A DNA stretch of 64,000 nt, from the NCBI GenBank assembly GCA_000091205.1, contig AP006502.2, one strand, 5' to 3'. The stretch is from Cyanidioschyzon merolae. Taxonomy: Eukaryota. The translations under genes and the position numbers were made by a program. The notes beneath the pieces were generated by a model. The model saw nothing but the letters and a program-made list of their open reading frames with translations. It did no database searches and was not told where the DNA came from. This document shows, piece by piece, positions 1-64,000 of this stretch (position 1 is its first letter; each line of letters begins with the position of its first letter).

Positions 1-238
1 GAACCGACACGTCAACGCCGCCGTCAATATCGGAAGAAATGTGGTACTAAAGAAGAGACCCAAGGAGCTGGCGCGAACCAACTTTGTGCGGCGACCTCTT
101 ATAATCGAAGTTCACAAACAGAGGCTTAAGCCGATAGCAGGCGTCGGGTTGAAATATGCTGGGAAGCATCTGCGGGTAGTTGTTAATTTACCCACGGTCG
201 CGACACTTTTTCGCTCCGTCGAGCAGTACCAACGATAG
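1..238 (+). mobile_element. TnpB/Fanzor-like nuclease C-terminal remnant (RuvC-III region), truncated by window start
   Basis: Reading frame from nt 2 gives N-R-H-V-N-A-A-V-N-I-G-R-N-V-V-L-K-K-R-P-K-E-L-A-R-T-N-F-V-R-R-P-L. It is collinear with E-F-V-K-R-D-L-N-A-A-I-N-I-R-R-C-A-L-L-K-T-R-P-A-E-L-T-R-S-K-F-M-G-Q-P-L at 12506-12718 and with the 48845-49219 copy. The catalytic Asp is replaced by His (RH instead of RD). Confidence 0.45.
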
Positions 239-1923
239 AGAAGGCCTAACTCTCCAGACACACTTCATTTTTCAGCAATTGCTCCAGCCTGTACTCTCCG
301 GTGGTAGGGCCTATCGCGCAGCCTTGCGGGTGCAAGGCATTCCTTTGGCACATCGCTGATACGATTTATGTGCGACGACGCTCCTCACAGGAATACAGAA
401 CAGGTTTAAGACGCTTTACGGGCCTCGGCTCGATATCGAGGAATGTTGGAATGCGATTCGAGTCATGCTCGTGGTGGACTGAGTGAGAAGCTCATAGCGC
501 TATTTGCGATAATATTTTTGGAATTCCACAAGTGAGAGACAACGTGGGACTCCTGAGCATGTTGCCGTGAAGCATCGGCAGGCAAGAAAGTTCGACTCCA
601 TACAGTTTAGGCTGAAGTGCACGCCTCCTGGAACATTCATTCATTACATGAAATGTGCATAGATGAACCAGCGAACCAGCGCCTTGAGCTTTCAGTGAGT
701 AAAGTCAAAAACAATGTGGAATTCGCCTGGGTGCTAAGCGGGAGCGTATTTTCTTTTCCCATGATAAACAACTAGAGAACCTTGGTGACAACCTTAAACA
801 TGTGCAATTGACGACAGCCTCCAACAGGCCAGGGTACTCAAGAGAAATACAAGTATCTGTAAAAAAACAAGATCCGATGCACCGGAGCATGAACTGATGA
901 GAAACCTATGCTTAGCCTACTCAAGAAAGTGATGCGGCCCATGCTCGCGGAGGCCTGCGCCCAGCATACTCGATTTCCGACAGCATGATACTAACAAACT
1001 GACTGCAGAACAACAATCCTCACGGTGAGCGTGATTCCATCATAAAGGTCACTGCCTTTCTCCCAGTCGCTCATAATTCAAAATGCCGTCCGAAGCAGCA
1101 TCCACGTAGCGATCAAACGCACGGAAAGATTTGAAGCAAGCGCTGCATGCACTGAACGCATTCCATCAAATTAGTGGGATCGAGTGCTTCGCTCCCAGTT
1201 ATTGCACAAGCAGTAACACGTATTTCACCACGGGGGCATGACCCTGTAACTACCCACAGCTGGGTCACTTTGGCGAGACGCGCACAACTCGCTTTCCATT
1301 GCGCATGCCAGCAGCAGCGATTTGCGATGCTCGCTGCCTCTGGCTCTGGCTCTGCCTCCGCCTCGCGCCATCGCAGCGCGGTGTCCAGCCCAGACCTGGC
1401 AGTGTCCGACGTGAAGCACACACACGTCCAGGTGAACAGACGATAACAGCCAGCAGCTGCGATCTCTGCGGAGCGTGCGTATCGGTCTGAACGAGGATCG
1501 CAAAGCGAGTGCACCAACGTTCTCCAGCGCAAGCCGTGTGCCGACACTGTGGCTGTTCATTCTGTGGCCGTCTACCAGCGAACAATGTGGTGCGGGCGAG
1601 TACGCCACAGGTAGGCCTCCAGCATCCATGCGTGCCGCACTCGGATATCGCCGGAAGCGCTCATGAACCCGCACAGGCCACGTTACTGCGCGCGATCGCT
1701 ACTTCTCGCCCCATCGAGCAGAGTCCCCGTGGCCTGCACTGCGCCAGTGGCAGAGATCGCCACGTTGCCCACTGCACTGCGTAAACCTCGATTCATATGT
1801 GCGTAATCACCCTAGCATCCGTACACGCACAGCAGCGCATCGAACACCGGTCCATCCGCAGGCGCGCCTCGCACGGACCCACTGCGGATGCGTGGCAACC
1901 CGTCCGCAGCGCTCGTGCCCCAT

Positions 1924-4377
1924 TCATGCGATACTACAGGCACTGCGCGCTCGATTTTGGGGCACGCTCGTCGCGGGCTTCCCTTGCGTCTGCGCAGCGG
2001 CATCCGGCTTGGGGTCCCCGAGCACGCCAGCACGCGCATCCACGAGACCTGCCCGCCTGCCGTCGGCTGCAGGTTCCACATCAGCCACCGCATCCCCTGC
2101 GGAAGGCGGAGGTGTCGCAACTGGCCGCGCTCTGCCACTACGATCGCCAAAGCACTGGCATACCCAGTGAAACCGCTTCCGCGCCACAGACTCGAGATTC
2201 CCGCTGCTGCGCAGCTTGGCAGCATCCAGATGCGCGACGCGTTCGCGGAAGCGTCGACGACGTTCGAGCATCTCACGGGTTGCACGCGCCTGCCGCTCGC
2301 GCAGTCGCCACTGCGCGGGAAACGCAGCACGCAGTAACCCGTCAATAGAGGACGCTCGCCGCTCGCGTTGCTCCGTCCGTGCGCACGCATCCGCAGGAGA
2401 CAGCGCATCGCGCTCGGCGCTCGACACGCATTCCTCGGGCGATGCCGATGCGTGCCTCGCGGCCTGCACCGCTGACGTGTCCGCTGTTTCGCAGCAGTGT
2501 CGGCGATACAGACCCGGCTGACACAACGGGCACGAGAGCGTAGCGCCTTGTAGCTCTGCGGAAAAGCGTGCCTCTTGGATGCAGACCTCGCAGAAACGAT
2601 GTCTGCAGGGGAGCTCGACGGTCTCAAAAAGCATATCCAGGCATATTGGGCACAAAAAGTGCATAGGAACGGATCGCGCAGCTCGGAGAAAAGCTTCGGC
2701 CGTCACCGCCGGTCCAGAGGCAGCCACGTTCGCCAGATAGAAGCGTGTCGCAACCTCGTATGGCGACGATGGATCTGTAGTCGGGTTGTAGGCCGCCAGC
2801 TGCGACTCGAGTTGGCGGGCTAAGAGGCGGCACTCCTCTGCGAAAGGTCGCACACGCCCGCCGGGCGGCAAAGCTGGTAGATGCGCTGAGGGAGCATGCA
2901 AAGAGTACTCACCTGGCGGAGGCACATCGTCCAAAACGTGCCGCAACAGCGTGAGCGCGCCTAACGTGCGCTGATCGCCATCGACGCCCCGACCTGGGGC
3001 ACATGCCGCCGCAGTATGCAGCTGCCCGGTAGGGGCACCACCCAGCGCCGCATCATCCCCGGTCGCAGCTGGTGTTAGGCTTTCTAAGATGCGGTGCAGC
3101 GCCAGAACTGCGCAATCCTTACGGTGGCGTAGATCGGCGAGAAAGCCCAACCGTCTTTGGTCGCACACAAAAGGTTGCTGCACCAGGAATCTGCGAAGGC
3201 GCGTAACCAGCACCAGCGGCGGTGCCTCTTCAGAGGGATCCAGCGCTAGGGCCGAGCTCAGCGACCCGCACATGGCCAACCGTACAGCACGCTCGAGTTT
3301 TGCATCCTGAATAGCGTTCGGGGCGGCGTTGCCAACGCCGCGGGTACCGCCTCGCCGCTTATCAACGCCATCGGCGTCGCTCCTACCGCCGCTGCCGGCC
3401 GGCGTCGCTGACGTCGTCGTCGTGGAGCTCTGCTCGCTCTCACTCTGGCCTGCGCCTTCGAGCGCGTCTTCGCGCACATCCGCAACATCCCAACCATGCC
3501 AGCCGCGAGCCGCCGCTTCGTCCGATGCGATCAGAGCCAACGCCTTGGTGAACTTTTTCAAAATCTTTCCAATGGCAACCTGGGCAATCTGCAAGCACAC
3601 TAGAACCTGCTCCGCCTCCGCGCCCAGCTCCAGCGCGCCACGCACGCTGCTAGATGCTCCCTGTTGGCGCAGCACATCCAGGCGGCACTGCAAGTCAGCT
3701 GTGCGCTCTTCGAAAACTCTTCGAAACGCCCCAATTTCTCGGATAATGGAGTCGAAAAAGACCCAAACCGCATCAAACACCTGCTCGAGGTCACTGGGGA
3801 TCCGACTCAGCTGCAGATTATTGCCCAGCAGCTTCAAATAGCGGGAGCGTCTGCCCAGCGCCTCTGGGGGCACTGATGTCCGATGATGAGCCCTTGGTGC
3901 GTGCTCGTCCATGGTTGCGCGTATGCACCGGACAGCGGCCTTTCCCGCCTTGTACATGGCGTACAGAGCGCGGTATCGATCACCGAGCTCAGAGCGCAGG
4001 TCCGGGAGCTGCGACGCTGGTGCTCGTGGTCCCATCACAGCAGCATCCGGCAGCGGGTCAGCTTCCGGGGTGGTGTCTTCCGCTGGCACCGGTGAAAGCG
4101 AGCGCTGCGAGCTGCCGCGGCCACCACCGGCCCCCGACGAGGCTGAAGTCTCGTAGCCAGCTGAGGAGTCACGGCCGGCATTCTCGGCTACGTCGCACAC
4201 GACCTCAGGCTCGACTTGTCGGTGCCAGTCGGACGCGCGGCTCTTCGGCGCCGTTCCAGGTGCAGGGCGCTCCCGAGCGTCGGGCGCAGTGCCGTCCGGG
4301 CCCACCTGATCCGCTGCCCCGAAAACCTCGTAAAACGCCCGAAGACGGTGACCGTATTTCATGGCTGTGGGCAGCAC
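1924..4377 (-). CDS. SPX-domain RING-finger protein (E3 ubiquitin-ligase-like, NLA-type architecture)
   Basis: 817-aa ORF. The N-terminus MKYGHRLRAFYEVF resembles the SPX-domain start (MKFGK). The C-terminal C3HC4 RING is CPICLDMLFETVELPCRHRFCEVCI...CPLC. The central region is Ser/Ala/Gly-rich and low-complexity. Confidence 0.55.
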   Translation of the reverse strand: MLPTAMKYGHRLRAFYEVFGAADQVGPDGTAPDARERPAPGTAPKSRASDWHRQVEPEVVCDVAENAGRDSSAGYETSASSGAGGGRGSSQRSLSPVPAEDTTPEADPLPDAAVMGPRAPASQLPDLRSELGDRYRALYAMYKAGKAAVRCIRATMDEHAPRAHHRTSVPPEALGRRSRYLKLLGNNLQLSRIPSDLEQVFDAVWVFFDSIIREIGAFRRVFEERTADLQCRLDVLRQQGASSSVRGALELGAEAEQVLVCLQIAQVAIGKILKKFTKALALIASDEAAARGWHGWDVADVREDALEGAGQSESEQSSTTTTSATPAGSGGRSDADGVDKRRGGTRGVGNAAPNAIQDAKLERAVRLAMCGSLSSALALDPSEEAPPLVLVTRLRRFLVQQPFVCDQRRLGFLADLRHRKDCAVLALHRILESLTPAATGDDAALGGAPTGQLHTAAACAPGRGVDGDQRTLGALTLLRHVLDDVPPPGEYSLHAPSAHLPALPPGGRVRPFAEECRLLARQLESQLAAYNPTTDPSSPYEVATRFYLANVAASGPAVTAEAFLRAARSVPMHFLCPICLDMLFETVELPCRHRFCEVCIQEARFSAELQGATLSCPLCQPGLYRRHCCETADTSAVQAARHASASPEECVSSAERDALSPADACARTEQRERRASSIDGLLRAAFPAQWRLRERQARATREMLERRRRFRERVAHLDAAKLRSSGNLESVARKRFHWVCQCFGDRSGRARPVATPPPSAGDAVADVEPAADGRRAGLVDARAGVLGDPKPDAAAQTQGKPATSVPQNRARSACSIA

Positions 4378-5856
4378 TAGCGCGACGCAAACAGTGCAGG
4401 CAACAGCTGCTGCAGCGAGCTAGAGCACTCGCGACTGCGCATCGAGGTAGCCCCAACCTAGAAAACCGCACAGAACGTCGCGCCACACACACTGAGCCAG
4501 AGAAAACGCAGCCTCAGAGCTGTACCGCCCTGTGTCCGCACACCAGCTGCTAGGTCCGCTGCAGCGCGTTGCCCCGCGCCTTACCGTAGCCGTCCGATAA
4601 ACGCGCTCGCCGCCAGACGCGCACAAGAAGCCCAAGTCCTCAAGGTGCCGACGTGCGCTTCGCGCTGCTGCTCTGTCTGATTGTTCGCACCGGATACCGG
4701 TGTCAACACTAGCGCTTCGCAATATACCTCCGTGTGAAGACGAACAGCTCCCGACAACTCGCCTCGACTAGCAGTCCAACGTCCACACACATCCAATACA
4801 CTTCACCGCACACAGGTACAGTAATTGGTACGCGTACGTGTCGCGTCTCCCGCCGTGCTCCCCTCGAGGGCAGCGCTTGCATGCGCGCGCTACCGCACGA
4901 TGGACGCGATGCGTTCCTGATCTGCTAGCGTTGCGTCTTGCAGAACGGCTGGCTCACAGCTGGTGGCGAGTCTCGCCACGCAGTGCGATGGGATCCAGGA
5001 GATGCGCATCCGGTGCGCTCGCGTTCTCGAGCGCTGCCGCCTCGGAACGCCGAACCGGGACACACACATCGACTGCGCACGCATTGGAATATTGGTGTAG
5101 GGAACTCTCGTGCGTGTATGCGCATGCAAGAGGCGGTGCCCCGCCGTGGCTATTCATTTACCCTGTCGATGGAAATGCTTTTTTCCGAATGCAGATTTTT
5201 TGTCGGTAATGCACGATAGTGACGCGTGCTGCTTCCCGATTGGATTCGTCGTGACTGCATACCGCGGTGATAAGAAAGTGATGGTGTAGGTATGGAACGT
5301 ACGCGGAGCGCTCTGATGCAACAAAACCTAATTTCATCCACAGGATAGCCGTGATAGATGTCCGGCCTGTAATGGACTGTACCAATGTTTTGTTGCGGGC
5401 ACAGAAGGAGCACTGTGTAGAGTCTCTATGCGAAAGGGTTTCAGTTTTCTCTGGCAGGTTCCAAAGAATTCGGGAGTTTTTGATAAGGTAAACGATCGCG
5501 ATTTGAGATCATCGCAGTCAGTTGGCAGACACCGCACAATGTCAAGCGTATTTCAGAACCGATGCGAAAATCTTCGGAAGATCACTGTACGTCCAGGAGT
5601 CCAGCGCCCTCAAACTAATGTTTTCTGCGGCCCGATCTGCGCTGACAGAGTCTCTTCTCTCAAACGTGCGTGAATGCAAATGCTTCATGCGCAATGCTGT
5701 TTCGGTCAGTATTCTACGCCAAGTTTCCGTGATTCCAATGCTATTACACGATCTTGTTCCCCGAAATTGGCAACAGAATTATCGCATTTACAGTAACTGA
5801 ACATAATCCTGCTCAATATACCCAACTAACTCCCTTGAAAGCATGCAAACGCACTC

Positions 5857-7211
5857 TCACTTGATGACTAAAAACTCTTGTTCGGCAATATTGAATTTGA
5901 TCGCGGCATCCTGCGATTCGCTTTGGGTATGAAGCAGGCGTGATAAAAGCTCATCACCAAGCACTGCGCCACATGTGAAGCAACCGGCCTTCTCCCGTAG
6001 AGCTGGTCTCGCCACAATTAGGCAGCGCGCCGTCTCAACAGCAAGTACAGCTGTGGCCTCGTACATCTCTATCGTGTTGCAGATCGCATGAACACGAACT
6101 CTGGCCTGACGATTGCTTTCTACCAAGCTCACCAACGCCTCAGCAAAGAAATGCACTTCCGCTCTAGTGTGCTTCCGAACTTCTTCGTCAGGCCCATAGC
6201 CGTCTGGTTTCCAGTACTTCAGAATCCTCCGACCGGCACGGCCTGCTTTAGAAAGGGCAAAAACAGTCATCGCCTGGAAGGAAAGTCTAAGCAATGCAGT
6301 TCTCGAGTCCAGAAGGACATAGTGACAGTATCGAGCTATTTTGGCAGACTGCGGATTCTGTCGTCCGAGCTGGCGTGCAGTAGCACGCACAACAAGAGGA
6401 TCTGAGCTCTGCAACGGCAGGGCGTAACCCTCAAGCTCGCCTCTCTTCATGTAATGCAGCCTGGGTTTGATGGGAACAGGCCTATTCTCTTGAAGATGGG
6501 TTTCATTAGCAACGCTCGACTGCGCAAAACGTTGCGATTTTCTCCGACGGTAGCTTGCCATATCCTTCAACGATTCCAAAATAGTGTAGAATGTCCCAGC
6601 ACTGACCCCATGGAGTGATCCTTGCGAAAGCGTACTCTGGCCAATGAAATGAATCAAGCATTCGATGCTTACAAGGGATTCAGCAGTGGGCGTCGCCACC
6701 TCGTGGGCATGCTTTTCCAGCAAATTGCTTACGTGTTTGAGAGAAAAAAGCACACCGAGGTCAGCGGGCACAGAATCAAAACCGCATGCTGGAATGACAA
6801 GCACCCCTGCCTCGACGGCGGATGAAAATACGTCGTTGCCCTCACTGTATGGAATACCAAGCTGGTCGATGAAGTTTGGCTCCCCCGTGATATCCACATA
6901 GTCCGCTCCCCCTTGTATACAGGAACGAACGACGTTAAGGCCAGACAGCGAGAAAGGACCTGCACAATTTAAGAGCACTTTTGTTCTTCTGGCCAGAGCA
7001 CTAGCCCCGAAGTGTCGCTCGAGTCCACACTGAAAATCTTGCACTTGCTGTCCAAGCTCTGGCGGAGAGCTTCCAGTTTTCTCAGGTTGCGTCCCGCAAG
7101 CGCTACTTTATCTTCACTTAAATGTTTGAGGGCATACTTCGCAACAAGCGTACCGGTAAAACCGGAAGCCCCGTAAACAATGATGTCAAACTCTCTCTCG
7201 ACTTGCGACAT
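5857..7211 (-). CDS. saccharopine dehydrogenase-like oxidoreductase (NAD-binding); single frameshift in a G-run near 7005
   Basis: ORF 6969-7211 gives the N-terminus MSQVEREFDIIVYGASGFTGTLVAKY...LAGRNLRKLEAL...VDSSDTSG. ORF 5857-7044 continues in the -1 frame with ALARRTKVLLNCAGPF...ADYVDITGEPNFID. A single extra G in the gggg run would join the two frames into the canonical SDH order. Confidence 0.6.
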
Positions 7212-7461
7212 GCCTCAAAAGTGCACCACGATTCCAGAACGCTGCAATAAATGCACTTAGAGGCGGGTCGAGGGGCGTGCGCAGCAAAAGGTACAAGCTC
7301 GGCAGATTTGTTGGCGTAGCGCACTAGACTACCCACTCCTAAGCAATAAAGCTGTTTGTTCTTTATGCGGCCGTAAAAATTCCGCAGCTTGTCGCAGAAG
7401 CCCTAAATCACTCACACGGGCCTCGGAAAACAAAAGTGCTTCCAGGAACTTTGGCTCCAAC

Positions 7462-9087
7462 ATGGAACCCGTTTGCCTCAGCTCTGGGCAACTGATTTCA
7501 GCCAGTGGTGCTTTCCTCGCAGCGCCGGGAACCAACGACGATTTCAAAGCTGAATCCTCTACAGGTACGCTCGCAGAGGACTTGCCTTTCGTTTGTGCAA
7601 TAATTGGGGCGCAGGGGAGCGGCAAGTCGACGCTTTTGAACGATCTGTTTCACACAGACTTCCCAGTCCTGGACGCCTCGAGGACCGGGCCCCGGCGCAC
7701 TACTGAAGGGATCTTTTATGCTTTGTTGCACCTCCAGGAACGCGGCAATTCGCTTCTGATTTTTGATGTGGAAGGATTAGACAGCAAAGAACGCGGATCT
7801 ACTGGTCGACACTTCGAATACAACGTGGCATTCTTTGTTGCCTACACTGCAGATATTGTGATTCTGAACGTGTTCAGTCATGATATTGGGAGGCAAAATG
7901 CCGCCACTTTTCATGCGCTAGTCACTGTTTTGAGGGAAAAATTCAAACTGGTCGAATCCAGTCATAAAAAAGACCGCACGCTTCTACTTGTCGCGATTCG
8001 AGACTTCGATGAGGTCGACGCACCCATAGATGATCTGAAACAAGCGCTCGAAGATGATTTTCACGCTCTTTGGCCCAGTGTTGTACAAGGCAGTGACATT
8101 AAGATGGAAGAACTTTATGATATTCAGTTCTACGGTCTCCCGAGCAAATTGTTTGAAATCGCTAGATTTGAGGAGAAAGTAGATCACATGCGAAAGAGCA
8201 TAATGGATCGATGGCTTCGCACGTCGGGTGGCCTATCCTCGTCATCATCTTTCCTCATGCTTTTCAAAGAGCTGTGGACGGAGATCTCTAATCGGACTTC
8301 TAGTCCTGAGCCATTGTGCATATCCGCAACGGCTTCACTGGTTGAGCTCCTGATTGACCTGCATTGCACGAGAATCATTCAGTACGTAATGGGAGGAGCG
8401 CGCGAGAAAGTACATCGGGCGCTCTCATCTATTCTCGAAAATTTTAGCGATGAAATATCTGTCGCTTCTCTCGCGCTTGAAATTCATGATGAGAGCATTC
8501 TCAAGTACCGCTGGATGGCTAGACACTATGTCCATTCTCCCACCTTTAGCCGGAAAGAAACGGAGCTGCATGGATTGCTGTGGTCACAGCCAGATGGGGA
8601 TCTTGCAAATCTCGTTCGGCAGTACTGGTTTGTCGTCACTGAAAATCGATGCAGGGACTTTGAAGCAGATTTCGCCTCCATTCTTGGAGGCACAGCCGAC
8701 TTTGAGCAGCAAACGCAGCAGCTACGCGGAAAATGGGCCTCTTCGTTGGCAGATTTCTTGCGTGAGGAGTCGCAAAAGCTTAATTCCCTGATGCCAGAGG
8801 TGCAGACGCTCCAGCATACTTGCATGGAGCGCTTCGAGAATCATGTCGGAAGCTGCATAGACGAGAGACGACGCCAGGGAGCTGTGATGTTGCCTACCCT
8901 GGATGGAAATTGGAGGCAATATGGAAAACCTGCTTCCAAAAAGGGAATCTTGCAAAAAATGCGACCCGTCCTGCTGCGCATTCTGGTCATTTACTTGAAT
9001 TACCTGCAGGCGAAGCAACGCATGAAGAGCATCCAATCCCGCAAACGCCGGTGCGACTTGAATATGCCTTTGGGCCCAACGTTCTAG
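7462..9087 (+). CDS. RHD3/Sey1-type dynamin-like GTPase (GB1/RHD3 G domain), possibly 3'-incomplete
   Basis: P-loop AIIGAQGSGKSTLLNDLFHTDFPVLDA...TTEGI...IFDVEGLDSKERG...NVFSHDIGRQNAATFHALV matches the RHD3/Sey1 G domain. The 541-aa ORF lacks the C-terminal TM hairpin, so a downstream exon is possible. Confidence 0.55.
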   Translation: MEPVCLSSGQLISASGAFLAAPGTNDDFKAESSTGTLAEDLPFVCAIIGAQGSGKSTLLNDLFHTDFPVLDASRTGPRRTTEGIFYALLHLQERGNSLLIFDVEGLDSKERGSTGRHFEYNVAFFVAYTADIVILNVFSHDIGRQNAATFHALVTVLREKFKLVESSHKKDRTLLLVAIRDFDEVDAPIDDLKQALEDDFHALWPSVVQGSDIKMEELYDIQFYGLPSKLFEIARFEEKVDHMRKSIMDRWLRTSGGLSSSSSFLMLFKELWTEISNRTSSPEPLCISATASLVELLIDLHCTRIIQYVMGGAREKVHRALSSILENFSDEISVASLALEIHDESILKYRWMARHYVHSPTFSRKETELHGLLWSQPDGDLANLVRQYWFVVTENRCRDFEADFASILGGTADFEQQTQQLRGKWASSLADFLREESQKLNSLMPEVQTLQHTCMERFENHVGSCIDERRRQGAVMLPTLDGNWRQYGKPASKKGILQKMRPVLLRILVIYLNYLQAKQRMKSIQSRKRRCDLNMPLGPTF

Positions 9088-9576
9088 TTTGAGTGGTTGC
9101 TCACACAGACGGGATCCACACGGGGTATTTCGAAAGAGGTTGCTGTCACCCGCGTTCACTAAACAGGATGCAGTGCACAGGACCTGAAAGTTTTGCATCG
9201 ACCAAGATGAACAAGCATCTTATCTGTTGATATCGCTGCATGCTGGAGGTCTCGCGAGCTTGCAGCATCGAACCAAATGGCACTGACAAAATGAGCCGAA
9301 TGTCGATATGCTCGACTGCTGAATACCTAAGGCCGTAAGCAAACTTTGGAGCTCGATGGTATCGATTGCATTATTTCTTTGCTTTTCCGTCAATAGAGCT
9401 CCAGTTTATTTGCGTGCGGGATACAAACATAGAGTGGGTCCGGAGCAGAATTTCTAGAAGACCCGTATATGGTCCGTAGCGCAATTACCTGGAAGCGCTT
9501 CCTGTGAAAGTGATGAGTCCTTTTTGCTGATGATGGTTACGTGATTCCGAGCAACATATCCATATGAGATTTCTGA

Positions 9577-9885
9577 TCACAGGAAGGTTCCTGTATGACG
9601 CAAAAGCGGACTCACGAGAAATACCGTGTCGCCGCGGACGTAAACCAGCTGAAGCTTGCGTCTCTCCTGTCTCACGATCTGCTCGTAAGTCTCCTCATCA
9701 AGTTCAGCTTTTTGTAGCGTTTCCTCGGCATCGCTTATAATAAGGTTCAGGTGCTGATCGTACGCGTGTAGAGTCCCAACGAGTTCTCGATCACCTTTCA
9801 GTTTAACGAACACCCTTTCGTCAAGGGCTATCCGAAGCAGCTCCACGGGCTCCTCTAATTGCCCTTTTCCGACAGTGAACGACAT
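9577..9885 (-). CDS. LSM3: U6 snRNA-associated Sm-like protein LSm3
   Basis: From the internal Met, [93 protein letters not shown] is collinear with LSm3 ([45 protein letters not shown]...EIDEETYEEI...FVRGDGVVLV). Confidence 0.8.
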   Translation of the reverse strand: [102 protein letters not shown]

Positions 9886-11966
9886 GGCACGCTTCCAGCG
9901 CAACAGAGAACCGCCCGCGTATTGACTGCTACGAAGTTCTTTGGCCGTGGAACGCCCGCGGTACTTAAACACAATTTGGCCCCACCGCTGCGTGGAATCG
10001 AGTGCTTGTCCAAAGCGAGGAGCAAGCGATCGAAATTATTATGCAACGTACACTAAAGATCTTAGGCGAGATCCCTGTAACATAGGTTCTTTATTGGATA
10101 GCGAAGGAGGACTGCATTCCTCCTTCTGGTAAGTCATACGACAGTACTCGGATAGCTGAGGAACCCTGAAAGAGAAAAATACGTGCGCTCAGCGCCAAAA
10201 ACCGGATTCTCATAAACAGTTTTGGTTTTACAGTAGAAAACGACCCGTTGATCACAGTGCACAAAGCAAAAGTGACGACGGTAGCCACCAGGGGCGTCTC
10301 TTTTTCTCGACAGCTTGTTCATATAGTTCTGCAAGCACTAGGATATGGTCGCAAAAAGGGTCCAATTTCATGCACGGCCATCTTCCACTGAAATCGCAAG
10401 TACAGATTTCCTGGAACGAAGCGATTGGTTTGAAGCACGGAGAAGTCGCTTTGTTTTTTCAGTCGATTAGACGTCCTTCCGATGAAATGGTCGAAGCCAA
10501 GGTAGGTTCTCGCGGAGCAGAGAACACGTTCTATGTACAATAGATCTCGAGGAGAACGAAGACGTCATCATCGGTTCTAGCTGCAGTGGAGTCATTTGGC
10601 GGCCTCAGTTTCGCTCGCAGAGAATGCTCGTCCACGAGTGCCGACTTTATCGAATCGTTGAAGACTTTTTCCCTGATGTCTGACAATGCCCTTCTGTTTG
10701 AAAATGCGATATTTCACCATTCCCTTTGTGTTCGACGTTTTCCAGACTCTATCGGGGAGTAGAACTGCTTCTCATACCTCCGAAAGCTCAGTGTTTCAAC
10801 CGCATCGAAAGAGTGTTTGCTATCGTGATATGTAATGATCGCTCCTCTGAGAGAATCCCTGAAGTACTTTGCACGGTGACACCAGGACATGCGTCGTTGT
10901 TGTTCCGCAAGTGCTTCTCCCTCTGAAAAGATCCTCATCTATGGGCAAAAAGAAGTGAGTTCATTTTCAAAAATAGAAAAATGAAGGAAAGTTATGGATA
11001 TGTAAGTCGAAGATACTGGAGGCCCGGCGTTGCCGGGATCCAACAAACGAAAAGAGTGCCGAGCCCAGAGGAACAGGAAAAGACGAAGAAGCAAAAGGGG
11101 CGCTAGATGTCGAGAGCGACACGATAGGGGACACTACGACGAGATTGTACTGAAAGCCTATCTTGTACGCCATATCAAGGATTCGCACTATCAAAAATTA
11201 AAAAAGCCATCAGAAACCGTAGCCCGTCCAACTCCAGATTCGTCGACGAAGAGACATCACCCAGGAGCACGAATGGAGATTCTGTGATCCGTGCTGTTCT
11301 GGGGCTTATCAACCCAACAGAAAATGTATCAGAGATATAAAATGGTGCTATCCCCTCATCCTGCTCTATTTCGTGTTCCTGAACCGAGAACTACAACGCA
11401 AGAAGGAGATGGAGCCGTGTGGGAAAAAATCAAGAGTCGTTGGAACGGAAGGCTTTCCTAATGGATAAGCGCTTCAACGTCGTTCCGTTATGCAACATCA
11501 AGTGGCACGTTGTGGCAACCATCGCAAGCGTCCTTTACGGCATCATGGAGATCTGTCCGGAGTTCGATGTAAGCAGGGATGAATTTACGGGTGAAAACAG
11601 GGAAACTCTTTGGAAGCGCACCTTCGATTTCAAACGTCTCAACACGAGCAAGTGAAAGGTATGCTCGGGGACGATCGAAAGCGATGGGGTATCTAAATGT
11701 GGACACTATTGGCACTTTAAATTGGATCGTTCTATTTTGTCTTCGGCTTCGCCCCCGCCGAAACGTGAAGACACAAGGAGATGGATCCTGCAACGCAGGA
11801 GGTGCAGGAGAACGACTTTGTCATCGGCGTGGAGCCCTGAAATACGAATGTCATGACCATCGCTGCTCCCATGCGTGAGGAAGATGGCACTGACGGCAAC
11901 TTACGACAAAAAGACATCCGTCTTTTAAAGTTCTCAAGAACGAGATATTATTGAGAATCGGGAATT

Positions 11967-12760
11967 ATGAATGCATGGAAAAAAAGTGAGGCATGGAGTG
12001 CAGGAGTGAAGGAGCATCGGGAAGCGATCAGCCGGGTGACGAGCCGCGGAGCGCACTTTCAAACTTCTCGTGAATTCATGAAAATTCGCGCTGCTCATGT
12101 CGCGGAGCTGTGGAGAGAGTATACAAAGTCCCGGTGGGCTCGTCAGCATATGAATCTGTATTGCTGGAAACAGCGTGCATTCGCAAAATTCTTCAATGCG
12201 TTGTGCGCTCTCACAGTTGATAAGAGTCAAAGGCTCGAAATAGCATAAACGCAGGGCCCTGTGTGCCCAGAAAAAGGAGCACACAAGCTTTGTCGAAATG
12301 AACATTCATGGATGGCACCCAGTGTCTTGTTCCGGTACGGATAGATGAATTCCGAACGTCATACGTGCACCATGAGCTGGGGTGTACAATTCAGAAGGTC
12401 GAGATGGAGCGAAGGCAGAGGAGCCCTGATGAGATAGAAAAGTACGGAGAGCTGAAAGATCATCGAACGGCGCAGAGGGCGCGAGTTCGAGGAATCCCTG
12501 CGTGAATGAGTTCCACCGGAGGCAATAAGCCAATGGAGTTCGTGAAGCGAGACTTAAACGCCGCGATCAATATCAGAAGATGTGCCCTGCTGAAGACGAG
12601 ACCTGCAGAGCTGACGCGATCCAAGTTTATGGGGCAGCCCCTTATGCCCGATACGTGCAGGAAGCAGCTGAAGCTGATGGCAGGGAGCCGATCAGAAAAG
12701 GCCGGGAGGCGCCTGTGAGGGGGTGTGAATTTACCCCACATGGTCCTGGGACATTTTTTC
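11967..12760 (+). mobile_element. TnpB/Fanzor-like nuclease C-terminal half, frameshifted (pseudogene); 3' end abuts inverted-repeat arm
   Basis: Three consecutive plus-strand ORFs in different frames carry the TnpB motifs in order. The first is W-A-R-Q-H-M-N-L-Y-C-W-K (the W...L.YK motif). The second is V-P-V-R-I-D-E-F-R-T-S-Y-V-H-H-E-L-G-C (the E/TSxxC motif). The third is E-F-V-K-R-D-L-N-A-A-I-N-I-R-R-C (RuvC-III). The zinc-ribbon cysteines are mostly lost. About 45 bp after the stop is still homologous to the 49220-49305 copy. Confidence 0.45.
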
Positions 12761-12789
12761 TTTTACTGAGGATACTATATTTGTTTCAA

Positions 12790-14118
12790 ATTAAAATGGT
12801 CCGTTAAGCTGCGCGCACTGTTTCTGCACTTCGATTTTTCCGAACACTTTTCGATATACAGCCTCATCATCCAATGTACTGCGACCGGGGGCTCCGCTTC
12901 ATCTGTTCTTTAGGGCTCTCTGTCGTCATCTCGAAGTGTCGACTCCGGCTCCGTGCCGCTGGAGCTCGTTCAGCCACACCAACTGGGATGGTTCGCGGCG
13001 CCCCACGGGCAAGAGTTCGTGAAAGTACTGATATCACAACTTAATTTTTACTTAAGAGCTTCCACTCTATTTCTTTCCCCGACTTGCGCCATGCTCAAAT
13101 CACGCACTCTCCGAATTTCGATCTCTCTGTTGCAAGGCAACTCGTGGGTTCAGCACTGAGCGCCGTTCCAGTGACGATGAAAACAACTCGACGTCGTTCC
13201 TCGACGGCTTGTTCACAAGCCCAGGCCGCGAGTTCACTGGACTTGTCATCCCAAATAATCGACTCTGTCCGAAGGATGAAAACTCCTCTCTTTGTGGCAA
13301 TGGATGAAATGGCACCCAACGGCAGCATGACACCTCTCGAGTGTTCTCCGGGGGGCCCCCGAATCTTCTGTCTGCGTGGAAAAGAATCTTGTTCTAAGAC
13401 TTGAATCATCGCAGCGATCGCCTCCAGTGGACAGTGCGTCTCAGTTGTGCACGAGGACGGAACAGACTGATCGAAATATCTGGATGTGTTCCCAATCTTG
13501 GGCTTTTTTCAGGTACTTATTTCAACATGGAAAGCATCGCGCACCACCAATCCTCGACTGAAATGGAACAGCGAGCGCTTGCGCGTGCAGCTGCCAGAGT
13601 GCTCGCGTGCGGGACTACTCAGGGAAAGCGCGTGAGCGTAGCGCACGGCACAGGGCGCAGGACCGGAGGGCATCTACGGGAGCCGCCGGCGCTCGTCAAG
13701 CGCATTCACCGGGCGACAAAGCAAGCGCGCATGTACCACGGGGCGGCGCTTGGCGGATTAGGCGTTGTGGACATTCGTGAGGACCTGAGCGCAGTCACCT
13801 ACCACCGCTATGTGGGCGCATTAAAGTTGAACAGAAAAAGGGTGAAAATGCGAAGCAAAGGCTTGATTGCAACCTTCGTCTGTACATGAAATACGTAGAA
13901 AACAAGAGGAAGCGGCGAAATCGTGGCTGTAACGTTGCCATCAACATCCCTCGACTGCTGGCAACAGAGCTGGACGGATAGGAGAGCACGACGTATTGAA
14001 GGCTGGAGATAAGAGCGGGGAGAAGAACCAGTCACAGAAAAAGCCCGCGCTGGCTGGCGTTGGTGGCATCGGGAAGAGATCCGAAGCTGGGTTGATTCGC
14101 CCTCGTCAGCCGAGTGCA
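12790..14118. repeat. Inverted repeat A, left arm (~1.33 kb), partner 17338-18666
   Basis: Every ORF in 12953-14120 has a mirror ORF of identical translation in 17335-18502, with coordinate sums of 31455-31456. Examples are 13401-13889(+) = 17566-18054(-) and 13095-13409(-) = 18046-18360(+). DNA identity runs from attaaaatggtccgttaagctgcgcgcactg to ccgagtgc. Confidence 0.9.
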
Positions 14119-14266
14119 ATCTTTCAATTTTTTGTCTCGCATGGTAAGGGGCTGTGTGGAGCGGCGAAGAAATGAGAGACGCTTCGTGACGCGCCCCGTT
14201 GCCTACAGTGCTAGGCGAATTATGCAGCCGCATACGCGCGATTTGTGAGCAAACATGCCCGTACAT
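13808..14266 (-). pseudogene. Divergent TnpB/Fanzor-like C-terminal remnant (RDVDGNVTATI sub-family) at inner edge of IR-A left arm
   Basis: The ORF reads ...HSADEGESTQLRISSRCHQRQ...LSVQLCCQQSRDVDGNVTATISPLPLVFYVFHVQ. The pattern D-E-x-x-S-T then C-H...C-C then R-D-x-D-x-N-V-T-A-T-I parallels the E-x-x-T-S / Cys / DxDxNAAxNI order of the TnpB C-terminus. Identical mirror copy at 17204-17647(+). A third, more decayed copy lies at 29555-29700. Confidence 0.3.
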
Positions 14267-15683
14267 TCAAAATCATTCTGCGTATAGTTTATCTTAGACT
14301 GAGCCCGTACCCCTCTGGGCATACTGAGCTGAGATGCGCTCTGTCTATCATAGTACAGATCATGGAAAAAGCCGTGTCATGTGCTGCATGCAAAAAGGTA
14401 CTTTCTGCAGGAATCTTTGTTTTCTGATGCAGCGCGGTTTGAGCTTCGTTTTCAAATGGAACATTTAGTTGTAAAATATTAAGGACAACAGAGGGCCTGG
14501 CTTCATACGCGTTACCGAAGCCATTAAGGCCTAAATCCTGATGCGAAATTGCTTCTGGCCGTTTCTTGGAAAACGAACGGACTTCGAATGCTATTTTTCT
14601 GCATGTTCTTCCATTATGAGACAACAACCTTGGGACTTATCGTGCCCCTTATGTCTGCTACATGGTTTGCTATTCCAGGAGAGCCCCAACAGGAAAAATG
14701 TGCGTGAAATTCCACCGCGAATCTTTTGTGAGGCCTTGAATCATAGGGGCGCCTAAAATACAGAGTCTACGCTGCTTAAAATCCGAATGAAAATATCCTG
14801 CGCCCCTGGGAACGAGAGTGCTTTCCCGAAAAGAGGGGCCCTCTGGAGCGATTTCTTTGTTCTCTTCGATTGACAATTCTTGGAATGTGTGGATATTTTG
14901 AACGTATACGCAAAATCACGGGGAGTTACGCCCAACAAACTTGCACGCGTGAATAGTGGATGAGGTTCATTAAGGCGTAAATTTTTGGTCTTCGAGGTTC
15001 CCCTGAGCGCCTATTCCCAATCATGAAGTAAAGAATTTACATATCTCTCCTCACGCATCTAGCACTGTAAGTACACTCGCAACTTGTTTCCGAATGTATG
15101 ATCAGCCACTCTGAAGCTAGTCATGAAGAGTTCATTCGCAATGTCTGGCGCATTTTCAAGCCTTTCAAGGTCTGATACCCTCTAAATGATATGCCATGAG
15201 GAAGACGCGTCAAGTAGACTAGCACTTCCTGCGCAGTGATAGCCCACCTATTTGATTCACAAAAGAACCTTTGAGCGAAGTGAAAAATACATCGAGCTTC
15301 CGAGAAGCAGGTTCCGTACTCCGAAACGCAAACTTCAACAATGCCACGGTAATTGCCATATGGATGCCGACTATGTTGCGTGCAAGGCTCAGGAACTTGA
15401 TACAATCAAACATTTTCCACCAGGAAGAGCCTACACTCCAACCTTGTATCCAAAGCCTCACGCAGTTTGAAGAATTTCTTGTAACGATGCAACAATCGTG
15501 CTTCAGCTATTTTCTTCGTGTGAGGCCCGCAAGTATAGAAGTCAGCCCTCGCTCCCTTACATTCTCTCGGTAAAACCATTATTGAAGCTAGTTGCTGTAC
15601 GAAACAGGTTCCCAAGCAGAAGCTACACCTATAGGTGGAACTTTTAGAGTTAAGCGCTCGGTGGTGAAACCGCAACTCCCAGC

Positions 15684-16097
15684 CTAGACGTTGAAGGACT
15701 CACCACAGCCGCAGGTTCCCTTCGCATTCGGGTTCCGGAAAACAAACTCACTGGCCAGGTCGTTTTCAACGTAATCCATTTCTGTGCCAACTACGTGAAG
15801 CATAGCTCTTGGGTCTACGAGTACTCGAACCCTCCCGTCCGCAGAAACGACTTCCTCTTCGAAACGTCTCCTCTCCTTCGCGTAGTCGAGCTGGTAAGAC
15901 AGCCCATTGCAGCCGCGCTGCTTCAGGGACAGTCGAACACCGTAAGACTCGGGATGTTTTTCGAGAAGGGACCGCAAACGCTTCGCTGCGGCTTCCGTTA
16001 TAGTCATAGCGGCTCTGCTGCGACACATGGTCAGAAACAGTTGTGTGGAAATCAAAACTTTGATTGCAATCTTTCGCTTCGCTTCCGGATATGACAC
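15684..16097 (-). CDS. ISCA: Iron-sulfur cluster assembly protein IscA/HesB (A-type carrier), probably organellar
   Basis: ITEAAAKRLRSLL...RLSLKQRGCNGLSYQLDY...RVLVDP...VGTEMDYVENDLASEFVFRNPNAKGTCGCGESFNV carries the three conserved Cys. The N-terminus is basic and presequence-like. Confidence 0.8.
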   Translation of the reverse strand: MSYPEAKRKIAIKVLISTQLFLTMCRSRAAMTITEAAAKRLRSLLEKHPESYGVRLSLKQRGCNGLSYQLDYAKERRRFEEEVVSADGRVRVLVDPRAMLHVVGTEMDYVENDLASEFVFRNPNAKGTCGCGESFNV

Positions 16098-17110
16098 GTC
16101 GTCGCCTCGTCACGTTCAGCAAGGCTTGTACCATTGTACCCACATATGAGTGCTTCAACCGGTGCACTTACTGTAATTTTCGAAAAGATGCTTCGGGTTG
16201 GATATCACTCTCCAAGGCGGCTGAGATTGCGCGAACTAACCGGGACGCTGGAGCAACGGAAGCTCTCGTTCTTTCCGGAGAAGTCCACCCAAAAAGTTCC
16301 CTCAGGAGGCACTGGATAGCACACACTGTCGAAATCTGCAAAGTTGCCATCCAGAATGGCTTGCTGCCGCACGTAAACGTAGGACCACTCAGCTGGGGTG
16401 AAATGAAAGAGCTCACAAAGTTCAGCGTGAGTATGGGTCTGATGTTGGAACAAGTCACAGATAAGTTAATGGCAAGCGTGCACCGAAGAGCACCTTCGAA
16501 AGACCCCTCACTTCGCATCGAACAGTTGCATCTTGCGGGTCAGCTGAAGATACCTTTCACAACAGGAATTCTTGTCGGTCTCGGAGAAGAAGAATGTGAT
16601 TGGAAAACCTCCCTGAATTGTATAGCAGCGGTGCACAACAAATACGGGCATATCCAAGAATGCATCATACAGCCCTTTCGTCCTGGTGATCGTGGTTACA
16701 TTTCGGGCCCGAAATTGAATGCATTCCATAGCGAGGCCCTTCCGTATGTTGTGTCACTCGCTCGCAAGATACTACCGACAGAAATCGCTATACAGATTCC
16801 ACCGAATTTAGTACTGTCTGATACAGACCGCCGAAAGGGACTAGAGCTCGTGTTCCGGTGCCTCGAAGCAGGGGCGTCCGATCTCGGAGGTATTTCCCCT
16901 GTCGATGAAGTTAATCCGACCTATGCGTTTCCTAGTATTACATGGCTGAGAGAAGTTCTTTTACTAGAGGGGTTCGAGCTTATGCACCGTTTGCCTATCT
17001 ATGAGCAATATATTCCATGGATTCAGAAAGCAGAGAAATTCGAACATCTTCAAAGACTCTTTCCCGTATACAAGCAAGGCAACTCAGCCAAATCAACCCC
17101 GAAATCGTGA
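16064..17110 (+). CDS. Radical-SAM enzyme, CofG-like (FO synthase subunit 1 family)
   Basis: N-terminal cluster motif VPTYECFNRCTYCNF (CxxxCxYCxF). Also GATEALVLSGEVHP and NGLLPHVNVGPLSWGEMKELTKFSVSMGLMLEQV (the G.LPH.N.G...E...naSmGlMLE block). The 348-aa length is typical of CofG. Confidence 0.55.
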   Translation: MQSFASLPDMTRRRLVTFSKACTIVPTYECFNRCTYCNFRKDASGWISLSKAAEIARTNRDAGATEALVLSGEVHPKSSLRRHWIAHTVEICKVAIQNGLLPHVNVGPLSWGEMKELTKFSVSMGLMLEQVTDKLMASVHRRAPSKDPSLRIEQLHLAGQLKIPFTTGILVGLGEEECDWKTSLNCIAAVHNKYGHIQECIIQPFRPGDRGYISGPKLNAFHSEALPYVVSLARKILPTEIAIQIPPNLVLSDTDRRKGLELVFRCLEAGASDLGGISPVDEVNPTYAFPSITWLREVLLLEGFELMHRLPIYEQYIPWIQKAEKFEHLQRLFPVYKQGNSAKSTPKS

Positions 17111-17203
17111 TTTTTTGACAAGCTCTGATAGGAGACCTTCACAAATGAGCCCACGTATCTATAACGGCTCGCAAAATATGTGCTGCAAAGGGCGACGTGA
17201 ACA

Positions 17204-17647
17204 TTGCTAACTAGGCGAAGATTGTTTTTCGTAGAGGGTTGGCTGAAATTAGTCAAGTTGCAAAATTTTCGAAGATTTTTACCTTTTCAGAGATGGTTTC
17301 CGTCACTTCACCAGTGTAAGCCAACAAATGAACGATCGCACTCGGCTGACGAGGGCGAATCAACCCAGCTTCGGATCTCTTCCCGATGCCACCAACGCCA
17401 GCCAGCGCGGGCTTTTTCTGTGACTGGTTCTTCTCCCCGCTCTTATCTCCAGCCTTCAATACGTCGTGCTCTCCTATCCGTCCAGCTCTGTTGCCAGCAG
17501 TCGAGGGATGTTGATGGCAACGTTACAGCCACGATTTCGCCGCTTCCTCTTGTTTTCTACGTATTTCATGTACAGACGAAGGTTGCAATCAAGCCTTTGC
17601 TTCGCATTTTCACCCTTTTTCTGTTCAACTTTAATGCGCCCACATAG
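17204..17647 (+). pseudogene. Mirror copy of divergent TnpB/Fanzor-like remnant at inner edge of IR-A right arm
   Basis: Identical C-terminal 100 aa to the 13808-14266(-) ORF. The unique N-terminal part EGWLKLVKLQNF resembles the TnpB W...L.YK block. Confidence 0.3.
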
Positions 17648-18666
17648 CGGTGGTAGGTGACTGCGCTCAGGTCCTCACGAATGTCCACAACGCCTAATCC
17701 GCCAAGCGCCGCCCCGTGGTACATGCGCGCTTGCTTTGTCGCCCGGTGAATGCGCTTGACGAGCGCCGGCGGCTCCCGTAGATGCCCTCCGGTCCTGCGC
17801 CCTGTGCCGTGCGCTACGCTCACGCGCTTTCCCTGAGTAGTCCCGCACGCGAGCACTCTGGCAGCTGCACGCGCAAGCGCTCGCTGTTCCATTTCAGTCG
17901 AGGATTGGTGGTGCGCGATGCTTTCCATGTTGAAATAAGTACCTGAAAAAAGCCCAAGATTGGGAACACATCCAGATATTTCGATCAGTCTGTTCCGTCC
18001 TCGTGCACAACTGAGACGCACTGTCCACTGGAGGCGATCGCTGCGATGATTCAAGTCTTAGAACAAGATTCTTTTCCACGCAGACAGAAGATTCGGGGGC
18101 CCCCCGGAGAACACTCGAGAGGTGTCATGCTGCCGTTGGGTGCCATTTCATCCATTGCCACAAAGAGAGGAGTTTTCATCCTTCGGACAGAGTCGATTAT
18201 TTGGGATGACAAGTCCAGTGAACTCGCGGCCTGGGCTTGTGAACAAGCCGTCGAGGAACGACGTCGAGTTGTTTTCATCGTCACTGGAACGGCGCTCAGT
18301 GCTGAACCCACGAGTTGCCTTGCAACAGAGAGATCGAAATTCGGAGAGTGCGTGATTTGAGCATGGCGCAAGTCGGGGAAAGAAATAGAGTGGAAGCTCT
18401 TAAGTAAAAATTAAGTTGTGATATCAGTACTTTCACGAACTCTTGCCCGTGGGGCGCCGCGAACCATCCCAGTTGGTGTGGCTGAACGAGCTCCAGCGGC
18501 ACGGAGCCGGAGTCGACACTTCGAGATGACGACAGAGAGCCCTAAAGAACAGATGAAGCGGAGCCCCCGGTCGCAGTACATTGGATGATGAGGCTGTATA
18601 TCGAAAAGTGTTCGGAAAAATCGAAGTGCAGAAACAGTGCGCGCAGCTCAATGGACCATTTTAATC
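17338..18666. repeat. Inverted repeat A, right arm
   Basis: Reverse complement of 12790-14118, near-identical. See the left-arm evidence. Confidence 0.9.
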
Positions 18667-18695
18667 TCTCACCGAGCTTGAACCGTCGAGAAATT

Positions 18696-19147
18696 CTAGC
18701 TGGAAGCGCGAAATTTGCGCGCGCGTTTGCATAGATTTTCGATCGCGATCTGAATTGTTCTCTTTATTTGGGAGCAATGTTTCATAACGTGCTTAGGCTC
18801 CTTACAAGTGTCGTGGCAGAAAACCGAACGGTCCAGTTCTGTTTGACGGGATTCTCGAACAACAATATCGCCGGAAGTTCGAGGGATTTGCATTCAGAAC
18901 AGAATATGTATTTCTTACGATTTCTTTGCTGGCAGCTTCGGGACCAGTGAGGTGGTTGGTTAATTCCAGTGAATCACTAATGTACAGCGAACCTTTATCG
19001 TTATATACTTGCACAGGAAAGCGTTTTCCTGTATTTACACTCGATTCACTAACCTCAATGGTTTGCTGTGCCATTCCATGCCAGAACCATGCTCCAGGCC
19101 AGAATACCATAAGTCTCATCTGGGTCAATTACTCTCTCTCACGGCAA
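18696..19147 (-). mobile_element. Degenerate TnpB/Fanzor-like C-terminal remnant flanking IR-A right arm (mirror position of 11967-12760)
   Basis: Minus-strand ORFs read ...F-R-R-Y-C-C-S-R-I-P / I-P-R-T-S-G-D-I-V-V...F-C-H-D-T-C...K-H-C-S-Q-I-K-R-T-I-Q-I-A-I-E-N-L-C-K-R-A-R-K-F. This shows RIxxRTS, Cys remnants about 36 aa on, then a K-R-x-I-x-I-A-I-x-N pattern equivalent to KRDLNAAINI. The match is at protein level only. The DNA is not alignable to the left copy. Confidence 0.3.
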
Positions 19148-19837
19148 TACTTTAGCGTTTCAGGAGAATGGATTGACTGAGTATTGAATGATTCCCTGGG
19201 AAGTTAACTCGACTCAAAGATGCTGAACGCTTCCAATGCACAAAACATTTCCGGACTTTGATCGAGGCGCTCACTTCTCGTTGCGGAGAATATTTGAGCG
19301 AATTTTTGCTGGTAGGAGCACACCCGAGCAAGTCTCTCACCTAGCTTTGCACTCCCATTTGACGTCTGCTCAGCTTGCTGGGGATCATCTGGTGAATCAG
19401 GCTCGTTTCACTTGTTTCCCCAGCAGCAATTTCAGTTTGCATTCTGCGCTCGTAATAAGTTTACGCCGCCTTGAATTCAATGGTGGTACTCGTAGAGAAT
19501 CATCTCTGCAATCAGTTCTCGCGCTCGTAGAAGGAACAGAAGAGCATCTTTGTACGCTATAACTCCAAGATCGTCACTGTCTACCTTCGAAACACAAGGC
19601 ATATCTGCCATTTCTTTTTTTGACTCCACTGAAGAAAAATGGCGAATGAACGCTTCCTGCATCCGTACAATCGACTGCATTGCGTTCCCCAGCGCAGGTC
19701 AACTAACCTCTAACGAAGATCGTCTTCAAGAGCCAGTTGGACTTTCAGGTCCTCTCTGGATCTAACCTCCACAGCATGCCACTCAGATGGATACGGTGCT
19801 CCAACCGTCGCTATCGGTTGTAACCCCGTCATTCCAA

Positions 19838-21152
19838 ACGTTCGTGTGCCTCCTGACGCCCATCATGCTTCACTCTAGTATAAAGCCCTCGAAAATTTGC
19901 ACACTATCATCTGGATTCTGTTCAACTCTTTCATTCCGCTCTCTTGATTTTGAGATAAGGCAACCGCGCGATGTATTTCTCTTCATTTATCTTGGACGGT
20001 TGAAAATCAGCATCGTTAGTTGAGTCAAGTTTAAGTTTCACAAAGTGCATGCAGCCTGGTCTTCCGTCGGTCTCCATTCTCCCTGCGTACTCCTTACGAT
20101 TTCCTGCCCTGTAAGGCGAAACGTCGAATCAGCTCTACCCATGATCTTCGGAAAGCTGTTCGAGTGACCCGTGCTCGCTGCCAGAGACCGGCCGTAGCCC
20201 ACTGAGTGGAACGTATAGTACAGAGGAGTCTGCTGTGATTAGTGGGCGTTGAAGTGACGAACGAGGGCCGCTTCGAGCAGACGCTTACGGAGTCGAGTGC
20301 ACCCGCATTGGTGGACGGAGTCTGCTTCGCTCTCGAGGGCTCTCTTGAGGCAAATATAATGGGGCGAGAGATGCAAGCAAGGCAGGTACCCCGTTAACGC
20401 CATGGTATGGATAAGACTTGTGCCGATCCTCTCGAGGGCTCTTTTGAGGCGAATATAATGGGGCGCGGAATGCAAGCAAGGCAGGTATCCCGTTGACACC
20501 ATCGTATGGATAAGACTTGTGCCGATCCTCTCGAGGGCTCTCTCGACGCGAATATAGTGGTGCGCGAATTGCAAGCAAGGCAGGTATCCCGTTGACGCCA
20601 TCGTATGGATAGGACGTGTGGCGATCCGAGTCCGAGATCCACTCGATAGGCGCGGGCGATCTGACGCGAGTCTCGCTCTCGGTGCGATATCGCTTCCGGC
20701 GTCGTTGGCACCTCGATCCCATCTGTCACCATCAGCTTGTCATTTGCCTCCTTCGGCACTCCAAGAAACCGTTCTATCAGTCACCACTTTTTTGGGCCAG
20801 TAAGGTGGCTAAAACGGTTCTAACTTCCAAACGGTGAACCGATTGAAGCACTCGAGATTGTCTCGCGTATCGTTTCATTTTTCAGGTTGATTCGATATTT
20901 TTCTCTTTCGTCATAGATATTCCGATTGCTGATGTGATTTCATGACGTACAAATGTTTTCTCGCAAGCGTGCGTGCAGATCTTGTATACTGCGATCAGGC
21001 CGTGTTTCACGTTCTGTCGCGAACGCTGGTAGAAGAACGAAGGATTTGTACAAAAATCCGTGTGGAATGAGGGCAGCTCGCAATGCGCATCCGGAACTTG
21101 CACGAGCATTTGCATGACGAGCTGTGCCATGGCAAGAGAAGCTATACTAGCC
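19838..21152. repeat. Inverted repeat B, left arm (~1.3 kb), partner 37853-39179
   Basis: ORFs 19787-20023(+), 20239-20601(-), 20285-20722(-), 20394-20759(-), 20616-20837(+) and the 3' part of 20882-21295(-) have near-identical mirror ORFs at 38982-39236(-), 38404-38967(+), 38283-38720(+), 38246-38611(+), 38202-38387(-) and 37874-38122(+). Confidence 0.9.
20331..20640. repeat. Tandem repeat, 99-bp unit x ~3.1 (mirror copy 38365-38674)
   Basis: The tctcgagggc landmark recurs at 20331, 20430 and 20529. Units are ~90% identical. The translated repeat STGYLPCLHSAPHYIRLKRALERIGTSLIHTM(V/A) appears in three frames. Confidence 0.85.
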
Positions 21153-22682
21153 TTCCTCGGGTAAAAGGCTACACAATATCTGATGGGGTCGTGCATGTCA
21201 CATGTAGGAAAATTCTTCCTGTTAAAATATTTTAGTCGGTTGGCTTCGCAGAGATTCCAGACCAAACGCTCCGACCAATTGTCTTTCCTGTGCATTCTTG
21301 TCTTACACTTGGTAGAATCTTTCTCTCCATTTTCTAGCAGTATTTCGCCTTCTCTTGCGCTCAGCTTGCTGGCTTCATTGTCGTCGGTAAACTCAACATC
21401 CGTTTTTCCGCCTGATTCATACGTACCGGATGGACGGTGAGATCAAGGCTCGCTTATTGTGAGTAAATAAGATTGCATCTTTTTTCCCACATATAACTTT
21501 ACATCATCTGTTCCCTAGCGACTTTGCCCATGGAATGGGATGTGCGTTTTGGTTCCCTCGCGCGCTCGCAAAGAGAAGCAATAGTTTGTTTCAGGACAAT
21601 AGAAAGAAGAGAATGATTTGTCTACGAGCGTTTTCACGAGCACGATAGACTCGTTCTCGCAGATGGCGTCTCACTATGTGAGACGAACATGCCCTTTGTG
21701 TGATAGAAATTCGCGTTTCAGTGCGAGATCGATAATATACAGTTAATCGTGCGACAATCTCACAATGTGGCGTAATTTTTTTGCTCATCCGTTTCTTTTC
21801 AATATCGTTCATATTAACGGTACATAAACTTCACATCACTTCTTTTCTTTGGTAGCTTTTCGTAGAGAACGTAGGGAATGGAATGGATCGATGGGGGAAG
21901 ACGCGTGTAGGTACAGTTTCGCAAATTCAGGCATGAGTGCATGACGTTCAGAACAAGGGCTAAACGAAGGGAAGCTCATCAACCTTTGAACCATAGAGCG
22001 ACTGACAGACGTAATGCCATTTTTCGCAGGCTCGTAGTGACAGCATACCCTCTCCCGAAACCTCTCTCCAGTTTGCAGGATGCATTTCATTTGTTGGTTA
22101 CGAGCGAGAAAATCAAAAATAAACAAAAAGAATGCGCTAGTCAATGTGCAACAGAACTCACTGTTCTGCGCACAACCACTCTGAGCGTAACGAACACGAT
22201 TCAATCGTGTAAAGCGTGTTTTCCGGGTGCTCCCACCATCGCACGATCTCATACCAAGTTACTTGAGGAGCGTACTTAATAGATCGTTTCCCCATACCCA
22301 GACACTGTCGTATGTCACAACGGCATACCAGTGCGCTTAGGAGTCAACTGACGACAAGTCAGGGAGTATACGCGAAGGGAGCCACACCGAGTGGCTCAAA
22401 ACCGGCTCCCGCGCCAATGCGCGTAGCTCTTGTACAATGGCTGCATAACCGCTTTTCATAGAAAACCAAAATGAAACCTAAGGCGTGTTGCAGCGACCAG
22501 CAAATCATCAATACTTTTTGGGCCGATTGGCGAGGGCGACTCCATCGACCGTTACACGAATCTCCGAGGCGGCGGATCCGCGACGCCTGCGGCTGCGATT
22601 TTATCTTCTAAATAATTTCGCATCCGCACAGTTCTAGCTCACAGTTGCCGATAGTAGTTTCCGGCTCCTTAGTTTCGTTTAG

Positions 22683-24092
22683 ATGGACCATGACTTTTGG
22701 TGTAGTGATCTGGAGTTTGAATCATATCCGGAGTTGATGAGTGGGAACGGGCGCGAGAGCTCCGTCGACGCAACTGCTGCCGACGGTGACGGTGCTGGCT
22801 GCAGAAACCCGCTCAGAGAGACACTTGACTCGCACGCAAAGCCACTCGGTAGCGATCAATTTTTCGAGCAGGTTCTGCCTAGAGAGGGCGACTTCCTTCA
22901 CGAAGGCCCTTTTCTTAGTGAGGACTCGTTGCAGCGTTTGCTGCTTTCTGTTTCGTCTCCCAGGACCCATGGCGAGTCACAGCTCTCGGAAGAGAAGTCC
23001 ACTCCGGACAAGAGGAGAAGCGGACAGTCAGGTAAAAGCAATAAGGCAGCCCAGGGAGACATACTTGAAGACCCGGAAAGCTTTGTCGGTACTCAAACGG
23101 ACGCCCATGGCGACAATACTGTCAGCCTTCGGGACGTTCTTGCGCTAGCGTTGCCGCGAGTAGACCCGTACTCGCGCCAGCGTCTCCTTGAGCTCCACGG
23201 TTTACTTCGCAAAGGTTCTCTCGATGTGTATGGATTTATCAGCGAGCTGCGTAGAGTTATAGGCTCTAGGATGCTTCGTGAGCTGGCAACCGAGCTGGAA
23301 ACGACTCAGCACGATTTTCTCGAGTGTGAGAGGACTCTTGGGGCGCACAAAACCCAAGAATCATTCATAGAACCGAGTCAACAAAACGCTATGGAGTCTG
23401 TTGAAGAGATTTCTCTCTTGGAACCAGCAACCATGGCGGGAACCGAGGTGTCATCAAGCGAAAGTACGCCACTCTCGACGTCCCAGAGCGCGTCCACCAG
23501 CAAACCGAAGAAGCGCGCTTGGACCCGACTCGAACATTATATATTTTTGAAGGCAATGCAGATCTACGGTAGAGGGAAGTGGAAGTATATCGCCGACGTC
23601 CTGCCCGGTCGAACTCCAAACCAGGTTGCGAGTCACGCCAAGAAGTTTTTCCTGCGACAGAGAAAGAGCTTGAAAGACAAGCGAATGCGCAGCATACATG
23701 ATCTCGTTCTCTCAAGTCCTGAAATGCGCGAAGTGGAACGGGCCCTCGAAACTGGAGCGATTGAAACGCCGGGGTTCAATCTGGCGGCACTGGGTATCGT
23801 TCGGAAGGTACAGTCCGTGTTTCCCCGGCCTGCGCCTTCACATCATGATGGAAGCCTCAGTGGGTGGGAGACTGCCCTTCCTGGGATCAGCAGGAGAGCG
23901 GAGTACACGTCTGCCCCCATGTATCCTTCCGCGGACTATGCGGGGACAAACGCTCACATGGGAGACCCGATGACGCGCAGCTGCGACCTGCGGCTGCGAC
24001 GTTTAGAGTACACGGCCCATTTGCTCCGTCAAACGATCTCCACGATGCGTGCTCAAGCTTGCGGCACCTTAGTCGATCCAAGAGGGTCTTGA
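22683..24092 (+). CDS. MYB-like transcription factor, SHAQKYF class (single MYB/SANT repeat)
   Basis: KKRAWTRLEHYIFLKAMQIYGRGKWKYIADVLPGRTPNQVASHAKKFFLRQRK is a MYB repeat with the SHAQK(Y/F)F signature (here SHAKKFF). The flanking regions are acidic and Ser-rich. Confidence 0.6.
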   Translation: MDHDFWCSDLEFESYPELMSGNGRESSVDATAADGDGAGCRNPLRETLDSHAKPLGSDQFFEQVLPREGDFLHEGPFLSEDSLQRLLLSVSSPRTHGESQLSEEKSTPDKRRSGQSGKSNKAAQGDILEDPESFVGTQTDAHGDNTVSLRDVLALALPRVDPYSRQRLLELHGLLRKGSLDVYGFISELRRVIGSRMLRELATELETTQHDFLECERTLGAHKTQESFIEPSQQNAMESVEEISLLEPATMAGTEVSSSESTPLSTSQSASTSKPKKRAWTRLEHYIFLKAMQIYGRGKWKYIADVLPGRTPNQVASHAKKFFLRQRKSLKDKRMRSIHDLVLSSPEMREVERALETGAIETPGFNLAALGIVRKVQSVFPRPAPSHHDGSLSGWETALPGISRRAEYTSAPMYPSADYAGTNAHMGDPMTRSCDLRLRRLEYTAHLLRQTISTMRAQACGTLVDPRGS

Positions 24093-24668
24093 ATGCTCTA
24101 TCTCCGAGAAGCATCCAAGGCATCTCACGGGTGAAAGGATCAGTGTTAGATTCCGCATTCGTACTTATAAGTGTCCAGACCTGATCCTTTACACGCTTCG
24201 ACGCAGGATTTAGATGTGTCCATGCATATGAACAGTTAGCATGTTGATAAATCGCTATTCTTTAACTTTCTGGGCACGAATGCAGAATCGTTTGATCCAT
24301 ACTTGCCCAGCTCCCACTATCTGAACACATGCTGGTACTCGTGTGAACGGATATCTGACGCTTTCTAGCCTTTTCGGAAGGATCTTGGCTTCGCAGGCGC
24401 TTCGGTGCGCCCCAAGAACTTGTGCTAGATTTCATCATACGGGAGAGCTTTCTGAGTACCATTATACATCTGAAAACGAAAACGTCTTTACTTTCTTTAA
24501 TTGGAGAAGCGCAGTCATATGCATCTCGGTCGGGCCGGGCATGTCATCAGGTGCGATGCGCATTCCACATGCGGGGCGATTCAGGACCCGAGTATGATGC
24601 AACCGCAGTTCAACCATGTACTGCAGCCTATAATTCACTCTCTATTTCTGTATCATTTGGATAATCTA

Positions 24669-26066
24669 CTAGGGAGTGCCACGTTCCATGTCCACTCGTC
24701 GAGTGGTTTTCCAGTAGGGAAGACATTCCGATGGCTTCCAAATGCAGAGCACGACAGTCCAGTATATAAAGAAGATCCGGTGCAATGAGAAGATAAGACC
24801 CAGAAGCGCTAGCCGCAGACTTGCGCAAGCTTGGCACATGAGTCCTAGGCCCCAGACGAGAAGGAACGCTAGATGAAACCAAACCGCACGGTTTCCATTG
24901 AACCAGAATGAGAGAATAAATTGCGGAAGCAAAAATATTGGTGCTAGGAGCACACAAAATTCTACGAGTTCGTCAGGGTCGTTCCACCAGAGGCAGGGCA
25001 ATGACTCCAGATAGTCCGTATAGCGACGGTAGCCGCCGTAGACCCAGCGAGCCCGCTGCTGAAAAAGTGCCTTCCAGCTAGGAGCTAGTTCCTCCATAAC
25101 GTAGGTATCATCGATGTAGTGGATCTTCAGACCCGCAATTTTGAGGCGACAAGTCATATCAACGTCATCACCCGTGGTTTGATCATTGAAGAAAAAGCCT
25201 CTGAGAGCCGACCTGCCATCAGCAACATGCAAGATGACAGCTTCGTCGAAAAACATGCCATTTCCTCGTAATGAAGCACAACCAGCCCGACGAATCTGTC
25301 TCTGAGAGGAGACGAACCAGTCAGCCATATAGTCCGCAACCTGGCAATCCTCAAGCAGGGATCTGCTACCCCATCGAATGGGCTTTTTGAGGACCTGAAG
25401 AACAAGCGCGTCTTCGCTCAAAAATACTGCCGCTAGAGCCGCGAGAAGGCGGGGATCGCACTGTGCATCCGCGTCCAAAAAGCCAATAATATGCCTCTTT
25501 TTCGGTGAAATAATCACATCTTGCTCTCGTTCATAGAAAATGTACTTGAGTGCTGCATTCAAAGCACCAGACTTGCCTCCGCCGATATCGTGCTGCGGAC
25601 GTGCAATCGCTTGGCACACAGGCAGAGGTCGCAATGTGTCCCGTATCCAATGATGAATACGGTCAAAGGAACCATCCGTCGAATGGTCATCAAGTACCAA
25701 AATCCGATAGGAATCCACTGGGTACTTAAGGCCAAAGCAGAGTTTCTGCAGAGTCTTGCAAATCACGCCGCTTTCATTTTTGCAAGGAACTACCAGAGTG
25801 AAGAACGGGAGACTTCCAGTATCAATATCAGCTTCAGGGATTTTTTTAGTTGTAACCTTTTTACGCACTAGGAACGCCAAAAGATATGCGTCTAGTAAGA
25901 TAGCCGCTATATGGTAAACTCGTGAGGCTGGTCTCCAGAGAAACGACACTACGCCCGCCCCGAGGACACACAAGGGCAAAAGCACCGATCTTGAGCGCCG
26001 GTTGCTCGTTTCCGGCAACATCGAGAGGCCCGCGCAAGGTACTCGGACAGAAGTACCGCACAGCAC
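24669..26066 (-). CDS. Family 2 glycosyltransferase, processive type (cellulose/chitin-synthase-like), multi-pass membrane
   Basis: LVVPCKNESGVI, LDDHSTDGS, the DxD motif in FLDADAQCD, and QQRARWVYG (the Q-x-x-R-W motif of processive GT2). Hydrophobic segments at both termini. Confidence 0.7.
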   Translation of the reverse strand: MLCGTSVRVPCAGLSMLPETSNRRSRSVLLPLCVLGAGVVSFLWRPASRVYHIAAILLDAYLLAFLVRKKVTTKKIPEADIDTGSLPFFTLVVPCKNESGVICKTLQKLCFGLKYPVDSYRILVLDDHSTDGSFDRIHHWIRDTLRPLPVCQAIARPQHDIGGGKSGALNAALKYIFYEREQDVIISPKKRHIIGFLDADAQCDPRLLAALAAVFLSEDALVLQVLKKPIRWGSRSLLEDCQVADYMADWFVSSQRQIRRAGCASLRGNGMFFDEAVILHVADGRSALRGFFFNDQTTGDDVDMTCRLKIAGLKIHYIDDTYVMEELAPSWKALFQQRARWVYGGYRRYTDYLESLPCLWWNDPDELVEFCVLLAPIFLLPQFILSFWFNGNRAVWFHLAFLLVWGLGLMCQACASLRLALLGLIFSLHRIFFIYWTVVLCIWKPSECLPYWKTTRRVDMERGTP

Positions 26067-26198
26067 ATATCCATTTGAGAACCTGACAGGACGTTATCAG
26101 AGCGGAACACTCCACACTAGAACGGACTGGAAACGGCACCGACGTCCACCCTTCGTCTCGCGCACGACGGAAGAACAAGAATCCGCGTTGCTCTATCC

Positions 26199-26741
26199 AT
26201 GATCGAGCTCCAGCTTGAACTGTTTCCGGGACATATCGCGGGTTTGCTGCTGGTTGAACTTTCGAAACCTGTTGAAGACTTTGCAAGCATTTTCATACAA
26301 GGAACCTGGGAGTGTGCGCTTCTTGATGCGGGTGTCGTTTTCCACAAGTCACAATTGCTGACTGCGGTTAACGTTGCGTTCCAAAGATTCGAGGCTGGAC
26401 GATTGAAGACTCACTCCCTCCACAATGAGGTGATGCTCGCTCTTTCAGCTAAGCTTAGTATAAGAGATGGACTTGCAGCTGTTCGTTTTTCATGGGAGAA
26501 AACTAGATGTTTAGTTGTTGCTGTGGACCCGCCTGCCTCGTTTCCTCAAGCGGCTGAGTCGACGTCGAACGCTCTGGCTGCAAAGGTCAGACATTTTCCG
26601 GAGGGTGCGAACGAGCTTTTCAACGAACTCCTTGTTCACGTTGATAAGCCTTCGATCCAGAATCTTTATGGAACAGATATCGATCCACACTGGATATGCA
26701 CGAAGATTGCTACCGTTGAGTATGTACGGCAGCTTCGTTGA
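26199..26741 (+). CDS. CGI121: KEOPS/EKC complex subunit Cgi121 (TPRKB)
   Basis: MIELQLELFPGHIAGLLLVEL...DAGVVFHKSQLLTAVNVAFQRFEAGRLKTHSLHNEVMLALSAKLSIRDGLAAVRFS is collinear with TPRKB (LDLFPECRVTLLLF...[56 protein letters not shown]). Confidence 0.7.
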   Translation: MIELQLELFPGHIAGLLLVELSKPVEDFASIFIQGTWECALLDAGVVFHKSQLLTAVNVAFQRFEAGRLKTHSLHNEVMLALSAKLSIRDGLAAVRFSWEKTRCLVVAVDPPASFPQAAESTSNALAAKVRHFPEGANELFNELLVHVDKPSIQNLYGTDIDPHWICTKIATVEYVRQLR

Positions 26742-27360
26742 TCGTGGCGGCATTACGCACACAGGAACGCTAGCGAACGGAATATTCAACGCGAGGGCAA
26801 CCATTTGTGGGCGCTAGGAAAGCGACTTGTACCGTCCAGAGCGCTCTGTTGTTATCATGGAATTTGTTACGAATCCATTCATGGTATCACGGTTAACCGA
26901 CGCTGGGATTGTCATTTTACTTGTCCAGAGCGTTCTGTTGTAATCATTGGGTTTCCTCTGCTGCATTCCCTATCTCATGAGCCGTCATCCAGCGCACAAC
27001 GCACAGTCTATGGGAACGTCACAAGGACTTATAAGCATGTCTTAATTGCGCGTCTGATTTGTCCTGACAAACGCCCTCCTGTTAGTTAACTAGCGCTCAT
27101 GCGGCGTTTCCTGTTTTCGCCAAAGCATCCATGCAGACGACAGCCTGAATCCTTTCGAAACAGTGTGTGATAGCCTCTTTGGACTTGCACGGAGGTCTTT
27201 TCCTCCGTGGTCGATGCAACAGAGCTTGGAAGGCCTGGGAACGTGAAGCCTCCCCTGAAAGCGTAAACGCTCTGCGAAATCGCAGTAAAACGCTTTAAGC
27301 TGGCGTCTGCCAGTTGGCGTGATTAAAAGGGCCCAACGCTTGCCATACAGCAGAAACAAC

Positions 27361-29247
27361 CTAACGCATTTGCGGTGCCTGTAGGATAGATCCATCCAAC
27401 GTGATGCCCAGTAAACGCAAAAATACGGCGATTTCTTCCCTCGAGTTTTCATCCGCAATACGTTGCTCCAAGTCTGAGAAACAGGAAGCGGTCCGTCGCC
27501 CTTGAACCGCATCAATCCCTTCAGGATGTAGCGATCCGTGCATGCTATTCAAATCGAGGCTCGGTCTCGAAAGGACCTGCTTATCCTCTCTGGTCGCCGT
27601 TGGACGTCCCGGAAAGGGTGAATTGCTCCGTTTGACTGTGTTCGTGCAATGATGCATTGAATCTGTGAATCTCGCGGACCGACTCGGAGCTGGGAGGTGC
27701 GCGTTTTTGATCGGAGCCTTTGGGATTTTCAGACGATCAAACCACCGATGCTTGAGCAACTCTTGACAAGACGGACGTTGCCTGTAATCTTGGGCTAAGC
27801 ATAAGGCAAGAAAGTTACGAGCGTTACTACTGAGGCGAATTTCCTGCGGAATTTCAGGCGATCCTTTTTCAAGCAGCGTTACGATCAAGTCAAGGTGTCC
27901 TCTGCAGCCCAAATAGTCATCATAGTTTGGATGCTTCCCTTGCAGGCACTCAAGGAGGCTGATTCCAAGACTATAAATATCCGCTCGGTAATCGTAAGGA
28001 CTCGCGCGAAGCATCTCGGGTGCCATATAAAGGCAAGTCCCGACGAATTTCCCTTCCCGAACTGGTCCGTGCACTCCGAGATCGGAATTATCTTTCTGAG
28101 GATTCTTCTGCACAGATATTGATGAAGATAGACCAAAATCTGCGAGTTTCACTTGCCCAAGACGATTCAACAGAAGGTTGGACGGCTTCACATCCCGATG
28201 CACGCGATGGCAGACGTTGTGGACGAACTGGAGTGCTCGGAGCGTCTGCCACGCAATCGCTCGTACAACTGATTCAGACAGCCGCTTCACGGACGATCGG
28301 CGGTATAAGCCGTCGATGCTTCCGACGTCCATAAGCTCCATAAGAATCATGACCCTGTTTCCGTCCTCGACGATTTCATGGTAATGAACGATGTTTTCGC
28401 AGTCGTGCGCTCGGGCCATTCTCAAGACGGATACTTCGCTTCGTATCTGAGCACGATGCGAGCTTGAATCAATGATCTTTATCGCTATCGGCTCCGATTT
28501 GTCCTTGTACATGGCAAGCTGAACAGATGCGAAGGAACCGCTTCCGATTGTACGGAGAAATTGTAGATGGTTCGCTTTCAGGCCAGAGCCAGTTCCAAAG
28601 CTATTAGATGTCGGACAATCAGATACTTGCATAACACGCGAGACACCCGATTCCATACGAGAGGATTTCATGGAAACGTCTTCCTGTTTGAGAGATTTCC
28701 AATCGGCCGCGGCCTGTCGAGTTTCATAGCTGGTTTCGCCTGCCTCTCCGGCAGATATACTACAAGCCATCACTTGTCGTTCTGCAGTCGAGTACGCGGT
28801 AGGAGCTTCATCTGCCTCTGCACAGCACTCAAAACTCGCACCGTACTCATCGTTTGGTTGGAGTGGGTCTCCAAAGTTGAGATCCGTTTCATTCAGGGTG
28901 AGCTTGCCGAGCCCGCGGCGAACGCTCAGGCTCTTGCTACGTGTTTCTAATAGATTCGATACTGCCACGACAGAATTCGAGGTTGCACTTCCGTAGTTGT
29001 CTTGAGGACGTTTTCGATTGTTCACAGCCGACGCTTGCAAACGCGTCTCGTCTGCAGCTGGTGGTGGACTTCGAGCGACCTTCCCTTTGAGGAGCCCGCT
29101 CAACCAGAGCGGGACGCGGTGGCGCCCTCGCTTCGGGGCAACTCGCCCGAGACGCGAATCAACTTGCGCATACCCTGGTGCGAACCGAGAGTGCAGTGTG
29201 CTGCCTTCTCCAGAGTGCTCCTCTGCGAACCGAAGACATCGCAACAT
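27361..29247 (-). CDS. Dual-specificity MAP kinase kinase (MEK/STE7-like) Ser/Thr protein kinase
   Basis: IGSGSFASVQLAMYK...IAIKII (G-loop and VAIK), HRDVKPSNLLLNRLGQVKLADFGLS (HRD and DFG), GTCLYMAPE. The long N-terminal extension is Ser-rich. Confidence 0.75.
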   Translation of the reverse strand: MLRCLRFAEEHSGEGSTLHSRFAPGYAQVDSRLGRVAPKRGRHRVPLWLSGLLKGKVARSPPPAADETRLQASAVNNRKRPQDNYGSATSNSVVAVSNLLETRSKSLSVRRGLGKLTLNETDLNFGDPLQPNDEYGASFECCAEADEAPTAYSTAERQVMACSISAGEAGETSYETRQAAADWKSLKQEDVSMKSSRMESGVSRVMQVSDCPTSNSFGTGSGLKANHLQFLRTIGSGSFASVQLAMYKDKSEPIAIKIIDSSSHRAQIRSEVSVLRMARAHDCENIVHYHEIVEDGNRVMILMELMDVGSIDGLYRRSSVKRLSESVVRAIAWQTLRALQFVHNVCHRVHRDVKPSNLLLNRLGQVKLADFGLSSSISVQKNPQKDNSDLGVHGPVREGKFVGTCLYMAPEMLRASPYDYRADIYSLGISLLECLQGKHPNYDDYLGCRGHLDLIVTLLEKGSPEIPQEIRLSSNARNFLALCLAQDYRQRPSCQELLKHRWFDRLKIPKAPIKNAHLPAPSRSARFTDSMHHCTNTVKRSNSPFPGRPTATREDKQVLSRPSLDLNSMHGSLHPEGIDAVQGRRTASCFSDLEQRIADENSREEIAVFLRLLGITLDGSILQAPQMR

Positions 29248-29554
29248 GCAGCAAAGCTAGTCCTTCTTTCCTAGTCGCATAGAAAACTCTGCGGCATTGA
29301 TCCTAATTTGCTAGTGCGCGTTGTACCCTCCAATACCGTGGCGGCTGCAGGCAGATGTGACTTCACACCCATATTAGACTAAACTGCAACAGGCTTTCAA
29401 ACAAAGCTGCGCAAACTAAAGTTTGATTTTGTTCCCGCTCTAATAAACACTAGCCTTTGTGGCTTGTTCTGCGATTGGGTTTGCTCCCTCTAACTTATTT
29501 CGGGCTTTGAATGCACTGGTCTATCCTTTTCCTCAAAATCCATCGTCTGCAGTT

Positions 29555-29700
29555 CGGGGATATTGATGGCAGCGTTGAGGTCCCGATTTCGCTGCTTCCC
29601 GCAATTGTCGACTCAGTCGATGCACCGGGCGGTAGATAAGTTCAGAGCTTCGCTCTCCATTTTCACCTTCTTTATGTACAGCGTGGAGCGCATATCGCAG
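29555..29700 (+). repeat. Decayed copy of the RDVDGNVTATI-type TnpB/Fanzor-like 3' end
   Basis: DNA GGGATATTGATGGCAGCGTTGAGGTCCCGATTTCGCTGCTTCC compared with GGGATGTTGATGGCAACGTTACAGCCACGATTTCGCCGCTTCC at 17505-17547. The later ...tt(c/t)atgtacag block is also shared. It translates as F-G-D-I-D-G-S-V-E-V-P-I-S-L-L-P. Confidence 0.35.
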
Positions 29701-31327
29701 AGTGACATATGGCTGCAGTCAGGTATTCAAGCATTTCCGACATACCTCATTCTTCTGCGCAAGGTACCCTACGGCGCGTGCAGGCATGGTTCATCGCTCC
29801 ATCATGCCATTGACGGGCATAGAAGATGCCCTCGGTGCTCTCTTCCGTTTCCGCGTATGGTGCCGTGCGCTACGAGCATGGGGGATCCTCCCTGTGAGAA
29901 CTCTGTTCTCTGGATACGCAAGCGCGCACTGTTCCATAAGATAGAGGATTCATGGAACACAATATCGTACATGATGGAACGCGTACTCGAAGGAATATCC
30001 GGGCTGGATATCACTCTGCGAAATTTCGATACGACTAAGCTACCCTCGTGCAAAATGTCACGTACTGCCCACTGCAAGCGGTCGCCGCGTGGACTGACGT
30101 CCAAGTCCGAGACCTTTTTCCATGTAAACAAAAGAGACGAGAAAAGCAACGAGCAGATATTGAGTGCCATTTCTTCGATACCGAAGAAGAGAGGAGGACG
30201 TATTTTCGAATCGAATGGTTTCTTTGATGTGGCAAGTTTAGTGGACTTTTGGAATGAGCTTGCGAAAAAAGTCGTCTAGGGACAGCGTCGAGTGTTTTAC
30301 GTCTTCATTCTAATGGTGCGAGTTGCTGCGCCCCGGGTCGGCTCGAAGCACAGAGGTCCAAAACGTGAGGAATATGTGAATTGAGCATGATAAGTGTGAG
30401 AAAAGGAGAGAGGCGGAGGTTTGTACCCATGAACTAGATGATGATGACGGCTATTCTACGAACCTGAATTCGACGGTATCGCGAAGGATCTTAATTACGG
30501 TGACATCCCGGTTTCCAGCAGCAAGGAGCGGATAGAGCTACTCCGAAACGACGACCGGGAATCCAAATACTCCGAATCAATCCATAAGCCCCTACTGCGG
30601 GACCTGGAGTTCCGAAGCCGCACATCCATAAATGGTCGAAAACATCGCAAGTCAGGAACAGAGCGGGCAGTTCAACTTTTCATTTTAATCTGACAGGGGC
30701 TAGGCCAGTCTCTGGATGAATCACAAATAGCAAGGAGACATCCTAGCAAGAGGAGAGCATCATTTGCAGAAAGTTCTGCGAAGATATTAAGGCGCGCATG
30801 CAGAAGTCCCCAGATATCCGGAACGTACACGAGCACCAGTTCGTCCACGAAGCGTTCATGACGAATCCTGGTCAGTTTGGAATATGCAAAGAAATATTCT
30901 AGCACACGCCAATCACTCAATGCGTTTTGCACCCAATTCAGCCTCTGGAACTCACGCCCTCGTTGGACACCCCACAGACATTCTGTCTCCATGCGACATC
31001 CGCAGATGCGTCAGCAACGACTCAGCGAGCGTCCGCAGTAGGCTCAATGCCACCTGCATCGCTGGATCTTTCAAGTTGCCGTTGTTTAGGACCAATGAGC
31101 CGGCCTCCAAGGCTGCGTGAATCGCGAGCACAGGGGAACAGTCCCTATGAGTTTCCGCGCAAACCGCAGTCGGTGTACGAGCGTACTTGAAGATGATTAC
31201 CATTCATGAGAAGACCCTCATGCAACGCTCCTCTGTGGCGACAGTAGACATGACAGCTCCTCGCATGACTGCATCAGAACCGGGTATATTCTTTGGCAGC
31301 GCCTTACCCTAGTATGTACCCAGGTCT

Positions 31328-32191
31328 TCAAATCCGTGCATTCGGACCAAGTGTTTTCTTGGGCAGCGCCTTACCCTCGTACGCATCCAGGTAAGAGCTA
31401 TCCGATAATTTTCGCTCCACATCGTAGCTCATTCTTCTGAGAACTTGAGGCGTCATTTGCAAAGGCTCAAACTGGAAAATTTCCGGGGGCGGTCTCGTGG
31501 AGGGTGGTCGCCTGCGCCGATTCTCGAGCCCTGTACCAGAACGCGTCGGCAACTCGCCCTCCGCTGAAGCAGACTTGTCGGGCGGTATAGCTGCGGACTG
31601 CTCCACGGCAGCTACCCAGTTCCAGTCAAGACTTTTCAATTCTTGCAGAGAAAACTCTAGTCGGCCCTGCTTCCCAACAATTTGGACGTTCGGAAGTGGC
31701 TCCGCCTCTGGCCTTTGGTCCCGCCTCAGGACCCGCAGCACAACGTCAGGCCTTCGATGAGCAGCTATTGTCCTTGCCTTTATTTTTTCTCTCAGAGGCT
31801 CTGGGAGCGTCTTCCCCCGATTCCAAGGCACACGCTCTCTGCTGTTTTTAGGTGGCGGCGGCTTCTTCTCTGCCTTCCGCTTCTGCGACGTGCGCTTCAC
31901 CGGAGCCTTCGCAGAGTCCTTTGCACGCGAAGCGTCTTGGATTTTACCGCTCCCCGGTGCGCGCTTCTTGCGGGTACGGCGCTCTTGTTTTGGTTCGCAG
32001 TCTGATGAACAGCTTACAAGCGGCTTGCGGAAAAAAAGGTGCCCGCGGAACGTCCTCGTAAGTATCGCCCACATGCGCAATGAAAAGATTTCATATACTA
32101 GCTGCGGGTAAATTCGTCTGAGGTTGTGCACGCGCATTCGGCGCCGTACGCCGATATATACTTCTGACTGCGCTTCAAAGGCGTGCGACAT
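31328..32191 (-). CDS. Hypothetical Lys/Arg-rich protein
   Basis: 287-aa ORF with long basic tracts (KKRAPGSGK...KRKAEKKPPPPK). No recognisable domain. Divergent from NAC-alpha. Confidence 0.3.
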   Translation of the reverse strand: MSHAFEAQSEVYIGVRRRMRVHNLRRIYPQLVYEIFSLRMWAILTRTFRGHLFFRKPLVSCSSDCEPKQERRTRKKRAPGSGKIQDASRAKDSAKAPVKRTSQKRKAEKKPPPPKNSRERVPWNRGKTLPEPLREKIKARTIAAHRRPDVVLRVLRRDQRPEAEPLPNVQIVGKQGRLEFSLQELKSLDWNWVAAVEQSAAIPPDKSASAEGELPTRSGTGLENRRRRPPSTRPPPEIFQFEPLQMTPQVLRRMSYDVERKLSDSSYLDAYEGKALPKKTLGPNARI

Positions 32192-32906
32192 GACTGAGGA
32201 ACTGCCTCGACAAACAGAACCTCTTACTGAAGAAGAGACGGATCAGGAAAGTGCGTCCGAATTAAAACAAGAAGATATCGCCGAGGCAGCGAGAGAAAGT
32301 GGCATTGATCCGAAAGAGCTTGCACAGCAAGCGGCGCTCCTTCAGGCGCATGAGCACGCCGTCGGCGCGGCTGGCGCAGGGGCTGGCCTCCCCGCTCGCC
32401 AGTCTCGAGCTGAGAAGAAGACGAGAAAAGCCCTCTCAAAACTTGGACTGAAAAAGGTACCGGGTGTAACGCGGATTGCAGTGAAAAAAGAAGGGACTTT
32501 ACTTTTTGTTGTTTCGCAACCCGATGTGTACAAGAGCTCGGCGTCTGACACGTACGTTTTCTTCGGAGAAGCCAAAATTGGTGAGAGTATTGGTGATGCC
32601 GGTGCACAGGCCGAGGCAAGGCGCTTCCTAGACTACAGCGCTGACTCTGATCAGTTTGGCCTCGAGGGCAAACTGCGCGACTATCTTGGCGGCGAGAGAG
32701 CGGGAGCCGACGGGGCTCCCGGCACACGCTCAGGTCCCAGCGGCGACGTGTCAGAACAGGAAGAGGAAGTTGATGAGACAGGGCTCGACCCTAAGGACAT
32801 TGAGCTCGTTGTCCAGCAGGCGGATGTTTCCCGAGCACGTGCAGCACGAGCGTTACGCAATAACAATGGTGATATTGTGAATGCTATACTTGAGTTGACG
32901 GTATAA
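32190..32906 (+). CDS. NACA: Nascent polypeptide-associated complex subunit alpha (NAC-alpha) with C-terminal UBA domain
   Basis: NAC domain KKVPGVTRIAVKKEGTLLFVVSQPDVYKSSASDTYVFFGEAKIGE. C-terminal UBA-like LVVQQADVSRARAARALRNNNGDIVNAILELT. Acidic N-terminus. Start taken at the second Met (32190). Confidence 0.8.
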   Translation: MTEELPRQTEPLTEEETDQESASELKQEDIAEAARESGIDPKELAQQAALLQAHEHAVGAAGAGAGLPARQSRAEKKTRKALSKLGLKKVPGVTRIAVKKEGTLLFVVSQPDVYKSSASDTYVFFGEAKIGESIGDAGAQAEARRFLDYSADSDQFGLEGKLRDYLGGERAGADGAPGTRSGPSGDVSEQEEEVDETGLDPKDIELVVQQADVSRARAARALRNNNGDIVNAILELTV

Positions 32907-33111
32907 AGAAAGAATTTGATGACGCCTTACGGGGTATGCTTTGAGATCGGGGCTGTTCTGCTGGACCACACGATCCTGGAGCCGATGCGTTTCATGCTCA
33001 CCGAGAAATCTGAGAGCGCATCACGGGAAGGAACCGAAGGCGCTCACGTCACTCAATGCGTGACGTTCTGACTTTGCATCACCGGATCCAGACACTTTCT
33101 TCAAGCCTTTT

Positions 33112-34371
33112 TTAACCCAATCCGTCGTGATTGCGAGCTCCGTAGAGTTCACGCAACAGATAATATGCAAAGTTGCTCGAGAAGCTCCCAATATCCGTGA
33201 CAAAAATTGAGACTTGCGAACTCGGCACGATCGCATAGCGCGGATTACTTACTCCGACTCTGGATTGGAACGGGCTAATGCTTTCATATGGCAACAGAGT
33301 GCTGGGCACAAAAGATTTTTCGATAGCGGAAATATCATGAGGGAACCGCTCAGAAATCCTGTGCAACTCCGTCAGAACTAGGACAGGAACAGCGTGCGCA
33401 CGCGCTGCATCCGCAGCAAGGCGACACGTTGGGCGCGTGATCACGGAACCCTCCGCAAGGACTACTTCGGCGCGGATGATCAGCTTGTGCACCCGAGCCA
33501 TAATTGCATATACTGCAGCGTCCGTAATCAACGTCGTATCAATACCGCGCCCAGCAAGCTCGCTTGCTAGCCTGTGACCACTGCACTCTGGCGCAGCTTC
33601 AGATACGAAGACCTTGAAACGGCGTTTTTTCCCAGCTTCTAATAGGAAATGCATAATTAAAGGCGAATACCCGCAGGTCAAAACCACCTCTTCCGAATGT
33701 ATATGCTCGCTGCTTTGCTGTGCTATCTGACTGTCAGCGCTCTCGAGCTCGTTCAGAAGTTCGACAACCGTTTCTTCTTGTCGAAATTCTTCCACGGTAC
33801 AGCTTTCTAGAAGCCGTCGACTGGAGTCGTTCCTCTCCTGGAAGATATTTGAGCTGTCGCTGGGACCCCTGCTGCCGAGTACCGAGACAGCCACGAAGGT
33901 CTCGAGTTCAGCGCCTGCAGTGGAGCTCGCGAATCCTTGAACACGTCGTTGTCTGAGAAGTAGTAGCCGCTTCAAAACATTTTCCAGTACGTACTGGCAA
34001 AGAATGTTCGAGAATAGTTTCTGATCATTCAAGAGTTTTGTGAGATCACGCAAAAAAGCCTCTAGGCTCCTCGTTGCACAGTACTGGAGCAGTACACGGA
34101 GCGCGCTTGCTAGTTGGTTACCGAACGGAACGGTATTCGTCTTTGACTTCTTTCCAGATTCGTTCTTCGGTTGCGTTTCTTCAGCAACAGCACGACGAGC
34201 GCTTGCACGGCAGTTGGAAGTGGGATACGTTACGGGCTTCAAAAAAACCGACGTGAAAAACTCCGCTCCGTAAAGACTCTCATACGCTTCATCTAAACTC
34301 TTTAGCAGCTTCAACGCAATTTCCTCGAAGCGTTGATCTTCGGAATCAGCCTCTGCTGAACTTGAAGCCAT
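33112..34371 (-). CDS. Translation initiation factor eIF2B subunit (beta/delta family; IF-2B fold)
   Basis: C-terminal Rossmann-like block EVVLTCGYSPLIMHFLLEAGKKRRFKVFVSEAAPECSGHRLASELAGRGIDTTLITDAAVYAIMARVHKLIIRAEVVLAEGSVI...AHAVPVLVLTELHRIS is typical of eIF2B alpha/beta/delta and MtnA. The 419-aa length fits beta/delta. Confidence 0.6.
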   Translation of the reverse strand: MASSSAEADSEDQRFEEIALKLLKSLDEAYESLYGAEFFTSVFLKPVTYPTSNCRASARRAVAEETQPKNESGKKSKTNTVPFGNQLASALRVLLQYCATRSLEAFLRDLTKLLNDQKLFSNILCQYVLENVLKRLLLLRQRRVQGFASSTAGAELETFVAVSVLGSRGPSDSSNIFQERNDSSRRLLESCTVEEFRQEETVVELLNELESADSQIAQQSSEHIHSEEVVLTCGYSPLIMHFLLEAGKKRRFKVFVSEAAPECSGHRLASELAGRGIDTTLITDAAVYAIMARVHKLIIRAEVVLAEGSVITRPTCRLAADAARAHAVPVLVLTELHRISERFPHDISAIEKSFVPSTLLPYESISPFQSRVGVSNPRYAIVPSSQVSIFVTDIGSFSSNFAYYLLRELYGARNHDGLG

Positions 34372-34555
34372 CGCTCAGTGAAACCCAGTATCTCAACTAT
34401 GCCAGCCGCGTCTTGTTCTCTGCTGGAATGGGACGGATCCGAGCTTGCGCGGCATCAATAGCAACGTGACAGTATGTCCCTGGACCACGGAGGATGGAAT
34501 CGCACCGTCATGCGCCTCATCATTCTTTATAGCCTTTAAGCTCAGTTGTGTTCGA

Positions 34556-35307
34556 CCCTTGGATGAGTATAATGAAATGGTATTTCGCTGGTTATAGAAG
34601 ATGCGTTCGAAGAGTGCTAATTTTCAAAACTAAAAAATCGAGGGGAAAGGTAAGGACACGGAAGTCGGGGATCCTGGAGTCCCAGTATCGCCAGGTGCCG
34701 GAAAAGAAACAAAAAATCTTCTTCTCGTCGACAATGGATCCAAGAAGAGCAAGTGACAATGAAGAAGAGGAGGGTAGATAGGCGAGAAAAGGTGCTTGCG
34801 CGGTGGGGCCACGGCGAGATTGTAGTGGCGCCGATGGGTCGTCTTCTAAGAATCAATGCAAAGGTGACTTCAATCAGCTGTAGAGCATTCAAGGAGTTTG
34901 TGAACCGCGACTTCAACACCACCATCAATGTCAGATGGAGCGTGATGCGGAAGTCTCGGTTCATGGACTCCATGATTGGTTGCCTCTGGTTGAAATCATC
35001 AATTCAAGGATTACTAGAACTCGTCTCATCGGCGCCCCTACAATCTCGCCGTGGCCCCACCGCGCAAGCACCTTTTCTCGCCTATCTACCCTCCTCTTCT
35101 TCATTGTCACTTGCTCTTCTTGGATCCATTGTCGACGAGAAGAAGATTTTTTGTTTCTTTTCCGGCACCTGGCGATACTGGGACTCCAGGATCCCCGACT
35201 TCCGTGTCCTTACCTTTCCCCTCGATTTTTTAGTTTTGAAAATTAGCACTCTTCGAACGCATCTTCTATAACCAGCGAAATACCATTTCATTATACTCAT
35301 CCAAGGG
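34556..35307. repeat. Foldback palindrome built from a TnpB/Fanzor-like 3' fragment
   Basis: ORF 34548-34781(+) = 35082-35318(-), 34630-34812(-) = 35051-35233(+), and the C-terminus of 34617-34973(-) = the C-terminus of 34935-35246(+). The arms (34556-34842 and 35021-35307) encode G-I-L-E-S-Q...F-S-S-T-M-D-P-R-R-A-S-D-N-E-E-E-E-G, homologous to the 48858-48990 copy. The 178-bp spacer (34843-35020) encodes A-F-K-E-F-V-N-R-D-F-N-T-T-I-N-V-R. Confidence 0.6.
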
Positions 35308-35488
35308 TGGAACACCACTGAGGTGAGAGACTATAATCTAACTCTCAGTTACCGTGATTGCTCTCATGCCACAAATGGATAGACCTGGAGAAGCCCGTAC
35401 TACAGTTGGACGGCGCACGAATCTACCAACTCAGCACCCGCGCTGTTCCGATTTGTGCTGACGAATTGGGCGGGAAAGATGAAACAGT

Positions 35489-36094
35489 TTGAGAAAGGAC
35501 GTTCTAGCTCAAATGCCGCAGTGGAGCGCAGAAAACGCTGCGGTTGTTAATAGGGATTCTCTAAATAAGGATGAAGAGTGCAATACGTCTAACGCAAACT
35601 GCTCAGAGCGAGTGAAGAGAACAAAGAAAGCCATTGTGAAACCTCGTCTACCAGTCCGGTGTGCGCTGCTTCAAAGCCCTCCGCGAAAGCGATACAAAAA
35701 TGTTTCAACGCTTTCTTCGATTCAAGTGGCTGGCGCTCTAGGAGCTCCGAGAGTTCCACAAGAAACTCCACTAAAAACGCAACATAGATGTTACAGACTG
35801 AAGCTCGACGCTAAGGATAAAGGCACTCGCCGGCAGAGTCACGGCGATGGCGACGGCTTTAGCCCCGAAAGCTCAGATATCAGGCGCAATGTCCTGCACA
35901 AACCACTCCAACTTTCGAGTGGTCTTGAATGTGACGGCATCAATAGGCAGCGGAGTTCCCCGCCGGACCCTGTGTCCAACACAACCGAGCTCTTGGAACG
36001 GCCAAGTGATGGAGACGTGGTTTGTACTGTTCCTCGTGAGGTTCTGATTCTTTGCAATGAAAAGGACGAATTTTTCCAAGCAATATTCAGATGA
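35489..36094 (+). CDS. Hypothetical protein
   Basis: 201-aa ORF in a gene-sized gap. No recognisable motif. Confidence 0.2.
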   Translation: MRKDVLAQMPQWSAENAAVVNRDSLNKDEECNTSNANCSERVKRTKKAIVKPRLPVRCALLQSPPRKRYKNVSTLSSIQVAGALGAPRVPQETPLKTQHRCYRLKLDAKDKGTRRQSHGDGDGFSPESSDIRRNVLHKPLQLSSGLECDGINRQRSSPPDPVSNTTELLERPSDGDVVCTVPREVLILCNEKDEFFQAIFR

Positions 36095-37852
36095 CTTTGT
36101 TTTTCCCGTCGCCGCTATCTGGAAAGAGTCACTCAGGGCAACCTCTTGCTGGCGGCGGCCCGATTTTTGCGTCACATGATGGGCAACTAGCGAGCCGGTC
36201 AAGAGTTGAATCACAGCAACGATTGCCTGTTATTTAATGAGTGGTACATATAGCCTCAACTGCTTGGTATAACCTTTCCATTGTTTCGGAGAATCAGGTT
36301 CGTTCAACGCAGGCTCGGTTCCGGATAATTTCACAGATCAGAATCGAGCAGATAGCATCATGAATTTTCTTCCACAAAATGACTGGCATTAGGATCATTA
36401 TAACCGACGCAAAACATAAACTCCGTTAATCCTATCTCAAAATCGTAGCAGTGAGTTCCGGAAACCTTGGCTTGAGTACCATTGTTCTGAATGTGCTTTT
36501 TCTCATGGATATGAAACAAACTAAGACGTCCTGTAAATTAGAGAAATGTAGCGGCAAGCCTCTATTCTCTGACTTGTCGCTCACGAGAAAAAATACCTTT
36601 CATGTGTCATTCAGTCATTACTACGTTCAGCAGCTGGATGAATCGCCTTTCTTGCAGCGCTTGTCCTGAACTTCGTGCATCCAAAACAGAATGTCTGAAT
36701 GTTTCTCTATGCGACCGTTTCTCCATGTATCTATTCCACCACAAGCGTTCTCGAGGTGATATCTTCACAAACGTTGCAGGATGTCAGCCTTCGGTAGCAC
36801 TGATACAAGCGATGATGAAGAGGCATGCGTGGGCAAAAATAGAAGAGCCCTGCTATTGGAAACACTCGCAAGTTGTACAAAACATTATTGATTTCGAACT
36901 GAAACGCAAACGGCTTTTGCAGAAAAGTCTGGTGCTCGCCTCACTGGATTAGACATCATCCGGGAAAAACGGTAAACCTATATAAGGAAAATGATAGAGG
37001 GGCGAACAACTGTTCGAAAAGAAGGCAAAAGCGAGCATTAAGAGAAAATCAGCCCCAGCAGAAATGCAATCGTGTTATTGCCCTCTAATCAGCAATCGAA
37101 CTGGATCGTTGGATACCTCACCCAGCGTGGTAACACTCTTCATGATCTGCTCTTCGCACCCTCTTCTGTCATTCTCCGAGACAACTTCGCCGTACATCTT
37201 TGAAAAGCGAGAGGAGAGAACGATACTCAGATTGGCACTGAGCTACTCTTCGTGCCAGGATATACCCCTGGTTCAATGCAGGAGAGGCGTATATTTAAGT
37301 GCCAGACGCGGTCTTAACGGACATGGATCCATGGAAGAATCATTAGCATCCATGTCTTTGTTCGTTGAGAAATCGTTCTCTGCCATCGCAAGCCTTAAAC
37401 TGATATGTTCCTTTTCCTACCGTGTGCGGGAGGGAGCGGAGTGGCGCTTCGGATTGTAACACGTGCTCGCTACGAAGGAAGTGACCAAAATGTACTCGAG
37501 AAATAAAAAGTACATATCCAGGAAAAGTGACCTTCGCACTGATCATCCCCGAAATGCGTCCGATCCGCGAGGAATAGACCTGGTATGGAGTATAGCAATA
37601 GCATGGAAATCGCCATACCCAGCAAGGGGAAAATACGAGGAAAGAGAAGGGGATGCATCAACCAGACAAAGTAGAGAATTGTACCCCGAAACAAGCACAA
37701 ATAACGACAGGACAAAAACTATAGAAGTGGAAAGATCAGTCCAAAATCGCTGCAAAGGCATAAACACTAATATACATGAACAGGAAGAGAATTCCAGAAA
37801 CTGAAATTCGGAGCACCAGTAAGGATCATATAACTTCGTTTTCGAGGAGGGC

Positions 37853-39179
37853 TCTCATAGCTTTTCTCTTACCGTGGCACAGCTCGTCATGCAAATGCTC
37901 GTGCAAGTTCCGGATGCGCATTGCGAGCTGCCCTCATTCCACACGGATTTTTGGACAAATCCTTCGTTCTTCTACCAGCGTTCGCGACAGAACGTGAAAC
38001 ACGGCCTGATCGCAGTATACAAGATCTGCACGCACGCTTGCGAGAAAACATTTGTACGTCATGAAATCACATCAGCAATCGGAATATCCATGACGAAAGA
38101 GAAAAATATCGAATCAACCTGAAAAATGAAACGATACGCGAGACAATCTCGAGTGCTTCAATCGGTTCACCGTTTGGAAGTTAGAACCGTTTTAACCTAC
38201 CTTACTGGCCTAAAAAAGTGGTGACTGATAGAACGGTTTCTTGGAGTGCCGAAGGAGGCAAATGACAAGCTGATGGTGACAGATGGGATCGAGGTGCCAA
38301 CGACGCCGGAAGCGATATCGCACCGAGAGCGAGACTCGCGTCAGATCGCCCGCGCCTATCGAGTGGATCTCGGACTCGGATCGCCACACGTCCTATCCAT
38401 ACGATGGCGTCAACGGGATACCTGCCTTGCTTGCGATTCGCGCACCACTATATTCGCGTCGAGAGAGCCCTCGAGAGGATCGGCACAAGTCTTATCCATA
38501 CGATGGTGTCAACGGGATACCTGCCTTGCTTGCATTCCGCGCCCCATTATATTCGCCTCAAAAGAGCCCTCGAGAGGATCGGCACAAGTCTTATCCATAC
38601 CATGGCGTTAACGGGGTACCTGCCTTGCTTGCATCTCTCGCCCCATTATATTTGCCTCAAGGGAGCCCTCGAGAGCGAAGCAGACTCCGTCCACCAATGC
38701 GGGTGCACTCGACTCCGTAAGCGTCTGTTCGAAGCGGCCCTCATTCGTCACTTCAACGCCCACTTATCACTGCAGACTCCTCTGTACTATACGTTCCACT
38801 CAGTGGGCTACGGCCGGTCTCTGGCAGCGAGCACGGGTCACTCGAACAGCTTTCCGAAGATCATGGGTAGAGCTGATTCGACGTTTCGCCTTACAGGGCA
38901 GGAAATCGTAAGGAGTACGCAGGGAGAATGGAGACCGACGGAAGACCAGGCTGCATGCACTTTGTGAAACTTAAACTTGACTCAACTAACGATGCTGATT
39001 TTCAACCGTCCAAGATAAATGAAGAGAAACACATCGCGCGGTTGCCTTATCTCAAAATCAAGAGAGCGGAATGAAAGAGTTGAACAGAATCCAGATGATA
39101 GTGTGCAAATTTTCGAGGGCTTTATACTAGAGTGAAGCATGATGGGCGTCAGGAGGCACACGAACGTTTGGAATGACGG
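37853..39179. repeat. Inverted repeat B, right arm
   Basis: Reverse complement of 19838-21152. Includes the 99-bp tandem array at 38365-38674. Confidence 0.9.
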
Positions 39180-41445
39180 CGTCAGGGCCCAAATCAATGC
39201 CTTTAGCACCGCATCGAAGAGACTAATGCTTTGCACGGTTATTCAGAGAGTCCATCAGCGTCCAACAGGCGCATGCGGACGATCCTTGGAAGGTGCACAT
39301 GAGACAGCGCTAGCGTGATCATCAGTACCGATTATAGGGAAGCATGAAACACGCATTAACCAACTTTTTAAATGAATTCGAAAAGCAAGTATCTGGTAAG
39401 TCGCGTCGTTTGGTGGAAACCTACGAAGTTGTACAAGCTATAGAACGCAAAAACTGTACTTGCTCTCCTTCGACGAGGGCGTACAACGAGTGCAAGATTC
39501 GATTCTGAAAGATTCACTCCGATGCATTCAGAAAGACATACAGTCTTCACGAGCACGGGTGCGCGTTGAATCTGGTAGACACGAAAAAGAGAAACTGAGA
39601 CGGATGCGCTTGCCGATGTACAGCAAGCTGAACGATCCTCAGATCGATAGAAAATCGAGCGTGAGAGGTTTTCTACGGTTTGAATCCACTCGCAACCATG
39701 CGCACAAGCAGTTTCCGAACGGAGACTCGAATGCTTCGATCAACATCCGGCGACCTTGTGCTTCCGGAGCGTCCAGTGGCCTTTTGCAGAAGGGTCCTGC
39801 ATTGGTATCCCCTAGTACTCATTGTGGGCATTGGGATGAGACGCGGAAGACTTGCGGTTAAACAAAATTCGATGGCCTGGACACATGGGATTCGATTCTC
39901 CCACTGAGCGAGGCAAATGTATGGCGCAGTTCAGCAGTATGGAATGGCAGGTGCGTAGAATATACAGAACGCAAGAGATATCCTTGCGCAATCGGTGAAC
40001 GATAACTATGCTGGATTATTCGATATTGCTGATTATACTGAACGCCTCGCTTGATGTGGCAGGAACTTTACAATTTTGGAAACGCACTCGGGCTTTCGTA
40101 TGCTGCGCTTTGCTTGGATCCAAAAATTGTAAGCACTGATAAATGAGACTGCTCTCTCGAGGTGCGTCGATCAAATGCGCATCTACGAGCATGCTCCAGG
40201 TATCTCCTCTCGCCCCGGAACGGCACAGCTCTGATTTTTAGCAGCGCGATTTACGTGGAGATCAGGTTTTGTTTCCGGGCTCGTAGTGCTCTGCGAAATG
40301 TCCTCTTACGTAAGGTTTTAAATGCTATTCAGAGGGAGCAGCTTCCATGAGAAGCGATGCGCGTAGACTCTCATGGACATGTTCGTAGCCTTTTTTAATG
40401 ACGCAGAATCCCATTGGACGAGATCCATTGGGAAGAGAGAGTCCACTAGCTCATTTCGTGGACCAAAACGAGCTTTCTTTTTGATAAATGCAGACAGAGC
40501 TGCATAGCGTACGTTGTGCGAGGCGCTGCCCTGTTTTTGAGCCACTGGGTGAGGCATCGGTGCTTCATTTACGCTTTTATCGCAAAGACATCAACAAACG
40601 ATATTTCACACAACTTTTGATTCAGTCCACATCAGGAGAAGACGACCAGTTTGCTCATTCGCGCATTTCGATGACTGGCCAACTTCAGCGGCTGGCGTCC
40701 ACACGCGACCACCGACCGTTTCACTGGCAGGTTTTCTACAATGAGACCATCCCTTGGAGAGGACAACACCCGTCGGACTTCAGCGTAAGGGCGTTTGCTC
40801 TGTAAGCCATTCGCACCTTGCCCCATGCTCACTGCAAGGAGCAACGTCCCAACCTAATATGCAGTGTATCAATTTTCATTTGACCAGCACTTTGCGTACC
40901 CGTGCATTAAACCTTCCAAACGTCCTTTTGAAATTGTAGTTTTGATACAGAGAGCAAGACTCGCGAACACGCGAAAGCTGTATATAAAAAATTGTACCGA
41001 GTAACGCTATCCGTGGTGCATCAAATTTCCAATTTTTCCAGAAACATTTCCCTGCAAAACGCATATTGTCGGTGAGAGGGTGATAAATCTCACCAGAGTC
41101 CCTCGGACACGAGAATACTGCTGTTATCCCCTTGGAAAGGGTTTCAAACTACCCTAGCAAGGTCAGCTTTCCATCTGGTCCACATCAGTTCTGCTATCGG
41201 GCGTGGCAGCACGGTCAGTCTAATAACTGCAGAGATTCCCGAACTACATTCTTCTGTCATCTGCTTCCCTTGTATCGGATTTATATATGGACTGGAATCA
41301 AGTGCCCCAATGATCACTCGATCGAACTCGCCCATGCCGACCGCATCAAGGCGCTGTGTTTGCGCGCCCTGGGGGCCTGCATTTGGTAGAAGCGCGGCAC
41401 CTTGAAAACTCAGCTTCGCGCGTTTTTGCTCAAGGCTTTCGACTG

Positions 41446-43563
41446 ATGGCTGATAACTTTCGCGTACGCTCACCCGCTGAGTTTTTCGCGGAAAACAAAA
41501 ACATTGCAGGTTTCGATAACGATGGGCGCTCTCTTTATACCACCGTGCGCGAGCTCGTAGAAAACGGCCTCGATGCTGCAGAGGCCGCTGAAGTGCTGCC
41601 CTCGATTCGCATACGACTCGAGGAACTTAGGGGTAAGGACTTTCAAGCGCGCCTGGGACTTGGGGGCATCGTCAGAAGAGACTTCAGTATGTACAAAGAC
41701 TTTCATGAGCAGCGGAAACTAGCTCAGGGCAAAGCCGCTGCACTGCGGCGCAAGAAAAGGCGGGCTCCGAACGTTGGACCCGAGGGCACGAGCGAACCCG
41801 CCGATGAGCCTCAGTTAGAGGCTCCCAGCGACGGTGCCACGCTCGAAACCTGCACGGATGAAGCGGCTACCGCAGATGCAGGAGCCGGTGTAGATGAACC
41901 GCAAAGTGGGGATGCCCAGTTTTTCATTGTTTCTGTACAGGACAATGGAACTGGGATCGAGCACGAGCGCATTCCTCAGATGTTCGGTATTGTTCTCGCC
42001 GGCACCAAGTACAGCGTTCAGCAGTCTCGCGGTAAATTCGGACTCGGATCGAAGATGGCGCTTCTATGGAGTAAGATGTCTACTGGTCTTCCGATACGTA
42101 TCTGTTCTTCTACAGATTCGCGTCAGCCATTATCGCTCTGTATGCTGGATATCGACATCGCTAGAAACAAACCTCGAGTGCTTGTTCACAAGAAAATCGA
42201 AAATGCGATTGGGTTTCGCGGCACGGAAGTCTCAGTAACCATTAGAGGTAACTGGAAGACGTACCGCACATATATCCTGCAATATTTGCGTCACATGGCA
42301 ATTATTACCCCATATGCTGAGTTTTTCTTTAGTTATCGTGGACCAATAGCATCCAAGAATTTTGATCTCTATTTCGCGAGGAGGTCCGATTGTGTTCCGC
42401 CACAACCAACCCAAGTGAAGCATCATCCGAGCTCGGTGAACCAACTCGTCCTCCAGCAACTGATGAATAGTGTGCCAGCCAGCACCAAACTAATCGATTT
42501 CTTGGCAAACGAGCTCTCATCTATTTCGCGTGACTACGCAAAAAGATTGGTGTGCGAGTTAGGCTGCTCTTTTTCCGAGGAAACCTCCGTTGCCGAGGTG
42601 AAAGGTAACATGTTACGCCATCTACTCGAACTCTTGAGGCAAGCACATTTTCTGCCGCCTAGTGGAGATTGTTTGAGCCCCGCCGGTGAATACAATCTGC
42701 GTCTAGGTATCATCAAAGAATTAAGCCCCGAAATAGTCGCAACGCATACAGAGCCTGTCGGCGTGCTTGACGGCCATCCGTTCATTGTTGAGGTTGGTGT
42801 GAGTTTCGGTGGTGCCAAGGTGAAGCCAGGCATCAACGTTTTCAGGTTCGCAAACCGCATTCCTCTACTCTTCGAGGGTGGTAATGATGTTGTCACGCGA
42901 ACCGCGACCAAATTAATCCCCTGGACGAATTACAAAATCAATCCCATCACGGATCGCGTAGGAGTATTCTGCTCAATCGTATCTACGCGTTGCCCGTTCA
43001 AGGGTACCGGAAAAGAGTATATCGGAGCTGACGCAGAGCCCATCCAGAAATCCGTTCGCCATGCTATCATGCAGTGTTGCCAGCAGCTGCGAATCAAGCT
43101 CGTTCGAAAGAGCATCCAACAGGAGCGACAGGAACGAAAGAAAAGGCTCTCCAAATACGTTCCCCACGTTGCTCGTGCAATCCACAAGGTTTTGCTCGCG
43201 ATGGCCAACCATATGGAGGTGCTCGACGGAACTTCTCGCGAGAAAGACCATGGGCAGAGTCTACTCGCGAAAGTTCAAGCAGGGTTGATTTCAGAGTCAG
43301 TTATAGGGGAGCACCTCATGCGACATGTTGCAGAAACTGAAGTCGAAGAGCACCAAGACTCCAAGAAGGGCGTTGCGCAGATCGATCTAAGCCATGTATA
43401 TCCCGGAATACTACCACCGGCAGTGCAGTCTCTGCTCCGTCCTAGTTTCAAATCCGCGCACGACGACGCAAACATTGATGACATATTCCGTCTTCATTTC
43501 CTTGATACTCAGAAAGCCTCTACGGCTGCACGCCTTGGTGAGTGTGATGGGGTCCCGATCTGA
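41446..43563 (+). CDS. TOP6B: DNA topoisomerase VI subunit B
   Basis: From MADNF: [46 protein letters not shown] is near-identical in pattern to plant TOP6B ([38 protein letters not shown]). GHKL/Bergerat ATPase blocks VQDNGTGI and [10 protein letters not shown]. Transducer domain downstream. Confidence 0.85.
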   Translation: [705 protein letters not shown]

Positions 43564-44969
43564 GCGATGAAACGCTCCACACAGTCGATGAATCGATCCG
43601 CCATCTCTTCATGGGGCAGATGCCCGCAATGATCGAAGATACAGAGTTCGCATCCCAGGTACTGGGCAAGAAGTTGGGAGTTTCTCAGTGGCACTATACG
43701 GTCGTCTCTGCCATGAATGATTAACACGGGAATGGAGAGCTTTCTCAGATTTTGAAGAAGATCCGTGTAATCCTCTGCTGTCCCTCCATGTGCTATTCGA
43801 TGGACTTGCTGCGCGAATTCCTTGATGCTGAAGACTCCCTGATATCGGTTGAGCACGAAAGCGAGAAGCGCGCGATCCCATCCACGTACCCTGTCCGGTA
43901 ATCGATATCCCTCGATAACATCAGGTCGAATGAGTGTTCGATCCTCTACTGCAAGCCTTAATCCGTATCGCCAGAGACGCTCTTGACTGACGACCAACCG
44001 GACAAGTCCCCGAAGCACAGGAGATATTCCGCGCGATATTTGCGCCGTCAAAAAGCGAAAAGACACCTGCACCGTCGCCAGCGCGTACCGCAGGGGTAAC
44101 AGAACTGTTTGCAAGCAACGCCGAATACCGCGTGCACGCTGCTTGGTCTCGCGAAAATAGATCGCAGGCGATACAAGAATTAGAGCACGTGGTGCACACG
44201 GCAGCTGCGCCACAGACTGTAAAGCTACTAAACCGCCCAGTGAGTGACCTACCAGGCAAATGTCGTTTGCTTGCCTTGCGGGCATACGAGCGAACTGCCC
44301 GACGACTTCAGCCATGGAACGAAGAGAGTAGTGGTGATTGCTCCAGGAACGGCTCGTAAGACCAAATGCCGGTAGGTCCAGAGCCTCCACGTTGCTCCCA
44401 GTCTTCCGTGCAAGCTCGTCCATGACATTACGAAAAGTGAAAAGAGAGGCTCCGAATCCATGCAGTAGAATGATGCGGCGCCGAGTTACAGAGGCGTTCG
44501 GACTGGAAGGCTCCGGGTTTCGCTCCTTCCAGCGCACATTGAGGTTGCAAAACCGAGAGAAATTCGAGTCCGGATCCGCCAAACTTTCAGGTTTGTTAAG
44601 CCTTTTCGTATACTCAATATTGAAGAATATCCACGAAGACAAGAGGCTGGCACCGATTCCAGCGGAGCCAGCTCCGAGGTTGGTAGCAGCCGCAGTATCC
44701 GTGCGCCTGCTTGCAAGCGCGTTTCCGTAAAGGCGGACGGCAAACCAAGTCGCGAGCCCTGTAAGACCGCTTATAAACTTCTCGGTAACAGTCAATCTAG
44801 GCCAACGGTCAGCATCAAATGGGTCCACGTACGACATCGGCGTGTTGCTCCGACAACGCTGCTTTCTCTTCAAGTCATACAACCTCAGTGGATGCACTAC
44901 TAAAACCGATTCGTCGCTAAGCTCATGTACGCAAGGCACTGCGCGGCGGCGTCGCAGCTGGTTATGCAC
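43509..44969 (-). CDS. Alpha/beta-hydrolase-fold protein with N-terminal membrane segment
   Basis: ILLHGFGASLFTFRNVMDEL (HGxG oxyanion region) and the nucleophile elbow VGHSLGG. A C-terminal His region is present. The 3' end overlaps the TOP6B 3' end by 55 bp (convergent). Confidence 0.6.
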   Translation of the reverse strand: MHNQLRRRRAVPCVHELSDESVLVVHPLRLYDLKRKQRCRSNTPMSYVDPFDADRWPRLTVTEKFISGLTGLATWFAVRLYGNALASRRTDTAAATNLGAGSAGIGASLLSSWIFFNIEYTKRLNKPESLADPDSNFSRFCNLNVRWKERNPEPSSPNASVTRRRIILLHGFGASLFTFRNVMDELARKTGSNVEALDLPAFGLTSRSWSNHHYSLRSMAEVVGQFARMPARQANDICLVGHSLGGLVALQSVAQLPCAPRALILVSPAIYFRETKQRARGIRRCLQTVLLPLRYALATVQVSFRFLTAQISRGISPVLRGLVRLVVSQERLWRYGLRLAVEDRTLIRPDVIEGYRLPDRVRGWDRALLAFVLNRYQGVFSIKEFAQQVHRIAHGGTAEDYTDLLQNLRKLSIPVLIIHGRDDRIVPLRNSQLLAQYLGCELCIFDHCGHLPHEEMADRFIDCVERFIAQIGTPSHSPRRAAVEAF

Positions 44970-56056: not shown

Positions 56057-58135
56057 ATGGACAGCCACCAAAATATGTTCGTCCATAAATTCGTGCTTGC
56101 GCGCACATTTTTAACAGTAGGAGATAATACGGTGTGCACCGTCAAAGGACTCCGCTCTACCTCTCTCAAGTCCCGTTTTGTGCCGATAGTCTCCCACGAT
56201 TTTCGTGTTCGGAAAATGTTCGCAGCCTCGGCGCTGCCTCTATGGAGTTCCAGGTCTTGCAATGTTGCTGTTGCATCCGCGAGGGCGAACGTGGTGCGGC
56301 AACACAGTCATATCGAAGGCGCAGGCCGACCTCGGCGGCATCGCTTTAAGATGTGCTTTGCAGCAACCAGAGAGCACGATGACGACAGAAATTTTCGAGT
56401 GGGTGAGGATTTTTTGGCTAAAGCTCGCGCTTCTGCTGAGGATTTACGTGCACGTCTCTGCACAGTCGCGGACGGAAAGTTGCGAGTTATCTCTCTGATC
56501 ACTTATACGGACACGCAGTTAAGGCCTCTGGCACCTGAGAAAAGAACAAGCTCTACTCGAGTTAACGGCTGTACTTCGGTAACGTTTGTCGAGCCACACT
56601 TTGGAACGACTTGCGGGGGCGAAACCTGCGTCAGGTACCTCGAGGGTTATTCTGACTCGCGCCTCGCAAGCGGAGCAATTGTTTTGTTGTCCTTGGCACT
56701 CTGTGGAAAAACGCTTCCAGAGATTGAGCGCTTTCGGGCGGATACGCTTCTCGAGTCTTTTTGTTTGCGCGAGATCGTGATGTCGCCCCGAATGGGAGGC
56801 GTAAAAGCCATTCTGCGGCACGTTCAAGAACGAATGCAAGTCGTATGCAGCGGGCGCCATCTCGCGCCGCAAGAACCTGCAACGCTCACCCAGAAGTCTT
56901 ACAGCGCAAACCTTGATGTTGTAGGACCTGTTCTAGGGGACGAATCGCCTGCAGAGGTTGCGGTCCTGCTCTCTGGTGGGGTCGACTCCGCTGTCGCGAT
57001 GGCTTCTTTGTTGGAGCGAGGATTCCGAGTGCAGCCCTTTTATCTCAAGATATGGCTGGAGGACGAACTAGCCAATTTGGGCCGTTGCCCCTGGGAGGAC
57101 GATATCCGGGACGCCGAGAAGGTCTGCGCAGCACTGGCCCGAAAGTACAACCAAAGGGTGCAACTCGAGACACTATCTCTCCAAGAGGAATACTGGAGTC
57201 GTGTCGTCCAGTATACAATAGACGAGGCGCGCCGAGGGCGAACGCCGAACCCTGACATCATGTGCAACAGCCGAATCAAATTTGGGGCCTTCCTGGATTC
57301 TTTGGGTCAGAGATACGCTCTAGTAGCTAGTGGGCACTATGCCCGGGTAGTAACTATGCGGCATACTGAGAGGGGAGGCGAGACGCATGCTGTGGCGCAG
57401 CTCTTCTGCTCCCCTGACATCGTCAAAGATCAGACGTACTTTCTCTCGCAGCTGTCCCAGCAGCAATTGTTGAAAGCTACATTTCCCATAGGTGACTTGA
57501 CAAAGAGCGCGGTCCGTCGACTCGCTCGGGAACGCTATAATCTGCCTAATTGTGACCGACCAGACTCTCAGGGTATTTGTTTTCTAGGAAAATTGAAATT
57601 CGAACAATTTCTCGAGCATTACCTTGGCACCTGGGCGGGGCCCATCATGGAGGCAGAGTCGGGTCGATTTTTGGGCACGCATCGAGGATTTTGGTTCTAC
57701 ACCATAGGACAGCGGAAAGGGCTGGCACTGCCTGGCGGCCCTTGGTACGTCGTCGGAAAAGATCTAGAGAACAACATCGTGTTGGTCAGTCGAGAACGTT
57801 CACAATGCAACGTGACTTGTCGCTCGTTTATTGTGGAAAATGTGAACTGGATCGGATGGGAACATAGCAACACTAACGAAGAACCCATGCGATGTCGCGT
57901 GAAGATCCGTCACGGTCCAAGAAGCGTGTCAGCAGAGGTCCACTGCCTAGAACCGAAAAATCAGTCTTGGATCATTGCTCTCGATGAACCGGAGTCTGGT
58001 ATTGCCCCGGGGCAGTTTGCAGTGTTTTATAGAGAAAACCAGTGCCTTGGGGGCGGCGTCATCGCTTCGGTACCCGCGCTACAAGTGTCCCGAACAATCC
58101 AGAGACGCAGCATGACCGAGGAGTGCACCATCTAG
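56057..58135 (+). CDS. MNMA: SufE-domain / tRNA-specific 2-thiouridylase MnmA fusion protein (organellar targeting likely)
   Basis: Residues ~130-270 carry the SufE signature: VNGCTSVTFVEP (V.GC.S.vWl), GYSDSRLASGAIVLLSLALCGKTLPEI (dSDA.IVkGL...g.tp.EI) and MSPRMGGVKAILRHVQ. The remainder is MnmA: PP-loop VAVLLSGGVDSAVAM, then NPDIMCN...ASGHYAR...DQTYFL...SQGICFLG and the C-terminal barrel. The N-terminus is S/A/R-rich and transit-peptide-like. Confidence 0.8.
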   Translation: MDSHQNMFVHKFVLARTFLTVGDNTVCTVKGLRSTSLKSRFVPIVSHDFRVRKMFAASALPLWSSRSCNVAVASARANVVRQHSHIEGAGRPRRHRFKMCFAATREHDDDRNFRVGEDFLAKARASAEDLRARLCTVADGKLRVISLITYTDTQLRPLAPEKRTSSTRVNGCTSVTFVEPHFGTTCGGETCVRYLEGYSDSRLASGAIVLLSLALCGKTLPEIERFRADTLLESFCLREIVMSPRMGGVKAILRHVQERMQVVCSGRHLAPQEPATLTQKSYSANLDVVGPVLGDESPAEVAVLLSGGVDSAVAMASLLERGFRVQPFYLKIWLEDELANLGRCPWEDDIRDAEKVCAALARKYNQRVQLETLSLQEEYWSRVVQYTIDEARRGRTPNPDIMCNSRIKFGAFLDSLGQRYALVASGHYARVVTMRHTERGGETHAVAQLFCSPDIVKDQTYFLSQLSQQQLLKATFPIGDLTKSAVRRLARERYNLPNCDRPDSQGICFLGKLKFEQFLEHYLGTWAGPIMEAESGRFLGTHRGFWFYTIGQRKGLALPGGPWYVVGKDLENNIVLVSRERSQCNVTCRSFIVENVNWIGWEHSNTNEEPMRCRVKIRHGPRSVSAEVHCLEPKNQSWIIALDEPESGIAPGQFAVFYRENQCLGGGVIASVPALQVSRTIQRRSMTEECTI

Positions 58136-60196
58136 GGATACTATGTGACCGCCTAGGGAGCCACAGCTGCGCGCGGGACGTTCTGCCGCAGCCTGGCGGT
58201 AAGCATATTACCCAGAGCCGTGGATTCTGGAGCACTTATAGCGACCCGCCTCTTCGCTTGTTTTGCTTGCTGGCATCCAGCAAGAAGAATGTCTCCTGCA
58301 GGCTAGAGAAAGGTTGTCGAAACACGTCATACAGGCACTGCTTGCTTACGAGAATCTGTGTAATTTTACGCGTCCGTCCTCGTACCGTCAGTGGTTAGGT
58401 GAAGCAGCCTTCACGTAGTCCTTACTCTGAATATCGCGCACCCCAATCAGAAGTTATAAACCTCTATCCAAACGACTGTCGTATTGTAAGTCTAATTCAA
58501 TCCAGACAACCTATAGTAAAATCTGTCAAAGAAGCTGAATGATTTGAAGTTGCCTTATCGTTCATACGAAGGGTGATTAAGAGCCACGGATGGACGAAGA
58601 AACAGAGCACGTTTCTGTGGGAGGCAGTCGCACTTTGAGCCCCACAAAACCGAGTTTGTCTCTTGTGATGAGACTCCTTTCGGACGAAATGTTTTACGTA
58701 TAAATGGGAACCCGAGGTGGGGCAATCCGCTGTCCGTCAAAAAGAGACGAGCCAGCACACCGACATCGTGAGCCCTAGCGGGATTCAGTCTTATCGAAGA
58801 CTACAAATAGCCATGCGGCCGGGAACATTCCGAACATTACCCGTCGTCGAAGCGTTCCTCGTGGCTTCGCCTTCCCACACTCTTCTGTCCGGCTCTCGGA
58901 AATTCATCACTTTCCATAACTCAAAAGCTCTCAATGAATTCGAGGCTTACAATGGTACTCCGCTGTTTTTCCCGCCAGCATATGCTTCTTGGCCAAATAC
59001 TGTCGAAGATGTTTTTCCATTTGTCAAAAAATTCAGATTCACGATGATCGATCAACAGATGAGTTTTTCGTATCTGTGGCGTCGGCCATCGACAAGTTGT
59101 TCCCTACTACCGTCAACTGCTCCGCTCTGCTAGTTTGCTTCTCTGTTCGTGCGTAAGAACAAGTATAAAAGCGGACTTCGATTAGTGGTCATGCTCTCGA
59201 TGGAGAAGGTGGAGAAAGGACTCTTAGGATGTAGTAGATATATGCACAGAAAATGCGAGCTCAAGTCACGCTACCGGCCCAGTCTTTATCGACCCCGATA
59301 TGAAAACGGTCCTGGAATATAGCACGGCGGCCCGTACAGCGGTTTCATTTGCTCAGTCGAAAGGAAATGCAGAAGCATGAACAGCTTGGGCAAGCGTTAC
59401 CAGTTGTTCAATGCCTCTCCTCGTTGGAAACGATACTCTGCTCGCTTGAGAGACGCATGGTGTCGAATTGTTCCCTCGCGAGCTTTCCTAGGCGTGGATT
59501 CTGTTGGTCTTAGTAGCACTGATTCCCGGCTTCTCGCAATCGCGAGGACTATCCCAACGGTAGTGACGCTGTTACCGCTACGTGCGAAGCACGGTACGTT
59601 TCATGGGTGCAATTTGTTAGAGAACCTGTCAGTGCCTACTTAACCTATCAATTCCACTGATGATTGCACATGAATCGATTCTCGATTCTCTAGACATCGC
59701 CGACGTCGCGAGTAGCAAGCCCTGACAAACCCCTGACTGCCTCCTATCCGCGATCGTGCAAGCGCCAAGTGTGTGTTTTTGCAGTTGAAAAGCATCGAAT
59801 CGATGGTCTGGCCACAAAAAGCAACTTTCTCTCGTATCATTCCCATTAAATATTTTGAACCTCACGGACTATAGCGACCGCCCTTTGCAAAGCAGGACAC
59901 CTTTTCGAGGCAAGATTTACGATACATTGATCAGCATCCGGATTCGAACATGTCGCACACGATGTCTCGGTGCTGAAGAAAGTGCATGTGGGCTTTCAAA
60001 AATTTGGATCCAGCGGTGACACATCCAAACGCACAGATGCACGGAAAGCGGGTTCAGAGCTAACGTTTCTTTCGATACACAGTGAAACTCGTGCAGCTCC
60101 AGCATATCAAGCATCCAAGACAAAGAGTTGCTTCGAATGGTGCAGATGACCTCAGACACATCCGGAGCGATTCGTGCATCAAGGTTCTATTCAGAA

Positions 60197-61966
60197 TCAG
60201 ACGGCAGCGTATTCTGAACGTATGGATGTTCTCCTTAAGCGGAAGACAATTGGCGCAGAGAGGACCAGAATGAATCCGATCGTACCAATGATCAGTACGC
60301 GAGCGAATTGACGAGAAAATGCACCCCCAGAGGCGCTCTGCTCTCGCACCGCTTTGTGTCCAGACTGAAACGCATTGTCCTCTTTGGCGACGTTTCCGAG
60401 CGCTCTCCGGAGGATATCTGGTGCACGTTCTGTCCGAATGCACGCTTCGGAGACGTTGTTCGGAACCGTATTGAGCACCCAGGAGAAAAACGATGACGCC
60501 GTACATGAAAAGTTTCCATCGCAAAACGGCCCAAACAATGGTCTAGGTTTCTGATCATAGTGTCCTGCATAAACGCTGACTCGAAAGTCATTCTCTTCGG
60601 GTCCCGTCCTGCGCAGTTCAAAGATCACGTGCGAGGCATAGGGTGCGATGCCGTCTTCGATTGCAGTCACTCCAAGCGCAGCGCGAATATCGAAAATCGT
60701 CGTGTCATGGCCAGAATAATAGACCAGCTTACGATAGCAGTTACCGATCTCGTCACCATCGTGACCTTTTCGATTGCACTCGTCTTTTGCCCTCGCAAGC
60801 ACCTGCACGTTCCCATTGTCCGCTTCAATAGCAGTGGCGAGACGTGTTGAGATGGATCGCAGCAGGCGCCCGCCAACAAGCGGTCCGAGTCCAGAGGCAT
60901 CCCATTTGGCTCCATTCAGCCGCGCAGTCAACACCTCTAGGTCTGCATCAAATCGTGAAACCGTTGCAGGGGCGGGAATAGAATGTGACTTCTGGCATAT
61001 TCGGATATCACGCAGTGTCGCCGCGAGCGCAAGCTTCTTCTTCTTCTTCATGCTCTGAAAGGCCTCGACGCTTACGTTCGCCAGTGATGGTAGCGCTGCA
61101 TACAGATCCGAGCGCCTTTGTAGCTCCCCGTAAACGAAGTCCGATTTCAGCATCTTCTTGGATACGATGTCCCAGAGTTGGCAGCGGCCCTTCCCGCTGC
61201 CGTCTAACAGCCTGTCGTCCCCGTATAAACGTGTATGGATTGGAACATACTGGAAGCCTCCAGGAATATGGTACTGCTTTTTGCTGTAGCGATGGCGCCT
61301 TTGGTGTGAAGGATTCGATGCTGCAGGATAGAGGCCGTGCATGACGGCTGCTGCGGACACCAGGGTGCGGTCTACGTCAGTAGCCCGTACATGCGTCTCC
61401 TCATGGTTGTAGCGAGCGCGCAAGAGTCGATCATTCGGATGGCCTTGCACGTAGCGTTCGTGTAGGAATCTTCCGAACCGATAACACTGGTACATGCCTA
61501 AGGCGGTGAGCTCTCCATAGTCGACATCCCACTTGGTCTTGTCGAACGGAAACGGCTTGTAAGGTCGCCGCCGCGTCCCCGTTGCATAGGCTGGTGCGTA
61601 GTTCTGCGGAGCTCGATCACAATGCCGCGCAACAATAACGACCGCCTTTACTTTTCCTTCACTGTGGAGTGACTCGTACGGTGACGCGTTTCTCGGAACG
61701 ACGTACGACGAAACATCGCCTAAAGGGACCCCTCCAAGCCAAGCCTCTTTTGACTCTACGGTAAGCCGGTGCTCGAGGCCCTGCTGAAACGCTCTAACAA
61801 CGTCCGCGGAGCCGAGGATGTGTATTGCAACCAGCAAAACTAGTACTGCAAAGAAAACAATCGAAAATAGCTCCCGTCCCCACATCAGAACCGAGTCGCG
61901 CAAAGAGTCTGTCCGGCAGCCGACCAGCGATCCAGTCGATAAACCACCTGGAAAGACAGCTACCAA
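60197..61966 (-). CDS. Histidine acid phosphatase family protein, membrane-anchored
   Basis: VIVARHCDRAPQ (RH[GC]xRxP catalytic His motif) and YSGHDTTI (HD motif). Hydrophobic segments at both termini. Confidence 0.7.
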   Translation of the reverse strand: MVAVFPGGLSTGSLVGCRTDSLRDSVLMWGRELFSIVFFAVLVLLVAIHILGSADVVRAFQQGLEHRLTVESKEAWLGGVPLGDVSSYVVPRNASPYESLHSEGKVKAVVIVARHCDRAPQNYAPAYATGTRRRPYKPFPFDKTKWDVDYGELTALGMYQCYRFGRFLHERYVQGHPNDRLLRARYNHEETHVRATDVDRTLVSAAAVMHGLYPAASNPSHQRRHRYSKKQYHIPGGFQYVPIHTRLYGDDRLLDGSGKGRCQLWDIVSKKMLKSDFVYGELQRRSDLYAALPSLANVSVEAFQSMKKKKKLALAATLRDIRICQKSHSIPAPATVSRFDADLEVLTARLNGAKWDASGLGPLVGGRLLRSISTRLATAIEADNGNVQVLARAKDECNRKGHDGDEIGNCYRKLVYYSGHDTTIFDIRAALGVTAIEDGIAPYASHVIFELRRTGPEENDFRVSVYAGHYDQKPRPLFGPFCDGNFSCTASSFFSWVLNTVPNNVSEACIRTERAPDILRRALGNVAKEDNAFQSGHKAVREQSASGGAFSRQFARVLIIGTIGFILVLSAPIVFRLRRTSIRSEYAAV

Positions 61967-63089
61967 AGCACACGGCTACCTGGGTAGTCACCTGTCCAGT
62001 CGATCGACCAACTAGACAGATAGCTGCCGAAGCTGGCGGCTATCCAGACAAACAGCAACAACGTCAGTCGGCTAACGATGCAGACGGCTTTCGAGGCGGA
62101 CGGAAATCCGAGCGAAACAGAAGTGCAGCACTGAACTATGGGCACTGTTCGAGCCTTTCGAATTTTCCCCCTACTCTTGTTGACATGGTGAGTCGCGCGG
62201 TTCGAAGTATACCAATAGCGGTTTATGGATTTGTCTCAATTTTTAAGATTCTCGGTCATCTTTTCGGAATGGCTGCTTCTACGCCTTGATGGTGGATTTC
62301 GTACCGGCTCCGGAGTCAACGTGGTTCTCATCGCTATCGAACGAAGGATTCGAAAAATAACCGACACCGTCGTCCTATTCATACGAACAAGCGTCCAATC
62401 TTCTCTTTTCTTTACGTGTGGCATGCTCACATAGCACATTCTTAAAAATTTCGATCTTCCGTTCCAAGCCGACTTGTGGACGCAGCAATGCGTGCCGCTG
62501 CATTGATAAGTGAGAAATTTGAAGTCGCCGCTTGAGGACTCGCTCATAAGCTCATGCGGAAAGTTCACTGGACCTGGGGCGTCACATAATAGATCCACTC
62601 GAAACCCAGATCCTCTACTCTCCGTAGCCTACGACGAAACGGGATTCCACACCAGCATGACGCATCTGATAGAGCATGCTCCCAGAGGCTTCAGTCCTTC
62701 TGTCTGCATGGAAAATGGTCTTGAACTCGGATTTGAGTCACTGCAGGGATCGCTCTTAGTGGATATTGGGTTACACCTTGCCAGAAAGGAGCGAAAATGG
62801 ATCAGAATCTCTCGACTTTCTCTCCAAATTGAATTTTTTGTTCGATACTTTTTACATCATGAACAGCAGCGCGTGCCACAACCTATCTAACGAATGGAAC
62901 AGCGTACGCTTGCATTTGCAGAGGACAGAGTACTCGCGAAAGGGATAGCGCTGAAGAAGTCTGTGATCGTTGGGCACGGCACCAGGCTCCGAAACGGAGG
63001 AGGGCATCGAGGGGAGCCCCTGCACCCTCCAAGGACATGTACTGAGCGATGAAGCAGGCGCTCATGCACCACAAGGCAGTGCTCGGAGC

Positions 63090-63103
63090 GGGGGGGGGGG
63101 GGG
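63090..63103. repeat. Poly-G homopolymer tract (14 nt)
   Basis: Direct reading: g at 63090 through 63103. Confidence 0.9.
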
Positions 63104-63170
63104 TGCAGTAGACTCCTGGGGATCCGCGGCCACAGTCGAGTGTCATCCCCGCGAGGAACGCCCCGAGGCA

Positions 63171-63971
63171 TTATAAAACGCAGACGGGAATGGCAGACGA
63201 AGCAGAAATTGCTGCTTTTGTCTGAGCGCGGAATGCATCGAAAGTGGCCTGATGCAGCAAAACCATGGCTTTAGCGCTAATGTCGATATCTCTGGACTGC
63301 TGTCTTCGGAGCCCGGGAGACAGCAAAAACCGGCGTATTGAAAACGGGAGATAATATAGAGGAAAAGGAAGCAGTCGGAGAAAAATCCCGCAAATAAAAG
63401 TGTTGATGACATAGAGAGAAGATCCAATATTTTGATTGCAAGTTCGAGTTGGGAGACCTGCTTTATGGTATCCACACATGGATGGAACTGGATGTGTCCA
63501 CGGCCGCGAACGACGGCCGCGATACAACGCAGCTCTCGAATAACGCCTCTGATGACTATCTGTGAACCTGCTTGCGAGTAGGCACTGGAGAGGTAGCGCG
63601 TGCTCTAGTTTGAAAACACTTACCACTAAACTTGCAGCATATCTGTGTGTCTGGCTGCAGGCAGGTACTCGAAACGCTGGGCGAGTTTTAGATCGAGCAC
63701 GCACCCTCCTGGGTCCGTCACCTGTTCTTGACACACTTACGTGAAGCCAGAGAATACCCAAGATCGAGAACTGTAGAACGACAGAACGCTTTATTTTTAG
63801 GGACATGGAGCAGTTTTCTTGCGGCGGGAGACTAACTTCGGCGCAAGTGAAGCAGATCGCACCGGAGGCCGTTAACTTTCCCGATCGCGAGAGGCTTGTG
63901 CTCTCGTTTTGGAACGATTCGAGAGCGTTTGAGCGCTCAAACGAGTTAGCTGTCGGGAAACCGCTCTTCAC
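63171..63971 (-). CDS. Hypothetical protein
   Basis: 266-aa ORF with no recognisable motif. Confidence 0.2.
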   Translation of the reverse strand: MKSGFPTANSFERSNALESFQNESTSLSRSGKLTASGAICFTCAEVSLPPQENCSMSLKIKRSVVLQFSILGILWLHVSVSRTGDGPRRVRARSKTRPAFRVPACSQTHRYAASLVVSVFKLEHALPLQCLLASRFTDSHQRRYSRAALYRGRRSRPWTHPVPSMCGYHKAGLPTRTCNQNIGSSLYVINTFICGIFLRLLPFPLYYLPFSIRRFLLSPGLRRQQSRDIDISAKAMVLLHQATFDAFRAQTKAAISASSAIPVCVL

Positions 63972-64000
63972 GTTTTACGACGGCCCGCCATTTGCCACGG

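What the first reader, a model, noticed from the sequence alone, without database searches (positions are those of the whole stretch)
56057..58135. SufE domain fused to the tRNA 2-thiouridylase MnmA
A single 692-aa ORF combines a SufE sulfur-acceptor domain with a complete MnmA. The SufE part carries the conserved V-x-G-C-x-S active-site Cys and the SDS...GKTLPEI block. The MnmA part has PP-loop SGGVDS and catalytic Cys regions. SufE normally receives persulfide from SufS. Fusing it to MnmA implies a dedicated SufS to SufE to MnmA sulfur relay for s2U34 tRNA modification. This most plausibly operates in a plastid-type SUF compartment, given the transit-peptide-like N-terminus. The known E. coli route is IscS-Tus-MnmA. 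I am not aware of this fusion being characterised.
Basis: partly seen in the sequence, partly recalled or inferred. Interest (0 to 1): 0.6.

Follow-up and report, generated by a model that had tools for sequence, protein, structure and literature searches.

The report
Plastid-type SufE–MnmA fusion, red alga
This is a real gene of the red alga Cyanidioschyzon merolae in which a sulfur-carrier domain (SufE) is joined to the tRNA-thiolating enzyme MnmA; the same fusion has already been noted in the malaria and Toxoplasma plastid enzymes, so it is a sound but not a new discovery.

Summary
ORF 56057..58135 (+), 692 codons, holds a SufE domain (Pfam PF02657, residues 141-258, above the curated cut-off) followed by a complete three-domain MnmA (TIGR00420, 359 bits). 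Residues 54-692 are identical to the annotated Cyanidioschyzon merolae 10D protein BAM83251.1. The SufE cysteine (Cys172) aligns with E. coli SufE Cys51. It is kept in all 104 homologues that have the domain. The MnmA part is a D-type enzyme (C344, D400-x-x-C403, C508).

The fusion is widespread in red algae, diatoms, brown algae and Chromera. It was absent from the 80 best prokaryotic mnmA loci. Diatom and brown-alga orthologues have N-termini I read as bipartite plastid targeting signals.

It is also not new. The SufE domain was reported in apicoplast TgMnmA in 2022. A SufE-like domain and the same relay were proposed for PfMnmA in 2023. There SufS, but not free SufE, was needed for apicoplast maintenance, which the authors take as a proxy for tRNA thiolation.

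The domain's role is still untested anywhere, and this compact, GC-balanced protein would be a good test object. Interest is modest.

The parts
56057..58135 (+). Maximal ORF, 692 codons plus stop. There is an in-frame stop three codons upstream of Met1.
56216..58135 (+). CDS as annotated in C. merolae 10D (start at Met54, 639 aa, BAM83251.1).
   Evidence: identical sequence
56216..56407 (+). Non-conserved N-terminal presequence (residues 54 to about 117), starting MFAASALP. The first 50 residues are 20% Ala, 16% Arg+Lys and 2% Asp+Glu. Probable plastid transit peptide.
   Evidence: composition. (11-23% identity to orthologues here). (all listed Cyanidiales-group orthologues start with MF).
56477..56830 (+). 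SufE sulfur-acceptor domain (residues 141-258).
   Evidence: PF02657, 47.6 bits. (profile against E. coli SufE, E 8e-24). (model against 3g0m, 1mzg, 8vbs; TM 0.77-0.80).
56570..56572 (+). Codon of Cys172, the predicted persulfide-accepting cysteine (RVNGCTS). It aligns with E. coli SufE Cys51.
   Evidence: alignment. (Cys in 104 of 104 homologues that have the domain).
56831..56953 (+). Non-conserved linker (residues 259-299). The stretch 266-299 has no regular secondary structure in the model and its pLDDT falls to about 44-64.
   Evidence: low pLDDT. (6-33% identity; linker length 4-74 aa, median 35, across 104 fusions).
56954..57592 (+). MnmA catalytic HUP / PP-loop ATP-pyrophosphatase domain (residues 300-512).
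56972..56989 (+). PP-loop SGGVDS (residues 306-311), the ATP site for adenylation of U34 C2.
   Evidence: Invariant.
57254..57265 (+). D400-I-M-C403, the D-x-x-C motif of D-type MnmA (E. coli Asp99/Cys102).
   Evidence: Classification from PMC7025502.
57578..57580 (+). Codon of Cys508 (E. coli Cys199 equivalent), the second catalytic cysteine.
   Evidence: Cys in 120 of 120 sequences.
57605..57793 (+). MnmA PRC-barrel domain (residues 517-579).
57821..58063 (+). MnmA C-terminal beta-barrel domain (residues 589-669).

Best explanation
This is a nuclear gene of Cyanidioschyzon merolae for a plastid-targeted, two-module tRNA 2-thiouridine(34) synthase. The steps below are labelled as shown, literature or inferred.

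1. The N-terminal presequence imports the protein into the plastid stroma (inferred).
2. The SufE domain docks on the plastid class II cysteine desulfurase SufS/NFS2 and takes the persulfide sulfur onto Cys172, as free SufE does on Cys51 (inferred from homology).
3. The SufE domain is tethered by a non-conserved linker of about 35-40 residues. It delivers the persulfide to the MnmA active site, most likely to Cys508 (inferred).
4. MnmA adenylates C2 of U34 through its PP-loop. The persulfide sulfur replaces the oxygen and Cys403 resolves the disulfide. This is the established D-type mechanism of E. coli MnmA.
5. The substrates would be the plastid-encoded tRNA-Lys(UUU), tRNA-Glu(UUC) and tRNA-Gln(UUG) (inferred).

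On this view the fused SufE domain replaces the TusA/BCD/E relay of E. coli. It gives tRNA thiolation its own entry point on the single plastid desulfurase, independent of the free SufE that feeds SufBCD.

What is shown here is the domain content, the conserved residues, the fold, the distribution and the presequences. The sulfur path is inferred.
For: Domain identity.

The acceptor cysteine is under selection. Cys172 is kept in 104/104 fused homologues. The Asp of the SD(A/S) motif and the Arg of (S/T)R..G are invariant across the 21 diverse fused domains. In one search they align with the GDSDA and PSRSQG motifs of E. coli SufE. From my own count of that sequence these are Asp74 and Arg119.

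The MnmA residues C344, D400, C403 and C508 and the PP-loop are invariant.

The fusion is old and conserved. It is found in Cyanidiales, Porphyridium, Gracilaria, Rhodosorus, diatoms, a brown alga and Chromera velia, including complete MMETSP transcripts.

It looks eukaryote-specific. The best 80 prokaryotic mnmA loci match only the MnmA part, and no SufE ORF lies within 3 kb of them.

The nearest non-fused relatives of the SufE domain include plastid-type SufE-BolA (SUFE1-like) proteins, 30 of 144.

Plastid targeting: diatom P0100 has a hydrophobic leader followed by ASAFVP, and brown-alga P0057 has GYSFVS. The listed Cyanidiales-group orthologues start with MF.

The AlphaFold model has pLDDT 87.7 and pTM 0.86 despite a disordered linker. 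This suggests a defined docking of the SufE domain on MnmA.

Literature: TgMnmA has a SufE domain and is in the apicoplast (PMC9420914). In P. falciparum, SufS and MnmA but not free SufE are needed for apicoplast maintenance. The authors propose that the SufE-like domain of PfMnmA receives sulfur from SufS (PMC10219651).
Against: No step of the sulfur transfer has been measured for any member of this fusion family.

B. subtilis MnmA, which lacks a SufE domain, could replace PfMnmA in the apicoplast without its own desulfurase, although only in one of four attempts (PMC10219651). So a SufE domain is not strictly required for a MnmA to get sulfur there.

Several groups report that D-type MnmA can bind a labile [4Fe-4S] cluster (PMC13066941). 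This leaves the persulfide chemistry itself in dispute.

Localisation of the C. merolae protein is predicted, not observed. I could not read model coordinates, so the Cys172-Cys508 distance is unknown.
Confidence: 0.62

Rival explanations
1. The SufE domain does not feed sulfur into the tRNA. It supplies sulfur for building or repairing a labile [4Fe-4S] cluster on the MnmA module (ligands D400, C403, C508), and the cluster then does the thiolation. This would parallel plant SUFE3, where a SufE domain fused to quinolinate synthase NadA is thought to serve NadA's own cluster.
For: The SufE-NadA precedent is described in PMC8003979. E. coli D-type MnmA is reported to bind a cluster with 2 Cys + 1 Asp ligands, and the matter is unsettled (PMC13066941). 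The three putative ligands are invariant in 120/120 sequences here.
Against: Shigi et al. class D-type enzymes as Fe-S independent and found no C-type (CxxC) enzymes in organelles (PMC7025502). The same three residues are equally required by the persulfide mechanism, so their conservation does not discriminate between the two ideas.
Confidence: 0.15
2. The SufE domain is only a docking and activating module. It recruits SufS and stimulates it, but sulfur passes directly from the SufS persulfide to the MnmA cysteines, as between YrvO and MnmA in B. subtilis.
For: Swift et al. favour a direct, B. subtilis-like transfer. They could replace PfMnmA with SufE-less BsMnmA once in four attempts (PMC10219651; PMC11702754).
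Against: Cys172 is kept in 104/104 fused domains although the rest of the domain has diverged to 18-45% identity. That is hard to explain for a purely structural adaptor.
Confidence: 0.12
3. The protein is mitochondrial or dually targeted. It would then be the cell's MTU1 equivalent rather than a plastid enzyme.
For: The presequence is basic and poor in acidic residues, which also fits mitochondrial presequences. I could not check whether C. merolae has a separate MTU1 gene.
Against: SufE partners with class II SufS, which in photosynthetic eukaryotes is described as part of the chloroplast SUF machinery (PMC8003979). Diatom and brown-alga orthologues carry what I read as ER signal plus ASAFAP-type plastid signals. 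The apicomplexan orthologues are in the apicoplast (PMC9420914; PMC11702754 Table 2).
Confidence: 0.08
4. The fusion is an artefact: two adjacent genes are read as one because of a missed stop, frameshift or intron.
For: None found.
Against: The frame is open for 692 codons. The reference annotation has the same single product. Seven nearly identical copies from independent metagenome assemblies are full length. Complete transcripts from diatoms encode both domains (P0072, P0118). More than 100 homologues have the same architecture.
Confidence: 0.01

Closest known systems
Apicoplast MnmA of Toxoplasma gondii (TGGT1_309110) and Plasmodium falciparum (PF3D7_1019800), plus the Babesia, Theileria and Eimeria orthologues
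   Same: The order of parts is the same: targeting sequence, SufE(-like) domain, then D-type MnmA. Both sit in a plastid of red-algal ancestry that has SufS. The same relay hypothesis (SufS to SufE domain to MnmA) has been published for them (PMC9420914, PMC10219651).
   Different: The parasite proteins are much longer (1083 aa in P. falciparum, about 1600 aa in T. gondii). PMC10219651 describes the P. falciparum gene as extremely AT-rich and of low complexity, and its SufE-like domain was called only at the structural level. The C. merolae protein is compact, at about 575 residues without the presequence. It passes the Pfam SufE cut-off and has a clear GC(T)S cysteine loop. Direct sequence orthology to the parasite proteins was not computed here.
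E. coli IscS-TusA-TusBCD-TusE-MnmA relay
   Same: The same terminal enzyme type (D-type MnmA with PP-loop, Asp99/Cys102/Cys199 equivalents) and the same logic of passing a persulfide through carrier cysteines.
   Different: Here the desulfurase would be class II SufS instead of IscS. One covalently attached SufE domain stands in for five Tus proteins.
B. subtilis YrvO-MnmA pair
   Same: A short route from a desulfurase to MnmA with no Tus proteins.
   Different: B. subtilis uses a dedicated desulfurase gene next to mnmA and no carrier domain. Here the dedicated part is a carrier domain fused to MnmA, and the desulfurase is shared with Fe-S assembly.
Plant SufE-domain fusions SUFE1 (SufE-BolA) and SUFE3 (SufE-NadA)
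   Same: A plastid SufE domain is fused to a client or regulator, giving that client private access to NFS2/SufS. SufE-BolA proteins are among the nearest relatives of this SufE domain.
   Different: The partner domain is a tRNA-modifying enzyme, and SufE is at the N-terminal side of it. The algal Fe-S inventory (PMC8003979) lists only SUFE1-3 and never mentions tRNA (0 occurrences of the term), so this fourth architecture is missing from it.

Membership tests
SufE/CsdE sulfur-acceptor family (Pfam PF02657) | Profile match above the curated threshold | tested here: met
   47.6 bits against a gathering score of 27, residues 141-258. The profile of fused domains matches E. coli SufE at E 8e-24 and CsdE at 9e-17.
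SufE/CsdE sulfur-acceptor family (Pfam PF02657) | Conserved persulfide-accepting cysteine in the G-C-x-S loop (E. coli SufE Cys51) | tested here: met
   Cys172 in RVNGCTS aligns with IQGC(51)QS. It is invariant in 104/104 homologues.
SufE/CsdE sulfur-acceptor family (Pfam PF02657) | SufE fold | tested here: met
   The AlphaFold model superposes on 3g0m, 1mzg, 8vbs_C and 5nq6 with target TM 0.76-0.80 and rmsd 2.8-4.1 A.
SufE/CsdE sulfur-acceptor family (Pfam PF02657) | Accepts persulfide from SufS and stimulates its activity | not testable with these tools
   This needs a biochemical assay.
MnmA/TrmU tRNA 2-thiouridine(34) synthase (TIGR00420), D-type | Equivalog HMM above its cut-off over the full length | tested here: met
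   359.2 bits against 236.95, profile positions 2-351 of 351. All three Pfam domains are found. The model matches 2hma and 2deu with TM 0.84-0.87.
MnmA/TrmU tRNA 2-thiouridine(34) synthase (TIGR00420), D-type | PP-loop SGGxDS and the C-DxxC-C motif | tested here: met
   SGGVDS at 306-311, C344, D400-x-x-C403 and C508, all invariant in the family alignment. The motif definition is from PMC7025502.
MnmA/TrmU tRNA 2-thiouridine(34) synthase (TIGR00420), D-type | Forms s2U34 on tRNA-Lys, -Glu and -Gln | not testable with these tools
   This needs an enzymatic or in vivo assay.
C-type (Fe-S, CxxC) MnmA of cyanobacteria and thermophiles | CC-CxxC-C motif | tested here: not met
   Asp400 occupies the first position of the xxC motif. 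It is therefore not the cyanobacterial type described in PMC7025502.
Apicomplexan-type SufE-MnmA fusion (TgMnmA/PfMnmA) | SufE(-like) domain N-terminal to MnmA in one polypeptide | tested here: met
   The architecture of the parasite proteins is taken from PMC9420914 and PMC10219651.
Apicomplexan-type SufE-MnmA fusion (TgMnmA/PfMnmA) | Located in a plastid | tested here: inconclusive
   There is a transit-peptide-like presequence, and orthologues have ASAFAP-type signals. No targeting predictor or experiment was available for this protein.
Apicomplexan-type SufE-MnmA fusion (TgMnmA/PfMnmA) | Sequence orthology to the parasite proteins | not tested
   The parasite sequences were not at hand. 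The fusion in Chromera velia, which I understand to be a photosynthetic relative of Apicomplexa, was found (P0236).
Plant SUFE3 (SufE-NadA) | Quinolinate synthase domain fused to SufE | tested here: not met
   No NadA match was found in the protein. It is an analogue, not a member.

The most novel reading that the evidence does not exclude
The SufE-MnmA fusion may be an innovation of the red-algal ancestor, inherited by all plastids of red origin (stramenopiles, chromerids, apicomplexans). On this view a non-cyanobacterial, persulfide-dependent D-type MnmA replaced the cyanobacterial Fe-S (C-type) enzyme in an organelle that has only the SUF system. The fused SufE domain became the obligatory private adaptor to SufS. 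It would be a fourth class of plastid SufE protein, missing from algal Fe-S inventories. The compact C. merolae protein could then settle in vitro both the relay question left open in Plasmodium and the dispute over persulfide versus Fe-S chemistry in D-type MnmA.
Probability: 0.45. Interest if true: 0.5.

Novelty: new member of a known kind. Interest (0 to 1): 0.3.

Why it matters
s2U34 is needed for accurate decoding of Lys, Glu and Gln codons. How organelles route sulfur to it is known in detail only for bacteria and mitochondria. In malaria parasites the SufS-MnmA route is essential for the apicoplast. The role of the SufE-like domain could not be tested there, because PfMnmA could not be cloned for expression (PMC10219651).

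The work here shows that the same architecture is ancestral. It occurs in a clean, compact form in red algae and their plastid descendants. That gives a protein well suited to biochemistry and, to my knowledge, a genetically tractable organism in which to test the relay. It also fills a gap in algal Fe-S and sulfur-trafficking inventories, which list only SUFE1-3.

It does not change the current picture. It supports a hypothesis that is already published.

Tried and rejected
1. A single-sequence phmmer search of the SufE region against PDB gave only weak SufE/CsdE hits (E 0.05-0.3). The top of the list held TAL-effector repeat proteins at E about 3e-4. Those scores are sums of about 11 individually insignificant repeat matches to residues 238-280, so I rejected them as an artefact. 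A family profile then gave E 8e-24 to SufE.

2. The search for homologous proteins with the SufE-domain alignment returned only 3 proteins, which is a limit of its word index. I replaced it with the exhaustive representative search.

The scan with the full-length alignment found only MnmA-only prokaryotic genes.

4. I looked for a sufE gene next to the closest prokaryotic mnmA genes, using an HMM of A1 on six-frame ORFs of all 83 fetched loci. None was found. No desulfurase or SufE was seen in the three metagenome loci either.

5. Cluster look-ups of the closest bacterial proteins gave no organism names.

6. The afdb50 fold library was not available. So I obtained no organism-labelled list of full-length structural matches, and the green lineage and glaucophytes were not assessed.

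7. Model coordinates are not exposed, so I could not measure the Cys172 to Cys508 distance.

8. I considered and rejected a gene-model artefact, a C-type Fe-S MnmA and a bacterial contaminant. The window carries typical C. merolae nuclear genes and a spliceosomal intron.
Full report
**Observation.** The window carries an uninterrupted ORF of 692 codons at 56057..58135 on the + strand. An in-frame stop lies three codons upstream of Met1. Pfam finds four domains in order:
- SufE (PF02657): residues 141-258, 47.6 bits against a cut-off of 27.
- tRNA_Me_trans HUP: residues 300-512, 206 bits.
- PRC barrel: residues 517-579.
- C-terminal barrel: residues 589-669.

NCBIfam's MnmA equivalog TIGR00420 matches end to end at 359 bits (cut-off 237). 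Solved MnmA structures (2hma, 2der, 9hlv) match at E about 1e-70.

**Source and gene model.** Residues 54-692 are identical to the Cyanidioschyzon merolae 10D protein BAM83251.1 / XP_005539287.1. That protein is 639 aa and is annotated only as a tRNA methyltransferase/thiouridylase. The window is therefore C. merolae nuclear DNA, and the annotated start is Met54 (window 56216). Neighbouring genes are ordinary nuclear genes: topoisomerase VI-B, an alpha/beta hydrolase, valyl-tRNA synthetase, a histidine acid phosphatase, an eIF-2B family protein and a protein kinase. There are no SUF genes among them.

**Is the SufE part a real, functional-looking SufE?** A single-sequence search was weak and was polluted by a TAL-repeat artefact. 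A profile built from 21 diverse fused domains (A1) matches E. coli and Salmonella SufE over their full length at E 8e-24, and CsdE at 9e-17.
- In that alignment Cys172 (RVNGCTS) lies on SufE Cys51 (IQGCQS).
- The Asp of the SD(A/S) motif aligns with the GDSDA motif of SufE, and the Arg of SPRMGG aligns with its PSRSQG motif. From my own count of the E. coli sequence these are Asp74 and Arg119.
- Cys172 is present in all 104 homologues that have the domain. The domain has otherwise diverged to 18-45% identity.

An AlphaFold model of residues 110-692 has mean pLDDT 87.7 and pTM 0.86. Confidence is low in the linker. Its N-terminal module superposes on SufE and CsdE structures (TM 0.72-0.80). The rest superposes on MnmA (TM 0.84-0.87).

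**The MnmA part.** It has the PP-loop SGGVDS and the C344 / D400-x-x-C403 / C508 pattern, invariant in 120/120 sequences. This is the D-type of Shigi et al., who report that cyanobacteria have the Fe-S dependent C-type and that organelles have only D-type (PMC7025502). In line with that, the closest prokaryotic MnmA sequences (46-50% identity) come from Planctomycetota, Dependentiae/Babeliales, Gracilibacteria, Oligoflexia, Limisphaerales and Gemmatimonadaceae. None is from cyanobacteria. The scan used two fixed peptide patterns, so this is indicative only.

**Distribution.** The top 120 homologues are almost all SufE+MnmA fusions. Named ones are red algae (Cyanidiococcus, Cyanidium, Porphyridium, Gracilaria, Agarophyton, Gracilariopsis, Purpureofilum, Rhodosorus), diatoms (Cyclotella, Seminavis) and a brown alga (Discosporangium). 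They include complete MMETSP transcripts. Chromera velia also has the fusion.

In one genome for each of 185,579 prokaryotic species, the 80 best mnmA loci match only the MnmA part of the query. An HMM of the SufE domain finds nothing within 3 kb of them. The exhaustive search with the SufE profile gives 4416 cluster representatives at E up to 0.001. Of the 144 best not used for the profile, 30 carry BolA (SUFE1-like), 24 carry MnmA domains, 3 carry a cysteinyl-tRNA synthetase domain and 1 carries NadA. So the fused domain belongs with plastid-type SufE.

**Targeting.** The region before about residue 118 is not conserved. From Met54 it is rich in Ala and Arg and nearly free of acidic residues. 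All listed orthologues of the Cyanidiales group begin with MF. A Phe close to the N-terminus is, to my knowledge, typical of red-algal transit peptides. Diatom P0100 has a hydrophobic leader followed by ASAFVP, and brown-alga P0057 has GYSFVS. These resemble the ASAFAP-type bipartite plastid signal as I know it. No predictor was available, so localisation of the C. merolae protein remains a prediction.

**Comparison with what is known.** The fusion has been seen before. Yang et al. reported a SufE domain plus tRNA_Me_trans domains in TgMnmA and localised it to the apicoplast (PMC9420914). Swift et al. found a SufE-like structural domain in the N-terminal extension of PfMnmA and of the Babesia, Theileria, Toxoplasma and Eimeria orthologues (PMC10219651). 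They proposed that it could receive sulfur from SufS and pass it to MnmA. They also showed that SufS and MnmA, but not free SufE, are required for apicoplast maintenance.

The domain was not tested, because PfMnmA could not be cloned for expression. SufE-less B. subtilis MnmA could substitute once in four attempts. Neither paper looks at algae. A review of SUF components in algae lists only SUFE1-3 and does not mention tRNA at all (PMC8003979). Further searches found no other description.

**Mechanism.** A plastid SufS persulfide is taken by Cys172 of the tethered SufE domain. It is handed to the MnmA cysteines, probably Cys508, and inserted at the adenylated C2 of U34 of plastid tRNA-Lys, -Glu and -Gln. 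This gives tRNA thiolation its own adaptor on the single plastid desulfurase. It also explains why free SufE is dispensable for this function in Plasmodium.

The domain identities, the conserved residues and the distribution are shown here. The sulfur path is inferred.

The rivals are:
- The SufE domain serves a labile Fe-S cluster on MnmA, by analogy with SUFE3-NadA.
- The domain only docks and activates SufS.
- The protein is mitochondrial or dually targeted.
- The fusion is a gene-model artefact. This one is excluded.

**Verdict.** What this analysis adds:
- The fusion is general in red algae and red-derived plastid lineages.
- It is absent from the closest prokaryotic relatives.
- Its acceptor cysteine is universally conserved.
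- C. merolae offers a compact version suited to the decisive experiments.

Interest is modest (0.3). I rate the novelty as a new member of a known kind.

Noticed in passing
window 45202..48405 (+); intron 46878..47045: The valyl-tRNA synthetase gene is split into two ORFs by a 168-nt spliceosomal intron. It has a GTAAGT 5' site, a CTAAC branch point 26 nt before the 3' site, and ends in TAG. Removing it gives one 1011-aa ORF that reads DVLDTW|FSSGLWPF across the junction. To my knowledge introns are very rare in C. merolae.
   Followed up: yes
loci L004-L012, L081: The closest prokaryotic relatives of the MnmA module (46-50% identity) are from Planctomycetota, Dependentiae/Babeliales, Gracilibacteria, Oligoflexia, Limisphaerales and Gemmatimonadaceae, not cyanobacteria. 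This fits the report that cyanobacteria have C-type MnmA and organelles have D-type. It suggests the plastid enzyme is not of cyanobacterial origin. No tree was built, and the scan used two fixed peptide patterns.
   Followed up: partly
proteins P0184 and two others among the 144 in A3: A SufE domain is also found fused to cysteinyl-tRNA synthetase. An example is the 547-aa protein of the dinoflagellate Polarella glacialis (CAE8738302.1), with SufE at residues 89-224. Three of the 144 closest SufE relatives have this architecture.
   Followed up: no
proteins P0070, P0094, P0102, P0107: Four SufE-MnmA homologues of about 1140-1190 aa from unnamed assemblies carry an additional SET domain (PF00856). 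This could be a real three-part fusion or merged gene models.
   Followed up: no
protein P0192: A cyanobacterial 879-aa 'DVUA0089 family protein' (Leptolyngbya sp. 7M, WP_211620349.1) has a SufE domain at its extreme C-terminus (residues 741-875).
   Followed up: no
window 56768..56896 (ORF residues 238-280): The last SufE helix plus the start of the linker (EIVMSPRMGGVKAILRHVQERMQVVCSGRHLAPQEPATL) gives summed phmmer E-values of about 3e-4 to TAL-effector repeat proteins. Each repeat match is insignificant on its own. I treated this as a repeat-summing artefact.
   Followed up: yes
window 56057..56215: There are 53 in-frame codons upstream of the annotated start. They include Met1 and Met7, and Met7 is followed by Phe like the annotated MF start. 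Seven nearly identical metagenome-derived proteins were called at the full 692 aa. Which start is used is not settled.
   Followed up: partly
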